NCBI GenBank assembly: GCA_964304625.1
Contig: OZ199839.1
Coordinates: 3,968,114-4,032,113 of the forward strand
Direction: 5' to 3'
Source: Kudoa neothunni
Taxonomy: Eukaryota > Animalia > Cnidaria
DNA: 64,000 nucleotides
Position 1 is the stretch's first letter. Every line of letters begins with the position of its first letter. Both the position numbers and the translations under genes were made by a program. This document shows positions 1 to 64,000 of the stretch, piece by piece. The notes below the pieces were generated by a model. The model did not search any database, had not been told where the DNA came from, and worked only from the letters and a program-made list of their open reading frames with translations.

Positions 1-314
1 TTTATTTTTCGCCATCCATTGATTACTAATACAACAGTTTATTGCATAAATAATAAAACTCAAACCTACCTCGGTGTTAATAGACGCGTTCAATTTGAAT
101 CAATTCATTTTCACCAATTACCCCTATCCATTGGATACACCTTTAAAGGTTTACAAGAAAATAAATTTAACACAATTTACCCAGAATTTACCAGATAACT
201 ACTGCAACCGTCTAATCCTTAATGATTTTTTTTTGTATTGCATTAAGTTGCTGTTTTTATAATATTTACTGTAAGTAGTTAGTTTCATGAATACTTGTGG
301 TTAATTTTGAATAG

Positions 315-1090
315 ATTGTGTGAAACCGGATGATGATCTTGAGATTGATCTACCTGATTCTGAAATAAAACCTGTTATCTACCCAAAAACTGGTAATCTA
401 CACATACGATATATCTTAAACAATAGTGAAATTTAATGTTTGAATTAATTAATTAATTAGCAATAATGACAATAATTAGTTTGAACTCATGTGTAAAATG
501 AAGTGTGGACGTCGACCAATGATATAATACATTATATTCATTTGAATGAGCCTACAAAATTAAATATAATTGTTTCCATGAATAAAAAACATATAAATTA
601 AATTGAATACAAAAATAAATAGCCTGATTAATTTTTTATTTGGTAGTATAAAAGTATAAAAATTGTAATCAAATTCTATGTAGGCAAAGATTTTGATGTA
701 ATCATCAAAATTAAGGAACCATTCTTGGATAAACTGCTCGACAAATCTTCAAAAGAGTTCAATTTATTGCGAAATAAACTCCAATTAGCTGTACCTAACT
801 AAATTACGTTGTTGATTTAATGAGTTAAATTTTTGTCTAGATACTTCAACTCTACGTGGATGATGATTACTATCAAGGAACTCACATTTTGGAAATTTCG
901 TAAGTTTGATTAATGTTGAATTTTATGATATTTGAAAATTATTAGTAACTCAACCAGTTATAACGCTAGATTGTTTGTGAGATTTACCGAAGAAGGTGAC
1001 GACCATCTGGTACCATTGAGTGATGGCCTCATGTCTGGAAAGCTCGGAAATATTCCTGTCCACAACTTTTTTCTAAACGCTAGTAATTAA
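315..1090 (+). CDS. 3' exons of a SEA-domain-containing protein; 5' part unresolved and probably extends off-window
   Basis: GT-AG exons ~315-392, 684-790, 841-899 and 946-1090 splice in frame to ...DLPDSEIKPVIYPKTGKDFDVIIKIKEPFLDKLLDKSSKEFNLLRNKLQLAILQLYVDDDYYQGTHILEISNSTSYNARLFVRF...SGKLGNIPV. The F.V.I.I...F...L.D.SS.EF..L...L pattern resembles SEA domains. Confidence 0.6.
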
Positions 1091-2105
1091 ATTATCTTTG
1101 TTTTAATCGTTTTAACAATTGTAACACAAGAATTAAAATTAACATTCAAATCTGAATCCTTTCGATCGGAAACTTTTATTCAGACTCTCAATTTTATTAG
1201 AGTTTTAAGTGAAAAATATAAATGAGAAATGTTGGAGAACAATAGATTTATAACCTTAAGCTTTTCAAATTTATTAATTAAAACAACGAGTTAAAAAATT
1301 TTTAATTTAATGTTTTCTAATTTCTAATTTATTACAATTTGCTAATTTAATAAAATATATAATTCAAGTACATAGTATTATTTTGAATGCTTCGTTTTAG
1401 CTCTTACGTGTATGCGTTCTTATCAAGTACTAATTGTTGTTAATATTAATCTTCATTCAATTATGATATTCATTTGTTTACCCATAATTAAGATAGAAAA
1501 AGTTAATTTTTAGTTTATATATTTTACCGATTCAGTACAATAAGGTTTAATTTTTAATCCTTAAATCTTGATCTAATACATTGTTTATAATATAAATCCA
1601 TCAAAAATTTATATATCGTAATTACCATTTTATACAAATCTCAAAAAAAACGGATTTCATTAGTGATTAAATTTAAAATTATTATAATCGATCTTTTAGC
1701 CATTATTCGCGTATACATAAACGAATGTCTCTATGTAAAAGCGCAGGTGCGATATACTTAATTCTCGGTAGAAGATTATTTACGGAACTTTTAAAGTTCA
1801 TGATATTTAAAAAATTTTTTTCTTTCTTATTAAAACTTTGAGAGATGATAAATAGTCCAAAAATTCCATGAATTCAGTAATAAAATTAACATTCATTTAT
1901 TTCAGAGGGAGTAGCTACTTACATAGTAAATAATATAAGAGCGCCCCCCCCCCCCAATGTTTACTATATTTAACTACAGTAATTTAACATCAACTTGCAA
2001 CCTCCGCACGAAATAGAGTAAAATGTGTGGTATCCTGCTAAAGTGAGATTAAAAATTCCAATTATTTTGATGTTGATTCATCAAAAATACTATATTTCGG
2101 TTTAA

Positions 2106-4202
2106 CTCTCTATCAGATGAAAAAACCACACCCTCCAAGGGGCTTTGGGATAAAAAAATACCCCATAATATTTTACATTTAACTTATGTCGAAAATTATT
2201 ATAAGGTAATGAGATAAATATGGGGAAATTCTGCCCACGGAATGTTGAGAAAACAATCAATTACTGCTTAATAATCCTCGGAGACCTGCTTCGGTAAGAT
2301 TAAGTATTATTTCGTAATAACTCGTGATTAGAACGTATAATATGTTTAACCTCATATGAAATAACGATAAACAAAAATTTCAATGACAAATAAGATATAA
2401 ATTCTATCAAAGATAATCTATGCGGACAAATGCAGAATAATGACCAAAATCCAAAACAACCACAGCGAAAAAAATCGACCATGGTGAATAATTTATTTTT
2501 GTTTATTTCTTAGTTTTGATCCAACGTGATTTTACATTTAATATTCTCTTTAATATATATGATAGTTATTGTAATCTATTATGTATCTCCTAGTCCCTCG
2601 TAATCATTTTTACAGACGATAACTAGGGCATGTAATTTTCGATTTAAACCGTCGATTTTATCAGGTTAGTTCGACGTTTATTTTTTGGGGTTGTTTCGGA
2701 AGGGGGGTCTTAATAAAAATGGGGAAAAATTTATGTGATTTAGAGAATTATATTGAGGATTGAGTTAATTAAGAAATTATTTAAAACGAATTTGTTTACA
2801 AATACCGTAACTTAGAGTTACTCAAAAAACAAAACCACATGTAGAAACATATTGCATTGCTCAAGCATCGTTCAATGATAGGATCGTTAAAGCACCTCTT
2901 TCCTGACCTCTTTTGTTATTTAGAGATCATAAAAATATAAAGATATGTCTTGTTTCAGCTTTAATGTAGTTGGATTACGATTTAAAATAATAGATAGTTA
3001 CACAAGACCTAAAAGTTTTTCCTGAATATATTGATATTGTCCTGCAGCATGTTCATGTTCGAATGATAAAACTTCGGTTGATAATAACTTACCTACATTG
3101 TTTGAAGAAAAAGATTTTAGCAACGCCAACTTTGCCGACATTATTGTTTAAACAAACCGTTGTCTTCAATCTTGGCAAAAATCTTTTCGTAGATGAGGCA
3201 TGTTTTTTTTCAGAGGAAAAAACTCTATTCTATTATAATTATATTAAAATAGAGGAATTAAAAAATAATTTTATCATATTCTGTGTAATGTTAATTTGTG
3301 TTTATTGCGTCATAAGGATGTCTGCGCATATCTGTTTATAATTTCCTTTATGCGTAAAAATGTCGAAAATTGCATGCTTTAGCTATAACACTCAATTAAG
3401 TAAAGCACCCTTTATGTATTCTAAAACTTAGTTGTGCCAACTGATTTCTGTGCATCGTCACAATTTCTTCTTAGCGGTTACCTATTATTAAATGAAGGAA
3501 TTTATACGAATGAGAATAGCATATTTAGAACAAACATTACATATTCGGTTGTAGCAACTGTTTAATGTTAAAACCAACAATAAATTATTTGACGAAGTTA
3601 ATGAATTCCTACTCTAAATTGCTTAATACATATCACACGATTCTAATTAATAATTGTACGACTAATTATCAAACTAATTATAATCTTTCATTGATGAATG
3701 CGGCCATTGTTCCGTAATTTTACCTTTAAATTATCCAAATCTTATTTATTGGGGGCTATTTATTGTTAGCGGGCAAATTATATGGATAATTTTGTTTGTT
3801 TTGAATAATAAACACTGGCGCGTTACAACGCTTGTTGAAACGACAGCTTACGATATATACGGCACCACGTAATTAATCGGATTACTTCGAATAATAATTA
3901 TTCAATTTCTCAGCATTCCTTAAGAAGAATTTTTCAAAATCTTCCATTTCGTTTTGTAATAATTTCCTGCATTCATTGAACTAAAAAAATCCAGGAGTCT
4001 TTTTGACCCCAAAGCCGTTGGAGAAAAAAATTTTGTTCGATAAGAAATAATCAATATTCATCATTAAATTTTTTATGAATTTATTTATTAAAATAGTCTA
4101 GAAGAATATAAGAAATGTTAAGTATCTAAGATAATTATTAAATATTCTATGAACAAATTAAAATCCTTTAGGGGCCTAAAATACCCTAAGCCCGTTAGAG
4201 GG
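2106..4202 (+). mobile_element. Degenerate piggyBac-family DNA transposon
   Basis: Flanked by TTAA at 2102-2105 and 4203-4206. Ends read CTCTCTATC... and ...GTTAGAGGG. Subterminal inverted repeats at ~2131-2165 and ~3993-4024. Residual transposase motif FNLGKNLFVDEACFF (ORF 3063-3341) resembles the first catalytic D region. Confidence 0.55.
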
Positions 4203-4762
4203 TTAAAGAATACGAAAGCAACCATTATATAATTTTATCATGTTAGATTACCTGCTCGTGAAACCGTAAATTTAACACAATTTGTTAACCACCACTATCT
4301 AGAGCTTTGATAACTACAAGGAATATTTATATCATACCTTAGGCAAATTATTTAATTTACACCCATATAGAGAATAGACTCAACCGAAAAATTTAATCAT
4401 TAGGTTTCGTATTATAAATTGTTTTATGGCGCTCAAATAACTAAACTTTCGTTGAAAACATAAAATGCACTGATTTGAACTGTTTTTTATTAAAATAATA
4501 CCTCTGATTTTGAGTAAATTAGCGATCTGATATTGGCGCAAGCGCTACTTACAAGTTGATGTAGGAATATTGTATTTGTGGCTCCTAAGTACTAAGGGGG
4601 TAGCTCAGAAAAGTTTAATATAACAGATTATAAAAAATTAAATCTGTACACAGCTTGTGAATAAGAGTTGTTGAGATTAAAAGTTGACACCGCACAAGCG
4701 TACATATAATTTAGGATTAAAATTTGCCACAGCAATAGGATCTTGTTTTCAGATTCATTTAG

Positions 4763-4879
4763 TGTAACGGTGGAGTTAGTTGCGCTGTCGATAGGAGAAG
4801 CCATGATAAAATATACTCGAAAAGTAATCTACCTAGATATCACTAATCTAAATCCGGTTGACGCGTGTCATCCGTTACA
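4763..4879 (-). repeat. 3' LTR (117 bp)
   Basis: Identical to 8558-8674 except one T/C mismatch (CCGGTTGACG vs CCGGCTGACG). 8-bp terminal inverted repeat TGTAACGG/CCGTTACA. Confidence 0.96.
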
Positions 4880-7413
4880 TTCCCCCCTTGGGAAGATCGG
4901 GACATATATGATTTGATGTTGTTTCTGTGGACAGTAGTTGGGAGATTGTCAATACTAATTGTATAAGTGGAGGGTCCATGTCTTTTAAGGACTACGTAAG
5001 GTCCTGACCACTTATTGGTAGCTGGGTTTTTGTAAACAACACTAGATTGGACTTGGATGGGTTTAGGAGGACTTGCATTGTTGTAGTTTCTTGAGTTTTT
5101 GGATGATGAATTGGTTAGGCTTTTGAGTGCAATTGCATGTGTGCGTGAAAGTTCACGTTTGAGATTTTTTAGGTATGACAGAGTGGTAGGAGAATTGTTC
5201 ATGTTATCATTGGGCAGAATGGGTGTGAGAGCAAAGTTGGGTTTTTTACCGTAGATAAGTTGAAAGGGAGAAAAACCAGTTGATTCATTGGTATGATTAT
5301 TATAATGGTTCACTAACATTTGGAGATGGATGTCCCATAAATTGGGTTCGTCGAGCTTCAGTAGCATATGCTTAAGAGTTCGGTTGAAACGCTCCACGGC
5401 GCCATTGCCCTGAGGATGGTATGGTGTAGTATGGGATAGCTCGATGTTGAGATCACGGCAGATTTGTACGATAATATTTGAAACGAAGTTCCTACCATTG
5501 TCGCTGTGTATACGTCTAGGCTTACCGAATTTGCATAATATTTCCTGGATGAGTTTGTCACAAATTGTCTCTGCTCTTAAATCAGCTAGTGGAATGGCTA
5601 TGGCGAATTTGGTGAAAAGATCCACACAGCAGAGTATATATCTATTAAGATTATCGGTGCGATTGAAAGGTCCAATGATATCCCATTCCATTAATTGAAA
5701 AGGGAAGGTAGCTTTTAGTGGGATTAAGTTGGATTTTTCGGAAGACCATGGATTCAATTGGCAAGTTTTACAAGAACGCACATAATTTCGGGTTTCGATT
5801 TCGTAGCCGGGCCAAAATGCGTTGTCTCGTAGCATCGAAAATGTTTTGAAGAACCCGGGATGGCCAGATTGATCATGAAATCTGTCCAAGATTTTAGCGC
5901 GCATTTGAAGTGGGATGAAAAGTTGATTGATTTCTCTATTTTCGGCTTTCAGAGTCCTCACCAAGAGGCCATCTTTGAATCGGTAAACTCTCTTACCTTT
6001 GTATTTATTTTGTTCAATGGATTTTGCGATGCTCGATATAGTTATGTCCTCTTTTTGGGCCGATATCCACTTGTCTACTGGTAGGGATAGGAAATGGACT
6101 GATATAGCATTTGATTCGCACGGTGTTCTCGATAAAAAGTCGGCGTCTACATTATCAGGGCCACGTTTGTAGACTATTTCTAGGTCGTAGTTCTGGAGAA
6201 ATAGCAGCCAACGGGATATTCTACCGTGAGAGTCTTTGATGGTTTTCAGGTGAGTTAGGGGGTTGTGATCCGTCCATACTTTGGTTCTTTTGCCGTAGAC
6301 ATATTGGTGAAATGTTTTGAGTGCATGTACTAGCGCTAGTGCTTCTTTTTCGAAGGTGGAATAATTAATTTCGGATTTATTGAGGATACGGCTGGCATAA
6401 CGTATGACATGTTTCTTGCCATTCACTTCCTGATAGAGTACTGATGCGATGGCTGTGTCTGAAGCGTCGGTGGAAATTGTGAAATTTTTATTCAGGTTAG
6501 GAAGACTGAGTAGTGGCGAGGATGTTAACAAATGTTTGATGTTACTTATTCGATTAATAGCTTCGGTGGATAATTCAAAGGGTTTTGTAGAAATGGCATT
6601 GTAGAGGGGCTGTGCTATGCTAGCAAAGTTTGGAATTAGGTCGCGGTAATAGTTTGCGAAGCCAATGAATGATTGGAGGCGTTTGGGTGTATTGGGAATG
6701 GGTATGTCAGCTACTGATTTGATTCTATCAGGATCAGGTGTGATTCCATCTTTTGAGATTACGAAGCCGAGATATTTGATTGACGTTACCTTATAAATGC
6801 ATTTTTTTGTGTTGGGTTTCCAGTTGAATTCTGTGAGACGCTTCATGATTAATTTGAGATGTTCATCGTGCTCGTTAGAAGAGGAGGAATAGATTAGGAT
6901 ATCGTCAAGGTAAACGTGACAGAATTTCCCAATGTAGTCATTCAAAGTTTCGGTCATGGCTCTTTGGAATGCAGATGGGGCTGTTACCAAACCAAATGGC
7001 AACACATTAAATTCGTAGTGGCCAAAGGGAGTGGAGAAAGCGGTCGCATATTTACAATTCTCGTGGAGTGGTATCTGCCAGAATCCGGATTTGAGGTCGA
7101 TTTTTGAAAAGTAGGTGGCAGAAGAGAGGGTGGAGATAATGTCATGGAGTAATGGTATGGAGAATTGTTCCGAAACTATCTGAGAGTTGAGTTTCCGATA
7201 GTCTACACAGAATCTATATTCATTGTTGCGCTTCTTGACGAGGAGCACTGGGGATGAATACGGACTGTTACTTTTACGTATTACACCATCGTTGAGCATA
7301 TTATCTATCTGCTCCTTAAAAATTGGGGAGAGGGCGAAAGGGATTTTCCTGGTGGAGATGTGAAAGGGGTTATCGGCGAATTTGAAACAGTATGGAGGAA
7401 CTTTTGCGTGATC
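4843..7413 (-). CDS. pol: pol: reverse transcriptase, RNase H and integrase
   Basis: Motifs RFCVDYRKLN, FSKIDLKSGFWQI, PFGL, YLDD, TDASD, EKEALA, DADFLSR, HHCC zinc finger (HDQSGH...CKTC), DDE core (WDIIGP, SDNG, NGAVERFNRTL) and GPY motif. The frame is open for 38 codons upstream of the ATG at 7299, up to the TAG at 7414-7416. Confidence 0.93.
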   Translation of the reverse strand, partial: DHAKVPPYCFKFADNPFHISTRKIPFALSPIFKEQIDNMLNDGVIRKSNSPYSSPVLLVKKRNNEYRFCVDYRKLNSQIVSEQFSIPLLHDIISTLSSATYFSKIDLKSGFWQIPLHENCKYATAFSTPFGHYEFNVLPFGLVTAPSAFQRAMTETLNDYIGKFCHVYLDDILIYSSSSNEHDEHLKLIMKRLTEFNWKPNTKKCIYKVTSIKYLGFVISKDGITPDPDRIKSVADIPIPNTPKRLQSFIGFANYYRDLIPNFASIAQPLYNAISTKPFELSTEAINRISNIKHLLTSSPLLSLPNLNKNFTISTDASDTAIASVLYQEVNGKKHVIRYASRILNKSEINYSTFEKEALALVHALKTFHQYVYGKRTKVWTDHNPLTHLKTIKDSHGRISRWLLFLQNYDLEIVYKRGPDNVDADFLSRTPCESNAISVHFLSLPVDKWISAQKEDITISSIAKSIEQNKYKGKRVYRFKDGLLVRTLKAENREINQLFIPLQMRAKILDRFHDQSGHPGFFKTFSMLRDNAFWPGYEIETRNYVRSCKTCQLNPWSSEKSNLIPLKATFPFQLMEWDIIGPFNRTDNLNRYILCCVDLFTKFAIAIPLADLRAETICDKLIQEILCKFGKPRRIHSDNGRNFVSNIIVQICRDLNIELSHTTPYHPQGNGAVERFNRTLKHMLLKLDEPNLWDIHLQMLVNHYNNHTNESTGFSPFQLIYGKKPNFALTPILPNDNMNNSPTTLSYLKNLKRELSRTHAIALKSLTNSSSKNSRNYNNASPPKPIQVQSSVVYKNPATNKWSGPYVVLKRHGPSTYTISIDNLPTTVHRNNIKSYMSRSSQGGNVTDDTRQPDLD
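4880..4889 (-). promoter_or_regulatory. Polypurine tract (AAGGGGGGAA) abutting the 3' LTR
   Basis: Purine run directly 5' of the TG that starts the 3' LTR on the minus strand. Confidence 0.85.
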
Positions 7414-8599
7414 CTATTTCGGGGCGATTGAACATGTATTCCCACGTACTGCAGGGAGTGTTATGGAACCATTCTGGCAGGTGATGAGGGCAGCATGTGC
7501 AGACAAAAAATCGCGACCAAGGATGCAATCTGTTACCAGATTATGACATACAACCATTCTCCATTTGAAGACCTTTCCATTTAGAGAGAATTCGACGATG
7601 CTAGTACCAATGGTTTCCATTTGCTTCCCGCCTGCGGATGTAAGACTAATTTTGTCAGGGTGCATTTCCACATCGAAGCCGTGTCTTATAATTGATATGG
7701 AAGATCCAGTGTCAATCAGAGCAGTTGCAACTCTAGTTCCGATTTCAATTGGTATTGTAAAATTTTTAGACAAGTCAAACTGCGCTGAAGAAACAAAACA
7801 CGAATAATTGGCCTCATCCGAAACAGATTCATTAAAATTGATACAGTTAATGTTATTTGTATGTTTGCTATTGCATATATATGAGAGGTGTCCCCTCTTG
7901 TGGCAGGTTTTACATATTGCAAAACCTTTGCACTCTTTGGTTGAGTGATTATTTGAGCCACATTTTTTGCAAGATCGTTTCTTGTATTTGGATTTCCTCT
8001 CGCCGTACGAGGCTGCTGCAGTGTGATTTGGAATATTTAGCTGTTCCTCAACCGATTGGATCAGCTCAGGAAGTGCTTGGGGTTTCGAAGCAACGATAAT
8101 ACGTTTGATGTACTCAGGCAACGACTTCGTGCATTGGTCCATAACTAGAGTTCTAGCGGTGTCTTCGTCGATAGAGGGTAGGGCCTTGCGAAGCAAATTG
8201 TTCACTCCGAAGCAGAATTCAGCAAAGGGGGGTGACATTGTCCCACGTCGAACTGTAGAACGATTGAAGGGACAATGCGGAAGAAGTGATAGGGCGATAT
8301 GTATTATTTAACAGCTCCACCATAAGGTTGAATGTATCCCTCGTTGGTCGGTACATATTTATACCGTTGGTCTCGATCAAATCGAGGATGGTATCTCCGA
8401 GGTACAAGGGAAAATTCCTAGCTTTGTCCAGGTCATTCCAGTTGCTAGCTAGTGCAAGGAGCATAAAAGAGCGGTGGAACTTGGCGAAGTTATCGGCGGC
8501 GCCGGTAAATTTCTTGAGTGGCGGTGGCTTAACAGAGTCAACACCCCTGTCACCAGATGTAACGGTGGAGTTAGTTGCGCTGTCGATAGGAGAAGCCAT
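7414..8599 (-). pseudogene. gag: gag-protease region, split by a 1-nt frameshift at the G6 run (8227-8232) and ending at an in-frame TAG
   Basis: ORFs 8219-8599 and 7414-8238 join (...DNVTPFAEFC...) if one C of the run is removed. Contains a capsid-like N-terminus (KKFTGAADNF), two CCHC knuckles (CKKCGSNNHSTKEC, CKTCHKRGHLSYIC) and an aspartic protease (LIDTGSSISI...ILGRDFL). Confidence 0.85.
8542..8555 (-). promoter_or_regulatory. Primer-binding site TGGTGACAGGGGTG
   Basis: Begins with TGG two nucleotides after the 5' LTR and is complementary to a tRNA 3' end ...CACCCCTGTCACCA. The primer looks Leu-like but was not verified. Confidence 0.8.
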
Positions 8600-8674
8600 G
8601 ATAAAATATACTCGAAAAGTAATCTACCTAGATATCACTAATCTAAATCCGGCTGACGCGTGTCATCCGTTACA
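8558..8674 (-). repeat. 5' LTR (117 bp), containing the gag ATG at 8599
   Basis: Direct repeat of 4763-4879, followed by the TSD TTTAG. Confidence 0.96.
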
Positions 8675-9550
8675 TTTAGAATCCTTATTAATTTTTGACG
8701 TAAATATGTCATTAAAATTCATTTAATTTTTACCTTACAATTGTTTTGTATGAATTAAAACCATCACAAAGGAACTTTTACCTCAATTGTGATTTTTTAA
8801 TAAACATAAGATGGATTTATCTAAATAATTTGACATTCCAGCTTTTTAAGGAATCCACACATTAACAATATTTATTGCGCATGCATCAAACTGATATAGA
8901 AACTTATGCGATAGAAAAATTACACTTCATCCCTAAATTCAACTGACTTTTTGTTCATAGATTTTATGATGTATGGGTGATATAAATATTGCACCACTAT
9001 ACAACACGCATTCTAAATATGTTTAAAATTATATATTAGAAAAATATTATTACTTAAAAATTAACTCTATCAACAACATAATGCAATTTAAATTATATCA
9101 AAGACGATGCATTAGCTTTTACTGATTAATGTAAGTGCGTTAGAACTAAATAAAAAATTATATACTTTTTAATGGGATAGATTTGTAACTAGTAATAAGA
9201 TATTATTGAAAAAATCATTTACGAAAAAGCAGTCAGTTACTTTAACTGAGTTCAATTTTACCATGACATTAACTTGATTTCAAGTTTTCTAATCACAATA
9301 GATTGTTATGAATATTTTAATTATGTAAAAATGATTTTCAACACTACATTTGTTGCCAACAATGTAAACAGTAATAAGTTTAATATTCTAGAATCCTGAA
9401 TTTATTAAATAATACGAGTAATTCTTAAGTTTGAAATGGAAACTAAAAACTGGGCTAAATAGGAATCGTCCGAGAATCGCAAGTTAGTCTATCAACAAAT
9501 ATCTCACCACATCTTGAGGTTTTATATTTTTAAATTTATTTATAATTTAG

Positions 9551-9963
9551 CCATTGCGAATTACAGCTTGATACAACCTATACTGTGTGGCATTGAATGT
9601 TCTTCCGCTAGAACTTGTGACAAGGATAACTGCTCTAGAGATTGTTGCGACCTAATGATTGCGATGCCAGTGGGTAATCTACCAGTGATAAATCAATTTC
9701 CGATTATACCCATTGCTATGCCAACTGCTCCCACAATAGTCCGTCTGGAGTCTACCCCCTACAATCAACCAACCTTCCGACCATTTAATTCTCCTGTATA
9801 TGGAAGCCAACAACGTTATCAAGATGAATCTAATTTGTTGCTTTGTGGTGTTGGTTGTTCAAATTTTTGTTACCCTTACTGTACGTCTGTATGTTGTAAT
9901 TCACTTAAAAGATCCTTCATATCCAACAGATATGTCTATCCTTATTATTATCCCAGAGTATAG
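9551..9963 (+). CDS. Cnidarian cysteine-rich-domain (minicollagen/NOWA-type CRD) protein with two CRDs and a Pro-rich linker; 5' exon(s) unresolved
   Basis: CGVGCSNFCYPYCTSVCC matches CX3CX3CX3CX3CC exactly. The N-terminal variant is CGIECSSARTCDKDNCSRDCC. A likely splice acceptor TATAATTTAG ends at 9550. Confidence 0.75.
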
Positions 9964-10187
9964 ATTAGAATTTGATTTTAGGAGTTTTTTGGTACTTTTA
10001 ATGAGCTCTATGTTTTGCGACTTTTCAGCTACATATAATTTATCGTTGTGTAAACAGATCAAATCAGCACAACCGATTTATTGATTTAGCGAGTAACGCG
10101 ATCAGTCGTCGATTACGATCGAGTCGGCGCTTTATTTATTATACAGTATCGTAGTTGATCTGCTGTTCTAAAACTACTAAAATAACA

Positions 10188-13100
10188 ATGGAGGAAGAAG
10201 AATGGTCCAAATTGTCAATTAGTGATCGAGTCTCTCATAAGGTTTTTCATTTGACACGACATTCAGTGTAGTCCGGCAATCAGCTTCCTTCATTTTAGGT
10301 TTGGAAAGCCCGTCTTGACGGGTATGATGAGTTGAACAAAAAAATTCCCATAATGGATGTCGAGGAGTTGAAATCGTATTGCGATGTTGTCAAGAAAGCT
10401 CCATTTGAATCAAATGCCGCTGCATTAGATAGAGCCTTAGAGTGCGTGTTGTCGTTTCTTCAGAATGCACCTGAATTATCAGAAAGGTTTTTTTGATATC
10501 CAAATATTATGTGTAACTCGAAACATGATTTTTTTGTTAGAATTGTGGTTGAATGTGTGTGTGGTGTTGTCACCAAAGTTCTGAGTGCTCGTCCCAAATC
10601 TAAACAATTGGGTTTTGATGTGTGTTTACAATTCATTGAAAATGAAGTTGCTTCCAGTGTTGTTGTATTACTTTTGTGATTTGTTTGAAAATGCTTGGAT
10701 GCTGATGCCATTTTAGGAGGAGTTGTTGAAAGTTGTTACCAATAAAAACCCAAAAATTGTTAACGGATCATCCGAATTAATCCTTTTAGCTATAAAGTTA
10801 TTTCGTTTTGTTCAATTTTAAATCGCTTATTTTATGTATAGAGAATTCGGTGCAAAAGTTATCGATATTAAACCGGTTGTGAAAACTATCCCAAAATTTC
10901 TCTCACACAACGATAAGAATGTAAGAAATAATGCCAAAGCCATTGCTCTCGAATGCTACTACTATTTGGGTGACGCTATCAAAAATGTACTCGCTGATAT
11001 ACAACCAGTACAAATGAAGGAATTGGAAGAAGAGTTCAGCAAACTTAAAGGACAAGCTCCTCCTATTCCACCCAGAAAAATAAGATCTCAACAGCAACAA
11101 CAACAGAAAGCAGTTAACGCTTCAAATGGTGAAACGACAGTCAATGGTAATTATTTAAAATTTAATAACGCAAAAAATAAAAAATTAATAAATAAATTAA
11201 TGCCTCTTTCGGCCACCGAGAATAGCTGATTAATAATGTTGATTTTTTATGCGAATTAATGCCTTTTTTGATATTCCTACCTATTAAAAATAAGGGATAA
11301 TTTTTTATAATCAAATTTTGTAATTTGAATTAATCTATAGGCAATTTTTAGACATATCTATACTTGTAGTGCGCATGCATGGGAAAATATGAACATTAAT
11401 AAACAAATCCTATACAAAGAAAACAAGAATATGATTGATATCAAACAATAGTTCTTTTTTAGTACTTTCAAAAAATATACAGGGGATATCAAAGGATGCG
11501 TAATAGATAATTTAGAATGCGATGTATGCTTGCGCGCTCGTCATTTTTAATACCCCTTGTTTTTGTTGTTCGTTACGGATACAAATTATTTTTTTGAAAC
11601 AATAAATTGTGGCAATTAGCCAAAATTATTTAACTATAGCGAACACTACATAGGGAATTAAATTCGGATAGATTGATAAATATTTCCTATACAAATTTCG
11701 AACTCTAAATTATTATTAAAATTTTTTAAATATCAACTTGATTAGAATAAAAATAATTCAACTGCAAAAAAAATTAATGAAACGTAAAGCTTCTCAAATT
11801 GGATAGTGTGCGCGCCGATTTGAATGGTGCCCAATTTAATCTGAAATTTATGTCGTTTTAGTTAATGATTGTGCCATTCATGATTTGAAAACATTGTAAA
11901 TTTTTTCAAATGAGGTATTAAACTTAAGTAATGATTTAAAAATGAAATTTTTCCTTTTCGCAGGCAAATTTCAATAGAAAACAATGAGGCTTAATGGTGC
12001 ATCCGAACCTCGATTTTCATTAAATCGTGCTCTCCGGAAGATATTATAAATTTTATTTTGATTTTAAAACTTACGTCGAGAATTCAGTTCCTATATAAAT
12101 TTATATAATATCTCAACATATGCCTGTATTTTTATGAAACAAACATTAATTACCGATTATTTAAAAAATGTAGATTACTCACACTTAGACGTGTGTTTCC
12201 CCCATAATTATGTATTTTTTTCTTTAAGTCTCCATATTACAGGTTAAAGATGTGCTGGTATCTCTAATTTAAGTTGCAGGAGTTAAACTATTTTTCTTAA
12301 TAAATCATTCGAAATGTTGATAAATCAAGGGAACAACATAAATAAATAGAAATTTTAAAAATGCGCGCGCGTTAGACGTTTGTTATGTTAAAGTAATTGG
12401 AACCTCGCTATCCGGAAAGAAAATCGCTGATCCGAACTTTTCCGGATAATCGAGTTTCGACTGCATATTAATTATTAATCTGTTCATAAACTTGTATTAA
12501 TCCAAATAAATGTCAGTATAACAATAAGTGTGACCGTTTCCAATTTAAGGCTGTTTAAGCTTTGTGAGCTATTCCACAATATAACTATGGATTATTCTCT
12601 GCGACAGGAACTAGAACAACAATTAATTCAAATATTAATTTATGATATATTATAATTGGAATAATGACTGAGTTATAGCTCCTTTTCAAGTTAATGCCTA
12701 AACTATAGTTACCTTAACTCTCTAATGGTATATCTTTTTATATCGTAAACTAATACCTAATAGATCTCAGTTATTCTTCTAATAAGATGTCTTTGGTTCG
12801 ACGAAAAAATGTTTTTCGAGAAATTATTGAATAAGTTTTAATTTTTATTTTATCTTGTAATGGTCTTTGGGGTAAAATTTACCTCATGTTTTCTTTGATT
12901 ACAAATATTCCAAAAAATGTAAACCACTTTGAACTTAAATATAATAAAATTTCTGAGTAATTTTTGTAAAAAGTGAGGATATGTTAGATAGATTAATTAA
13001 TGCGCAAGCGCTGATCATGTGAAGATGTATAATTCTAATGATTTCATTGATGAATTTGGTTTTTCAGAGAATTAACATCATGTTGTTGACGAAAACGTCT

Positions 13101-16100
13101 TCTTTTCGGTGCCCCTTGCTAAAAAATTGACCATAGAGACATTACGTTAAAAATTAGGGATACCACCTTGCCTCCAAGCATCACCAAATAGAGCCCGTTG
13201 TGGCAACATTTTTTTATTCCGTGAAAAGTATATGTTGGTATTTTATGTTCCCAATAAATTAAAATGCGTTATTTTCTTAAAGAAATCGTTGAACAATTAA
13301 ACAAAACATCGTTGACAACAAATTCCACAAATAAAACAATAAAAACAGGTCTCAGCATTGTTTATGCATCCCAACAGGAACCTCCTCTTAATGTCTTAAT
13401 GTAAAGCGAGAAACATGTGGGTACAGTGGGAGGAAAAACGATGAATAATCTTCTGAATGGTGCGAAAATTGTTATAAGTTTTATTGTCCAATTCACGCTT
13501 TTAAAAACTGTTTTAATATTTCAACTGGCGCAACACGATTAATTCCGCTGAATTAACGCAATTACTTTATTAATGAACATCAATGTGTACCGACTTTAAA
13601 CGGATCATAAACAAAGAGGATCATCGCCTGGATTACGTTAAAATTTAATATGCGTTTGCCAGTGTTTCATCCATAGGAATTAAAAATTACTCTATAGTAT
13701 TGATTATTAGATTGTTTAAAGTGTTATAATTCAAAAAAAATGTGGGGTAAAATTTACCCCAAAGTCCATTACACGTTCATCTCATCGTTTTTGTGATCAT
13801 TAGAGAGTTAAAGTTAAAATATTGTTATATTAAGAATTAAATATGTAACAACCCCCATTATGCAAAAATTGCTCTTATTCAATGTTGATGTCACCTAATT
13901 TACCTCGGGTTAGGAACTCATGATATAATAGGTTGGTCTAATATTTTATTAATACGCTTTAATATTTATATGATTATTTTTTGCGTGATTTAATTTGATC
14001 GTTATTTTTAGATGATGCAAATCAAGAAGAACCCCAAGATATTATGGACCCCTACGATCTGTTGGACCCTGTGGATATTCTTTCTTCGATTCCGGACGAT
14101 TTTTATACTAAAATTGTAAGTATTTTGTGTCTTAACTAAGAAGAAAGTTCATTTGGTTAATATAATAATGTGAATACAATTTAGAATTTTTACGTACTTT
14201 AAACTGAATTTTAATCAATGCATTTATACACTATCATTAGATGGGACGATTTTGCGCAAATTTTATAATTTCACTTACTAAAATCGACTATTATTACTTT
14301 TTCAATCTAATTTTGAAAATTCTATAATTTAAATTCAGTAAATTAAATCATGACTTTAATTCTTAAAAATACATGTCGAGCATACTTCTGTTCGACTTTA
14401 TTGAATATCGTTAATGTTGGCATGAATTAATTTAACCGGATTTTTTTCTATTTCTCCACGCTTGTGCAATATTTCAACCTTTATTTTGTTCAACCAAATA
14501 AAAACACATATCATGAAATGATATAATGACCTTATGGGTGAAGGTAGAATTAAAAACTTAAGATTATATTAAAAAGAATAAGACTAAAAATAATGATTTC
14601 ATATTTCGAAATTTATTTTTCTGCCTGAATAATCTTGTTGGCATAGATTTTTGAGACTTTTTTGGTTTATCTAATTTTGTCGGTAGACGCGAAAATCATT
14701 TTTTAAATTCAATAAAAATTATTGGTTAGCGGTTTTTCGATATATTTATCGAGGCAGTTTTAATTATAAGCAATCTTATTGAAAAAATTAATCAAATAAG
14801 ATCAGAGTTTTCATTTGCATTGCTTATACGAATTGGTTTGATTACTCGTAAATTTTGGATTCTGTTTTTCCATGTTTCGCATGAATGTGTAAAATTCTTA
14901 GATGTATCAACCTGAAATTGTAATTTCTTCTATTAAAACAACAAAAGGTGCTTCACTATTAACCAAAATAGTTCTTCACTTTAAATCGTTTTATTTTGGA
15001 TGATAAAGTTATTATTTGCTATTAATTTTAATATTAGAAATTGTGTATATTTTAAAATTTTATCTCGACTTTTTAATTCCAATTGTGGTATTGTGCGCTT
15101 TTAATGTATTGTTTGAATGGATTGGCTGCAAAAATTTACACTTAGAAGATAAGGTATAAAATTGGTTTTTTGATATATTTTGTAGATTGTTCTAATAAAA
15201 ATATTAACAAAAAGGATCAAAAATACATCGACATAGTTACAACTATAAATTTATAGCATTTAATTTGTCCGTTTTAATTAGGCCTTGCAATTTTCGGCAG
15301 TTATTATTATTTGATTTAGTCATTTCAATAGACGTTTATGAAATTCATCAACTACAACATCTTGATTCAACCTTTTTTAAAGTGGATAATTTCAGTTTTA
15401 TTATGCTAGACAACCAATAGCACGTGATCTCCTGAGGTCAACCGTGCGCGCATGCGCGTTTATATTTTTTTAATAGAATGACTAAAAATAGTTCTTAAGA
15501 TTATTTAATTGAAAAATAATGTGAAATTTTTATTTAAACGGAATATGTTGAGAAAATATTTAACTCTTTACATTTAGTTCAAATTTTGTAAATAGTTCAT
15601 TCCATGAAATTATAGAAAACTACTATTTTCTTATTCTTTATTAAATTAATTCTCATATTTTGTTGTTACAAATTTTCATTGATGCATCTAAAGGACAATT
15701 TTTAAATAACACTTAACATTATATATCAATTTAATCTATTCTATTATATCATTTTCGATGAATTGGTTATTTTTTGTTGAAGATATCAAAAAACTTATTG
15801 TCATCCACAAGAAATTTTAGATACTTATGAACATGGTTTAATTTTAATACTTTAAATGCAGATTAATTTTTTATTCATAGGATATAAGTTTTCACGTCAT
15901 TCCTGATAATATTAGATAATTTCATTTAAATTGTATATAAAATCTGACTAAGGTTTAAACAGCTTTACGAATTATATAAGCATTCGTTAGGAATTTTTTA
16001 CTAACGTCCACGGATAATGAATGAAAACATATTCTTGCCCAATTTGACTCATTTCTATTGTCATGGAACCGTCCTAGGTAAGATTTGAGCCAATGCTTAT

Positions 16101-19100
16101 TGCATCAACTAATTTTCGCCTTATAATTATTGTGTCAACTGAACGTGGCTGGAATTTTTTATTTCATCAAGGCACTTAGCCATAAGCTGTGATAAACGGA
16201 TAAATCATTTTATTCCTCAGTGTTTTCCTGATTTTAATTCTGAATTATCTTAATAATTTTAAGTCTTATACATAGTTTTTAATTTGGATGCAAAGTATAT
16301 TGGAAAATATCTTTAATAATTTTTCGGCCCCTCCAGATACAGAAAGGAATAATGTCACATTATTTCGTGCAGTTCTTCAAAAATTCAAATGCTTGACTCT
16401 AAGTTTACGTATTTTGGGTTAAATAAAGACTAAATTTACATGATTCAATCGGAAAATTTGCATATTGCCGTTTTCCACCTAATTTTAGTATATTATAATT
16501 TCTTAATTTAATTAAAGAATATTTCGGAGAATCTTGCACCATTAAAGTCCTAAAATAATTATTATTAAATATATAATTTAATATAAACTATGAACACAGC
16601 TTATTGATGAAATTGTGTATTATCAGTTGCGTATTATTTGTTGTGTATTATTTCTAAGTAATTTCGAATGCCATTTTTGTTAATATACTGAGTTCATACT
16701 TCCATACATGTTTTTTTATATGATCTAATTCATTATTTTTGTATTTAGACCGAAGCAAAATGGCAATCTAGGAAGGAAGCATTGGAAAGTGTTATCAAGT
16801 TGATTCAGTCGCCCAAAATCACTCCAGGAAATTTCTCAAATTTTATCGGAGCTTTAAAAAAGGTTATCTCGTCTGACGTGAACGTGAATGTGTGTTTATT
16901 GGCTATAAATTCGGTCGGATTTTTGGCCAAAGGCTTAAAGTCTGATTTTGAACAATACTGTTCAACGATTGCACCCACGTTATTGGATCGTTTCAAAGAA
17001 AAAAAACCGAATATAGTAGCGGCGATAAGAGATGCGGTGGATGCTTGTTCATCTTCATGGTCTCTGGAAAATGTGATCGCGATAGTCACTCCTTATTACG
17101 ACCACAAGGTTCCATCCATTAGAGAAGAATGTATCAAGTATTTGGGTCGTTATCTTTCCAGAAAAAAGCCATCCACTATCAGCAAACCCATTATTAAGTC
17201 CATCACTACAGATCTTGTCAAACGAATGGATGACAATGTGGGACCTGTGAGAGAAGCGACAGCAGAAGCATTTGCAATACTTATGAAAATTTCTGGCGAG
17301 AAAGTTCTAAACGCTTTGCTGGAAGGCCAAATTGACGATATCAAGAAAAACAAGATTAAATCCATTTATCTTAAAATGACTGATAGTGCAGAAAGTTCGC
17401 CGAATGCTCCTTCCGCCATCCAACCTATTTCATCGTCTTCTTGTTCTAAGCCATCCTCCAGTTCGATTTCACAACCATCCGCGTCCGCAATTATTAACAA
17501 GGCGTCAACTTCCAAAACTACTTCAGCCCCTTCAAATAAACCTATCGCAACGCAAAAAACGCCACCAAAAAATGCCTATGAAAACGATTCCGATGAACCC
17601 GCTGAACCCGATATTGAAGAAGATTCTGCTATTGAACAATCTATGGGAACACTTTTAAATGAAGAATTGGTTAAGAGTCTTGGTAGTTCGGTTTGGAAAG
17701 ATCGTCTCGAATGTGTAGAAACCATCAAAAATAAAATTTCTCTTGAACCTCTATCGTATAATCCACCTGTGGTATTTAAAGTTCTTTCTAAGAAGCCAGG
17801 TTGGCGAGATGGCAATTTGCAAGTTTTCAAGGCTAAACTCTCTGTAATGAGTCAGCTTGTAGTGTCATCTAAAACAGCCGAAAAACCGTTTTCACGCCGA
17901 GCAGCCCACAATTTAATTCCTATTATAGCTGATAAAATTGGCGATGTCAAGATGAAGGATTCTATTAGAAACATATTGATTGAGTTGGCGGACGCTCTTT
18001 CGTTGAATTATGTTTCGATCCGTCTTGCCAACATACTCCAATCGACAAAAAATGTGAAAGTTCAATGTGAAATTTTGAACTGGATTAGTGATATGTTGTA
18101 TGATTTCGGCCTCAAGATTGATGTCAAACCTCATATCCATATGCTCAAGTTTGCTCTTGATCAAATCAATCCAGAAGTGAAAAAATGTGCGGTTCATTTG
18201 GCTGTTAGAATGCATGTTCATATGGGAGCTACCCTGATGAGACTACTTGCTGATGTGAAACCTGTTCAGTTGACTCAAATAGAAAATGAATATTCTAGAG
18301 TGAAATCTGAACCTATACCTAAACCAATTCGGGGTGTAGAGGCAAAAACACCTGATGACACTACTACTGCAACACCCGCTGTTAATGCTACCACCAATAA
18401 GATTTCTGACACAGTTCAACAACAATTTACCATGATGAATCTAGAAGATAGTATTGAACGTGTTGATGTGAGCGATTTGATTAGTGATGAAATTCTCACT
18501 AATTTGGAAGATAAGAATTGGAAAATTCGTACTGAATCGTTAGAGAAAATCAACGATATATTTAAAACGAGAAAGCCTGTCCAACACACCGGCCGACTAT
18601 CTTCACTTATCACTACAATCGTTTCAAGGCTTCAGGACAACAACAAAAATATTGTCGTGCTTACGCTTAATATTTGTTCTGCAATGATCGATTCTGTTGG
18701 ACCGAATATCTATGAGCATAAAAACACCCTTTTTAGAGGTATACTTTCATGTCTCATGGATAGTAAACCCAACGTACATAACGCTGCACTATCGACGTTG
18801 GACTCCTGGAATTCCATTATTCCTATTCACATGACTCTTAATATTGACTCTTTGGTTGTTTCTGAGTTGCTGTTGATTGAACATCCTAATTTGAGAGCTG
18901 GGGTTTTAACTTACTTGATTCAATCGTTTGAGAAAATGCCTGATGCACAGGTTCCGCCACAATGTATCGAACTTCTTATCCAACCTACCTTCCAATGTCT
19001 CACTGATCGCAAGAATGAAGTCAGAAAAGTGGCTCAAGAATTTATTCCGTTTGTGGTAAAATTTTACAATCCAAATAATGTTAGAAAGATGGCCAACAGT

Positions 19101-21932
19101 TTGGATAGAACAATGCAAAACATTGTTATCCCAATAATAGAACAGGCTGTGCAAAACTCAAAATCGACCATCTCTAAAACCTTCCATCCTGAAGTTGTTC
19201 CTGTCGCCAAACCTCAAGAAACGATGACTACTTTGCACGACAATAACAAAAACGTAGAATTTAAGGAAGTTGACAAAGTACACTTTGAGGAAGTGGAAAT
19301 GGAAGAGGACACGAAACCCGTTGTGATGCCACCTAAACCGCAGAGATTGAAACATGTCGTTGGTAGCAAAAAAGTACGTGAACGCGATGATTCCATAAAT
19401 AGGATAATTCAATGGAATTTCGGTTCGTTAAAACCTGCTTATATTTCACACCTAAAAGAACTCATGACTCCATATATAGAGCCGGAATTACTGGACCAAC
19501 TTTTTCATACGGATTTTAAGAATCATATAATCGCTGCCAAAACGTTATCTGAAATTTGTTTGAATGGCAATGAGGTGGAGCGTGAAGCTTATTTTGAATG
19601 TTTTGATCTGATCCTAAAGTGGTGTGTTATCAAGTTTTTCGAAATCAATCCTGTTGTACACGTGAAAGCATTGGAATTGTTACAAATATCGTTGCAAGAA
19701 TTTCAAAAGGGCGATCGTTTCTTGTGTGATTATGAAGTGAATTCATTTGTCAATTATTTGTGCATCAAGTTTGGGGATCCCAGGGAAAATGTTCGCAAAC
19801 TAGCTCATCAAGTGTTCCACTTATTGGTTCCTTTATACGATTCGGCAAAGCTGTTGTGCTGTCTTATGTTTGGATTAAGCCATAAATTGATGCGTGTAAA
19901 AGCTGATTCTCTCTTCGAAATGACCTCTCTACTAGAAAATGATAATATTGACAAATTTGTTGAGGTGCTAGGTCAGGTGAGTTCTGAAGTTGCGAAATTT
20001 GTTGTCGATCGCGATGTCAATATCAAGAAAAATGCAATCCAATTCTTTTCTCAAATCTATCTCTCGATAGGACCCAATTCGGTGGACTATATTAAAAAAT
20101 GCGAAAAAACCATTAGAGACATAATTGTAGAAAAATTTAACAAATTGCATCCACAATATCTAGCACTGAAACAAAGCCAACTTTCATTACTCGAAGAACA
20201 AGATGTGAACTTTCAAAATACCGCCCATGATGATTCCATTATAACAGAAAGTCATTATAATGAGTCATTAGATAATAATGAAACCCGTGTTATGGCTTCT
20301 GACATATATGATGTAAATTCCTCGCCAATTAATTCAACTGCTGTGGATGTACATTCTTCGATGCAAATCAGCACCATCCCTCAAAGATATTCTATCGATA
20401 AAGATGTCTATTTTCAAGCAGCCAAAGATGTTCGTCCTCCTCCACGACCCAACTTGATTGCTATCGATGAAGCTCTGTTATATAATGAACCTAGTCGTGC
20501 TGAGTTGACACCAAATTTAGAATATGATTACCATCGTTATAGCATCGAAAATGACTATGTGGAAAATTTTCTCAGAGTTGAATCGGTTTTTCACTCTCTA
20601 AAACGTGACAACATTATATGCAATTCTATTGGCGAAGAATTATTGAAATATTTCAGCTGTATGAATAACGATATCATTATTGTTTTGGACGATATGGATG
20701 CGTTGGAAAATATTATAGAAGATTATTACACTCGTAATTTGTGGCTATGGATTGATGCCTTGGATCTGTTTAATCACTTGGTCGGAACAATCGATATAGA
20801 CAACTACACCGACATTCAGCATGGCATCAATCACAATTACATTGAAACTTGCCTCTATCAACTCAATATTGTCATCCACAACTCCAAATTTGGATCTGCA
20901 TTCACAGCAGAAATTCAGTCAAAACTTTTCTCTTTCCTTATGGATCTCATTGCTCATGAGACTTTCAACAAAATCTTCAAGGTTGGTAGAGTAATCGAAA
21001 TTATGAGTAGTGTGACTGCACAACTTTTGGTCTGCACTCCTATCATCCAATCGCTATCAGTAATACAAGAGTTGATTCAGTGCCATGTAGATAATGTCAA
21101 AAAAATTGAATTTTTGCTACGTCTATTTTGGAAATGCTCTCAGGTTGTTGTCACCGAAATCAAATTTTATCAGGATAATGAGTTGGATAAATTCGTATCA
21201 GCATATTATCTTATCTATTCTATCATTATGGAAACGTCCAATAATAACAATAAGAATAATAGTGACTATTTTGTGTTGTTGGATCATTGTTTTTCGAGTG
21301 TGATGAAACAGCTATCAAAAAATGCACTATATGAGTTGTATTCGATCAACAACGACCTCCAAATGCGGTCCCATATTGAAAATACTATCAAAAGATTGGG
21401 AATTCAACTGCCAGCCGATACCGACCTTCACGCCGTATGCATTGATAGAGAAATGTGGATTACTACTCTTGAAAACAAGGTGGCCGATTATATTGATTAC
21501 AAAAATTCTATAGAGAAACTTGTACGTTACCGTCTTCATGAGGTTGATTGTTCGGGCCATCATAGAAACAAATTACATCACATTACAAACCTCATCAAAT
21601 GGAGAACTTCACTTGACAATCTAACCAAAAGTCACGCCAGGCAACACATCATAAATGGAAAAATACTGCAGGACAAATATGAAGTGGACTTTAGTTCTTC
21701 CAGTTCAACCACCCTCATCAATACTCCCTCTCAACCCGCCAGAAAGTACATATCACAACTTTTGGACAACAACAACTCGGGATTAAATCTTTCTAATATG
21801 ACTTTTGCGAGTCCTGCTGCTTCATCTCTGCCCCCTAGTCCAGGTGTTACTTCTTCTAACAATAAATCTGCTGGTTCAAATCTTGCAAATCTCAAAGCTC
21901 GACTGGAAAAAATCAAAGCCGACAATATCTAA
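10188..21932 (+). CDS. CKAP5: XMAP215/ch-TOG microtubule polymerase with five TOG domains, 7 exons
   Basis: Exons ~10188-10241, 10299-10486, 10541-10664, ~10717-10796, 10842-11146, 14012-14115 and 16749-21932. Family motifs: MEEEEWSKL...HKVWKARLDGYDE, DPYDLLDPVDIL, KWQSRKEALE, VWKDRLE, NWKIRTESLE, and C-terminal NLKARLEKIK. Confidence 0.93.
12718..13807. mobile_element. Non-autonomous piggyBac-type element in CKAP5 intron 5
   Basis: TTAA|CTCTCTAATG...CATTAGAGAG|TTAA. An inner inverted pair GTAATGGTCTTTGGGGTAAAATTTACC (~12857) and GGGGTAAAATTTACCCCAAAGTCCATTAC (~13744-13772) is also present. Confidence 0.8.
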
Positions 21933-22907
21933 ACTTTCAAATATATTCTGTCGTTTTTTTATCTATCCTAAATGTTTTATTAAATGTTGTTTTCCTCGTG
22001 GTACTAATACTGCTATAAATACACTTGTTGTTTGGTTATTTAACTTATATTTTCCTATGAAGTTAGTTTTTATAATTTTAACATTTAAAATAACATTCGG
22101 CTACTGCACTGCAACTTAGTGTCATAAACTGAAACGCGTAAAGCAATTTTAAAAAATAATGACGAGTTGCACAATAATTTTGAATATGAATTTTTTAAAT
22201 CGTTATAAATAATTTAACTAAGGGAAACACTGGTTTTCGGGACCAACGAGTTTATAATTTAATTCGATGAAAATGATCCAGAATATTGTTGCGTGCATGC
22301 TATATAAATAATAAAATAGCCAAATGAGGTATACCCTCATATTTAACAAATTTTTGTTATATGAAAAAAATACAATATAACAAAATAAATTTGAATATGG
22401 AAATGTCGCCGAAGATCCTATTATCACATTTAATTTGAGAACTCAGACAATTATTCACAGACGCAGGATGTCCCGTAGTTTATATCTACCAAATTAATGA
22501 TATGGCCTGATTAAGTCAGCAACAATGCGGTGTATAATTAAAATTATCAGTAACTCATAATTAACCCCCTAATGCAAGAGTTCTCAACGGTTTTTTCAAA
22601 TGTACTCCTTCGACCTGGTGAAAAATCCAAATTTACCCCCTTAACTTGGAAGATAAATTCACTTTTACTTTAAGGTTTTATACTGGTTTAGCTATTCAGA
22701 GGCTATTCTATGGGTAAATTCTGATCCAAAAAGATATAAGTTGACATAAGGACAATTTTTGATCCCATCAACTCTTACTCAAAAGCTGTCCACAGATTTA
22801 TTTTTTTAAATGTTGTTATATTAATTCTGGCCCATTCCGCTCAATTTTAGGGGCCAGAAATAAATAAAAATAGTCAAAACTTGTGACACCTAAATATTAT
22901 TGCAAGT

Positions 22908-25223
22908 GACTATATCTCAGGGAATGAATATCTCCAAAACTACCGCACATATTTTATTCATATTTTGCGTATTATCTAATATTTATTTAATTTAATTTTC
23001 TGTACCTTTTGGAAAAATTTGAAAGATAAATTTTAAGTAATACAACCACTCCGAGTCTGAGTCCATCAATAATCTAATGTAACTATCATAAAATTTTAAG
23101 TATTTCGATATAAAAGTAGTATCCTCCTTTTAAATTAGTATATATAAATGATTAATTTTTCACTAAAAAGTTATTTCAGCCTCCATTGTACTCTTTCGTG
23201 TTGGAATGGTATAAGATTAGTTTTAGCATGTTTATATATGGAATATGGTTAGTTTCCTTCGAAGATCTTTATATTGTTATAATAAAACGTATATAATTAA
23301 AATTTTGATTATCACTAACATTATCCTTCTTTTACAAAAATTGTGTATTTATCTGTGGATAAAGTCATACGGAAAAAGGTTTTTAAACGTGGGTCATATA
23401 ATAGAAAATAACAAATAAAATGTTTCAATCATTATTGACTGTAAAAAAAATTGAAATCAAAATAAATTCCGACAAAAGTTACAATAAAAACAAATTTTTC
23501 GATGGTTTTGGTTAATTTAACTTCCAAATTTTGTGGGGAACTTTTTAATAAAGCTATATGGTTTATTAATCTACTGGCGAAAATAACTAAGAGTCATGAT
23601 GACGTTCGTATCGTTCGTTTCCTCAATAAATATGAAGGTTTCTTGGCAAATACAATACTTTCAATTAGATATAATGGGTAACCGATTTTACGCACCAAAT
23701 AGGCACACATGCAAAAAGAAAATACAACAGATTTTTATTTTTTCAAACTATATCACAGGTTTTAAAAATCACGTAAGTAAATTGAGTAAATTTTATTAAT
23801 CTATATATATATATATATATATATATCTATGTACACATTAATTGTGAATTTCTTATTTGATTTCTAAAACAACAAAATTCCATTATTTTCAACTGTCGAA
23901 TATTCTTCAATGACATTTCAAAAATCTCTTCTTCAAATTTACACAATAAATTGTATTTTCAGTTGCCACCGTCTTTGGTATGTGCTTTAAATTTTGCACG
24001 CAATCAATTTTATCTCTTTATAAAACTTTACAGATGTTATTGTAACCACCTCCTGTTCGATATCCTTCATAGTTGATTACACAACGCTCTTATTTTCATG
24101 AATACCGACCATTTGATCTTTCATTATCTCCTACTAGAGCATCATTTCGTCAATTTCATCCTTTTTTATATTTCATTAATAGAATATAACGTGGAAATCA
24201 TGAATTGACGAATAGTAATTGTTATTTCATTTTTAGGAGAAAGAGTTTCAAAGAACTTCCATATTTCATGTTTTTCTTTAAATGTTCAACGCCTCTGGCT
24301 ATCAGTGATCACAGCTAGTGATTTCGTAAAATCCACAAGCGGTATAGAAATCGGGGAAGAAATGTACGTAAAATTGGTCACTACGGACTCTACCTACCTT
24401 GGAATTATTTGATATTAAGTGAAGATTTTATATTTTTTAAATGGAAATATTAATTACAATAAACTTTATAATATACACATTTAATATGAGAACTATTTAC
24501 TGTTGTTTAAAAAAATGCATAAAATCCACGATGCGTAAATGCGTAAAATCGGGTTCCGACTGTATAATTGGAGATATGTGTGACAGTAAAGAAAAAAGAA
24601 ATGTTTCATTATTTAATTTCTGATAATGAGAGATAGGAGACTCCTGTTGGTTGAATCGGGATCTTATTCATCAAAATTAAAAAACTTGACAAATAATGAG
24701 TTAAAACCTCATAAGGAACAATTAAATAATAGCGATTAAGCTGAAAGTAGCATAAAACTACCTTTATTAAAAGTTAACATCAAAATTTTATTATTATCTG
24801 ATTTTTAAACCTAAAAATTTCATCGAAAATATAGTCAATTGTAAGGTCAGGAGGAATTCATTTTCAACAATTGTGGATATAAACATATATACAAATTACT
24901 TATTACATCATTAAACCGAAAAATTAAATATTACATATCAAATTTATTTTCTGCATGTGATAACCGTTATATTTTATGATTTCTAACCCACATGCTCAAG
25001 TCGTTATATATTCCATTTCCTTTAGAAATATAAAATAATATGATAACAAAAATAATGAAAATTTTTATATTATTTTGTATCCGATAAATGAAAGATTGTT
25101 TATTTATCCAAATTTTCAAAAACATACAGAAAATTATGTTAAGTAAATATTAGATAATATGCAAAAAATATGAATAAAATACGTGCAGTAGTTTTGGGGA
25201 TATTCATTCTCTGAGATATAGCC
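22908..25223 (-). mobile_element. DNA transposon remnant with ~120-bp terminal inverted repeats; superfamily uncertain
   Basis: 22908-~23030 (GACTATATCTCAGGGAATGAATATCTCCAAAACTAC...) is the inverted copy of ~25100-25223 (...GTAGTTTTGGGGATATTCATTCTCTGAGATATAGCC). Confidence 0.7.
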
Positions 25224-25454
25224 ATGTCCAATATTGTTTCCCATGCAAATAGCCACTTTAAATAATGTTATTTGACTTCATCACTAAAAAATAAACGAGC
25301 TACTTAAGATAGAGACTGATTGTAGTTTTATAAATAATTGTTAAATATTTATTTCTAAGAACATTTTAGATATTTCTGCCAACTACTTATTGAGTTTAAT
25401 AACCCTGAATAATATAATTCCTTAGAAATCCTTAAATACATCACAAACCCTTTA

Positions 25455-27285
25455 CAACAGGTAACCAATGTTCGGCAATTTCAGACTTTCTTCCCTTAAA
25501 ATATTACTCTAATATTTTAAACCATACATTTGATTTTATTTGCCGTTCTTAATAATAATTTACACAAAATTTAAAAAATGAACATTCTAAAGTGGTTTCT
25601 TTCTATTATTAGCGCTTAAATGATTTTCCGTAATTTTTCAGCTATAGTCGAATTTAGTGGTGTGCCTTTTGTTACATTTATGTCTGTAAAATCTAAAAAC
25701 GGGGAAATAATAAACCTGAAAGATAAATTTATTGATTTTTTTAAAGTATAATAAATAGGAGTGCAAAAATACTACTTTTCGTAAATTTAAACTCTCTTTT
25801 ATTTCTACTCTAGATATCATCTTGATTAGGAAGAAAGATATAGTTTGATCTTTAAACTGGTTTGGCTTCTTCAGAGAGAATGAATTTTAAACAGTGTTAA
25901 AATCACGACATCGATACTTTAGTATATGACCGGGTGAATTACCTGAGATAATAGAAATTGAACTATCTGCCCATGACATTGTACATGAAAGAAATTAATT
26001 GACAAAAGAATTGTACCTAAGCGTAGTAATGACCCATGATTGATTTCTTGGTTTTAAATCACGATGGAATTTAAAAATATCATTGCCCATGGTGGTGGTG
26101 CTTATGTTGACTAAAGTTTTGTAGAAAATTGATAATCTAAATTGAAGGATTAAGTCAAAGGTAACAACGATGACTGTATCTATAATCTTAACGAAACAGC
26201 ATTATTTTAGTAGCAACAAAGAGGTCCATTATTTTTAATGCTATGTTTTATCGAGAGAAAAATATTCGAGCAGAGGAAAAAATCTAAAAAATAGTTACCG
26301 TTTTGCGGCATACATCTATGCCTAGAGGTTGCATTGAATCTCTTGTGACTGGAAATCACAAAGACCTCGTTATTTTAAAAATGCTAAAACATTTCTAGTA
26401 AAACACAAATCTAACAGGAAAGAATGGATGACCAGGGAAACATTTGCCAAATATTTTTCTAACTTTGACAATGAATTCAAAACGAAATACAAGTAAGTTT
26501 ACTACTTCTAAAAAATACCACTTGCCAAGCCGAAACTCATTTGTCCAATATCTCTGTTATATTCCTTACAAAAAATTCAACTAACGTTTTGCAACTATTA
26601 GACCATGGAATCGTTTTTTGATTCAAATAAAATTACAAAAATAATTTAACAGAAAATCATATTTCTGCAGTTAGCAGTGATATAAATACATCTACCCAAG
26701 ATTCGCTTAAAACATTGTTCATAATTAAAAAATCCTGGGACGGTGTTTCAAAGGATATTGTATTTAATTGTTTCAGCAAATATGGGTTTCCTTCAGCCAA
26801 TGAATGCGAGCGTTCACCGAATATTAATTTTAGAAATAAAGAATTCTCAGCTGGAAATTCCGAGATCAGTCAAGAGGAAGTCAATATGCCTACATCAAAA
26901 CACTTTGACGAGCTTACTCCCTTGGTTGTTGAATCCGCTAATTTTGAAACTAAAGATGAACGAATGGTAGAATTTATATCGTCAACAAATTCATTTAAAT
27001 GTTTAAACACGCAGAAGAAATATACAACAGAGAGGAATTGATTATTTGGACGAAATAATGAGTTAACATCATAAAATTACGGCATACACATTTAAAAATA
27101 ACATAAATTAACATATTGTTTCAATAAAAGTAGATGATTGTACGAATAAAATTAATTTCTTTAAAATAGGTGTATATTTGTTTATCTTCGCGCGCGCGGG
27201 ATGTTACGGAAAATATGTCACTGGCGCATTTTCAGTAACTTTTTCCATGGTCCCGAGGGGATTACAGAAAATCGGTTACCTACTG
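25455..27285 (+). mobile_element. Degenerate pogo/Tigger transposon
   Basis: TA|CAACAGGTAACCAATGTTC...GAAAATCGGTTACCTACTG|TA. DDE_1 remnants at 26340-26780: PRYFKN, KEWMTRETF, LQLLDHGI, KKSWDGVSKDIVFNCF. Confidence 0.75.
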
Positions 27286-28792
27286 TATGCAAAAATTTAT
27301 CCTATGAAATTGGATATCATTTAATTTACTCCCTGATATTTAAAATTTACCCCCAGTTGAAAATCCCCGCTCTAGCGGATTTGGGGTAGAAGTCTACCCC
27401 AATGAGACTTTGTCTATTGTATAATTTGTCATTTATAATTTCAAACTTTCTGAGATTACTTGTATTCCCTCAAAATTATTTTATTTGTATATGAAAATAA
27501 AACAATTTTTATCTATTACATTGGCGGAAATATACATTTTCCATCTTCTGATAGACCTTGGGGTAGAAAGCTACCCCACAATTTTTCTTTCTAAAATTAA
27601 AGAAGAAATAATTTTTAGTGTAATTGACGAGTTTAGGATTTTCTATAGTCTAGATCTTACGATATAACGCTTACAAACTATAAATATATCACGTGATTCT
27701 ATATAAAAACATTTTCGGGTGATGATATTTTTCGGAGGGAGTTCGTGAAATGATGGCAGAATTATTATATGGCTTACTAACGATGATAATCATGGCAACC
27801 AAAACTCTTAAACCGTGTTTAATGTTTATTCCAATAAAATGGGCTAAAAAACCAACGATGTGTGCGCAATTTGCAATGAATTTTGGTGTTAGGACCACCT
27901 AATAAATGTTTGTGAGTCTCGTTTGCATTAAATATGGTTTAGTTAGGACACAAAAAATAGGCTAAGGAATTATGTAGATTAATATTTTAATTTTAAAAGA
28001 TTTAATTAGAACAACACGCAGCCATTCGAAATCAGAATTAAAAACTAATAGGGCGATTGTTGGTGAAAGTCATATTCGTAGAATTATCGGGATTATTAAC
28101 GAATTTATTTTCACTATAACTCTTTATTATTTTTGTGTATCCACCAAAATCTTCAATATTTCTTCTTACGGAATTTTTTTGTAACAAGCGATAAAATAAA
28201 AATCTGGGATTGAAAACCACCTCAGAGTCTAACGGAGTGCAGTCGATTTTCGGTCCATTAGAGGGTTAAGGAGGGGTGATGGTTATTTCACAGGCAATTA
28301 ATATCTCATGTTAATCAATGGAATTATTCTAATTAAATATATATATATATATATATTAAAATAACTTATATAGATATGATTTTTTACAAATTTATAGATA
28401 AATACATGCATTACATATTTGTGGTGATATGATGGGTTAACACACTCGAACATCGACGCAACTCTGTTACAATAACGAGAAAATAAATATTTATTGTACG
28501 ATGAAGTCGCTGGAAATATTTATAATCATTTGTTCAAATGAATCACTAGTTTTCCATTTCATTCAACCAAAAGGATAATACGTACAAAAATATTACAAAC
28601 TAAGTTTGGGGACTTTAAAATTGTTTAAATTCAAGAATAAAGAAAAAAATTAACTTATTAAATATTTAAAACTGCAACAAGTTGAAGAAGGAATTTTATT
28701 AGGATTAAATGAGTTGAGTCAAAAAATACACGTTTATTCATAAAGGTAAAAATAAATCACAAGAAATATTGAATATATAAGTGATAATTTTT

Positions 28793-29322
28793 TCACCAAA
28801 TTTTCCTTAACTTCCAAGCACAATCCAGTACAAGGACCGTCGTCAATATATGGAAGCCATACAAAATGAGTACAGGGTAATGTAAATGGTCTTGACGGTC
28901 CCTAAGCATACGTACAATCACCAAAATTTTAGGGAAAAATTCTAAAAGATTGCACAGCAACATATAGACAAATAATGCGATTTTGGAATTGTAGTTTATA
29001 GCAGTTTTGCCGACAAAAATATTGAAAACAGAAAACAACGTGAGCGTTTCCAAATGGCTCCAAGGTATAGTATCAATATGGTAGCTTATCAACACCAATA
29101 AGCATTAAAGTAAGGTCAAACAACCCAAAGTTACCCATATTTGTCAGAAAAAAAACGAATCCAATTAATCAAACACATAAGCGCTTGAAGATAAAAGAGT
29201 CGACTTAGTGTGGACTTGATTTGGGCACTGATTCTGTATTTATCAGCAACCCTCTCTCGGTGTGTAAAATCACTTCCATCGGTTCCAGCAGGGCGTGCGC
29301 CTCCTCCTCTTTTTGTTGCCAT
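28793..29322 (-). CDS. JAGN1: Protein jagunal (ER membrane protein), 2 exons
   Basis: N-terminus MATKRGGGARPAGTDGSDFTHRERVA is the diagnostic jagunal motif. A 50-nt phase-2 intron (29085-29134) joins to a hydrophobic second exon 29084-28793. Confidence 0.92.
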
Positions 29323-29509
29323 GTTTATTACGCGGAAAAAATGAAAACTCAGCTAATGAGTTTCTTCGACAAAAATCGGCAATACTCGTCCCCAAGTGAC
29401 TTGTCCGGTTTACAATAGAAAATTACAGTAATGGATCAGTCGTACGTAATCCCCTTGGGGATGTGGAAACTGTACGTACCACCGGTCTCAGCCGGATAGT
29501 ATGTACTTT

Positions 29510-29521
29510 TGCGCAGGCGCA
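29510..29521. promoter_or_regulatory. NRF1/Ewg-like site TGCGCAGGCGCA, ~190 bp upstream of the JAGN1 ATG
   Basis: Matches the GCGCNNGCGC palindrome and lies in a relatively CpG-rich patch. Confidence 0.3.
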
Positions 29522-31287
29522 AAGAAGTATTAGAACACAAGAGTAGCTATAACTTAAATATTCATGAAAAGATAATTATTGTTTTTGTTTAAAGTACGAT
29601 CTAAAAATGAATAAACATCCGGAATATAATCAGACATTAACTCCTACTTTTTCGAGCCACGATGTTTAAAAAGTTGCCAAGACGTTCTAAGTAAAATAAG
29701 CCCATCTCTGAACGACTCAATTTTTTAACAATAAAATCATCCGTTTTTGAAATATTGGGGTGGGAGTGCCATTGCGCCATTGTTATTTCTATGAATTAGA
29801 GAGGACATCATTATAAATCACACTACTGTGTATCTACGACATGTGTCTATGTTTATCGTTCATTTTTCTACCAACTACCACATTGACGTAACTATACAAA
29901 CTTACTAATTGTTTCATTGTGGTAAAAAAGGAAGGAAACGCATAATTTAATCACGCGGTCAAAGCAAAAAGGTACACGTACGACCGATCCTCATGTAACT
30001 TTTTATTTTTCGTTGTTATGTACTAATTATACTCATAATTATTTAAAACGAGTATTAATATCATTAAATCATTTTAAGTACGATAGAATCTTTTAATATG
30101 TAAAATAACTAATGTACGTACGAGCGGTCCATTACTGCAATACCAAAGACAATTTAAATTTTATTTTATGCTTCATTTTAGGAAAATGTGGATCCTGGGT
30201 TAAATTAATTATGGTTTCAATTGATATTTTTGAAACGAGTGGCTCATTTAGGCTCCAGATCATCTTACTTTCTATTTCAGACGAGTCTTCGCGACATTCG
30301 GTTTCAACGCATTCATCAGACCATTCTAGTCAATCAGATAAGCTGTCTTCAACTTCATTACCATATAATTCCAATTCTTTAATAAATTCCGAAGGGCTAC
30401 TGCTCATTTTTACTTTTTAGAAAAAGAAGTCAGTATCATATCACAATGATATTTAATAAGCTGTCTATCATACTATAACTTAAATATAAAAAAATTTTCA
30501 ACATTTGTTGTTCAAGCTTAATAGACTACGATTTTTTTAATTTAAATGCCATCATATAATTTTTCGTTTTGTTGATTAACCTGTGAGAATAGATAGTCTT
30601 TTGTGCTTTAGATAATTTTATGATCGAATTAATATTTGATTTTTAAGTAAGTAAGTAAATAAACAAATAAAAATAATCTTACTAAATAAAGATTATTATA
30701 GTTGAAAAGTAAGGGGAAACGCACATTGTCAATAACAAAAGCATACGATGCAGTGGTAATTCTTTTTTAATGCAATTATTAGGGATTAATCTGTTGAATT
30801 AATAATATTCTTATTGCATTCTTTCTTCGTAATACAATATTATTTTACTGTCCGTTTTATAATATTTTGAATAAATTTATCAAAAAAATCTGCTGTAAAG
30901 TATCCCATAATGCAAGTAAAGATGAATTTATTTCTAAGCCTAATTAAAATAATATTTTTTGAAAATTTCTTCATCTTACACAACTTTAACGTAGTGATAA
31001 TAGCTAGAGCTTTGAGAAACTTTATGCGAATTGTAAGAAGTTGTAGTTATATTAAAGTCGACTTGGGATGTAATACATCCTACTTCATTAGGAAGTTAGT
31101 GGGCGAGAGAGACAACCATGCTATACAAGCAAAATATCTATTACAAGAAATATAATGTAAGTTATGCAGATAATTCTTGATGAGGAGCAACGAAATAGTC
31201 TTCATTTTTTTTAATCAAAGCCTTTTTATGTGAGCGTATTTTGGTCAGAACACTAAAAAAAGTGACAATATATAACAAGATAGACAA

Positions 31288-32351
31288 TTAATACATAATT
31301 GCAACAATCAAGACAAGCGGGAAAATAAAAGCTAAGGATAGAAGTATCAGTATGTAAGGTTGAAGAAGAACTAAAGCAATGATTAATAATAGATTCAGAA
31401 TTTTATTATAGAATAATATACATCTAATGGTGGGTTTGTTCGAACTGAGCGCAGTTACTATATAAAAATAGTTACAATAACAACATAAAACACCTAGATT
31501 CGATATCAATATGCGTGAATTTACATTTAACGGATTCTTCTGCCGAATATATTTGATCTTCGATTACATTATTGGCTGTGATAACCACCATAAATGGATC
31601 GTTGTTTGTAGTCGAAGTTTGGACAACAATTCTAATTTTTGAGGTATAGAAACCATCTTTGAATGTGGTTATATTATTGCTTCTATGTGAGTGAGGCGGT
31701 GGCTCAATATGGTAGGTTAATTTGTGAGCTGGTTGAGAGATGCATTCGCAGAGAATGACCACGGTGGTATTCCAAGATTTTTTCGAATCTACAACACATC
31801 TGAGTTCAGGCTTTCCTATAGAAGGTATTTAAGTTAGATACAGCAGTGATGCAAAATCTTACGAAACACCACAAATTTAATAATGGTTTCATTTTTTTGA
31901 ACCATATTCGAATCCTCATCAATCATCACAAGACTTATAAGAAGAAACTTGTTGTGCATCCTAGAGGTGACATTTGAAATAACGATATCATTTTTTGTCA
32001 TTTCAACGAGTTTTATATCGGGAGAATTGTGTGAGGAATCCATGAAAGAGTTTTCAGTCATTAATTTTTTACCCAATAGTTGAGTACGGTTGTTATTAAT
32101 GAGATAGATGTCGTATTTGACAACATATCTACTCGGCACTGCGTAACTCCATGAAATCATCGCAGTATCTTGATGGAAAACTTTGAGTTTATTCGAATTA
32201 GGTGTGCTCATTTTTACATATTGTGGCTCTAAATATGTATTTAATGGCTTTTTTTGCATCAAAACAAATTACGTTCCAATACGGTAGGGGGTTTGTTTAG
32301 GTGATTGGTGAAAATAGGAGCGAAAACAATGAATAATATGCCGAATTTCAT
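31288..32351 (-). CDS. Membrane-anchored protein with a signal peptide, two Ig-like domains and a C-terminal hydrophobic anchor (4 coding exons)
   Basis: Spliced product MKFGILFIVFAPIFT...AMISWSY...DIVISNVT...KFVVFRKPEL.C...VVILCECISQP...MVVITANNVI...NLLLIIALVLLQPYILILLSLAFIFPLVLIVAIMY*. GT-AG introns link ORFs 32259-32456, 31834-32262, 31472-31762 and 31288-31509. Confidence 0.65.
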
Positions 32352-33055
32352 TAGAGTGTATGTGTTAACCAACGCTTGTTCTACGCTTAGTGACACTGAT
32401 GTGTGTATTAGTTGTTGTGAGAGAATACCTGCATTTGGATTTTCAATCAAATACACACAATAATGGGTTTCTTGTGTTTTCAGGTGTCTTGGTAGTTGGG
32501 TTCCGAAAGAGGTTCACTTCCGTTGCGTCCACCTCATTTCCTGTGATCAAAATTAATATTCTTAATTATCACTTTCAAAGGTTCACCGCAAACGTGATGG
32601 TATAATTTGTTGGGGATGTTTTTTTGAATTAATTTGATTTGTTGAATACTCGACTTGTGTCATTCTAACCGCTACAGCAGTAATATGCTTACTTGGTTTG
32701 ACTTTATATAAATTTTCATCCCCTCGTAAATCACTTTTATATTTTATTAAAATTCTCGTACAGTAACAAAATTTAATCAATAATTGTCAAAATAATCATT
32801 CATTGGATGAGAATAGTAAAAATCCAACTGTTAACTCCAACATTCTAATCCTCTCTGGTTCTCCAGAGGACTGCCACCCTCCCTCAACATCCTGTTTATT
32901 CTATCATGTACCCACCAAAAATAATCCATAAATTGTGTTATATCAGGTATAATAACAAAACTAAAAAAATTAGTACAACAGAAAAAGCCTTAACCAATAA
33001 ATTAAAAGAAACACGCAAATCCGCGCTCAAATCTTCAAAGTTTATTCCTATATAC

Positions 33056-34421
33056 CATGGATGGCAAAACCATGGCTCGCGAGCCACATGTGGCTCTTTG
33101 GAAGTTATGATGCGGCTCTTGAAAAAATTTTTATTTGAATTTTTTTTAATTCAACCAACACATTAATTCAGAAAAGTACAACGTTTAAAATTTTTAATTA
33201 AGAGGAGAAATAAAATCTTTAAATCTAAACTAGATAATATCTTTGATTAGAAAACATAGTTAAAAACTTCCATATAGTTTTAATATTTGATAAAAATCAG
33301 AATTATTGCTAGTTTAATTTTGAAATACAATTAGAACTAGTGTCTACCCATTATCAAAGTAATAAATTTCAGAGGAATAAAACATCCATTAAAGCTTTAA
33401 ACATGATTCATAATCCCAACTCACCAAGCAAATTGTGGAAATACGTTCTAGAAATTAAATATTCAAAATGAAAATAAATTTTTCTCAAACTTGTTTCTAT
33501 CTTTGGAACCATTTATCGTTGTGAGTTTCTTTATTAAACGATGAAGTTTGTAAAATTGAAGCATCACCAATACCTTCCTCATAAACAAACGCCTGACGGA
33601 ACTAATTCGTGCAGCGTTAACAGCATACGAACCGGATTACCGTCGGCTCACTGATAATGTGGAAACATAAAAAATTTGTAACATTGGAAGCAATTTCTAA
33701 AAAAAATCCGGATGCATTAAATTTTCGTGTCATTACTTTATTCGTAAATATTTTATTTTATTTTTTTCCTGACTGCCATACATGATTAAATGTGAAAAAT
33801 ATTTCATTATTTTTTCGACCTTTTTAATAGTGAAAAAGTTTTTCGGATCGTTAACTACTAACTTACGTTTTTGGAAATACCATCATAAATTATACCTGTA
33901 CAAATCATATGTAAATTTTCCAGCGGTTAGCCGAATAAGAAAACATTAAAAAACCTTTATTTAAAATTCTACAACGTTATATCTTATTATTTACGAAAAA
34001 TTTCCCCAAAATATACATTTCAAATAAGGAAGAGGTGCATAAGTGATTTTAGTGCCTTGTGGCCCTTGAAAATTTGGGCAACCTTAAAGTTGGCTCCCGA
34101 TCTAGCCAAGTCTGACCAGACTTGCTTAGAATGGGAGCTGCATTTAATGAACTCCATATTTTTTGAAGCCATTAGGATTAAAAATTATCCTTCGGCTCGT
34201 GTTATTATATTTACATTTTGTCTAAAAATTATAATTAATAATGAATTAAGGTTAAATTCGTGTGTTCTTATTCAAGGTAACTGCATGACTCTGACTCTCA
34301 AAGTATCCGAATAACTTTGCGGGAAAAATTTAATGAAAAGCCAAGTCTAAATTTTTCAAGAGCCGCACTTCAACTTCGACGAGCCGCATTCGGCTCGCGA
34401 ATCGAGGTTTGGCCACCTCTG
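33056..34421 (+). mobile_element. hAT (Charlie/Buster-like) internally deleted element
   Basis: TIRs CATGGATGGCAAACC and GGTTTGGCCACCTCTG, with GGCTCGCGAGCC subterminal palindromes. TSD CTATATAC/CTAATTAC. C-terminal dimerisation remnant LVSIFGTIYRCEF at ~33490. Confidence 0.8.
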
Positions 34422-37307
34422 CTAATTACTGACGTAGCTGTACTAACAAATGAAAAACTTCATTAATTTCACATATTTAAATAAGGAAGTACAAAAGGGT
34501 GTATAAACACCTCAGAACGCTCAACCACAAACCAAACGACTTTTACTTAAATAAACCTACTTAATGTACCCAAATATGCACATTCAAAGAAAACGTACAA
34601 AATCACACTGAATCGTGTCCAGAAAATTAAACCTAACATCCAGCTAGTCTGATGCTCGATCAGCAGCAACTCCTGCCCAGAATCCTTGATTCGTACACTT
34701 ACTCAACGCAGGCCGTTCCCTCAAATTGTGACATACACCCTCCAGAGCTGGACGGCCTATACACACTCATCCCTATGTTTCTCCAGCTAACTAACTCCAA
34801 GTCTCATTATTAAGCCGGAAATTTGTTACAAATTTTTCTAGATTTCACGTTCAACTCGAGAAAATTATTTTAACCATCAACTACAACACCCAGCACAATA
34901 CGACGTCTAATAAGGCCCAATCGGAGGACTATGAGACCGCAGAATCGCACCAGTCCTTGATTTCTCAGTTTTATTATTGACCTTGGAGGAAACGCGGAAC
35001 TACAACATCCGATTATCCAAGTACAAACCAACTTAACAAATAACACCGATATGGTAATACCAACAAATGCACTGATATTGATAAATAGATTCAATGAGTT
35101 ATCTCCATAAATTACAACCAAGTAGCCAATAAAATCGATAATACAGTGTTTAGGGATGGGGTGATATTTTAGAAGTGATAGATGATTGGAACAGTTAGCA
35201 CCCACACAGAAATTAAACAGAGAAATACTAGGTTAATCTGTTGAAAGGGAAACTGTACTAAGAACTACTTATGATAAGACCGCTGGTAAATCCTAGCCTC
35301 ACACCCGTATATAATTGGCAACATAGGGGTAATTTAGACGATGGGGAAAACATCAATAACTAAATAAGTAGTGTGGTTACTTGTCTGTGAGAATATTTTA
35401 GACATATTCCATATTAATTGGTGTGAAATTGCGAAGCGTGATAGAAGGCGGTTCGATAATGCACGCAGTGATTTCCCAATTATTTTATCCCCAAAATATA
35501 TTTTGACAGCAAAAACCCCCTTCAAATTTTGACAGAAGTCAAAAATGTTATGACAATTAATTGCATGCTAATCGCACTATTGTCCTATGCGTACTTGATA
35601 AATGGATTATAAATGTTGCTCTTGCTGCTGTAAATGTTAGTTGAGAAGCAGCATCATAAAATTCCACAACCGTTAAACTCACAATTATCAATTATTCCAC
35701 ATTGTAGTTTACCGCAAAGCTAAACCACTTGAAAAACTTTGCAATAAACTACTTAATATTGTCGTCAACGCATTCCCAAAGCTCTAATATTATTTTTGAT
35801 ACCAGTGACGCATTTGCGTTCAAACTATAATTTGCAATGTGGCAATAGTTACACCTTGTAGAGTGTTATCAAGCTGACTAGAACAAATTGATTTTATCAT
35901 ATGCTAAGTACATTTAGGGTATTAGAGTTAATCTCTCGATATTGACAGGCTGTGAGTTGGTCTCGTTTGATGCTTAATATTTCCCACCAATTTTCCTTTG
36001 AAATTCATAAAATAATTTTATTCATGTTCGCAACCGATTTCTTTGATCACACATGCTTGGAACTATCAGAAAAAAGCGTTAATACTTTAAGAAATTATCT
36101 AGTTATTAATGTTTATAATACACACAATTAGATTTTGTGTGAAATTAAGCCCATCTGATCACCTCCGAAAAATTCTGACTGAAGCAGGAGAGGTGGCTGA
36201 TCAAATTTCTGCTAAACCATCTATTTGGCTAGATCAACTCATTCAAGGTATGTGTGATTTGTTATTTCTCATTTTGGTGGGTGTTATGTGAAACAATATT
36301 TTAAATGAAACCAAGTGGCACCAACTACAGTCTACTTGCTGAAATTTATGTGATTTTTTATTTTTTTACATACAACAGCCGATAGTCTTCACACAATAAC
36401 ACTAATTATAATAACTGCTGCAGTTATAGCAATAGTAGATGGATACAGCTTATCATCAATTATACTTACTATAAAAACATGCCGCCCACTGCGTTGTGTT
36501 ATGAGTGGGTTGCATTGATTGATTTGTTGGTTGTTTACACATTAGCGGTTGAACTTAGTGACAGCTTTTCAACAATTGAAAATCAGCCATTGAGACAATG
36601 ATTTATGTCTCACTGAATTCCATTGTTGTGAGCCACTAAATTTAAATTAGGTGGTCCGAACATCTTGCCACCCTTATTTATTCGTTTATGCATTTATCCA
36701 TTTACCAGGGGATTTCATTCCGGTTAATGTGTTTAGAACTGTTTCAAGGAGATAAACATCACAGAAAATTCACAAATTTGTTATCTATAGAGATAATTAA
36801 CTCTAATTATATTCAGCTTATCAGCGACTGTGGCGACCACACATAAAATCCTCTGAATTCTATTTTAAATTTAAATTGTGCTCATGCGCCACGAGGTTTA
36901 AATCTATTGAAATCTGCAATTGTATCCAAATCCAATTGAGATATTTTTATCTTTCGTTTTAACAATCGAAATCCGCAATTTATTTTGTTTTTCTTGTATT
37001 GATTTTTCTTCATTTATCAAATTTCGGTCGATTATTCCTATTCGAGTTGTCCAAACAAGTGGCTATATTTTATTCAATCACGTGATAAATAATAAAATTA
37101 TCCCCCGGTTATTGTTTTCGTTGCTAATTAACGAAGTTGTCACCAGGCTGGTGCAGCACTGTTTGGTTGTAGTAGTTTTAGATTTGTTTGTCTGTACTTT
37201 GTTGAAATTTTGTATGTTTCACTTCACCTACCCATCCCCACTCATTCAAATCCCAATAATTATACTAATCTTGGTCTATCTTTAGAAACCATATCAACAA
37301 TTCAGCT

Positions 37308-39578
37308 ATGTCACAATCTCCGATGGAAAACATAGTTGGAATGGATGACGACAAGCAGCATCAAAATCTCACCAAATTGGCTGCGACAACTAATCTGAAT
37401 GAACATATCTCGTTCAATTGTGGTGCAACCACACCCACATTACCCACCAATGTAAGCATTTAAATTATTCATCACTAGTAACAGTTGCTACTACTATTGG
37501 GTAGATTTTTATTAACGCCCAATCGTCTCCGCTGGCTACTCCGCGCTCTAAGTGTGATGAAAATCCGTGGTAATTTTTTGGCGTTTCTTAGGCAGACCGA
37601 TTAATTGGTGTTATTTTTTTTATTCAGTAATAAGATATTCGTTGGTGGGCTCAGTTGGGACACTACTCAAGGTATCACAGCTTAAATTTTGATTTAAAAT
37701 TATCATTTTCATCCACAGAAAAATTGTATGAATACTTTTCCGAATTTGGCCCCATAACAGATTGCATTCTGATGCTGGATGGAGCCACTGGTAGATCAAG
37801 GTAGGATTATTGATTGTTATGGAAATTCTTCCAAATAACTGTTAGTTTATCTCAGTTTATGTTAATTTATGATATTATGTGTATATTGTAGAGGATTCGG
37901 CTTTGTTACATTCCTCCAACAGGAATCAGTCAAGTCTGTTCTCTCCGTCAAACAACACATCCTCGACAACAAAATTATCGACCCGAAGGAAGCTGTTCCC
38001 AAGCACATTAAAGACATTGAAAATAGAGTCAATTCAAGCCAACCCAATTGTCACACACCAACACTCATCAACAGCTATAGTTGCAGTAACGGCTGTGGTG
38101 GTGTTGTTAGTGGCACAGGAAATAATGCGATCCCAGTAACCGCTGCAACAACTAACACTACCAACAGTCATAACAATAGTGGTGCTAAGTCATCTGCGAA
38201 GCAATCTCTTTCACGACGTTCGTCGTGTGTTGGTGAACAACTGATTTTGCCGAATACCTCCTTCGGTTGTCAACACAATTCAATACCCTCCTCTTCGTGT
38301 TTTCTATGTCCCAATGTGTTGCACAACACCAAAATATTCGTAGGCGGAATCGGACACGTGTCAGAAGCTGACCTACGGGAATATTTCTCCACTTTTGGCA
38401 CTGTTGTCGATGTGAACATTATGATGGATAAAAGTACGGGTCGTCCCAGAGGTTTCGCCTTCATAGGATTCAGCACCAGCGAAGCGGCCGATCTCACCGC
38501 ATCCATGCGGTATCATTTTGTTCGAAATAAACAGGTCGAAGTGAAAAAAGCTCTCCCCAAAGATACCAAATATCTCTCTACACCCAATCACAACACCGCT
38601 GTTTTTAGTAATGTCTCTTCTGCAGTAGCGGCGGCGACAACGACGTCGGTTATTTCTGAGAACCATTCAATTATTTCACACTCCCATTTTCATTCCACCA
38701 ATCTACACAATAACAAAAACAGCTTCAACATTACCTCTTATCCATCTGATAAAAATATTCTCAAAAATTATAATTCGATAAATAATGATTATCAACAACA
38801 ATACCCGCTTCATTCCACCAACAATCCCAAACTAAATTCTACTTTCGATGAGAGTATCGTTAGTCATGAACAACCCATCTCCAATGTTGTCACTCCCGTT
38901 GGTACTGCCAACTGTAGCCTGGTTTCCGGTTGCTCTACCGTTGGCAATGACGATCGTACTGCTAGTATTCTACAATCTGCTACTGTCTATGGAGGTAATT
39001 TTCACTATGTGTTTGAAATGAGTTTGAGCGTTCAACCTATAACTACGATTTTTCATCACTCAATTCGGTAGATTTGATTTGATCTGATATTAGGCGAGTG
39101 GGACTTTGACGACGTGATCCACTTTGATGATACCAAATCAGGGGCTTTTTTAACCACTAACTCATTTGGTGGTGTAAATTCACCTTTGCACACCAACCCC
39201 ATTAATAGTGATATCCATGCCAACAATACCGCTCAACCCAACAACCTCATTCATTCTGTGAAAAACCTAGGTGGAGCGGTTAACGGCAGCAGTACTTTAT
39301 TGCATCGCCATGACAACACTCCTTTTGGAATTTCGAGCAATCGAGGTAGTTGTGGTAGAAGACCTCAAGGTTGCGCGTTGGGGTTCGACACCAACTACGA
39401 CCTAAACTTAGGTATTGCCAGCGCCTGCAATCCATCAACCACAGTGACCGATCGCCTTCAGCCCACGCGATTTAATAGTGTTGGAGACACCACAACATTA
39501 CTCAATCGTCAAATACCAGATGATACCAAAAATAGTATCGTCGAACTTCTAAATGAAATATGGAAGTATTTATTCTAG
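37308..39578 (+). CDS. Musashi/DAZAP1/hnRNP-D-type RNA-binding protein with two RRMs
   Basis: Spliced RRM1 NKIFVGGLSWDTTQEKLYEYF...GRSRGFGFVTF...IDPKEAVPK and RRM2 KIFVGGIG...RPRGFAFIGF...VEVKKALPK. Exons ~37308-37451, 37505-37569, 37628-37671, 37719-37800, 37892-38994 and 39094-39578. A small extra last exon ending at 39628 is possible. Confidence 0.85.
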
Positions 39579-40045
39579 TTTCATTTCAAGTGTGCTAACT
39601 TTTTTTATTTTTTAGGGGAGCTGGATAAGTTTTCTGGTATTTCCTTCCAGCGTTTTGTTGCCATACCAGTTTATATTTCTCTCTTCAATTTTTCACTATC
39701 TCTAGTAGTAGATTTAGTATTCATTTATTACACTTTTGTTTGTACCAAATTAGTCATTTAGTTTATCTATATACTTGTATTTTTCGCGAATTATTTGCAT
39801 AGTTTCTCTTATAAAATCATCTTAGGTTTACAAAATGCATTTAATTTTTCGTTCGGTTATAAATGCGGCTGGAAGTATCTCCTTGAGACGTCTAACCCCG
39901 TGACTTACTTTAGTATGCAAGATCGATTTTCGTCGATGTGGGTCGTTGAATCTAGTGAGAAATAAATTGTGGCAGCTGCCTGAAATATTTTAGTAGTATG
40001 TAATGTATTTTTACGTCATATATGTATCATGTTATTATGCCTTAA

Positions 40046-40990
40046 CCCATTAAGGGTTAATGTTCCTTTTTCGACACACGAATATAATATGATTTTCTCT
40101 TTGTTTGAATAACCGGATAACTTTACATAAAACATATATTGGAATAGTCAATCAGAATTAATTTACAAAATAATAAGAAATTTTATTATATGGTTTAAGG
40201 AATATCGTGCTATTTACGCTCAACCACTCATTTAGTGCCAATAGTGAAATATTATGGCGGAATTAATTTATTTCCGTCCATAAATTTGTGGTTTAATATT
40301 ATATACGTTTACGACTCAATGTCATGATTATCTATGATATATAGTTGGAATTGAGAAAAATATTACCAAAAAAACATGTGCCGAAAAAGAAACAGTAACT
40401 CCTCCATGTGGAAATTTTCAATGAACCATTTACACAGACTGTTGAAATTCTTGATAGGCATAGTTCGTTCTGAAAATTTATTAGACGCATTTAATGAATT
40501 CAGCGATAAAGATGAAATGATTTTAAAGATATTACCATTCTTCCTCCTATCACTGTTAAGAATTTAACGGATGAGGAGGATAATTTCATGTCAAATTTAA
40601 TAGTGGATACAGGTATAAGAATTTTACTTGAAATATGCGGAGAGATTGAGGGGTAATATTATTATTATCAGTAAATCTTTGATGACAATGTTCCTCCTAC
40701 CTAGAAAATTTTCCTCGAATAAAATTAGTTTTGAAACTTTCAACGAACATGCTCCATTTATTACCAGTTAAGACATACGCGAAGAACCTGCGTAAATTTT
40801 AAGAAAAAGTTGAGTCCTACGATGTTTTTCAACAACTTTTTGACGAAAACGTAATGATGATTGTAAAGCAATCTAACTTATACATTCAGCAGAAAAATGA
40901 CCTCATCCTTAACCTGACAGCCAAATAACTCATAACTTTTATTGGTATTCTGTTAGTTATCCTTTATCACACGTTGCCTGGCAATATATA
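40046..40990 (+). mobile_element. 5' remnant of a piggyBac transposon, truncated by a pogo/Tigger left end at ~40993
   Basis: TTAACCC end at 40042. Decayed translation SYDVFQQLFDENVMMIVKQSNLYIQQKN...LITFIGILLV. TA|CAGTCGAATCCCG follows at 40991. Confidence 0.6.
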
Positions 40991-42279
40991 TACAGTCGAA
41001 TCCCGTTTACCCCAAAATCGTGCTATCCGAATGATTTTTTAAAACTTATTCGAAAATGATGTAGATACTAAATACAAAATTTTGTTTAACCGAGATCCGG
41101 AACAACCTTTTGCTGGAATTTTTGGATAAAATGCTTAAAGTCTGGATTAGTGCCTGGTTAAAATGGCACCTACATTTATTTTTTGATACGTATGTTCGTT
41201 ATTAATTCAATTTAAGTTTATGTCTGATTCATAGAAATAGAAATATCGTAACGTAGATAATAAAGTATTTTATGTTCATGATGAACGAATAAATTTTGGG
41301 TAGAGACAAACTTCCTTATATCATTCCAAGAGTAATAAATATAAAGATGGAATTTTTTGGATTGTTTAATTACAAACTAGAAGTGACTTCATAAGACCAA
41401 TTTATCCACGGAATTGACTCAATTAAACGATGTTCACACATCAGTTTTTCCCATAACACCTCCACTTTTAAGTCTTATTGAGCCTTAGCAATCATTAATC
41501 AATATTAAATTATTGGAATATGACATATTTTAATTAATGAGGAAATTCTAAATATCGTTATGGAGAACTTTGGGAAAATACTCCTCATTGTTACATTATT
41601 ATTCTTACCATCATTATTAGTACAACTCACAATATCCAAATAGGGAAGAAATTATAAAAAAATTAGTAATAATAATAGTCCATTTTTAATTCTAAAAAAT
41701 GTATCATTCTAATATAGGGCGGCGATGTTTAGTTCGCACATATCGGTAGTATGCGTGTGTCGATTACGTTGGATCTAGATTCTAGAACTACTGTGCCTTA
41801 ACCTTCTAAGTAGCTGAAAAATTTACACCCTCCAAATAGAAATTGGGTAGAAATCTACCCTACTTTTTATTTGATAAAATTTTCTCAAATAAAAATCAGC
41901 ACTGACTGACAAAATATGAGAAAAAGTCGTCGAATAAATTTTGAATCAACGACAAATTATTAAAGTTATATTCTATATACGCATTCGCATAATTTAGTGT
42001 TGTTACGTTTCTATGGTGAATGATTGTATTTATAGATGTATTTATGCGTTTTTTTAGTTTTAATATTTAATTCAAGTTTCATAACAGCTGCCAATTAATT
42101 TATCCTATTTATACAACGCAGGGTAATACTGCGAAGAAAAACACAGAATTATGGGAAACAGTGCTTATTTCACGAAAAAGTTATCATATATGTTTTTTTG
42201 AATGCTCTCTACAACGTAGAAATAAGCAAACTAACGAAGTCTTCGTATTTTAAATAACTGGTATAAAAATAATGAGATA

Positions 42280-44320
42280 CGGTGGGTGACGGCTAATTCG
42301 CAGTATGGATAATTTTCACTTTTTTCACTGTCGCCAAAATAAATAAACTTGAGGTTTTTATCATTTTATATATATATATATATATGAGTAGAATTATTAA
42401 TTACGGCATTATACAACTTAAAAATGTTTCATCCTATTAAATATAAGAAAATTTTATGAGTTAAACCCATGGATGGATAATTCGCACTAATTTCCGTGGA
42501 GCAGGGATGCAAAACGCGCGCCGGTATCATTTAATACGGAAATATGGGTGAACAAAGAAAGCATAAATGGATGACACTTACCGAAAAATATAATATTATT
42601 AGATACTTCGAAACTCAGCCTCCAAAAAACGCTAGAAGTCACACAGTGAAACACTTTGGCTTATCCTCTATTTCAACTTTGAATGGAATATTATTGAAAA
42701 AAGAGGAAATAAAGAGCTCCGCTGAGACCGAAATAGTCAAAGGAAATGGTAAAACCTTGAAAAAGGATTCAAATGATGAAATTGATTAACAAGTTTTTGA
42801 GCGGTTAATATGGATGAGGTCTACAAAATTGGGAATTTCGTCGTTGGAAATTATTTCGAAACGAAATGAATTTTCATAAAACATTAATAAAGAAGCGGAA
42901 GGTATGAGCTATGGTTGGTTTCGTGGATTCAAAGAAAGATTTAAGTTACGACGACTAAATTTTCGTGGTGAGGCAAACATGGAGACTGTCGATGATTGAA
43001 AACTTAAATTAAAAAATGTATTGAAAAATTATAAAGCTGAACAATTGTACAACCTTGATGAAACAGCTCTATTCTGTCAGCAATATTCCAGTAAGATATA
43101 TAAGCTATACAAAAACGACAAAAATCATCATTAATTTGTTACATGTCGTAAAAAAATAATTATATCAACATTTAATTTATGTCAATCATCGACAAATACC
43201 GATTGGAATTTTTTATGAACTATTTTACAATACATTATATTCACTCGAACGTATTTATGGTAACCTGATTTAGGAAGAAATTATGTTCTATCTACTGAGG
43301 TAAATGCAAAATGCTCAAAGCGATAAAAAAAAGAGTTACGCTTTTATTGGGAGCATCACCATCAGGCGAAAAAATGGAACCATTAGTGATTGGTCATGAT
43401 GAAAAACCAAGTTGTTTTAAAAATTTGAAAGATACTCCAGTCCCTTACTTCTCCAATAAGAAAGTATGGATGACCTCGGAGATATTTAAGAAATATTTAG
43501 TTAAATTAAATGCTAATTTCAAGGAGAAGAACAAAAAAATTGTGCTATTTCTTGATAATGCGAGTTGCCATTCACCACTGCAATTATCAAATAATGAATT
43601 ATATTTTTCCCTAAAAACACAACTAGTGTTCTACAACCTGTGGCTCAAGGGATTACTAATTCATTTAAAGCTGTTTATAGAAGATATCTAATAAATAGAT
43701 CTACATTTTTAGTTGAGAATGATGTCGAACTTAAATCGATTGATTTATTAGATGCGTTGGTACTTGTAAAAAAATCGTGGGAGCACATAACGATCCAAAC
43801 CATATCCAATTGTTTCAAGAAAGCTGGATTTAGATTCGATGATAACGAAGATCCTTATTACTATTTTTTACAAACTTAATAATTATACATCGACGAACTT
43901 GAAAACCATGAAGTTTAGATGGAATCGACAATCCAAAGATAATACAATGCCAAGATAAAGAAGAACTCGTTCAAGTCTGCGAATTTGAGGACAACCATTG
44001 AAACAGCGGCGTAACCATGAATGTAGAAGAACAGTCTGATTGCGAACCCGAAACATACAAAGAAGAGTCATATACCACGAAAGAAACGCTGGAATGCTCT
44101 GATTATTTAAAGGGAGATTTCATTTAGAATGGATCAAATATTTTGGATTATCTTCACAAACTAGAGGAGGAAATGTTTCTAATCCAAAAAAAGGATTTGA
44201 GCAAACGAAAATAACAAATTTTACTTTAGAAGAGTAGGATAATATCACATTTCTTATAAAATCGACCAAAATCTTTTGCGCATACGTTAAATAAAAGTGC
44301 GAATTAGCCGTCACCCACTG
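42280..44320 (+). mobile_element. pogo/Tigger transposon with a decayed CENP-B-like transposase
   Basis: 23-bp TIRs C(G/A)GTGGGTGACGGCTAATTCGCA with TA TSDs. HTH (ORF 42544), YNLDETAL, KRVTLLL, WMTSEIF and LFLDNASCH motifs, with stops and frameshifts. Confidence 0.9.
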
Positions 44321-44592
44321 TATCAAATTAGAGGCTTGCGTATTGCAGTAGATGCAATTAATTTCTAGAGTTAAGTAGAGATATAGCTAAATTAAGAAAA
44401 ATTTATTGAATTTTATTTAATGTAATATTTTCTATGCTTAAATGATGGTTCGGAATAATAAATAACAGCAAATAACCGTTTCCATTCGTTACAATAAGGC
44501 TCGTATCATATAATCAGTGAACATAACTAAAAAATTTGTTTTTAAATATTTATACATGGAAATGGGCGGAGAATATTTAATTCTGTTTAGTT

Positions 44593-45135
44593 CAGTGTCG
44601 GGAACCTATGGATCGCAGACAAATTTTCAATTTAAAAAAAAGGTTCCGATAAACTTCCTTGCTAATATGCGAAATGGTCACAACTGAAAATCGGTTACCT
44701 ATTGTATCACACTGCAGTGTGCAAGTACTGTTGTAATTACAATGTTTGGCTCTACATATGCACGTAAGCAGTCTTTCTACGTCTAAAAAAAGTTAAGACC
44801 AACTTACTGTCACGTTTAACGGATTTACGCCCGAACACCTGAATGAAGCTTAATCTTACCAAATATCAACCACACTACAAAGCCACCTGCAAAACCATGC
44901 AGAACCAGAAGTCGCATTGATGATGAGAAATATTCTTCATTGATTAGCAATAGATTACAATGCTAATAGAAGGAATTTAGTCACTTAATTTACTTTGAAA
45001 TGTTGGAATTATATAAAACGCGCATGTGTATTTCTATTTTAGTTTTAAAACATGTTATATGGCTCTCATGGAATTAGTTTTTTAAACGTGTGTGGACTTG
45101 GTGACTCTCTCGTCAAAAAAGGTTCCAGACCCCTG
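44593..45135 (+). mobile_element. Short hAT (Charlie-like) non-autonomous element
   Basis: CAGTGTCGGGAACC...GGTTCCAGACCCCTG. TSD GTTTAGTT/GCTTAGTT. MFGSTYA...SRLTD dimerisation-domain remnant. Confidence 0.8.
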
Positions 45136-46339
45136 GCTTAGTTTGTTATTAATCTTCTTTATGTGCAGAAAGGATCGATTTTACAAACTTGGAAAATTAT
45201 AAAAGTATCGTCTAATAAAAAATAAATATTTTAGCTATATCACTGACTCTCTCGCGGGTAAGATGAGGAAATCTCCTGGATCAAATTTGACCCGAATGAC
45301 AGGCGTTGCCTATCTTTTGTTTAATTTTTAAGAAATTTTTATGAATTAATCTGTGGCTTTGCAATTTCGTCAACTATGACGTGAGCACTAGACGAAAATT
45401 ACTTTTCTCAAGTTTGTCTCTCCTTCAATAGATAATTATCATACAAATGAACCATTAAATAACATTATTATAAAGATTTTTTCCCTTTTTAACGAAATTA
45501 ATAAAACTTGCTATGAGTACGACAGCGTCATTTATTCAAACACAAATAGATCGTAAAAAATAAATTTAAGGAGCAAGTTTTCACAATAATTTAAACCATA
45601 AGTTAGCCTAATTTACGCAGTTTACATAACAAGAATTTTAAAAATTTTAAATGGTAAAATTATAAAACGAATAAATAATTAACAACAAAATCATTTACAA
45701 CTCGAATAAAGATATATTTTCTTAATTTTTAAACTTCCATAATTATTTTTTCCTTAAAAAGTAAAAACGTATTCACTCCATTGTATAAAGAGAGTGAGAC
45801 TTAATTTGTTCATCAAGTTAAGAAGCGCCGTCTTAATGTCGTACATTTGCGTGACCTTCATCCTTAGTCTTTGTTTCTCTCGTTTATAACTTAAAATTTT
45901 ATTTTTTTGGATCTTACATAATTAAGACTACATTCTATTAATTAAATGTGTTCTAGCCAACAGACTTTAAAAATGATCATCATTGAAATCTCGTGTAATA
46001 ATTATTCTAATAAGCGAGAATAGATTATTTAGAAAAATTTGGTAGATTAAAATTTTCAAGTATGTGAAAGTTGAATAAGTCACAAAAAACAAGTTTCTTC
46101 ACGAGGAGTTTAATAAAAATCCGTATACGCAATAACACGATTTAAATTAAATTTTCTAACCTATATTTGAGGAAAGATAAACTGTAACTATAGGTAACAA
46201 TGAATAATTTTAAGCATCTACATCTCAAGCATATCGATATATAACTCAAATTCAATACGAAAAACTTACGTAAAAACAATCTATCAAACAAACCAGGTAA
46301 TAAAGATGTAATTAGAGTTAGTTGCTAAAAATCTCTATC

Positions 46340-46637
46340 TCAGGCCTTCGCTTTATTTTTTTCAGCTGCTTCTTGTTTCAGACGTTGTTTCTCTTGTAGA
46401 GCTTGAGCGTCTCTAAATTAGGTCTTAAAAATTTACGAACATTTTCACAGCTAAATACCTTAATCTACGTTGTTCCATATTGAGACCTACGTTGCTTGCT
46501 TTTTCGCTTGACTTTTTAGATTTTTCCAACTCTGCTTGTTTCTTTTGACCTTTTTGTCTTGATAATTCGCGTTGATTTCCTCCTAAATATGTCTTTGCTT
46601 ATTTTAAAGACTCAGAAATAAACTAAAGACTTGTCAT
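46340..46637 (-). CDS. SERF2: Small EDRK-rich factor (SERF/4F5/MOAG-4), 3 exons
   Basis: Spliced MTRGNQRELSRQKGQKKQAELEKSKKSSEKASNVGLNMEQRRLRDAQALQEKQRLKQEAAEKNKAKA*. The MTRGNQRE and RDA...QEKQ motifs and the tiny first exon are typical of the family. Confidence 0.93.
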
Positions 46638-47596
46638 TGTGACCCTCTATAACAAAGCTAATTTCAGGCATGCGCGAAGAATATTCAATAACTTGGCCTG
46701 CTCTGTGTTGCAAATTGTTTGACACCTGACTGTTTACTATTGATTGTATTAACTTTTCTGTTTAAGCTACATTCTCGACTTATAATTCTAATATGGAATT
46801 TCAATGAGACACAAAGTTTGTCATCATTCATTTTTATCGCAGTCGATTTCAGAGTATTTGTAACTCCTTGAAATTAGACATTAATTTATTATAACTCACA
46901 TACATTTAAGAAATATTGGAATAATTTTTTCCTTGCCTATAATAAAAATAATAATAATAATACACGTTTAGTTAAACACTTTAACATCGTTTCATTATAT
47001 CTAAAGTTATAGATATAAAACCTTTATAATAAAAGATTATAAGATACATGAATATTTTATAAAGCTATAAGTTTATAATTATAATTTAATGAGATAATAT
47101 TTTACCTCAATTGTTTTTAAATCATCAACTCTAATAAGAAACTTTGTTAAAATTATAAAATTATCTTTTAAGGTAATTAATTAAATTTTAAAGAATTCTT
47201 TTTGAAATTTATTGCTTCAAATATTGTTAAGGCACCAAACGCAAATATCAAAAGGAAAGCTCGCACGGTTTCATTACTATCTTAGAGAATCGACTGCAGA
47301 ATTCCAGATCAAGAGTGATGGGGTATTTCAAATAAAAAGCACACGCCTTTGTTACCTACTGGTGAAATTTAATTGGGTATAATGAGAAGTAGTATTAACG
47401 AGGACTTTGTAAAAATATTTTTCTCTTGGTTGTTGTATACAACACAAAACTTTATGGAAACCAAACACCTCGAGACCCACATAAATAGCGCATTCATTAT
47501 TTAATTAATCATTGTCCAAAACTGAATGGGTAGTACAAGAAGTGGAACCAGGCAACTCTTCCGGTGAAAATATAAACGTTTACAAAAACAAAATCC

Positions 47597-49473
47597 ATGA
47601 AAACTAATTCTATTGGGTTTGTTCCCAATTTCTGGATATCTTTGATATTGACTATTGTTATATTCAATCTCAATCAACATGAATGCACAGTGGTTGAACT
47701 AACAGACAAAAACTTTGCTCAAGTAGTCTCATCGAGGCCTTTTACAATGGTGGTGTTTTATGCAGACTGGTCGGTTATTGTTTTTTGTCTTTGTTAAATG
47801 TATCGATTGAGAATACTTTCTAGGTGCCACCATTGTCAGACTCTTCTGCCTGAATTGGATGCTTCTGATGACATTTTAGTTCAGAACCGAATTCATGCCA
47901 TTGCTAAAGTTAATAAACTAAGTTGTTACCTATTAATAACCACTTAAAAGGTTAATTGTAATACCAGTGGAAAAGAAACATGCGACAATATGAAAATAAC
48001 TTACTTTCCAACCATCTACACAATGTTGTATGGACAAGTTACTGATCAATATAAAAACGAATATGATGCAAGTAATAATTTCAATAAATGTTTTAGCATC
48101 CTTAAACTTTAATTTTTAAAACTAAAACTTTGAAGTTTATTGTTCTTTTTCATTTCATCTATGAGTACATTCGTTTTGTTGTTCTTCTTCCTTATGTAAA
48201 TTATCGAAAAGATTAAACGAAATATTGGGTCAAATTTTGTTTAACCTACATAATCAAATATTCTTCTAAGAAAGAATTTTTAGAAAGTATTACCAACTAC
48301 ATAATTTCAAGGTTGAACGTCGTTCTTGGAGCCAATGGGGGTCTTTCTGTACCAACCCCTGCATACAACTATTTAACCAATTCATTGAATCCTCAGCTAA
48401 CAGCGCCTTCGTTGCAAGTAACTGGACACACAAAAACAGGTTTCAATTTCCCATTTAGATGAATAATCCTTGGCAAAAAAGTTTTGAACCACCTAGCATT
48501 GACCAGAAACCTAGTGATGACGATTGGATTGCTTATGATGTTTTTAAATACAACCAAAACTATAATAATATTCGCGAAAGTAATTTTTACAATCCTCCAT
48601 CAAGATATCCGAATTATGAAAACTTTTGGTCAAATTCAAACATAAACTTTCCGAATTATCCAGCCCCATTCAACCCTTCTTTCCCCTTCGACAACATAAT
48701 GTATCAACATGCCATGTCGTATTTGTACAATACATTCGACAACAATCATATGTATAAAAATGTGGAACCTTCAGAAAGACCATCATTCAAGGTAAATTTA
48801 TTGTGTAGGTTTTTATTCGCAATAGCTACTGACTGCTAATTCCAGTATTCTCCTCTCCCAAGTCCTCGTCAATATCTGGAGAGTATCACATGGGGAGATA
48901 GAGGTCTATCTTTACCATCAAATAAAAGTTATTCCCTTGACAACTGATAATTTTAAGATTCAAATAGACATGAATCCATGGTTTAATATGAGTCCTTACT
49001 TCCGCTCAATGAACAACTATTACGATTCTCCAAAACCTAGTTCCAATTGGTTTGAATACGCTGGATTGAAAAAACATAATATTACTTCAATATCAAACAG
49101 TTAAATAATATACATACTTTAAATGATAATTTGATATTTTTAAGATGCGAAGAAACTTAAATCCAATCGTGATTGGGAATGGAATCCAGATCTCGATTTG
49201 GGGCATAGACCCGCTGTAAGACAATATATGATCCCTTCCAAATACAGAGCTAATGCTGCTAAATCCTCATATCTCCGGGGAATTATAAAAAAATATCTAA
49301 ATGAGAACGAATCTAATGATGATCACAATAAAAAAAAGCACTCCATACCGTCCACAAAATCCAATAAAGAACTTCCTCCATTTCACAACTCTCCAAATGA
49401 AAGGATCCATCCCACAAAAGATTCTGATTCATTCAAACTAATAGTTGATGCTTTGAGAAAATATAAACCATAA
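47597..49473 (+). CDS. Secreted PDI-like single-thioredoxin-domain protein (WCHHC) with a long Asn/Tyr/Pro-rich tail
   Basis: Signal peptide, then VVELTDKNF...VVFYADW|CHHCQTLLPEL...IAK|VNCN...YFPTI...EYDAKSITNYI across short introns. Downstream exons include ORFs 48459-48839 and 49198-49473. The 3' exon structure is approximate. Confidence 0.78.
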
Positions 49474-50199
49474 ATAAAATTTTTCACCTATTATAATATG
49501 TATTTTTTTCAATAAATTATTTGTTTTGAAAAAATTTGTTCACCTTCGTGCTGTAATTATATCACAATAAATCCAGATATTTCGAGTTATTTAAAGAATC
49601 TCATGGGGTGATAACGTCAGACTCGAAATTTTTACAAAATTCTAAATTGATTATTTTATTTATAATATTCCAGTGCAAATTCGCCAGTTTTTTTAATAAT
49701 GAATGATTAGTTTTTTAAAATCAATACTTTTTTATAATAAAATTAAAATTATTTCTTAAATAGAACTATAAACTATGTTTTGTAACTAAATTTTTATTAA
49801 CAATGAATATAAGTTTTTTTTAATATTTAATTAACTGAAGTCAGAGAAGAAACCAAATAGCTTTGGATAGCTTTTCATTAAAAATGGTCTAATAAATTAA
49901 AGTAAATTGCATAAAATTAAAAAATACAATGACTATTGAAACGGATGGAAGTCTCTTCGTAATTATTCTCTATTTAAAAAAAGTTTTAATTTTGTTGATA
50001 TTGATATACGTACTTAATCAAAATATTGGAGGCTTTTTCAGCCCAATTTGTTGATAATTGATTTGTTGTTCCAAAAGTTTTTTTTTCGCACAGTTTATAT
50101 GTGATAATTTAAAATACAATATTTTTGAAAATTATTTTTTAGTAATATTTTGTAAAATATCATTTAACAATGAGATATAACTTTATACAATATTCGAGA

Positions 50200-52060
50200 T
50201 GGCATCGTAATTCTTCATTAATTATGTGTGAGTATTTTTGGATTTTGTCGAGAGATTTTTTTATATTTTCTTATGGAGTCAATTAACATTAAAAATTTAA
50301 ATGCATAATGTCAAATTTATGGTCCAATGGATTTTGAAGCACTTGGAGGATTACATCTAATATGGGTAAGCTTTGATGATAAACTTTACCTTCATTCTAG
50401 CTAAACAGGCTATTATAAGGGCTTTTCTCTATCTTTATATATTTCCATTAAGATTCGTATTTCTACGAATTCATTAGATGCTACTACATCCATATCGATC
50501 CACTTCTTGTTGAAATAGAATTTTCCAATCAAATTAATAATTCCGATTATTTAAAAAAAATTATGCATAAGGGATAAAAGATATTTATTATGTTGTTGAC
50601 ATTTTTAACAATATATAGTAGGGCCAAGAGATTTCTTCATAATATTTCCTACAAAATTCCTTTAAGCTAGTGGCTCACTAAAATTCCATACATCACTTTA
50701 CTGAACGTTGATTTCCTAATATGTTTACAGTCTATTGTTTTAATGGATGTTTCAGTTGTTTCTATACAATCACATTTAAATTCATCTCTCAGAGATTGAA
50801 ATATATCAATACATTCTTCAGTTTCACTCACTTTTTATGCAAGCAGCGTTGTATTATTTGGGTAGGGTGGCAATACGCTTTAAATAACAATTTTAAACAT
50901 TATATTGAATATTTTTACTGCTAGATTACGTGATATTCACTATCAGCCATTATAATTGAGAACATATTGCATGCCACATTAAAGCACAAAGAGCAACTCA
51001 TAATGGTAAATCCACCTTCAATATTTATACAAAATATCATAACAAACAGAAAAATAAATAATTTAAGACATAATTATTTGTTTGAGACATCATCGATTCT
51101 GTGATAGAAGCGAAGAAACGACTCGTAAAGTTAGAATTTTTCAAATTGGATTCAGTTGTTTACTGAACTGAAATTTTCATTCTGTTTATTAGCCATCAGT
51201 CCTCCTGATTGATCCTTCCTTTCGTACACTGTTATTAATCTGAGCAATAACCTCTTCCCAATAGTTAAAAATCGATGAATATCTACAACGATACTTCAAT
51301 TCATAAGAGTTCTGATCATAAAACTCACTGTTAAAGTGACGAAATCTACCACCATCCATGGCAATAATACAATTTCCTTCCTTGAAAACTTCCCATATTT
51401 TTTGGAGGAACTATTGAAAGGCAGCAGCATTTACTCATCCCTTTAAGATCTCACAATGCATTTACTAAAGGCACTAGTTGCAATTATAATCGTTACGTTA
51501 GGACTTCTGTTGTTTCTTATAACAGGAATTGAAGTTGTTCCAAAGAATGAGATCGGCCAAAAGCTCGTAATAAATGCAACAAAATTGGACTTTCATACAA
51601 GTAAATCAACTTGCTATGTCTTCTATCGATAGGAATATTTTTGCACCGGCTAGCATAATCCCATCTCTCATTTCATAATCCTTCAATTTTTAATTTGATG
51701 TATTTTTTCTGTCATTTAAATGAAATGTTCAAAGATTTAGATCACCTTCAAACAGTCGACCAAAAAAGTCTGAGTGCAGTTCCTCTAGCGTGGACTCCGA
51801 AGTAACAATTCAGTCATCGCGAATCAACCGAGTAAGGCGATCTTTAATATCATCATTTAAAATAACGTTACTGGCGCTGCTTTTGTTGCCTTCTTCATAG
51901 TCATTAACTGAGCGATTTCTTCGAACCATGCCACTCAATGTTGATCTTGTTATTTTTAAATCTCTTGAAATATCTGCTTAAGATTTCCCTTTTTGACAAC
52001 AAGAAGTATTACCCTATTTCTCATTTTTCAATTTTTTCAATATTAGGGATATTGCGTTAT
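50200..52060 (-). mobile_element. Heavily decayed pogo/Jerky-like transposase remnant
   Basis: On the minus strand, HTH-like ADISRDLKITRSTLSGM near 51930-51990 and an LQNPLDH-like DDE_1 motif near 50320-50370. No clear TIRs, so boundaries are approximate. Confidence 0.4.
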
Positions 52061-52604
52061 TATTAGCGTCAAATTTTAAAGCGGAAGTTTAAATTCAGAT
52101 CGTCCGGTTCTGAATATCATGGAATCCAGTTTGGGACGCAAAATGTGGTAAAAAGAATTTATTTAGCAGTTTAAATCATTTCCATTTTTTATATTAAATT
52201 CAAGCTTTTACCGGTGATTTTACATAACGATTGCTTGCAAAGCAGTGCCGACTCCGTCTGGAGAGATTTTAAGGGGTTAATAACCAAATGTCTTGTTACT
52301 CTTCCTAAAATTTATTGGTCAAAAATTTAATACAATAAAATTATGGAATATATTAACACAAATTAATTCATTAAATAAAAAGAAGAATTCTTATATCCCA
52401 TAAGTCTTTGGAAGATATCTCTTTCCCTGACTTTAGAAGGTTAAGTAAACATTAAAAACTTGAAAAAATAGAACAAAAAAGACAAATGATGCGATTTTTA
52501 ATGCAAATATAAAATGAGTTAAATTAAAGCTAAACAGTCTGCATTGAATACACAGGTAAAAGTATATGAGAGCAACAAACAGTGATTTCTACAAAAAAAG
52601 ATGT

Positions 52605-53275
52605 TCAGGCAGATACAAAAATAGATTTTTGGGCGTCGTTTTCACATAACGCATCGAACTTGGCCAAGTATTCGTGAAGTTCAGGAGAGAGCTTTTCCTT
52701 ATTGTCGCAAAGTTTGACCCACATACGTTTCCTCACTAGAACCACAAATTAATATATGATAAACGTCAAAAATGTTTACAATGAAATTCGACCCACTGAT
52801 CATCAGGAAGAAAATCTGTCACATACATTACAAACATGTGGGTGATGGAACTTTTTCTTGAGCTCTAAACCACACATGGATAATAACAGATCGGTATGCA
52901 TTAATGTAAGCATAAGTAATAATTACTTTAAACGACCCCAAATATTCACCTATATCTCCAATTACTCCAGCCTAAATTAATTTCTACATAGAGAACTCGA
53001 TTGTGGATTATGTGATTTACTTCTTCTTTAGCTTCACGCAAGGCAGCATCATAAATCGATTCACCGGGTTCGACACCACCTGCCGGTGCGATGAGACAGT
53101 TTTTTCTTGACGTAACCAACATTACCTTCAATAAAAATTACATTAGAACACAGCGCTAGGAAGATAAGGCTAAACGTTGCTGTACTTCTTTATGGCTCCT
53201 ATCTTTGAAAATGAGGCAGCCAGCTCGACGAACTAAGCCATTTTCATCAAAAGTGCGTATATTCGAAGCGGACAT
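52605..53275 (-). CDS. NUDT3: Diphosphoinositol-polyphosphate phosphohydrolase-type Nudix hydrolase (DIPP/Aps), ~5 exons
   Basis: MSASNIRTFDENGLVRRAGCLIF...E|VMLVTSRK...GGVEPGESIYDAALREAKEE|AGV (Nudix box)...RKRMWV. The RT.D..G...RA.C.F N-terminus is typical of NUDT3/4/10/11. Confidence 0.88.
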
Positions 53276-55305
53276 AATAAACCAGTGGTTAACAACAGTA
53301 GCACAGTAATTCAGAACAAATAGATAGCTGCAGTTATACGAGATAAATCTGATACTGCAACAACGGCTATTATACAAAACTGTGAGGTACGATTAGTCCG
53401 AATCAAACAGGTTTCACCTTTAGACGATCAGATTAACGGATGACGCGTAGCACAATTGACGCAAATGAGACAAACCACAAGCCTCAAATTAACAAATATT
53501 TTAGAGCTATTGCGTTTCTGCAAATCAATAAATGTGTTATTTTAAAAATAATTAACACAATGGCAATTAAAATGAATTTATCATTTGTCAAAAAGTTCAA
53601 ATAGGTCACCTCATCTGGGGATCCTCCTAAAATATGCTATATTCAATATTTTAGTTGTTTGGAGACTAATTAGAAAAGCTGATATATGACGATTTATGTT
53701 GTTTTGGTCGGCACGGTGACCAAATTTATTTCTTGTTAAACCTCGCTCACACTCGTAAGTACCACCTAAGTTATAATTGTAGTTGAATTGATTTTTGTGC
53801 ATGACAAACAACTATCGATTAAGATTATTTAAAATGTTGTATTTATTCATATAAGAAATCTTTAGTTGAGTAACCTATACTAAGATTACTCATTTTCAGA
53901 CTAGTTAATCTCCAATAGCGGTATCTCACGAGTGATGTTCATTAGAATAACATTACAGGCCGAAAATATGATTATTGAATCAATGATTACGATAACCCAT
54001 ATAAATAAGGGGGTTAAATAAGTTGATGAGATTAAGGGTTAAATAGATTCAAATTATAATACGTTATACCTGATGCGTAGAAGTGACCGGTAACTTGGGT
54101 TTGCTTTGGCTGCAGGGATTCAATGATACACCTTAGGGGTTCTTTGTCTTCTCATTTAAATATCTTTACCGCGCGTTTTGTATTTTGTAAATTCTTGTAT
54201 AAAATTCGTATTACCCCTATAATTAATGTTTAGAGTGCCAATTATGCCTAACTCTGTTTTAAAATTTCATCGGTATCTGTGTTGAAACAAAATATTTACT
54301 TGATTGTTACATTAATCACACCTTAATTTGGATTTCATTACATAAAAATAGATCCCGGAATCAGTAATCATTTTGAATACATTATTTACTATTTAACCCA
54401 TCAAATTAAATAGTATTCATTTCGGTCTGATACATTTTTTAATATTCAGGATTGATTTGTTTTGCGTAATCCTATTGGGATCATGAGAAATTCAAGTGAA
54501 TAGGGATCTAAATTGAGTTGTTAAAGTTTGCACAAAAATAAGTATGGAATTTGTGCTTCCTGATATTTTGAATGTATATTCTGCACATATAGCATCAACT
54601 AAAATATTTTTATTTATTTAATTCTTATAGATACGAATTTTAATGACGCAATTAAATAACGAATAAATTTCTAATCTAACGTAATTACGGTTACCTGTTA
54701 AGTGTATATTAAATTTTTATTTGTTGAAAATTCAGCATAATGACCGCATTGTCCGATTAAAGATTATAATTCGTTCAGACATTAATCTTACATTTTTAAA
54801 TTTCACATCAGTGTGATATTTGTAAAAAAAGTCGCAATAGAATCGCTGGTATTTAATCCAATAATTTACTTCTGGTAGTGACATTAAAAATTTGTTTCAA
54901 ATTAATCAACTGATTTTGATATGAAATTCATATTCTTATAGATTAAACATTGAAAATTGGTCAACGAGAAGTGGGAATTGTGACAATCCATCAAAATCAT
55001 ATTAGTCACATAAAAAGTTTAGAAAACATAAAAAATGTTTTATTCGATTGATTGTTATGATCTGTAAAAATGATTACGAGAGGCTAATAGATATATAATA
55101 GAGTACAACAACTAGCATGTATAAAAAATACAATACTAAATATGAAATCATATTTTGTTATAATTAAAAAATAAACAAAAATAAATTAATCAATAAAGTC
55201 CGTTACGTGCATTGTCGCCTAGAATATCTTTAAACAATGATAATTTATTTTGAGCCAATACTTTTCCTTATCGTATCGTTATTTAAAATGAGGCTAAACA
55301 TTATA

Positions 55306-57399
55306 CAATAAGGTCTCGATATTGCGTGGCTCGATATAGCGTGGTTTTCAATTGGTAGCCTTTATTTAATTAACACTGTACAATTAATTGGCTGAAATAT
55401 TGTTATATGGTTAATAGAATATGTTTTCATATTTATATATATGTTTTTATATGTAAGATCTGTGAAAATCGAGGGTCTTGCTACTGCGTGGCTCTTTTTC
55501 CATAAAATATTCCGATTAATCCGCCTTTTGTACGGTTACAGAAGTTGAAATGGTTAGGTGTTAGAGAAGCATTAAGGATAAACGAAAAATAATATTGTAT
55601 TATAAATCATTAGGATCGATTCCTAGGGCCAAAGCTTTAACAATAAAGAAATTTAACCTGCTTAGTAAGCATCAATTTCTAATCATTATTAAATAAACAT
55701 AGGCTATTCTTCGTTGGATAGAATGTTGTCCAAGGAAAGCGAAATCATCGATTCAAATTTTTCTGATAGCCGTATTAGAATAAAAAACGGGAATTATGAT
55801 GAGCTTGAAAGTCTACTATTCAACTGGGTTGTTCCCCAAAGAGAAAAGAAGAATATTCCGGGATTTATTATTTACGAAAAGGCTGCAAAAATAGCTGAAG
55901 ATCTCTGTTAAGATTGTTGCAACTATTATTCATAATACTATGATCAAAAATGCAACAGTAATCTTCTTCGAGATAATAGTAGTTTATATATATAATAAAG
56001 TAATTAACTACTATCTTGAGGATTCTAATGCTTGATAATTAAGGGTCATTATTTTGTATTAATAGAATCCTATAGGTATTCTAACAATCTCAAAATTTAC
56101 GATTTTAATTGTAGTAAAGGCTGGTTCTCTAATTTCAAGACAAGATATTGTTTGACGAATATCAGATTACATGGAGAGACTGGAAGTGCTGATGTAAGTG
56201 CAGTCTCTGAATGGATTAATAATAATCCAAATATTCTTGGTAAGTATAAACGGGAAGATATTATAAATATGGATGAAGCCGCCCCTTTTTTTTAAGAACA
56301 ATTACCTCAGCGAACTTATGTCACCAAGCACGAATCTGGTATAAGAGAGACAAAACAGTCCAAAAAAAGTAACAATATTGGTTATTGCTTCAAGTACCGG
56401 CGAAAAATTTCCATTTCACGTGATTGGAAAATTTAAGAAGCCGCGTTGTTTTAATGGGGTCAAAAATCTCCCAGTAAACTATAAGTCTCAAAAAATGGTT
56501 GGATGTCCGCGGCTCTATTCTTAGAAATCCTAAAAAATTTAGATAAAAAGTTCAGTCAAGAAAATAGAAAAGTCCTTATCCTTCTTGATCAATCCCCGCC
56601 TCATCCCAATTTCACGAACCACTTTAATAACATTGAATTGGTGTTCCTACCTAAAAACACCACCATTGTCCTCCAGCCAATGGATCTCGGCATCATTCAT
56701 ATTTTGAAGGCAAACTACCGCAAATCGTTGGCCAGAAAGTTTGTCTGACGAGGATATTTCAACATCCTTCAAATACACGATTATGGATTGTTTTCATACG
56801 TTGAATGAAGCATGGGACATGGTAGAGAGAAAAACTATTGAAAAATGTTTCAAGAAATCTCAGATATTTAGAGTTCGTAGGATTAACTAATAAATTTATA
56901 TTAATATAAAATAAAGAGGATACTAACGCAGACGTCGACTCCGCATCTGAAACAATAATTGTTGGTAAATATGCATTTCAGGTAAGTTTGTTTCAAATAA
57001 GTTCCTAGACGACTTTGACGATGTAAGTAAATTAGAGGGAGCTGAAACCGTACGTGAGGACGCATCATATCAAATCGATAAGGATATTTCTATTGTTTCA
57101 AAATGCGGTAAAGATCCAGATTTTGATGAAAATAATGAAATAGTTAGCTCTGCTGAATTAAAAAATGAGATAAATATTATCAGAAAAGCTTTTATGCGAG
57201 AGAATCCTGCTGTTTTGATCTATACTCATCCCATAATGGACGAAATATATAAAATTATTAAAAATAGAGATAAGTTTAAAAAAATAGATGACTTTTTTGT
57301 TAAAAATTAATATTTTTCGTTGTTTTCGCATGTGCCGGTCTCAGTATTGCGTGGAAAATTCCTATTCCCAAAAAAACACGCAATATCCAGACCTTACCG
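55306..57399 (+). mobile_element. pogo/Tigger transposon with a decayed transposase
   Basis: TA|CAATAAGGTCTCGATATTGCGTG...CACGCAATATCCAGACCTTACCG|TA. Motifs ELESLLFNW, SKGWFSNFK, HGETGSAD, INMDEA, LILLDQSPPH and LPKNTTIVLQPMDLGII. Confidence 0.9.
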
Positions 57400-57590
57400 T
57401 ATGTTAAATAATCACGAGTTATTACGAAACAATACTTAATATTGTCCGAAAACCACCGAGAACTAATTACGCAGTAGCTGATTTTTTTCTCATTATCCCA
57501 CTAAAAGAATAATTCCGTATTATCTTGGTTATTTCAGAATAATTTTCTGCATACAATAAATTAAAAAAATATTGGGCCTTTTTGTCTTAA

Positions 57591-60500
57591 CCTTCCGAGC
57601 ACTTTGGGGTCATATATGACCCCAGGTTTCTTTCCATTAAATATTGCGGAAAATTTTAAGCGCCATAATCCATAGTTCTATAGAATTCTGTCGATAAAAT
57701 AAAGAGAAAATGAGGAAAACCTATCCTGAATTCATACGAGTGATGGCGAATCGGGTTAGTTTAGAATGATGAATAGTTTTGACGAAGAATATTCCACAGA
57801 CTTTGAGGGTGACTGTAGCGAAATTTTTGATACCACCCGATATTGTGATCCAAAGTCCTATTCATCAGATTCTAATTCAGCTAAAAGTGGCGTTAATTCG
57901 ACTTTGCATTACGGCAAAAGTAATGCAGTATGGACTGCAGTGATGCACAAATCATCCAGAGTATGCAAGGTGAATATCATGGATAAAGCTCCCGACATTA
58001 CTGCATTCACAGCACACAGAATATCTGAATTAGTGGATTGCCTTCACATATTTATCAATGAAAATTCTTATGAAACCGTTGTAAAGTACACAAATGAATT
58101 TGGCGTACGTCGCAGGGTGGCACACTGCCCGACGTCGGACAAAATTAATCCGCAAACGGACAACATTAAATTGGATCAGGACATGCGGAAATAATGCCAC
58201 CCCAAAGTGTTCCGATCATTTAGATTAAAATCCAAAACAATGCAATTTGAAAAATTTACGGAAGCTTCTTGCTGAAAAGAATATTGGGTTAGTTGGGAAC
58301 ACAAATACAGCCGATCTCCATCTCTGGAAATACATCTCACTCATTAAATAGAATGATTGCACTTACAAATCTCACACTATATTTAAATATGCTATCAAAC
58401 TTTCGCCCTTAGAAACTCTGATGAACTTTTAATTGGTCCAGATAATTTAAAATTTCATAAATGTCCGATTTTGAATAGGTTACAAAGCCTAAAATTAAAC
58501 ATATCACTAATTATAAGAACCAGTTGAAGGATACGACTGCAGATCAGCTTGAATTAAAAGAAATATTTTATCTGGGAGTGAAATATGGATCACTTTATCA
58601 AAACATTGATGTTTATGAGGCATGGAGTGGAAGGATGATTACGCCAAGGTATATTGAAATGATTTATTTGGCACATGCTTGGCCCATCGAATTAAATGAG
58701 TTTTCATTAAAATATTTAGAGGATTTGTAGCGCAAATTCGTTTCTACATTAACAACGGCACATGTGATTGCCCTGTCTTTCATCCTAATTATAAAAAGTT
58801 TGAATATTTAAAGTGGATTGCACCTAATGATGAAGTTAAAAAACGCAGTTATAAATATATTTTCCATAATTTTAGACTTTTTTAAAATTAAACATATAAA
58901 TGTACTAGTTAATAATGCCTTTTCTGATTCCATTCTAAGTTAACCTAACCTTGGTCAAAAAAGAAGACTCATGGTTACTATCGACATTTTCTTTCTATCG
59001 TCGAATATCGCACGTATGGGAAGAAATACGAAATTATTTAGGCGAATCTGTTTCGAAAATATATGATTATCCTCTAATTTATGGCGCTCATTCTAACCTC
59101 AAACATCTCGCGAGGTCAATTTATTCTATCCCAGCAAGTTCTGCGGAATGTAAAAGACTTGCCTCAAGGGCTGAATTAACGTTTCAAAAGTTCCGTAATC
59201 GCCCTAAAGTCATGTTAATTTGAAAAGCTAGTTTTTCTCAGAGATTATAACTCCTCTAGATCATTATAATAGTTGTTTAATCAAAATAGATGTACGGAGG
59301 TTTTTTATAGACTGTACACATGCTCAACTGTTTCTATATGGATTATCTAGTGTCGGACATGGACAAATTTTATTGAACCTTGTGCCACTCTGTTACATTA
59401 TTATAAAGAATGATGGAAAGAGCTGTCAAAAATAGAATGTAGAACCTATATAGGTATTCTTATATATATGGCGATATTCAAATTAAAACTGGAGCTATTG
59501 AAGTAGTTGTGGAGTTTAGATAAAGGTTGGGACATATTTCGTCAAATAGTGCCTATCAGAAGATTTATTGAAATTACTAGAGCACTCCATTTTGACGACT
59601 ATAACACCAGACTTGCAAGGAGAGAACGTGATAAATTTTTCCCCATTCGCGAAATTTTTTGAGAATTGGAAAGAGGTACTTTCGTAATGTTTGATACCAC
59701 ATTCTGACCTGACCAGTGATGAGCAAATAGTCGCATTTAGGGGCGAATGCCCCTTTAAGCAATATATGCCATCAAAAACCAGCTGTTTATGTGATCAACT
59801 TTTTTTTATTAATGGATCCAATGACAAATTTTTGTCACATCTCCGTCTACTTGGGAAAAGTTAACGATCAAAGGGCTAAATGTCTAGGTGGAATTGTTGG
59901 GTTAAACCTTGTATCTCACTTGAAACCAAGTGGTAGAAACTTTGTTTTTGACAATTATTCTAGCTCAGTACCTCTGCTGAGAAAGTACTAAATCAAAGAC
60001 TAGCTATGGTTGGAAAAATACTGGCTAACAAAAGTGGCATTCCTGAATTGATGAAGGTGAATGAATCAAGTGAGGTATATAATTCTCTCTTTCTCTTCAA
60101 TGGAAAGCTGTTAGTATCTTATGTACCCAAGAAAAATAAGGCCGTCCTATTATCAGTTACTTCGTCAAACAAAACGGGTATATTCACGGATGAGCAAAAA
60201 CCGGGCATTATCACATTCTACACTAAAACTAAAGGAGGTGTCGATATGGTTGCTCGAATACTTGCATCAACCAGCGTCAAAAAATATATGAAACCGGTTG
60301 TCAGACAGTAGTGTTTTTCGACATTCTGGATATTAGTCTTATTAATGCTTATAGTTTGTATAAAATCGTATTTAATGATAACGGAATCAAACGAAACCAA
60401 TTCTTAGAAAAATTTGCTGACATACTTATTCAAACATTTCTTTCAAACAAACAATTTTTACGTCCTAATCGATCAATTACAATAAACCATCACATGTCTT

Positions 60501-60645
60501 CCTTAAAAACCCGAAAAAGATGTTCCAAACGTCCCAGAAATACTGATATATAAGTTAGAACTTCATGTTCTTCGTGTTTGAAATATATCTGTAAGCAACA
60601 TTCATTGTCTGTTTGCCAGCAATGTTTATCAAAACTTAAAAAATA
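57591..60645 (+). mobile_element. Decayed piggyBac transposon (transposase pseudogene) interrupted by a hAT element
   Basis: TTAA|CCTTCCGAGC end with palindrome GGGGTCATATATGACCCC. Acidic N-terminus (57766), DEQIVAFRGECPFKQYMPSK, DNYSSSVPL, KGGVDMV and a C-terminal Cys-rich domain. The right TIR was not found adjacent. Confidence 0.85.
58113..59392 (+). mobile_element. hAT element inserted in the piggyBac transposase
   Basis: TIRs CAGGGTGGCACA and TGTGCCACTCTG. hAT dimerisation motif LARSIYSIPASSAECKRLAS (ORF 58951-59223). piggyBac coding sequence resumes after 59400. Confidence 0.82.
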
Positions 60646-60659
60646 GACTTTCTTGGTTA

Positions 60660-61150
60660 TTAATATTGCTGTATCCAAGTTCGCGTGGGCTGTGCTAGCG
60701 AAAAGAAACACTTTGGAACAAACGACAAAAGAGATTAGATGGATGTCAATTAGAATACGATGTTTATATACTAATGATGTATTAGCGCCAACCGCATTAT
60801 GGGGAGATATTGTGGGAATAGTGATGTTTGGAGTTTGGAGGACAATAATGGAATTTAGAGATATGGTTCGTTTACCCTTCTGTTGAAATAGTTGAGTATT
60901 GGAGATAGGTTGAGAGATGCATCTTTCTGTTTGGTGGGTTTGGATGGAAATCATTTATAATGAAGTAATAGTAAGGGAGTTGCTGGGAAAGGAATTATAT
61001 GGTGGGAAGTAGGTTTGAGAAAAAGATTATGTACATGACAAATGTAAACTGTCTGTCTGGTATACGGGTAATCTGGGAGGGAGTATGTGACAGTAAAATT
61101 TAACGTGGTTGCGCATGCACTAAATACCCGGTTTATATACAGTTTAATTT
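60660..61150 (+). mobile_element. Possible 3' remnant of an old LTR retrotransposon (integrase tail, PPT, LTR start)
   Basis: G-rich segment with PSSRGL and IMGR-like traces, then GGGAGGGAGTA|TGTGAC at ~61075-61091, which looks like a PPT-LTR junction. Confidence 0.35.
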
Positions 61151-62524
61151 TATACATTTTTTAAATATTGAGTGGTAAAGAAATTACACTAAAAATTATT
61201 AAACAAAATAAGCGATAAATTAGATACTCTAAGATAACTTAATTTTTCTTGATTTATTTTTAGTAAATCGCACCATTGAATACTCCGAGGCTATAGCCGA
61301 AGATGAAGATATTTCTGAAGGAAGAGGTATATGACGCTTAACTTAAACACTTTACTCGTATCTAAATTACAGAAATGGATGTTATTGGAAATATTTTTAA
61401 ATCTCAAATAATTGTTGAGGATGTTGGTAATAGTATTGTTAATAATATTTCAAATGAAAATGCTCCCGAGATCCAAACGGTTTTATCTGAAGAAAAATTA
61501 GCACCTACTTTTAATATGATCGAGCTTGATGGCACTTTCATTTCATTTCCTTTTTTTAATTATTTTAGCCTTAAAAATTCCCCCTCGAGTGAAGTCTGTT
61601 GGGAGACCAAAGGGATAAGCTTTGACCATTATTGGATACAACAAGAAAACTAGATTTTCTTAGATCTCTCATTATTTATTTGACTATGATAGCCATTGTT
61701 CATCGTGTTATATTCGTCTAATCTCTGAAAAATGACCTAATTATGACTAGTTTTCTCAAAATTCTTGTCCATATTGAAATTTAAAGCGGAAAATTCACAT
61801 CATTTCTGTGAAATATAGTGATCACGTTTTATCTAGAAGTTCATAATTTATGAATAGAATACAATAAATCACATAATTTAAACATTGTAAAGATTGGAAA
61901 TAAATTAAATAACACAAGGTTGAATGTATCATGTGGAAGCGCGCGCTTCTAGAGGAACGTCAGACCTATAAAAACACACAAAATTCTTCAACTTTAACCT
62001 TATTATTGACAGAAAATGATATAGTACAATTTTGATCATGTATTAGATTAAGATTAATAAATTTTTCATTTAATTATGGAAAACAATCAATAAAATAAAC
62101 AATATAAATATGTAAAAAAAGATATTCTCAATTGTTACCTAATTCTATAATTTAGTAGAGAAAAACATAAATAATAATGTGAAATTAATTGAGTCCTATG
62201 GTAATAGCCAGTGCCATGTATTAGCAGTATACTTTCAGTGGATTTTTTAGATTTTTCTCGAAAATTCTACTTTAACTCGAATTTTAAGTGGTTCAATAAG
62301 ATATTTATAAACTTTTATTTTTCATGATTTTCGTTGCATTGTACAATCAATTTATTATAATAGAGAACTTGTGGGGTCCCCCAGGACACCACACCGGAAC
62401 GCGTGTGGTTTTTTCGCGCATCGTCCCGGGAGGGTTAAATAAGCGAATACAGCGGAAAAGATACTCCATAAAGGATAGAAATTAATCCGTGTGGGCTCAT
62501 CGAGCCCAAGGTCATCTATTAAAG

Positions 62525-63149
62525 CAGTGTTTCCCAATGCGGAGGCGTGGAAATCTTGGGGCGTTCAATGAACGGCTCTTGTGGGACATGGAAAATCCTG
62601 GGCATTGATAAAACATGGATAATGGTGAGAAAATTGGGCAGTATGGCGCGCATTGAAAGAAATACTTCGATTTTTGACATTTTTTATTTTTAAGAGAATG
62701 TGAATATCCTCAAACAATACAAAAACATTGATTAATTTATATAAAAAATATAAAAACGTTTAACATGGTTTTTGCTCAGTAGAGTCGGAATGGTTATAAT
62801 TCAAATGTTGTCACATTTATAACTGTGATCCCCTCTTTTTTTGACTTATCCAAAAACAATATTGATTAATTTTCAACATTAATTATTTTATTTCGACCTA
62901 TAAGCCCGAATACAGAAAAGTTTTGCCAGATGTGGGTTGGAGTACCACAAATTTCACTTAACGCGGTTTTTGGCTGAATGTAGAAGTAAAAATGTTAATT
63001 TTTTAAGTCCATCTATGAGTTAAATTAGATCTGATCGAAAATATTTTAATTCTAATGGAGCTTGATTCAAAATTATAAGAAATTTAAGTTAAAAAATAAA
63101 TACATTTGAAAAAGGTGTGGCGCGATAGAAAAAAGGCTGGGAAACACCA
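62525..63149. mobile_element. hAT-type MITE
   Basis: CAGTGTTTCCCAA...CTGGGAAACACCA. TSD TATTAAAG/TATTAGGG. Confidence 0.7.
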
Positions 63150-64000
63150 TATTAGGGTTAAAAGTGGTGACGACGCAAACAATCGTAATCCTTAGGATTA
63201 AATATTTCCCGTAATCTTCTTTAACTTTAAAAAATGTTATCATCTCGTTCTAATATCAAGTAAGACCAAAAAACTCGTATGGAAATTCTCTATATGCAAG
63301 TATTCAAAATCTAATTCAAAAAATTATTGATCGTTAATCTGTTCCCTGTTGAGTGAGTTTTTCAAACGGAGGAAGTATAGTTGTTTTTTCAACTTGCTAA
63401 TTATATCATAAATAGTCGCAATATCCAAAAATCGCTGCAGGGTGGTCAAAACACCGATTCAACCAAAATTCCCATATTAATTGGTTTAATCCCTAATGCA
63501 TATTCCATGATTTAGGTAAATTTACATTCTTAATCCACAGCATTATACATAGTCTCTTTTTACATATTTTATTCATAGAATATCTAACGCTTTTCACTGC
63601 ATTTTTATGCGGAGTGAAAACATCATTTTAATTTTATTTATTTAAGAAAAATCCATGTCTTATTCAATAGAAGAAAATTATATACTAGAGTTATTTGCCT
63701 ATAAAATAATCAAAACCGAATAACAACTATCATAAACAGAAGTTACGTCATTAATCCATCTGAATAAAAATATTGCACTGTACATATTCGTTTATCGACA
63801 TACTTATTTAAGTCTCTTATCTCTGTGATCGAATATGGTTACGACTTTTAGTGTTAATTTCTCGTATTTTGGTGAGATATTTATGTAGCGGCGTTTTTAA
63901 ATAAATTATTGTTTTCGCTCCTGTAACATTTGATCAGAATTTTCAACTCAGCGATTATTGTCAGTTTCATTTTAACCACTCAAAACCAATCCGTTTCTCC

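Follow-up and report, generated by a model that had tools for sequence, protein, structure and literature searches.

A very compact, Mag-like Ty3/gypsy retrotransposon of Kudoa neothunni whose gag-pol frame extends into both long terminal repeats

Tf1 of Schizosaccharomyces pombe is a Ty3/gypsy retrotransposon with a single gag-pol open reading frame (ORF) that contains no frameshift. It is self-primed, has long terminal repeats (LTRs) of ~358 bp and measures 4.9 kb, and differs in this from the element described here, whose primer-binding site (PBS) corresponds to the 3′ terminus of a tRNA-Leu. The Mag lineage (Bombyx mag and elements of mosquitoes and fish) is also characterized by a single ORF; its published members are 4.1-5 kb long, with LTRs of 139-211 bp, a Leu or Ser PBS and 5-bp duplications (PMC3286476, PMC11117352). 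Mag elements from Culex range from 4,078 to 4,993 bp and have LTRs of 139-197 bp (PMC3286476), while those of pufferfish measure 4.7-4.8 kb, carry LTRs of ~210 bp and encode 1,330-1,365 aa in their ORF (PMC11117352). Overlap between coding sequence and replication signals has been described in Ty1, whose GAG ORF contains the PBS, so that both U5 and the PBS are translated as part of Gag, and in which cis-acting RNA signals share sequence with the coding region (PMC4974528). It has also been described in the plant CRM group A chromoviruses and in Beetle/Bingo of Beta vulgaris, whose gag-pol ORF passes through the polypurine tract (PPT) and ends in the 3′ LTR (PMC3059260, PMC3605345).

The window analysed here, a stretch of 64,000 nucleotides from Kudoa neothunni, contains a Ty3/gypsy retrotransposon of 3,912 bp on the minus strand (8674..4763), identified from the sequence and by repeat search, which is real and recently active and has an anatomy far beyond chance. 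All its features are given on that strand. It is bounded by direct repeats of 117 bp, the 5′ LTR (8558..8674) and the 3′ LTR (4763..4879), which differ from each other by one base, have TG..CA ends and each carry an 8-bp terminal inverted repeat; the length of the element and of its LTRs, reported in the initial annotation, was confirmed to the base. The 5 nt just outside the LTRs are identical (CTAAA, at 8675..8679 on the 5′ side and 4758..4762 on the 3′ side) and represent a target-site duplication. Direct LTRs with TG..CA ends and a 5-bp duplication (both present in all copies examined), together with a tRNA-complementary PBS and a PPT, are hallmarks of Ty3/gypsy elements, and the domain order along the frame according to Pfam, Gag(CCHC)-PR-RT-RNaseH-IN, is that of this group (Metaviridae). 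The Gag and protease coding region (7417..8599) matches the zf-CCHC and retroviral protease families of Pfam and comprises a disordered N-terminal tail, a two-lobed capsid, two CCHC zinc knuckles and an aspartic protease. Reverse transcriptase (RT), RNase H and integrase follow (4846..7413; RVT_1 5e-37, RT_RNaseH 8e-36, Integrase_H2C2 1e-16, rve 6e-16), the integrase being composed of an H2C2 zinc domain, the core and a GPY/F-type C-terminus, with no chromodomain.

The element has no internal non-coding DNA. Its gag-pol frame opens at an ATG (8597..8599) that occupies LTR positions 76-78, 42 nt short of the LTR end, and LTR positions 76-117 correspond to gag codons 1-14. The frame crosses the LTR end, a 2-nt spacer and the 14-nt PBS (8542..8555) as ...STVT-SGDRGV..., with the PBS translated within SGDRGV. 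At the other end it passes through the PPT (AAGGGGGGAA, 4880..4889), which adjoins the 3′ LTR and is translated as QGGN, encodes the final pol residues in LTR positions 1-34 and stops at a TAG (4843-4845) in LTR positions 35-37. Translation of the sequence thus bore out the two overlaps proposed earlier, namely a gag start 42 nt inside the 5′ LTR with a frame through the PBS, and a pol frame that reads through the PPT and terminates 37 nt into the 3′ LTR. PBS and PPT both form part of the coding sequence, and LTR positions 38-75 (38 nt) are the only stretch of the element that is never translated. In family B the PPT is likewise translated and adjoins the 3′ LTR.

Over its 14 nt the PBS is complementary to the 3′ terminus, with CCA added, of a tRNA-Leu(AAG) gene located in the same genome (G000:C2:3778347, L087:1501-1582), found with a T-loop-anchored pattern and the only exact genome match to the PBS with a tRNA-shaped 3′ end. 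A 13-nt PBS pattern with at most one mismatch matched only copies of the element and no tRNA, and none of the 38 tRNA genes recovered via Rfam RF00005 had a 3′ end matching the PBS. An 8-nt match to the anticodon loop of a tRNA-Asp was dismissed as chance.

By its features the element appears Mag-like, on a comparison of described traits that are typical of Mag without defining it. It shares with this lineage the single gag-pol ORF, short LTRs, a tRNA-Leu (or Ser) PBS, 5-bp duplications, small size and the lack of env and of a chromodomain, and differs from it in being smaller (3.9 kb), in its shorter LTRs (117 bp, and 86 bp in a sister family), in having no untranslated internal DNA and in carrying start and stop codons inside the LTRs. 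Its 5′ design, with the Gag AUG upstream of the PBS and with U5 and PBS apparently translated (as judged from the sequence and its conservation, from pN/pS and from where the capsid motif lies), resembles that of Ty1, which differs in other respects: this Saccharomyces element (Pseudoviridae) belongs to the copia-type superfamily, has the order PR-IN-RT, 334-bp LTRs and a length of 5.9 kb, and uses a +1 frameshift between GAG and POL and a tRNA-iMet primer. Each overlap between ORF, LTR and PBS has a precedent, in Ty1 (PBS in GAG), CRM (ORF into the 3′ LTR) or Mag (single ORF, short LTRs), and the element stands at the extreme of a lineage that was already compact and is not a new kind. The background against which it had been regarded as exceptional, long LTRs and an untranslated leader, proved too general, given these precedents and the nearest relatives, in which the gag ATG directly follows a tRNA-Leu PBS and the LTRs measure 61-213 bp.

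The best database matches carry no element names and reach at most 39% identity. One relative from another myxozoan, a gypsy element of Thelohanellus kitauei (GCA_000827895.1; its product bears no annotation other than 'Pol polyprotein from transposon 17.6'), shares 36% identity in pol and also has tiny LTRs and one ORF (1,331 aa) that makes up 96% of its 4,145 bp. It differs from the window element in its 61-bp LTRs, in an ATG located 20 nt after the LTR, just beyond the PBS, and in a stop that overlaps the PPT and lies outside the LTR. Within the K. neothunni genome, several distant gypsy families are also ~3.9 kb long, one of them with 86-bp LTRs.

The alternative that survives best, to which we give a little less than an even chance, is that the element is an ordinary member of a compact Mag-like lineage, in which the overlaps arose neutrally, as a side effect of very short LTRs and of an initiation codon that was already adjacent to the PBS, rather than through adaptation to the reduced genome of a parasite. 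The start codon position and LTR lengths of the nearest relatives, the matching traits of published Mag elements (PMC3286476, PMC11117352) and the equally compact element of T. kitauei, whose genome is ~150 Mb, all agree with it. The 3′ end of the frame speaks in the same direction: the same stop position within the LTR is shared by an 83% identical relative and by a diverged solo LTR, but the stop wanders between families, lying 23 nt before the LTR in family E, in the PPT in T. kitauei, and 25 and 37 nt into the LTR in family B and in family A (that of the window element), respectively. The 12-residue pol tail encoded by the LTR shows a pN/pS of ~0.9 and is, on this sequence comparison, unconstrained at the protein level, unlike the LTR-encoded part of CRM elements, which is a functional targeting (CR) motif and belongs to LTRs of hundreds of bp rather than 117 bp. 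A functional C-terminus of the CRM type (CR motif or chromodomain) is not indicated here, with no Pfam chromodomain, this pN/pS and the variable stop. Against neutrality, at least five to six families of one genome converge on 3.87-3.92 kb (LTRs of 86-131 bp), below the Mag elements of PMC3286476 and PMC11117352, and the relocated ATG within the LTR is both conserved and under constraint.

It is conceivable, and on balance rather doubtful, that myxozoan-type gypsy families (3.87-3.92 kb, LTRs of 86-131 bp, or 61 bp in T. kitauei) are the smallest autonomous LTR retrotransposons known; a literature search returned nothing decisive on the smallest autonomous LTR retrotransposon, the shortest LTR or a start codon within the 5′ LTR. 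If they were, a full U3-R-U5 with promoter, R, poly(A) and att sequences would fit in 61-117 nt and would otherwise overlap coding sequence, and these families would serve as a naturally occurring minimal system for what LTR retroelement replication requires in cis. The element illustrates the degree to which an autonomous LTR retroelement can be compacted, with LTRs 3-10 times shorter than usual and with PBS, PPT and both att ends sharing nucleotides with the polyprotein frame, as R and the poly(A) signal probably also do. The occurrence of several families in one genome, of a relative in another myxozoan and of recent copies provides a natural system for studying a minimal LTR promoter, R and U5. 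These elements are also relevant for annotation, because the default minimums of LTR finders (LTR of 100 bp, element of at least 4 kb) exclude much of the group, which would be missed, and missed compact elements could bias claims that LTR elements are all but absent from myxozoan genomes.

The ATG inside the LTR is very likely the real gag start, as judged from sequence comparison and structural modelling, because the codon and its frame are kept in ~9 lineages, the codons that follow it show low pN/pS and the capsid motif begins upstream of the next Met. The lineages are A, A′, A″, B, B′, D and E plus two contigs (L108 and L109) from two other public samples. The ATG lies 42 nt inside the LTR in A, A′, A″ and B′, 36 nt in B and 39 nt in D, all multiples of three, and in these six lineages and in both contigs its frame continues across the same spacer and the PBS; family E, 35% identical in pol, has it 25 nt inside its 86-bp LTR. 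Between A and A′, the 14 LTR-encoded gag codons show 6 synonymous and 3 non-synonymous changes (pS 0.55, pN 0.096), a pN/pS of ~0.17 that rests on 14 codons and that makes them look constrained as protein. The checks on ATG conservation and on codon constraint envisaged when the element was first annotated thus both came out in favour of this start. The conserved N-terminal motif of the capsid begins at about residue 28, the next Met (46) falls within it, and outgroups begin Gag 3-15 residues ahead of the same motif. In an AlphaFold model of the Gag region (pLDDT 82), residues 1-27 are of low confidence and residues 30-190 adopt a two-lobed capsid fold, whose top matches are dArc1, PNMA2 and the capsids of MLV and HIV.

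It could be argued that this ATG is unused and that the AT-rich block directly upstream of it (8602-8611, LTR positions 64-73) is a TATA box, with transcription and the Gag start placed downstream and the 14 LTR codons being an apparent extension of the frame. In every lineage the ATG is indeed preceded, at 0-3 nt, by an AT-rich, TATA-like block, and no further ATG lies in any frame within 135 nt, which would also suit a leader. This proposal seems improbable in view of the conservation of ATG, frame and multiple-of-three indels across the lineages and of the low pN/pS of the LTR codons. In addition, the next Met lies in the first-helix region of the capsid, past a KFxG motif that is also translated by outgroups, and in family E a start 25-30 nt past the TATAAA would coincide with the end of the LTR or lie outside it, so that strand transfer would have no R to use. 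Three raw-read RNA runs labelled as the same species contributed zero reads on 4600-8850, which says nothing on expression or transcription start, and the contigs of the closest public Gag relatives are genomic rather than transcripts and are therefore uninformative on the start site.

The explanation that we favour, and that we consider probable as a whole, including its mechanism, is that the window element belongs to a young, recently mobile and very compact Ty3/gypsy family with Mag-like features. Its genomic RNA would begin somewhere in positions 1-75 of the 117-bp LTR, and translation would very probably proceed from the ATG at LTR position 76 through the rest of the LTR, the 2-nt spacer and the 14-nt tRNA-Leu(AAG) PBS, the same nucleotides most probably encoding a disordered Gag N-terminal tail of ~27 residues before the capsid fold. 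The integrase frame passes through the PPT and terminates as soon as it meets a stop codon in the U3 part of the 3′ LTR. Promoter, R, poly(A) and packaging functions would have to reside within the 38 untranslated nt or overlap coding sequence, as in Ty1. In family A the AT-rich block could be read as a TATA box, which would place the transcription start downstream of the ATG. The block is more likely to be a poly(A) signal in R than a TATA box, because the TATAAA of family E, 25 nt before the LTR end, would as a TATA box leave no room for R. Folding of the 5′ 250 nt of the RNA yielded no special structure (z -1.0 vs -0.7 for a pol control) and therefore no positive support for an overprinted packaging structure. 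Differences between the LTRs of the copies are single changes, each unique to one copy, and give no clue to the U3/R/U5 borders.

The family is represented by five full-length copies of at least 99.7% identity, each with its own 5-bp duplication; two further copies are rearranged, and solo LTRs flanked by duplications number at least three. The window copy is dead, judging from its sequence, as two lesions unique to it would preclude the polyprotein: a frameshift in gag (8219..8238, where the frames 8599-8219 and 8238-7414 overlap), which none of the other four full-length copies shares, and an in-frame stop at the junction of protease and RT (7414..7416). This stop is in the same frame as pol, as would suit a programmed read-through setting the Gag:Pol ratio in the manner of gammaretroviruses, but such a function can be discarded with near certainty, as the stop is missing from all four of the other full-length copies and sits after the protease and not at the gag/pro boundary. 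The single frame of 1,251 aa covering ~96% of the element, which the initial annotation had reconstructed by repairing the two lesions, exists uninterrupted in three of the four other full-length copies; with no frameshift or stop between gag and pol, these intact copies would therefore make one 1,251-aa polyprotein.

The window carries a complete LTR retrotransposon of 3,912 bp (8674..4763, minus strand), bounded by LTRs of 117 bp (5' LTR, 8674-8558; 3' LTR, 4879-4763) that differ from each other by one base and flanked on either side by the 5-bp target duplication CTAAA. The LTRs of this family (family A) start with TG, end with CA and contain an 8-bp terminal inverted repeat; a TGG-initiated primer-binding site (PBS) begins 2 nt past the 5' LTR end, and a polypurine tract (PPT, purine run AAGGGGGGAA) adjoins the 3' LTR. 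A Pfam search of the element identified, in this order, a CCHC knuckle, a retroviral aspartic protease, RVT_1, RNase H, an integrase H2C2 zinc domain and the rve core, with neither a chromodomain nor env. The gag ATG is located at 8599, 42 nt inside the LTR, and its frame continues through the LTR end and the PBS (...STVT-SGDRGV...), while the pol frame runs over the PPT (read as QGGN) to a stop at 4845-4843 (LTR positions 35-37). All the coordinates of the initial annotation are correct. The GC content of the element is ~40%, and that of its flanks 26-30%.

Comparison of related sequences argues strongly that the LTR ATG is the gag start. This ATG, in frame through an identical 2-nt spacer and the PBS, is kept in family A and in the related lineages A' (3' LTR of L007, an 83% relative of A), A'' (L020, a diverged solo LTR), B and B' (L011 and L010, 65% nt identity) and D (L019+L100). 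An in-LTR ATG is also present in family E (described below) and in contigs of two other public samples, L108 (Gag identity 60%) and L109; one decayed copy (family C) has ATA in its place. The ATG precedes the LTR end by 42, 42, 42, 36, 42, 39, 36 and 42 nt in A, A', A'', B, B', D, L108 and L109, respectively, so every length change is a multiple of three. Between A and A', the 14 LTR-encoded gag codons have accumulated 6 synonymous and 3 non-synonymous changes (pS 0.55 vs pN 0.096), as expected of codons under protein-level constraint, and identity is no more than about one half in the untranslated middle of the LTR. No reads mapping to the element were obtained from three metatranscriptomic 2026 runs labelled with the same species (X5-X7), where the element is silent or the parasite rare.

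In an alignment of Gag N-termini, a conserved capsid-opening motif (KFxG..D..F..F.LLA.A..W) begins near residue 28 of the family A protein and includes the next Met (residue 46); outgroup Gag proteins start just 3-15 residues ahead of this motif. An AlphaFold model of Gag residues 1-270, built for a copy other than that of the window with a 26-sequence alignment, has a mean pLDDT of 82, with low confidence over residues 1-27, and contains a nine-helix, two-lobed domain (residues 30-190) for which every top PDB match is a retroelement capsid (dArc1, PNMA2, Arc, MLV and HIV CA; Foldseek probability ~1, E 5e-3 to 1e-1). The position of the motif and the low-confidence residues suggest that the LTR end, the spacer and the PBS encode a floppy N-terminal tail, a site where the protein can tolerate nucleotides set by cis-signals. 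At this end, the design of family A probably works like that of Ty1, in which the PBS is part of the GAG frame (PMC4974528).

At the other end, A, A' and A'' share a pol stop at LTR positions 35-37; in B the stop occupies positions 23-25, in E it comes 23 nt short of the LTR, and in a relative from Thelohanellus kitauei it lies within the PPT. For the LTR-encoded pol residues, pN/pS is ~0.9. We read this overlap as a probably neutral extension, in which the integrase C-terminus continues until its frame meets a first stop in U3. Coding regions that reach into the 3' LTR are known in CRM group A and in Beetle/Bingo of beet (PMC3059260, PMC3605345), and pufferfish V-clade1 has a pol protein that overlaps the LTR (PMC11117352). 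The 3' design of family A is similar to that of the plant CRM elements, except that the latter have a functional LTR-encoded domain, a motif that family A appears to lack.

A six-frame protein search of the genome retrieved dozens of gypsy pol matches to the window element (33-40% identity, open frames of ~1,070-1,300 aa). Family E (L101, G000:C1:7043600-7048400, minus strand, in the assembly under study, G000) is 3,915 bp long, with 86-bp LTRs, the duplication GGAAG and a PBS (TGGCGCAGTAGC) unlike that of A; its pol is only 35% identical to that of A, and its 1,247-aa ORF starts at an ATG 25 nt inside the 5' LTR. Beyond this assembly, the best pol matches do not exceed 39% identity. The T. 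kitauei element (L102:1421-5565 and L103:1421-5565, GCA_000827895.1) has 4,145 bp, LTRs of only 61 bp and a single 1,331-aa ORF that occupies 96% of its length, from an ATG 20 nt past the LTR, just after the PBS, to a stop that overlaps the PPT; its flanks show a 4-bp match in one copy and none in the other, and its product is annotated merely as 'Pol polyprotein from transposon 17.6'. Three elements from ENA assemblies (~5.0-5.2 kb, LTRs of 132-213 bp, tRNA-Leu PBS) have the gag ATG immediately past the PBS. This adjoining position in the relatives argues that the clade as a whole lacks an untranslated leader, and in the Kudoa neothunni lineage the start codon appears to have shifted across the PBS into the LTR.

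The initial annotation had seen here an ultra-compact element with an ORF spanning both LTRs, which holds as an observation; its interpretation stands in part, since the 5' overlap appears constrained and the leaderless layout is not exceptional in the clade. The link that it drew to a reduced parasite genome is conjectural. Single-ORF elements with short LTRs are described in the Mag group: pufferfish Mag is ~4.7 kb long with LTRs of ~210 bp (PMC11117352), and Culex Mag has one ORF, 4,078-4,993 bp, LTRs of 139-197 bp, a Leu or Ser PBS and 5-bp duplications (PMC3286476). At 3,912 bp and 117 bp, the window element is smaller than Culex Mag in both respects, although its LTRs are not the shortest, being exceeded in this by those of T. 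kitauei (61 bp) and family E (86 bp). A limited literature search, with Repbase outside it, found no published description of an autonomous element as small or with both overlaps combined, and a 2026 preprint that reports Gypsy/DIRS1 as the only retrotransposon group kept in Myxozoa leaves element architecture undescribed (10.64898/2026.02.11.705288). The window element is an extreme, new form of Mag-like single-ORF Ty3/gypsy element, its likeness to Mag being one of traits.

LTR positions 38-75 are the sole part of family A that is never translated. Transcription would start upstream of LTR position 76, and the poly(A) site would have to lie downstream of this start, as otherwise R would not exist. 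In every lineage, 0-3 nt ahead of the ATG, there is an AT-rich block of the TATAAA or TTTAAAA type (GTATATTTTATC in family A), which could be taken for a TATA box; in family E, however, the TATAAA is directly upstream of the ATG and 25 nt from the LTR end, and a TATA box there would place the start at the LTR end or beyond it, leaving no R. For this reason the block would better suit a poly(A) signal that lies within R and, as happens in some retroviruses, is passed over close to the cap. The predicted fold of the 250 nt at the 5' end of the RNA is unremarkable (z -1.0 vs control -0.7).

A first search of the genome for the PBS complement matched the elements themselves only, and the 38 tRNA genes that Rfam recovered included none with a 3' end matching the PBS. 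A T-loop-anchored pattern gave one exact match, a tRNA-Leu(AAG) gene (C2:3778347); with CCA added, its 3' end can pair with 14 nt of the PBS. Sister families share this PBS, with matches of up to 16 nt.

The assembly (40.26 Mb) consists of three large contigs, 11-17 Mb each, and a fourth of 18 kb, and a DNA search of it retrieved five full-length family A copies (≥99.7% identity), each with a different 5-bp duplication and with 0 or 1 base of difference between its LTRs. Three of the four copies other than that of the window keep an uninterrupted 1,251-aa frame that opens at the LTR ATG and closes at the LTR stop; family A is therefore young and recently mobile. The window copy is dead; its frameshift (within 8219-8238) and its in-frame stop (7416-7414) are found in it alone. 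The copy formed by L006 and L012 (G000:C2:2171395-2179503, matching AAATC duplications) is interrupted by an unrelated gypsy element (pol identity 35%, open frame of ~1,318 aa) near element position 3705, and that of L009/L008 (G000:C1:6340284-6343453, matching GAAAC duplications) is an internal deletion derivative that lacks element positions ~1116-1846 and whose junction shows ~10 nt of overlap. The family also includes at least three solo LTRs flanked by duplications. The fourth contig, of about 18.2 kb, possibly represents the mitochondrial genome. A stretch of ~270 kb on G000:C2 (~5.29-5.56 Mb) holds five elements of families A, B, B' and D (L002, L005, L010, L011 and L019+L100); it may be a transposon-rich island, and B' and B are placed head to tail in it.
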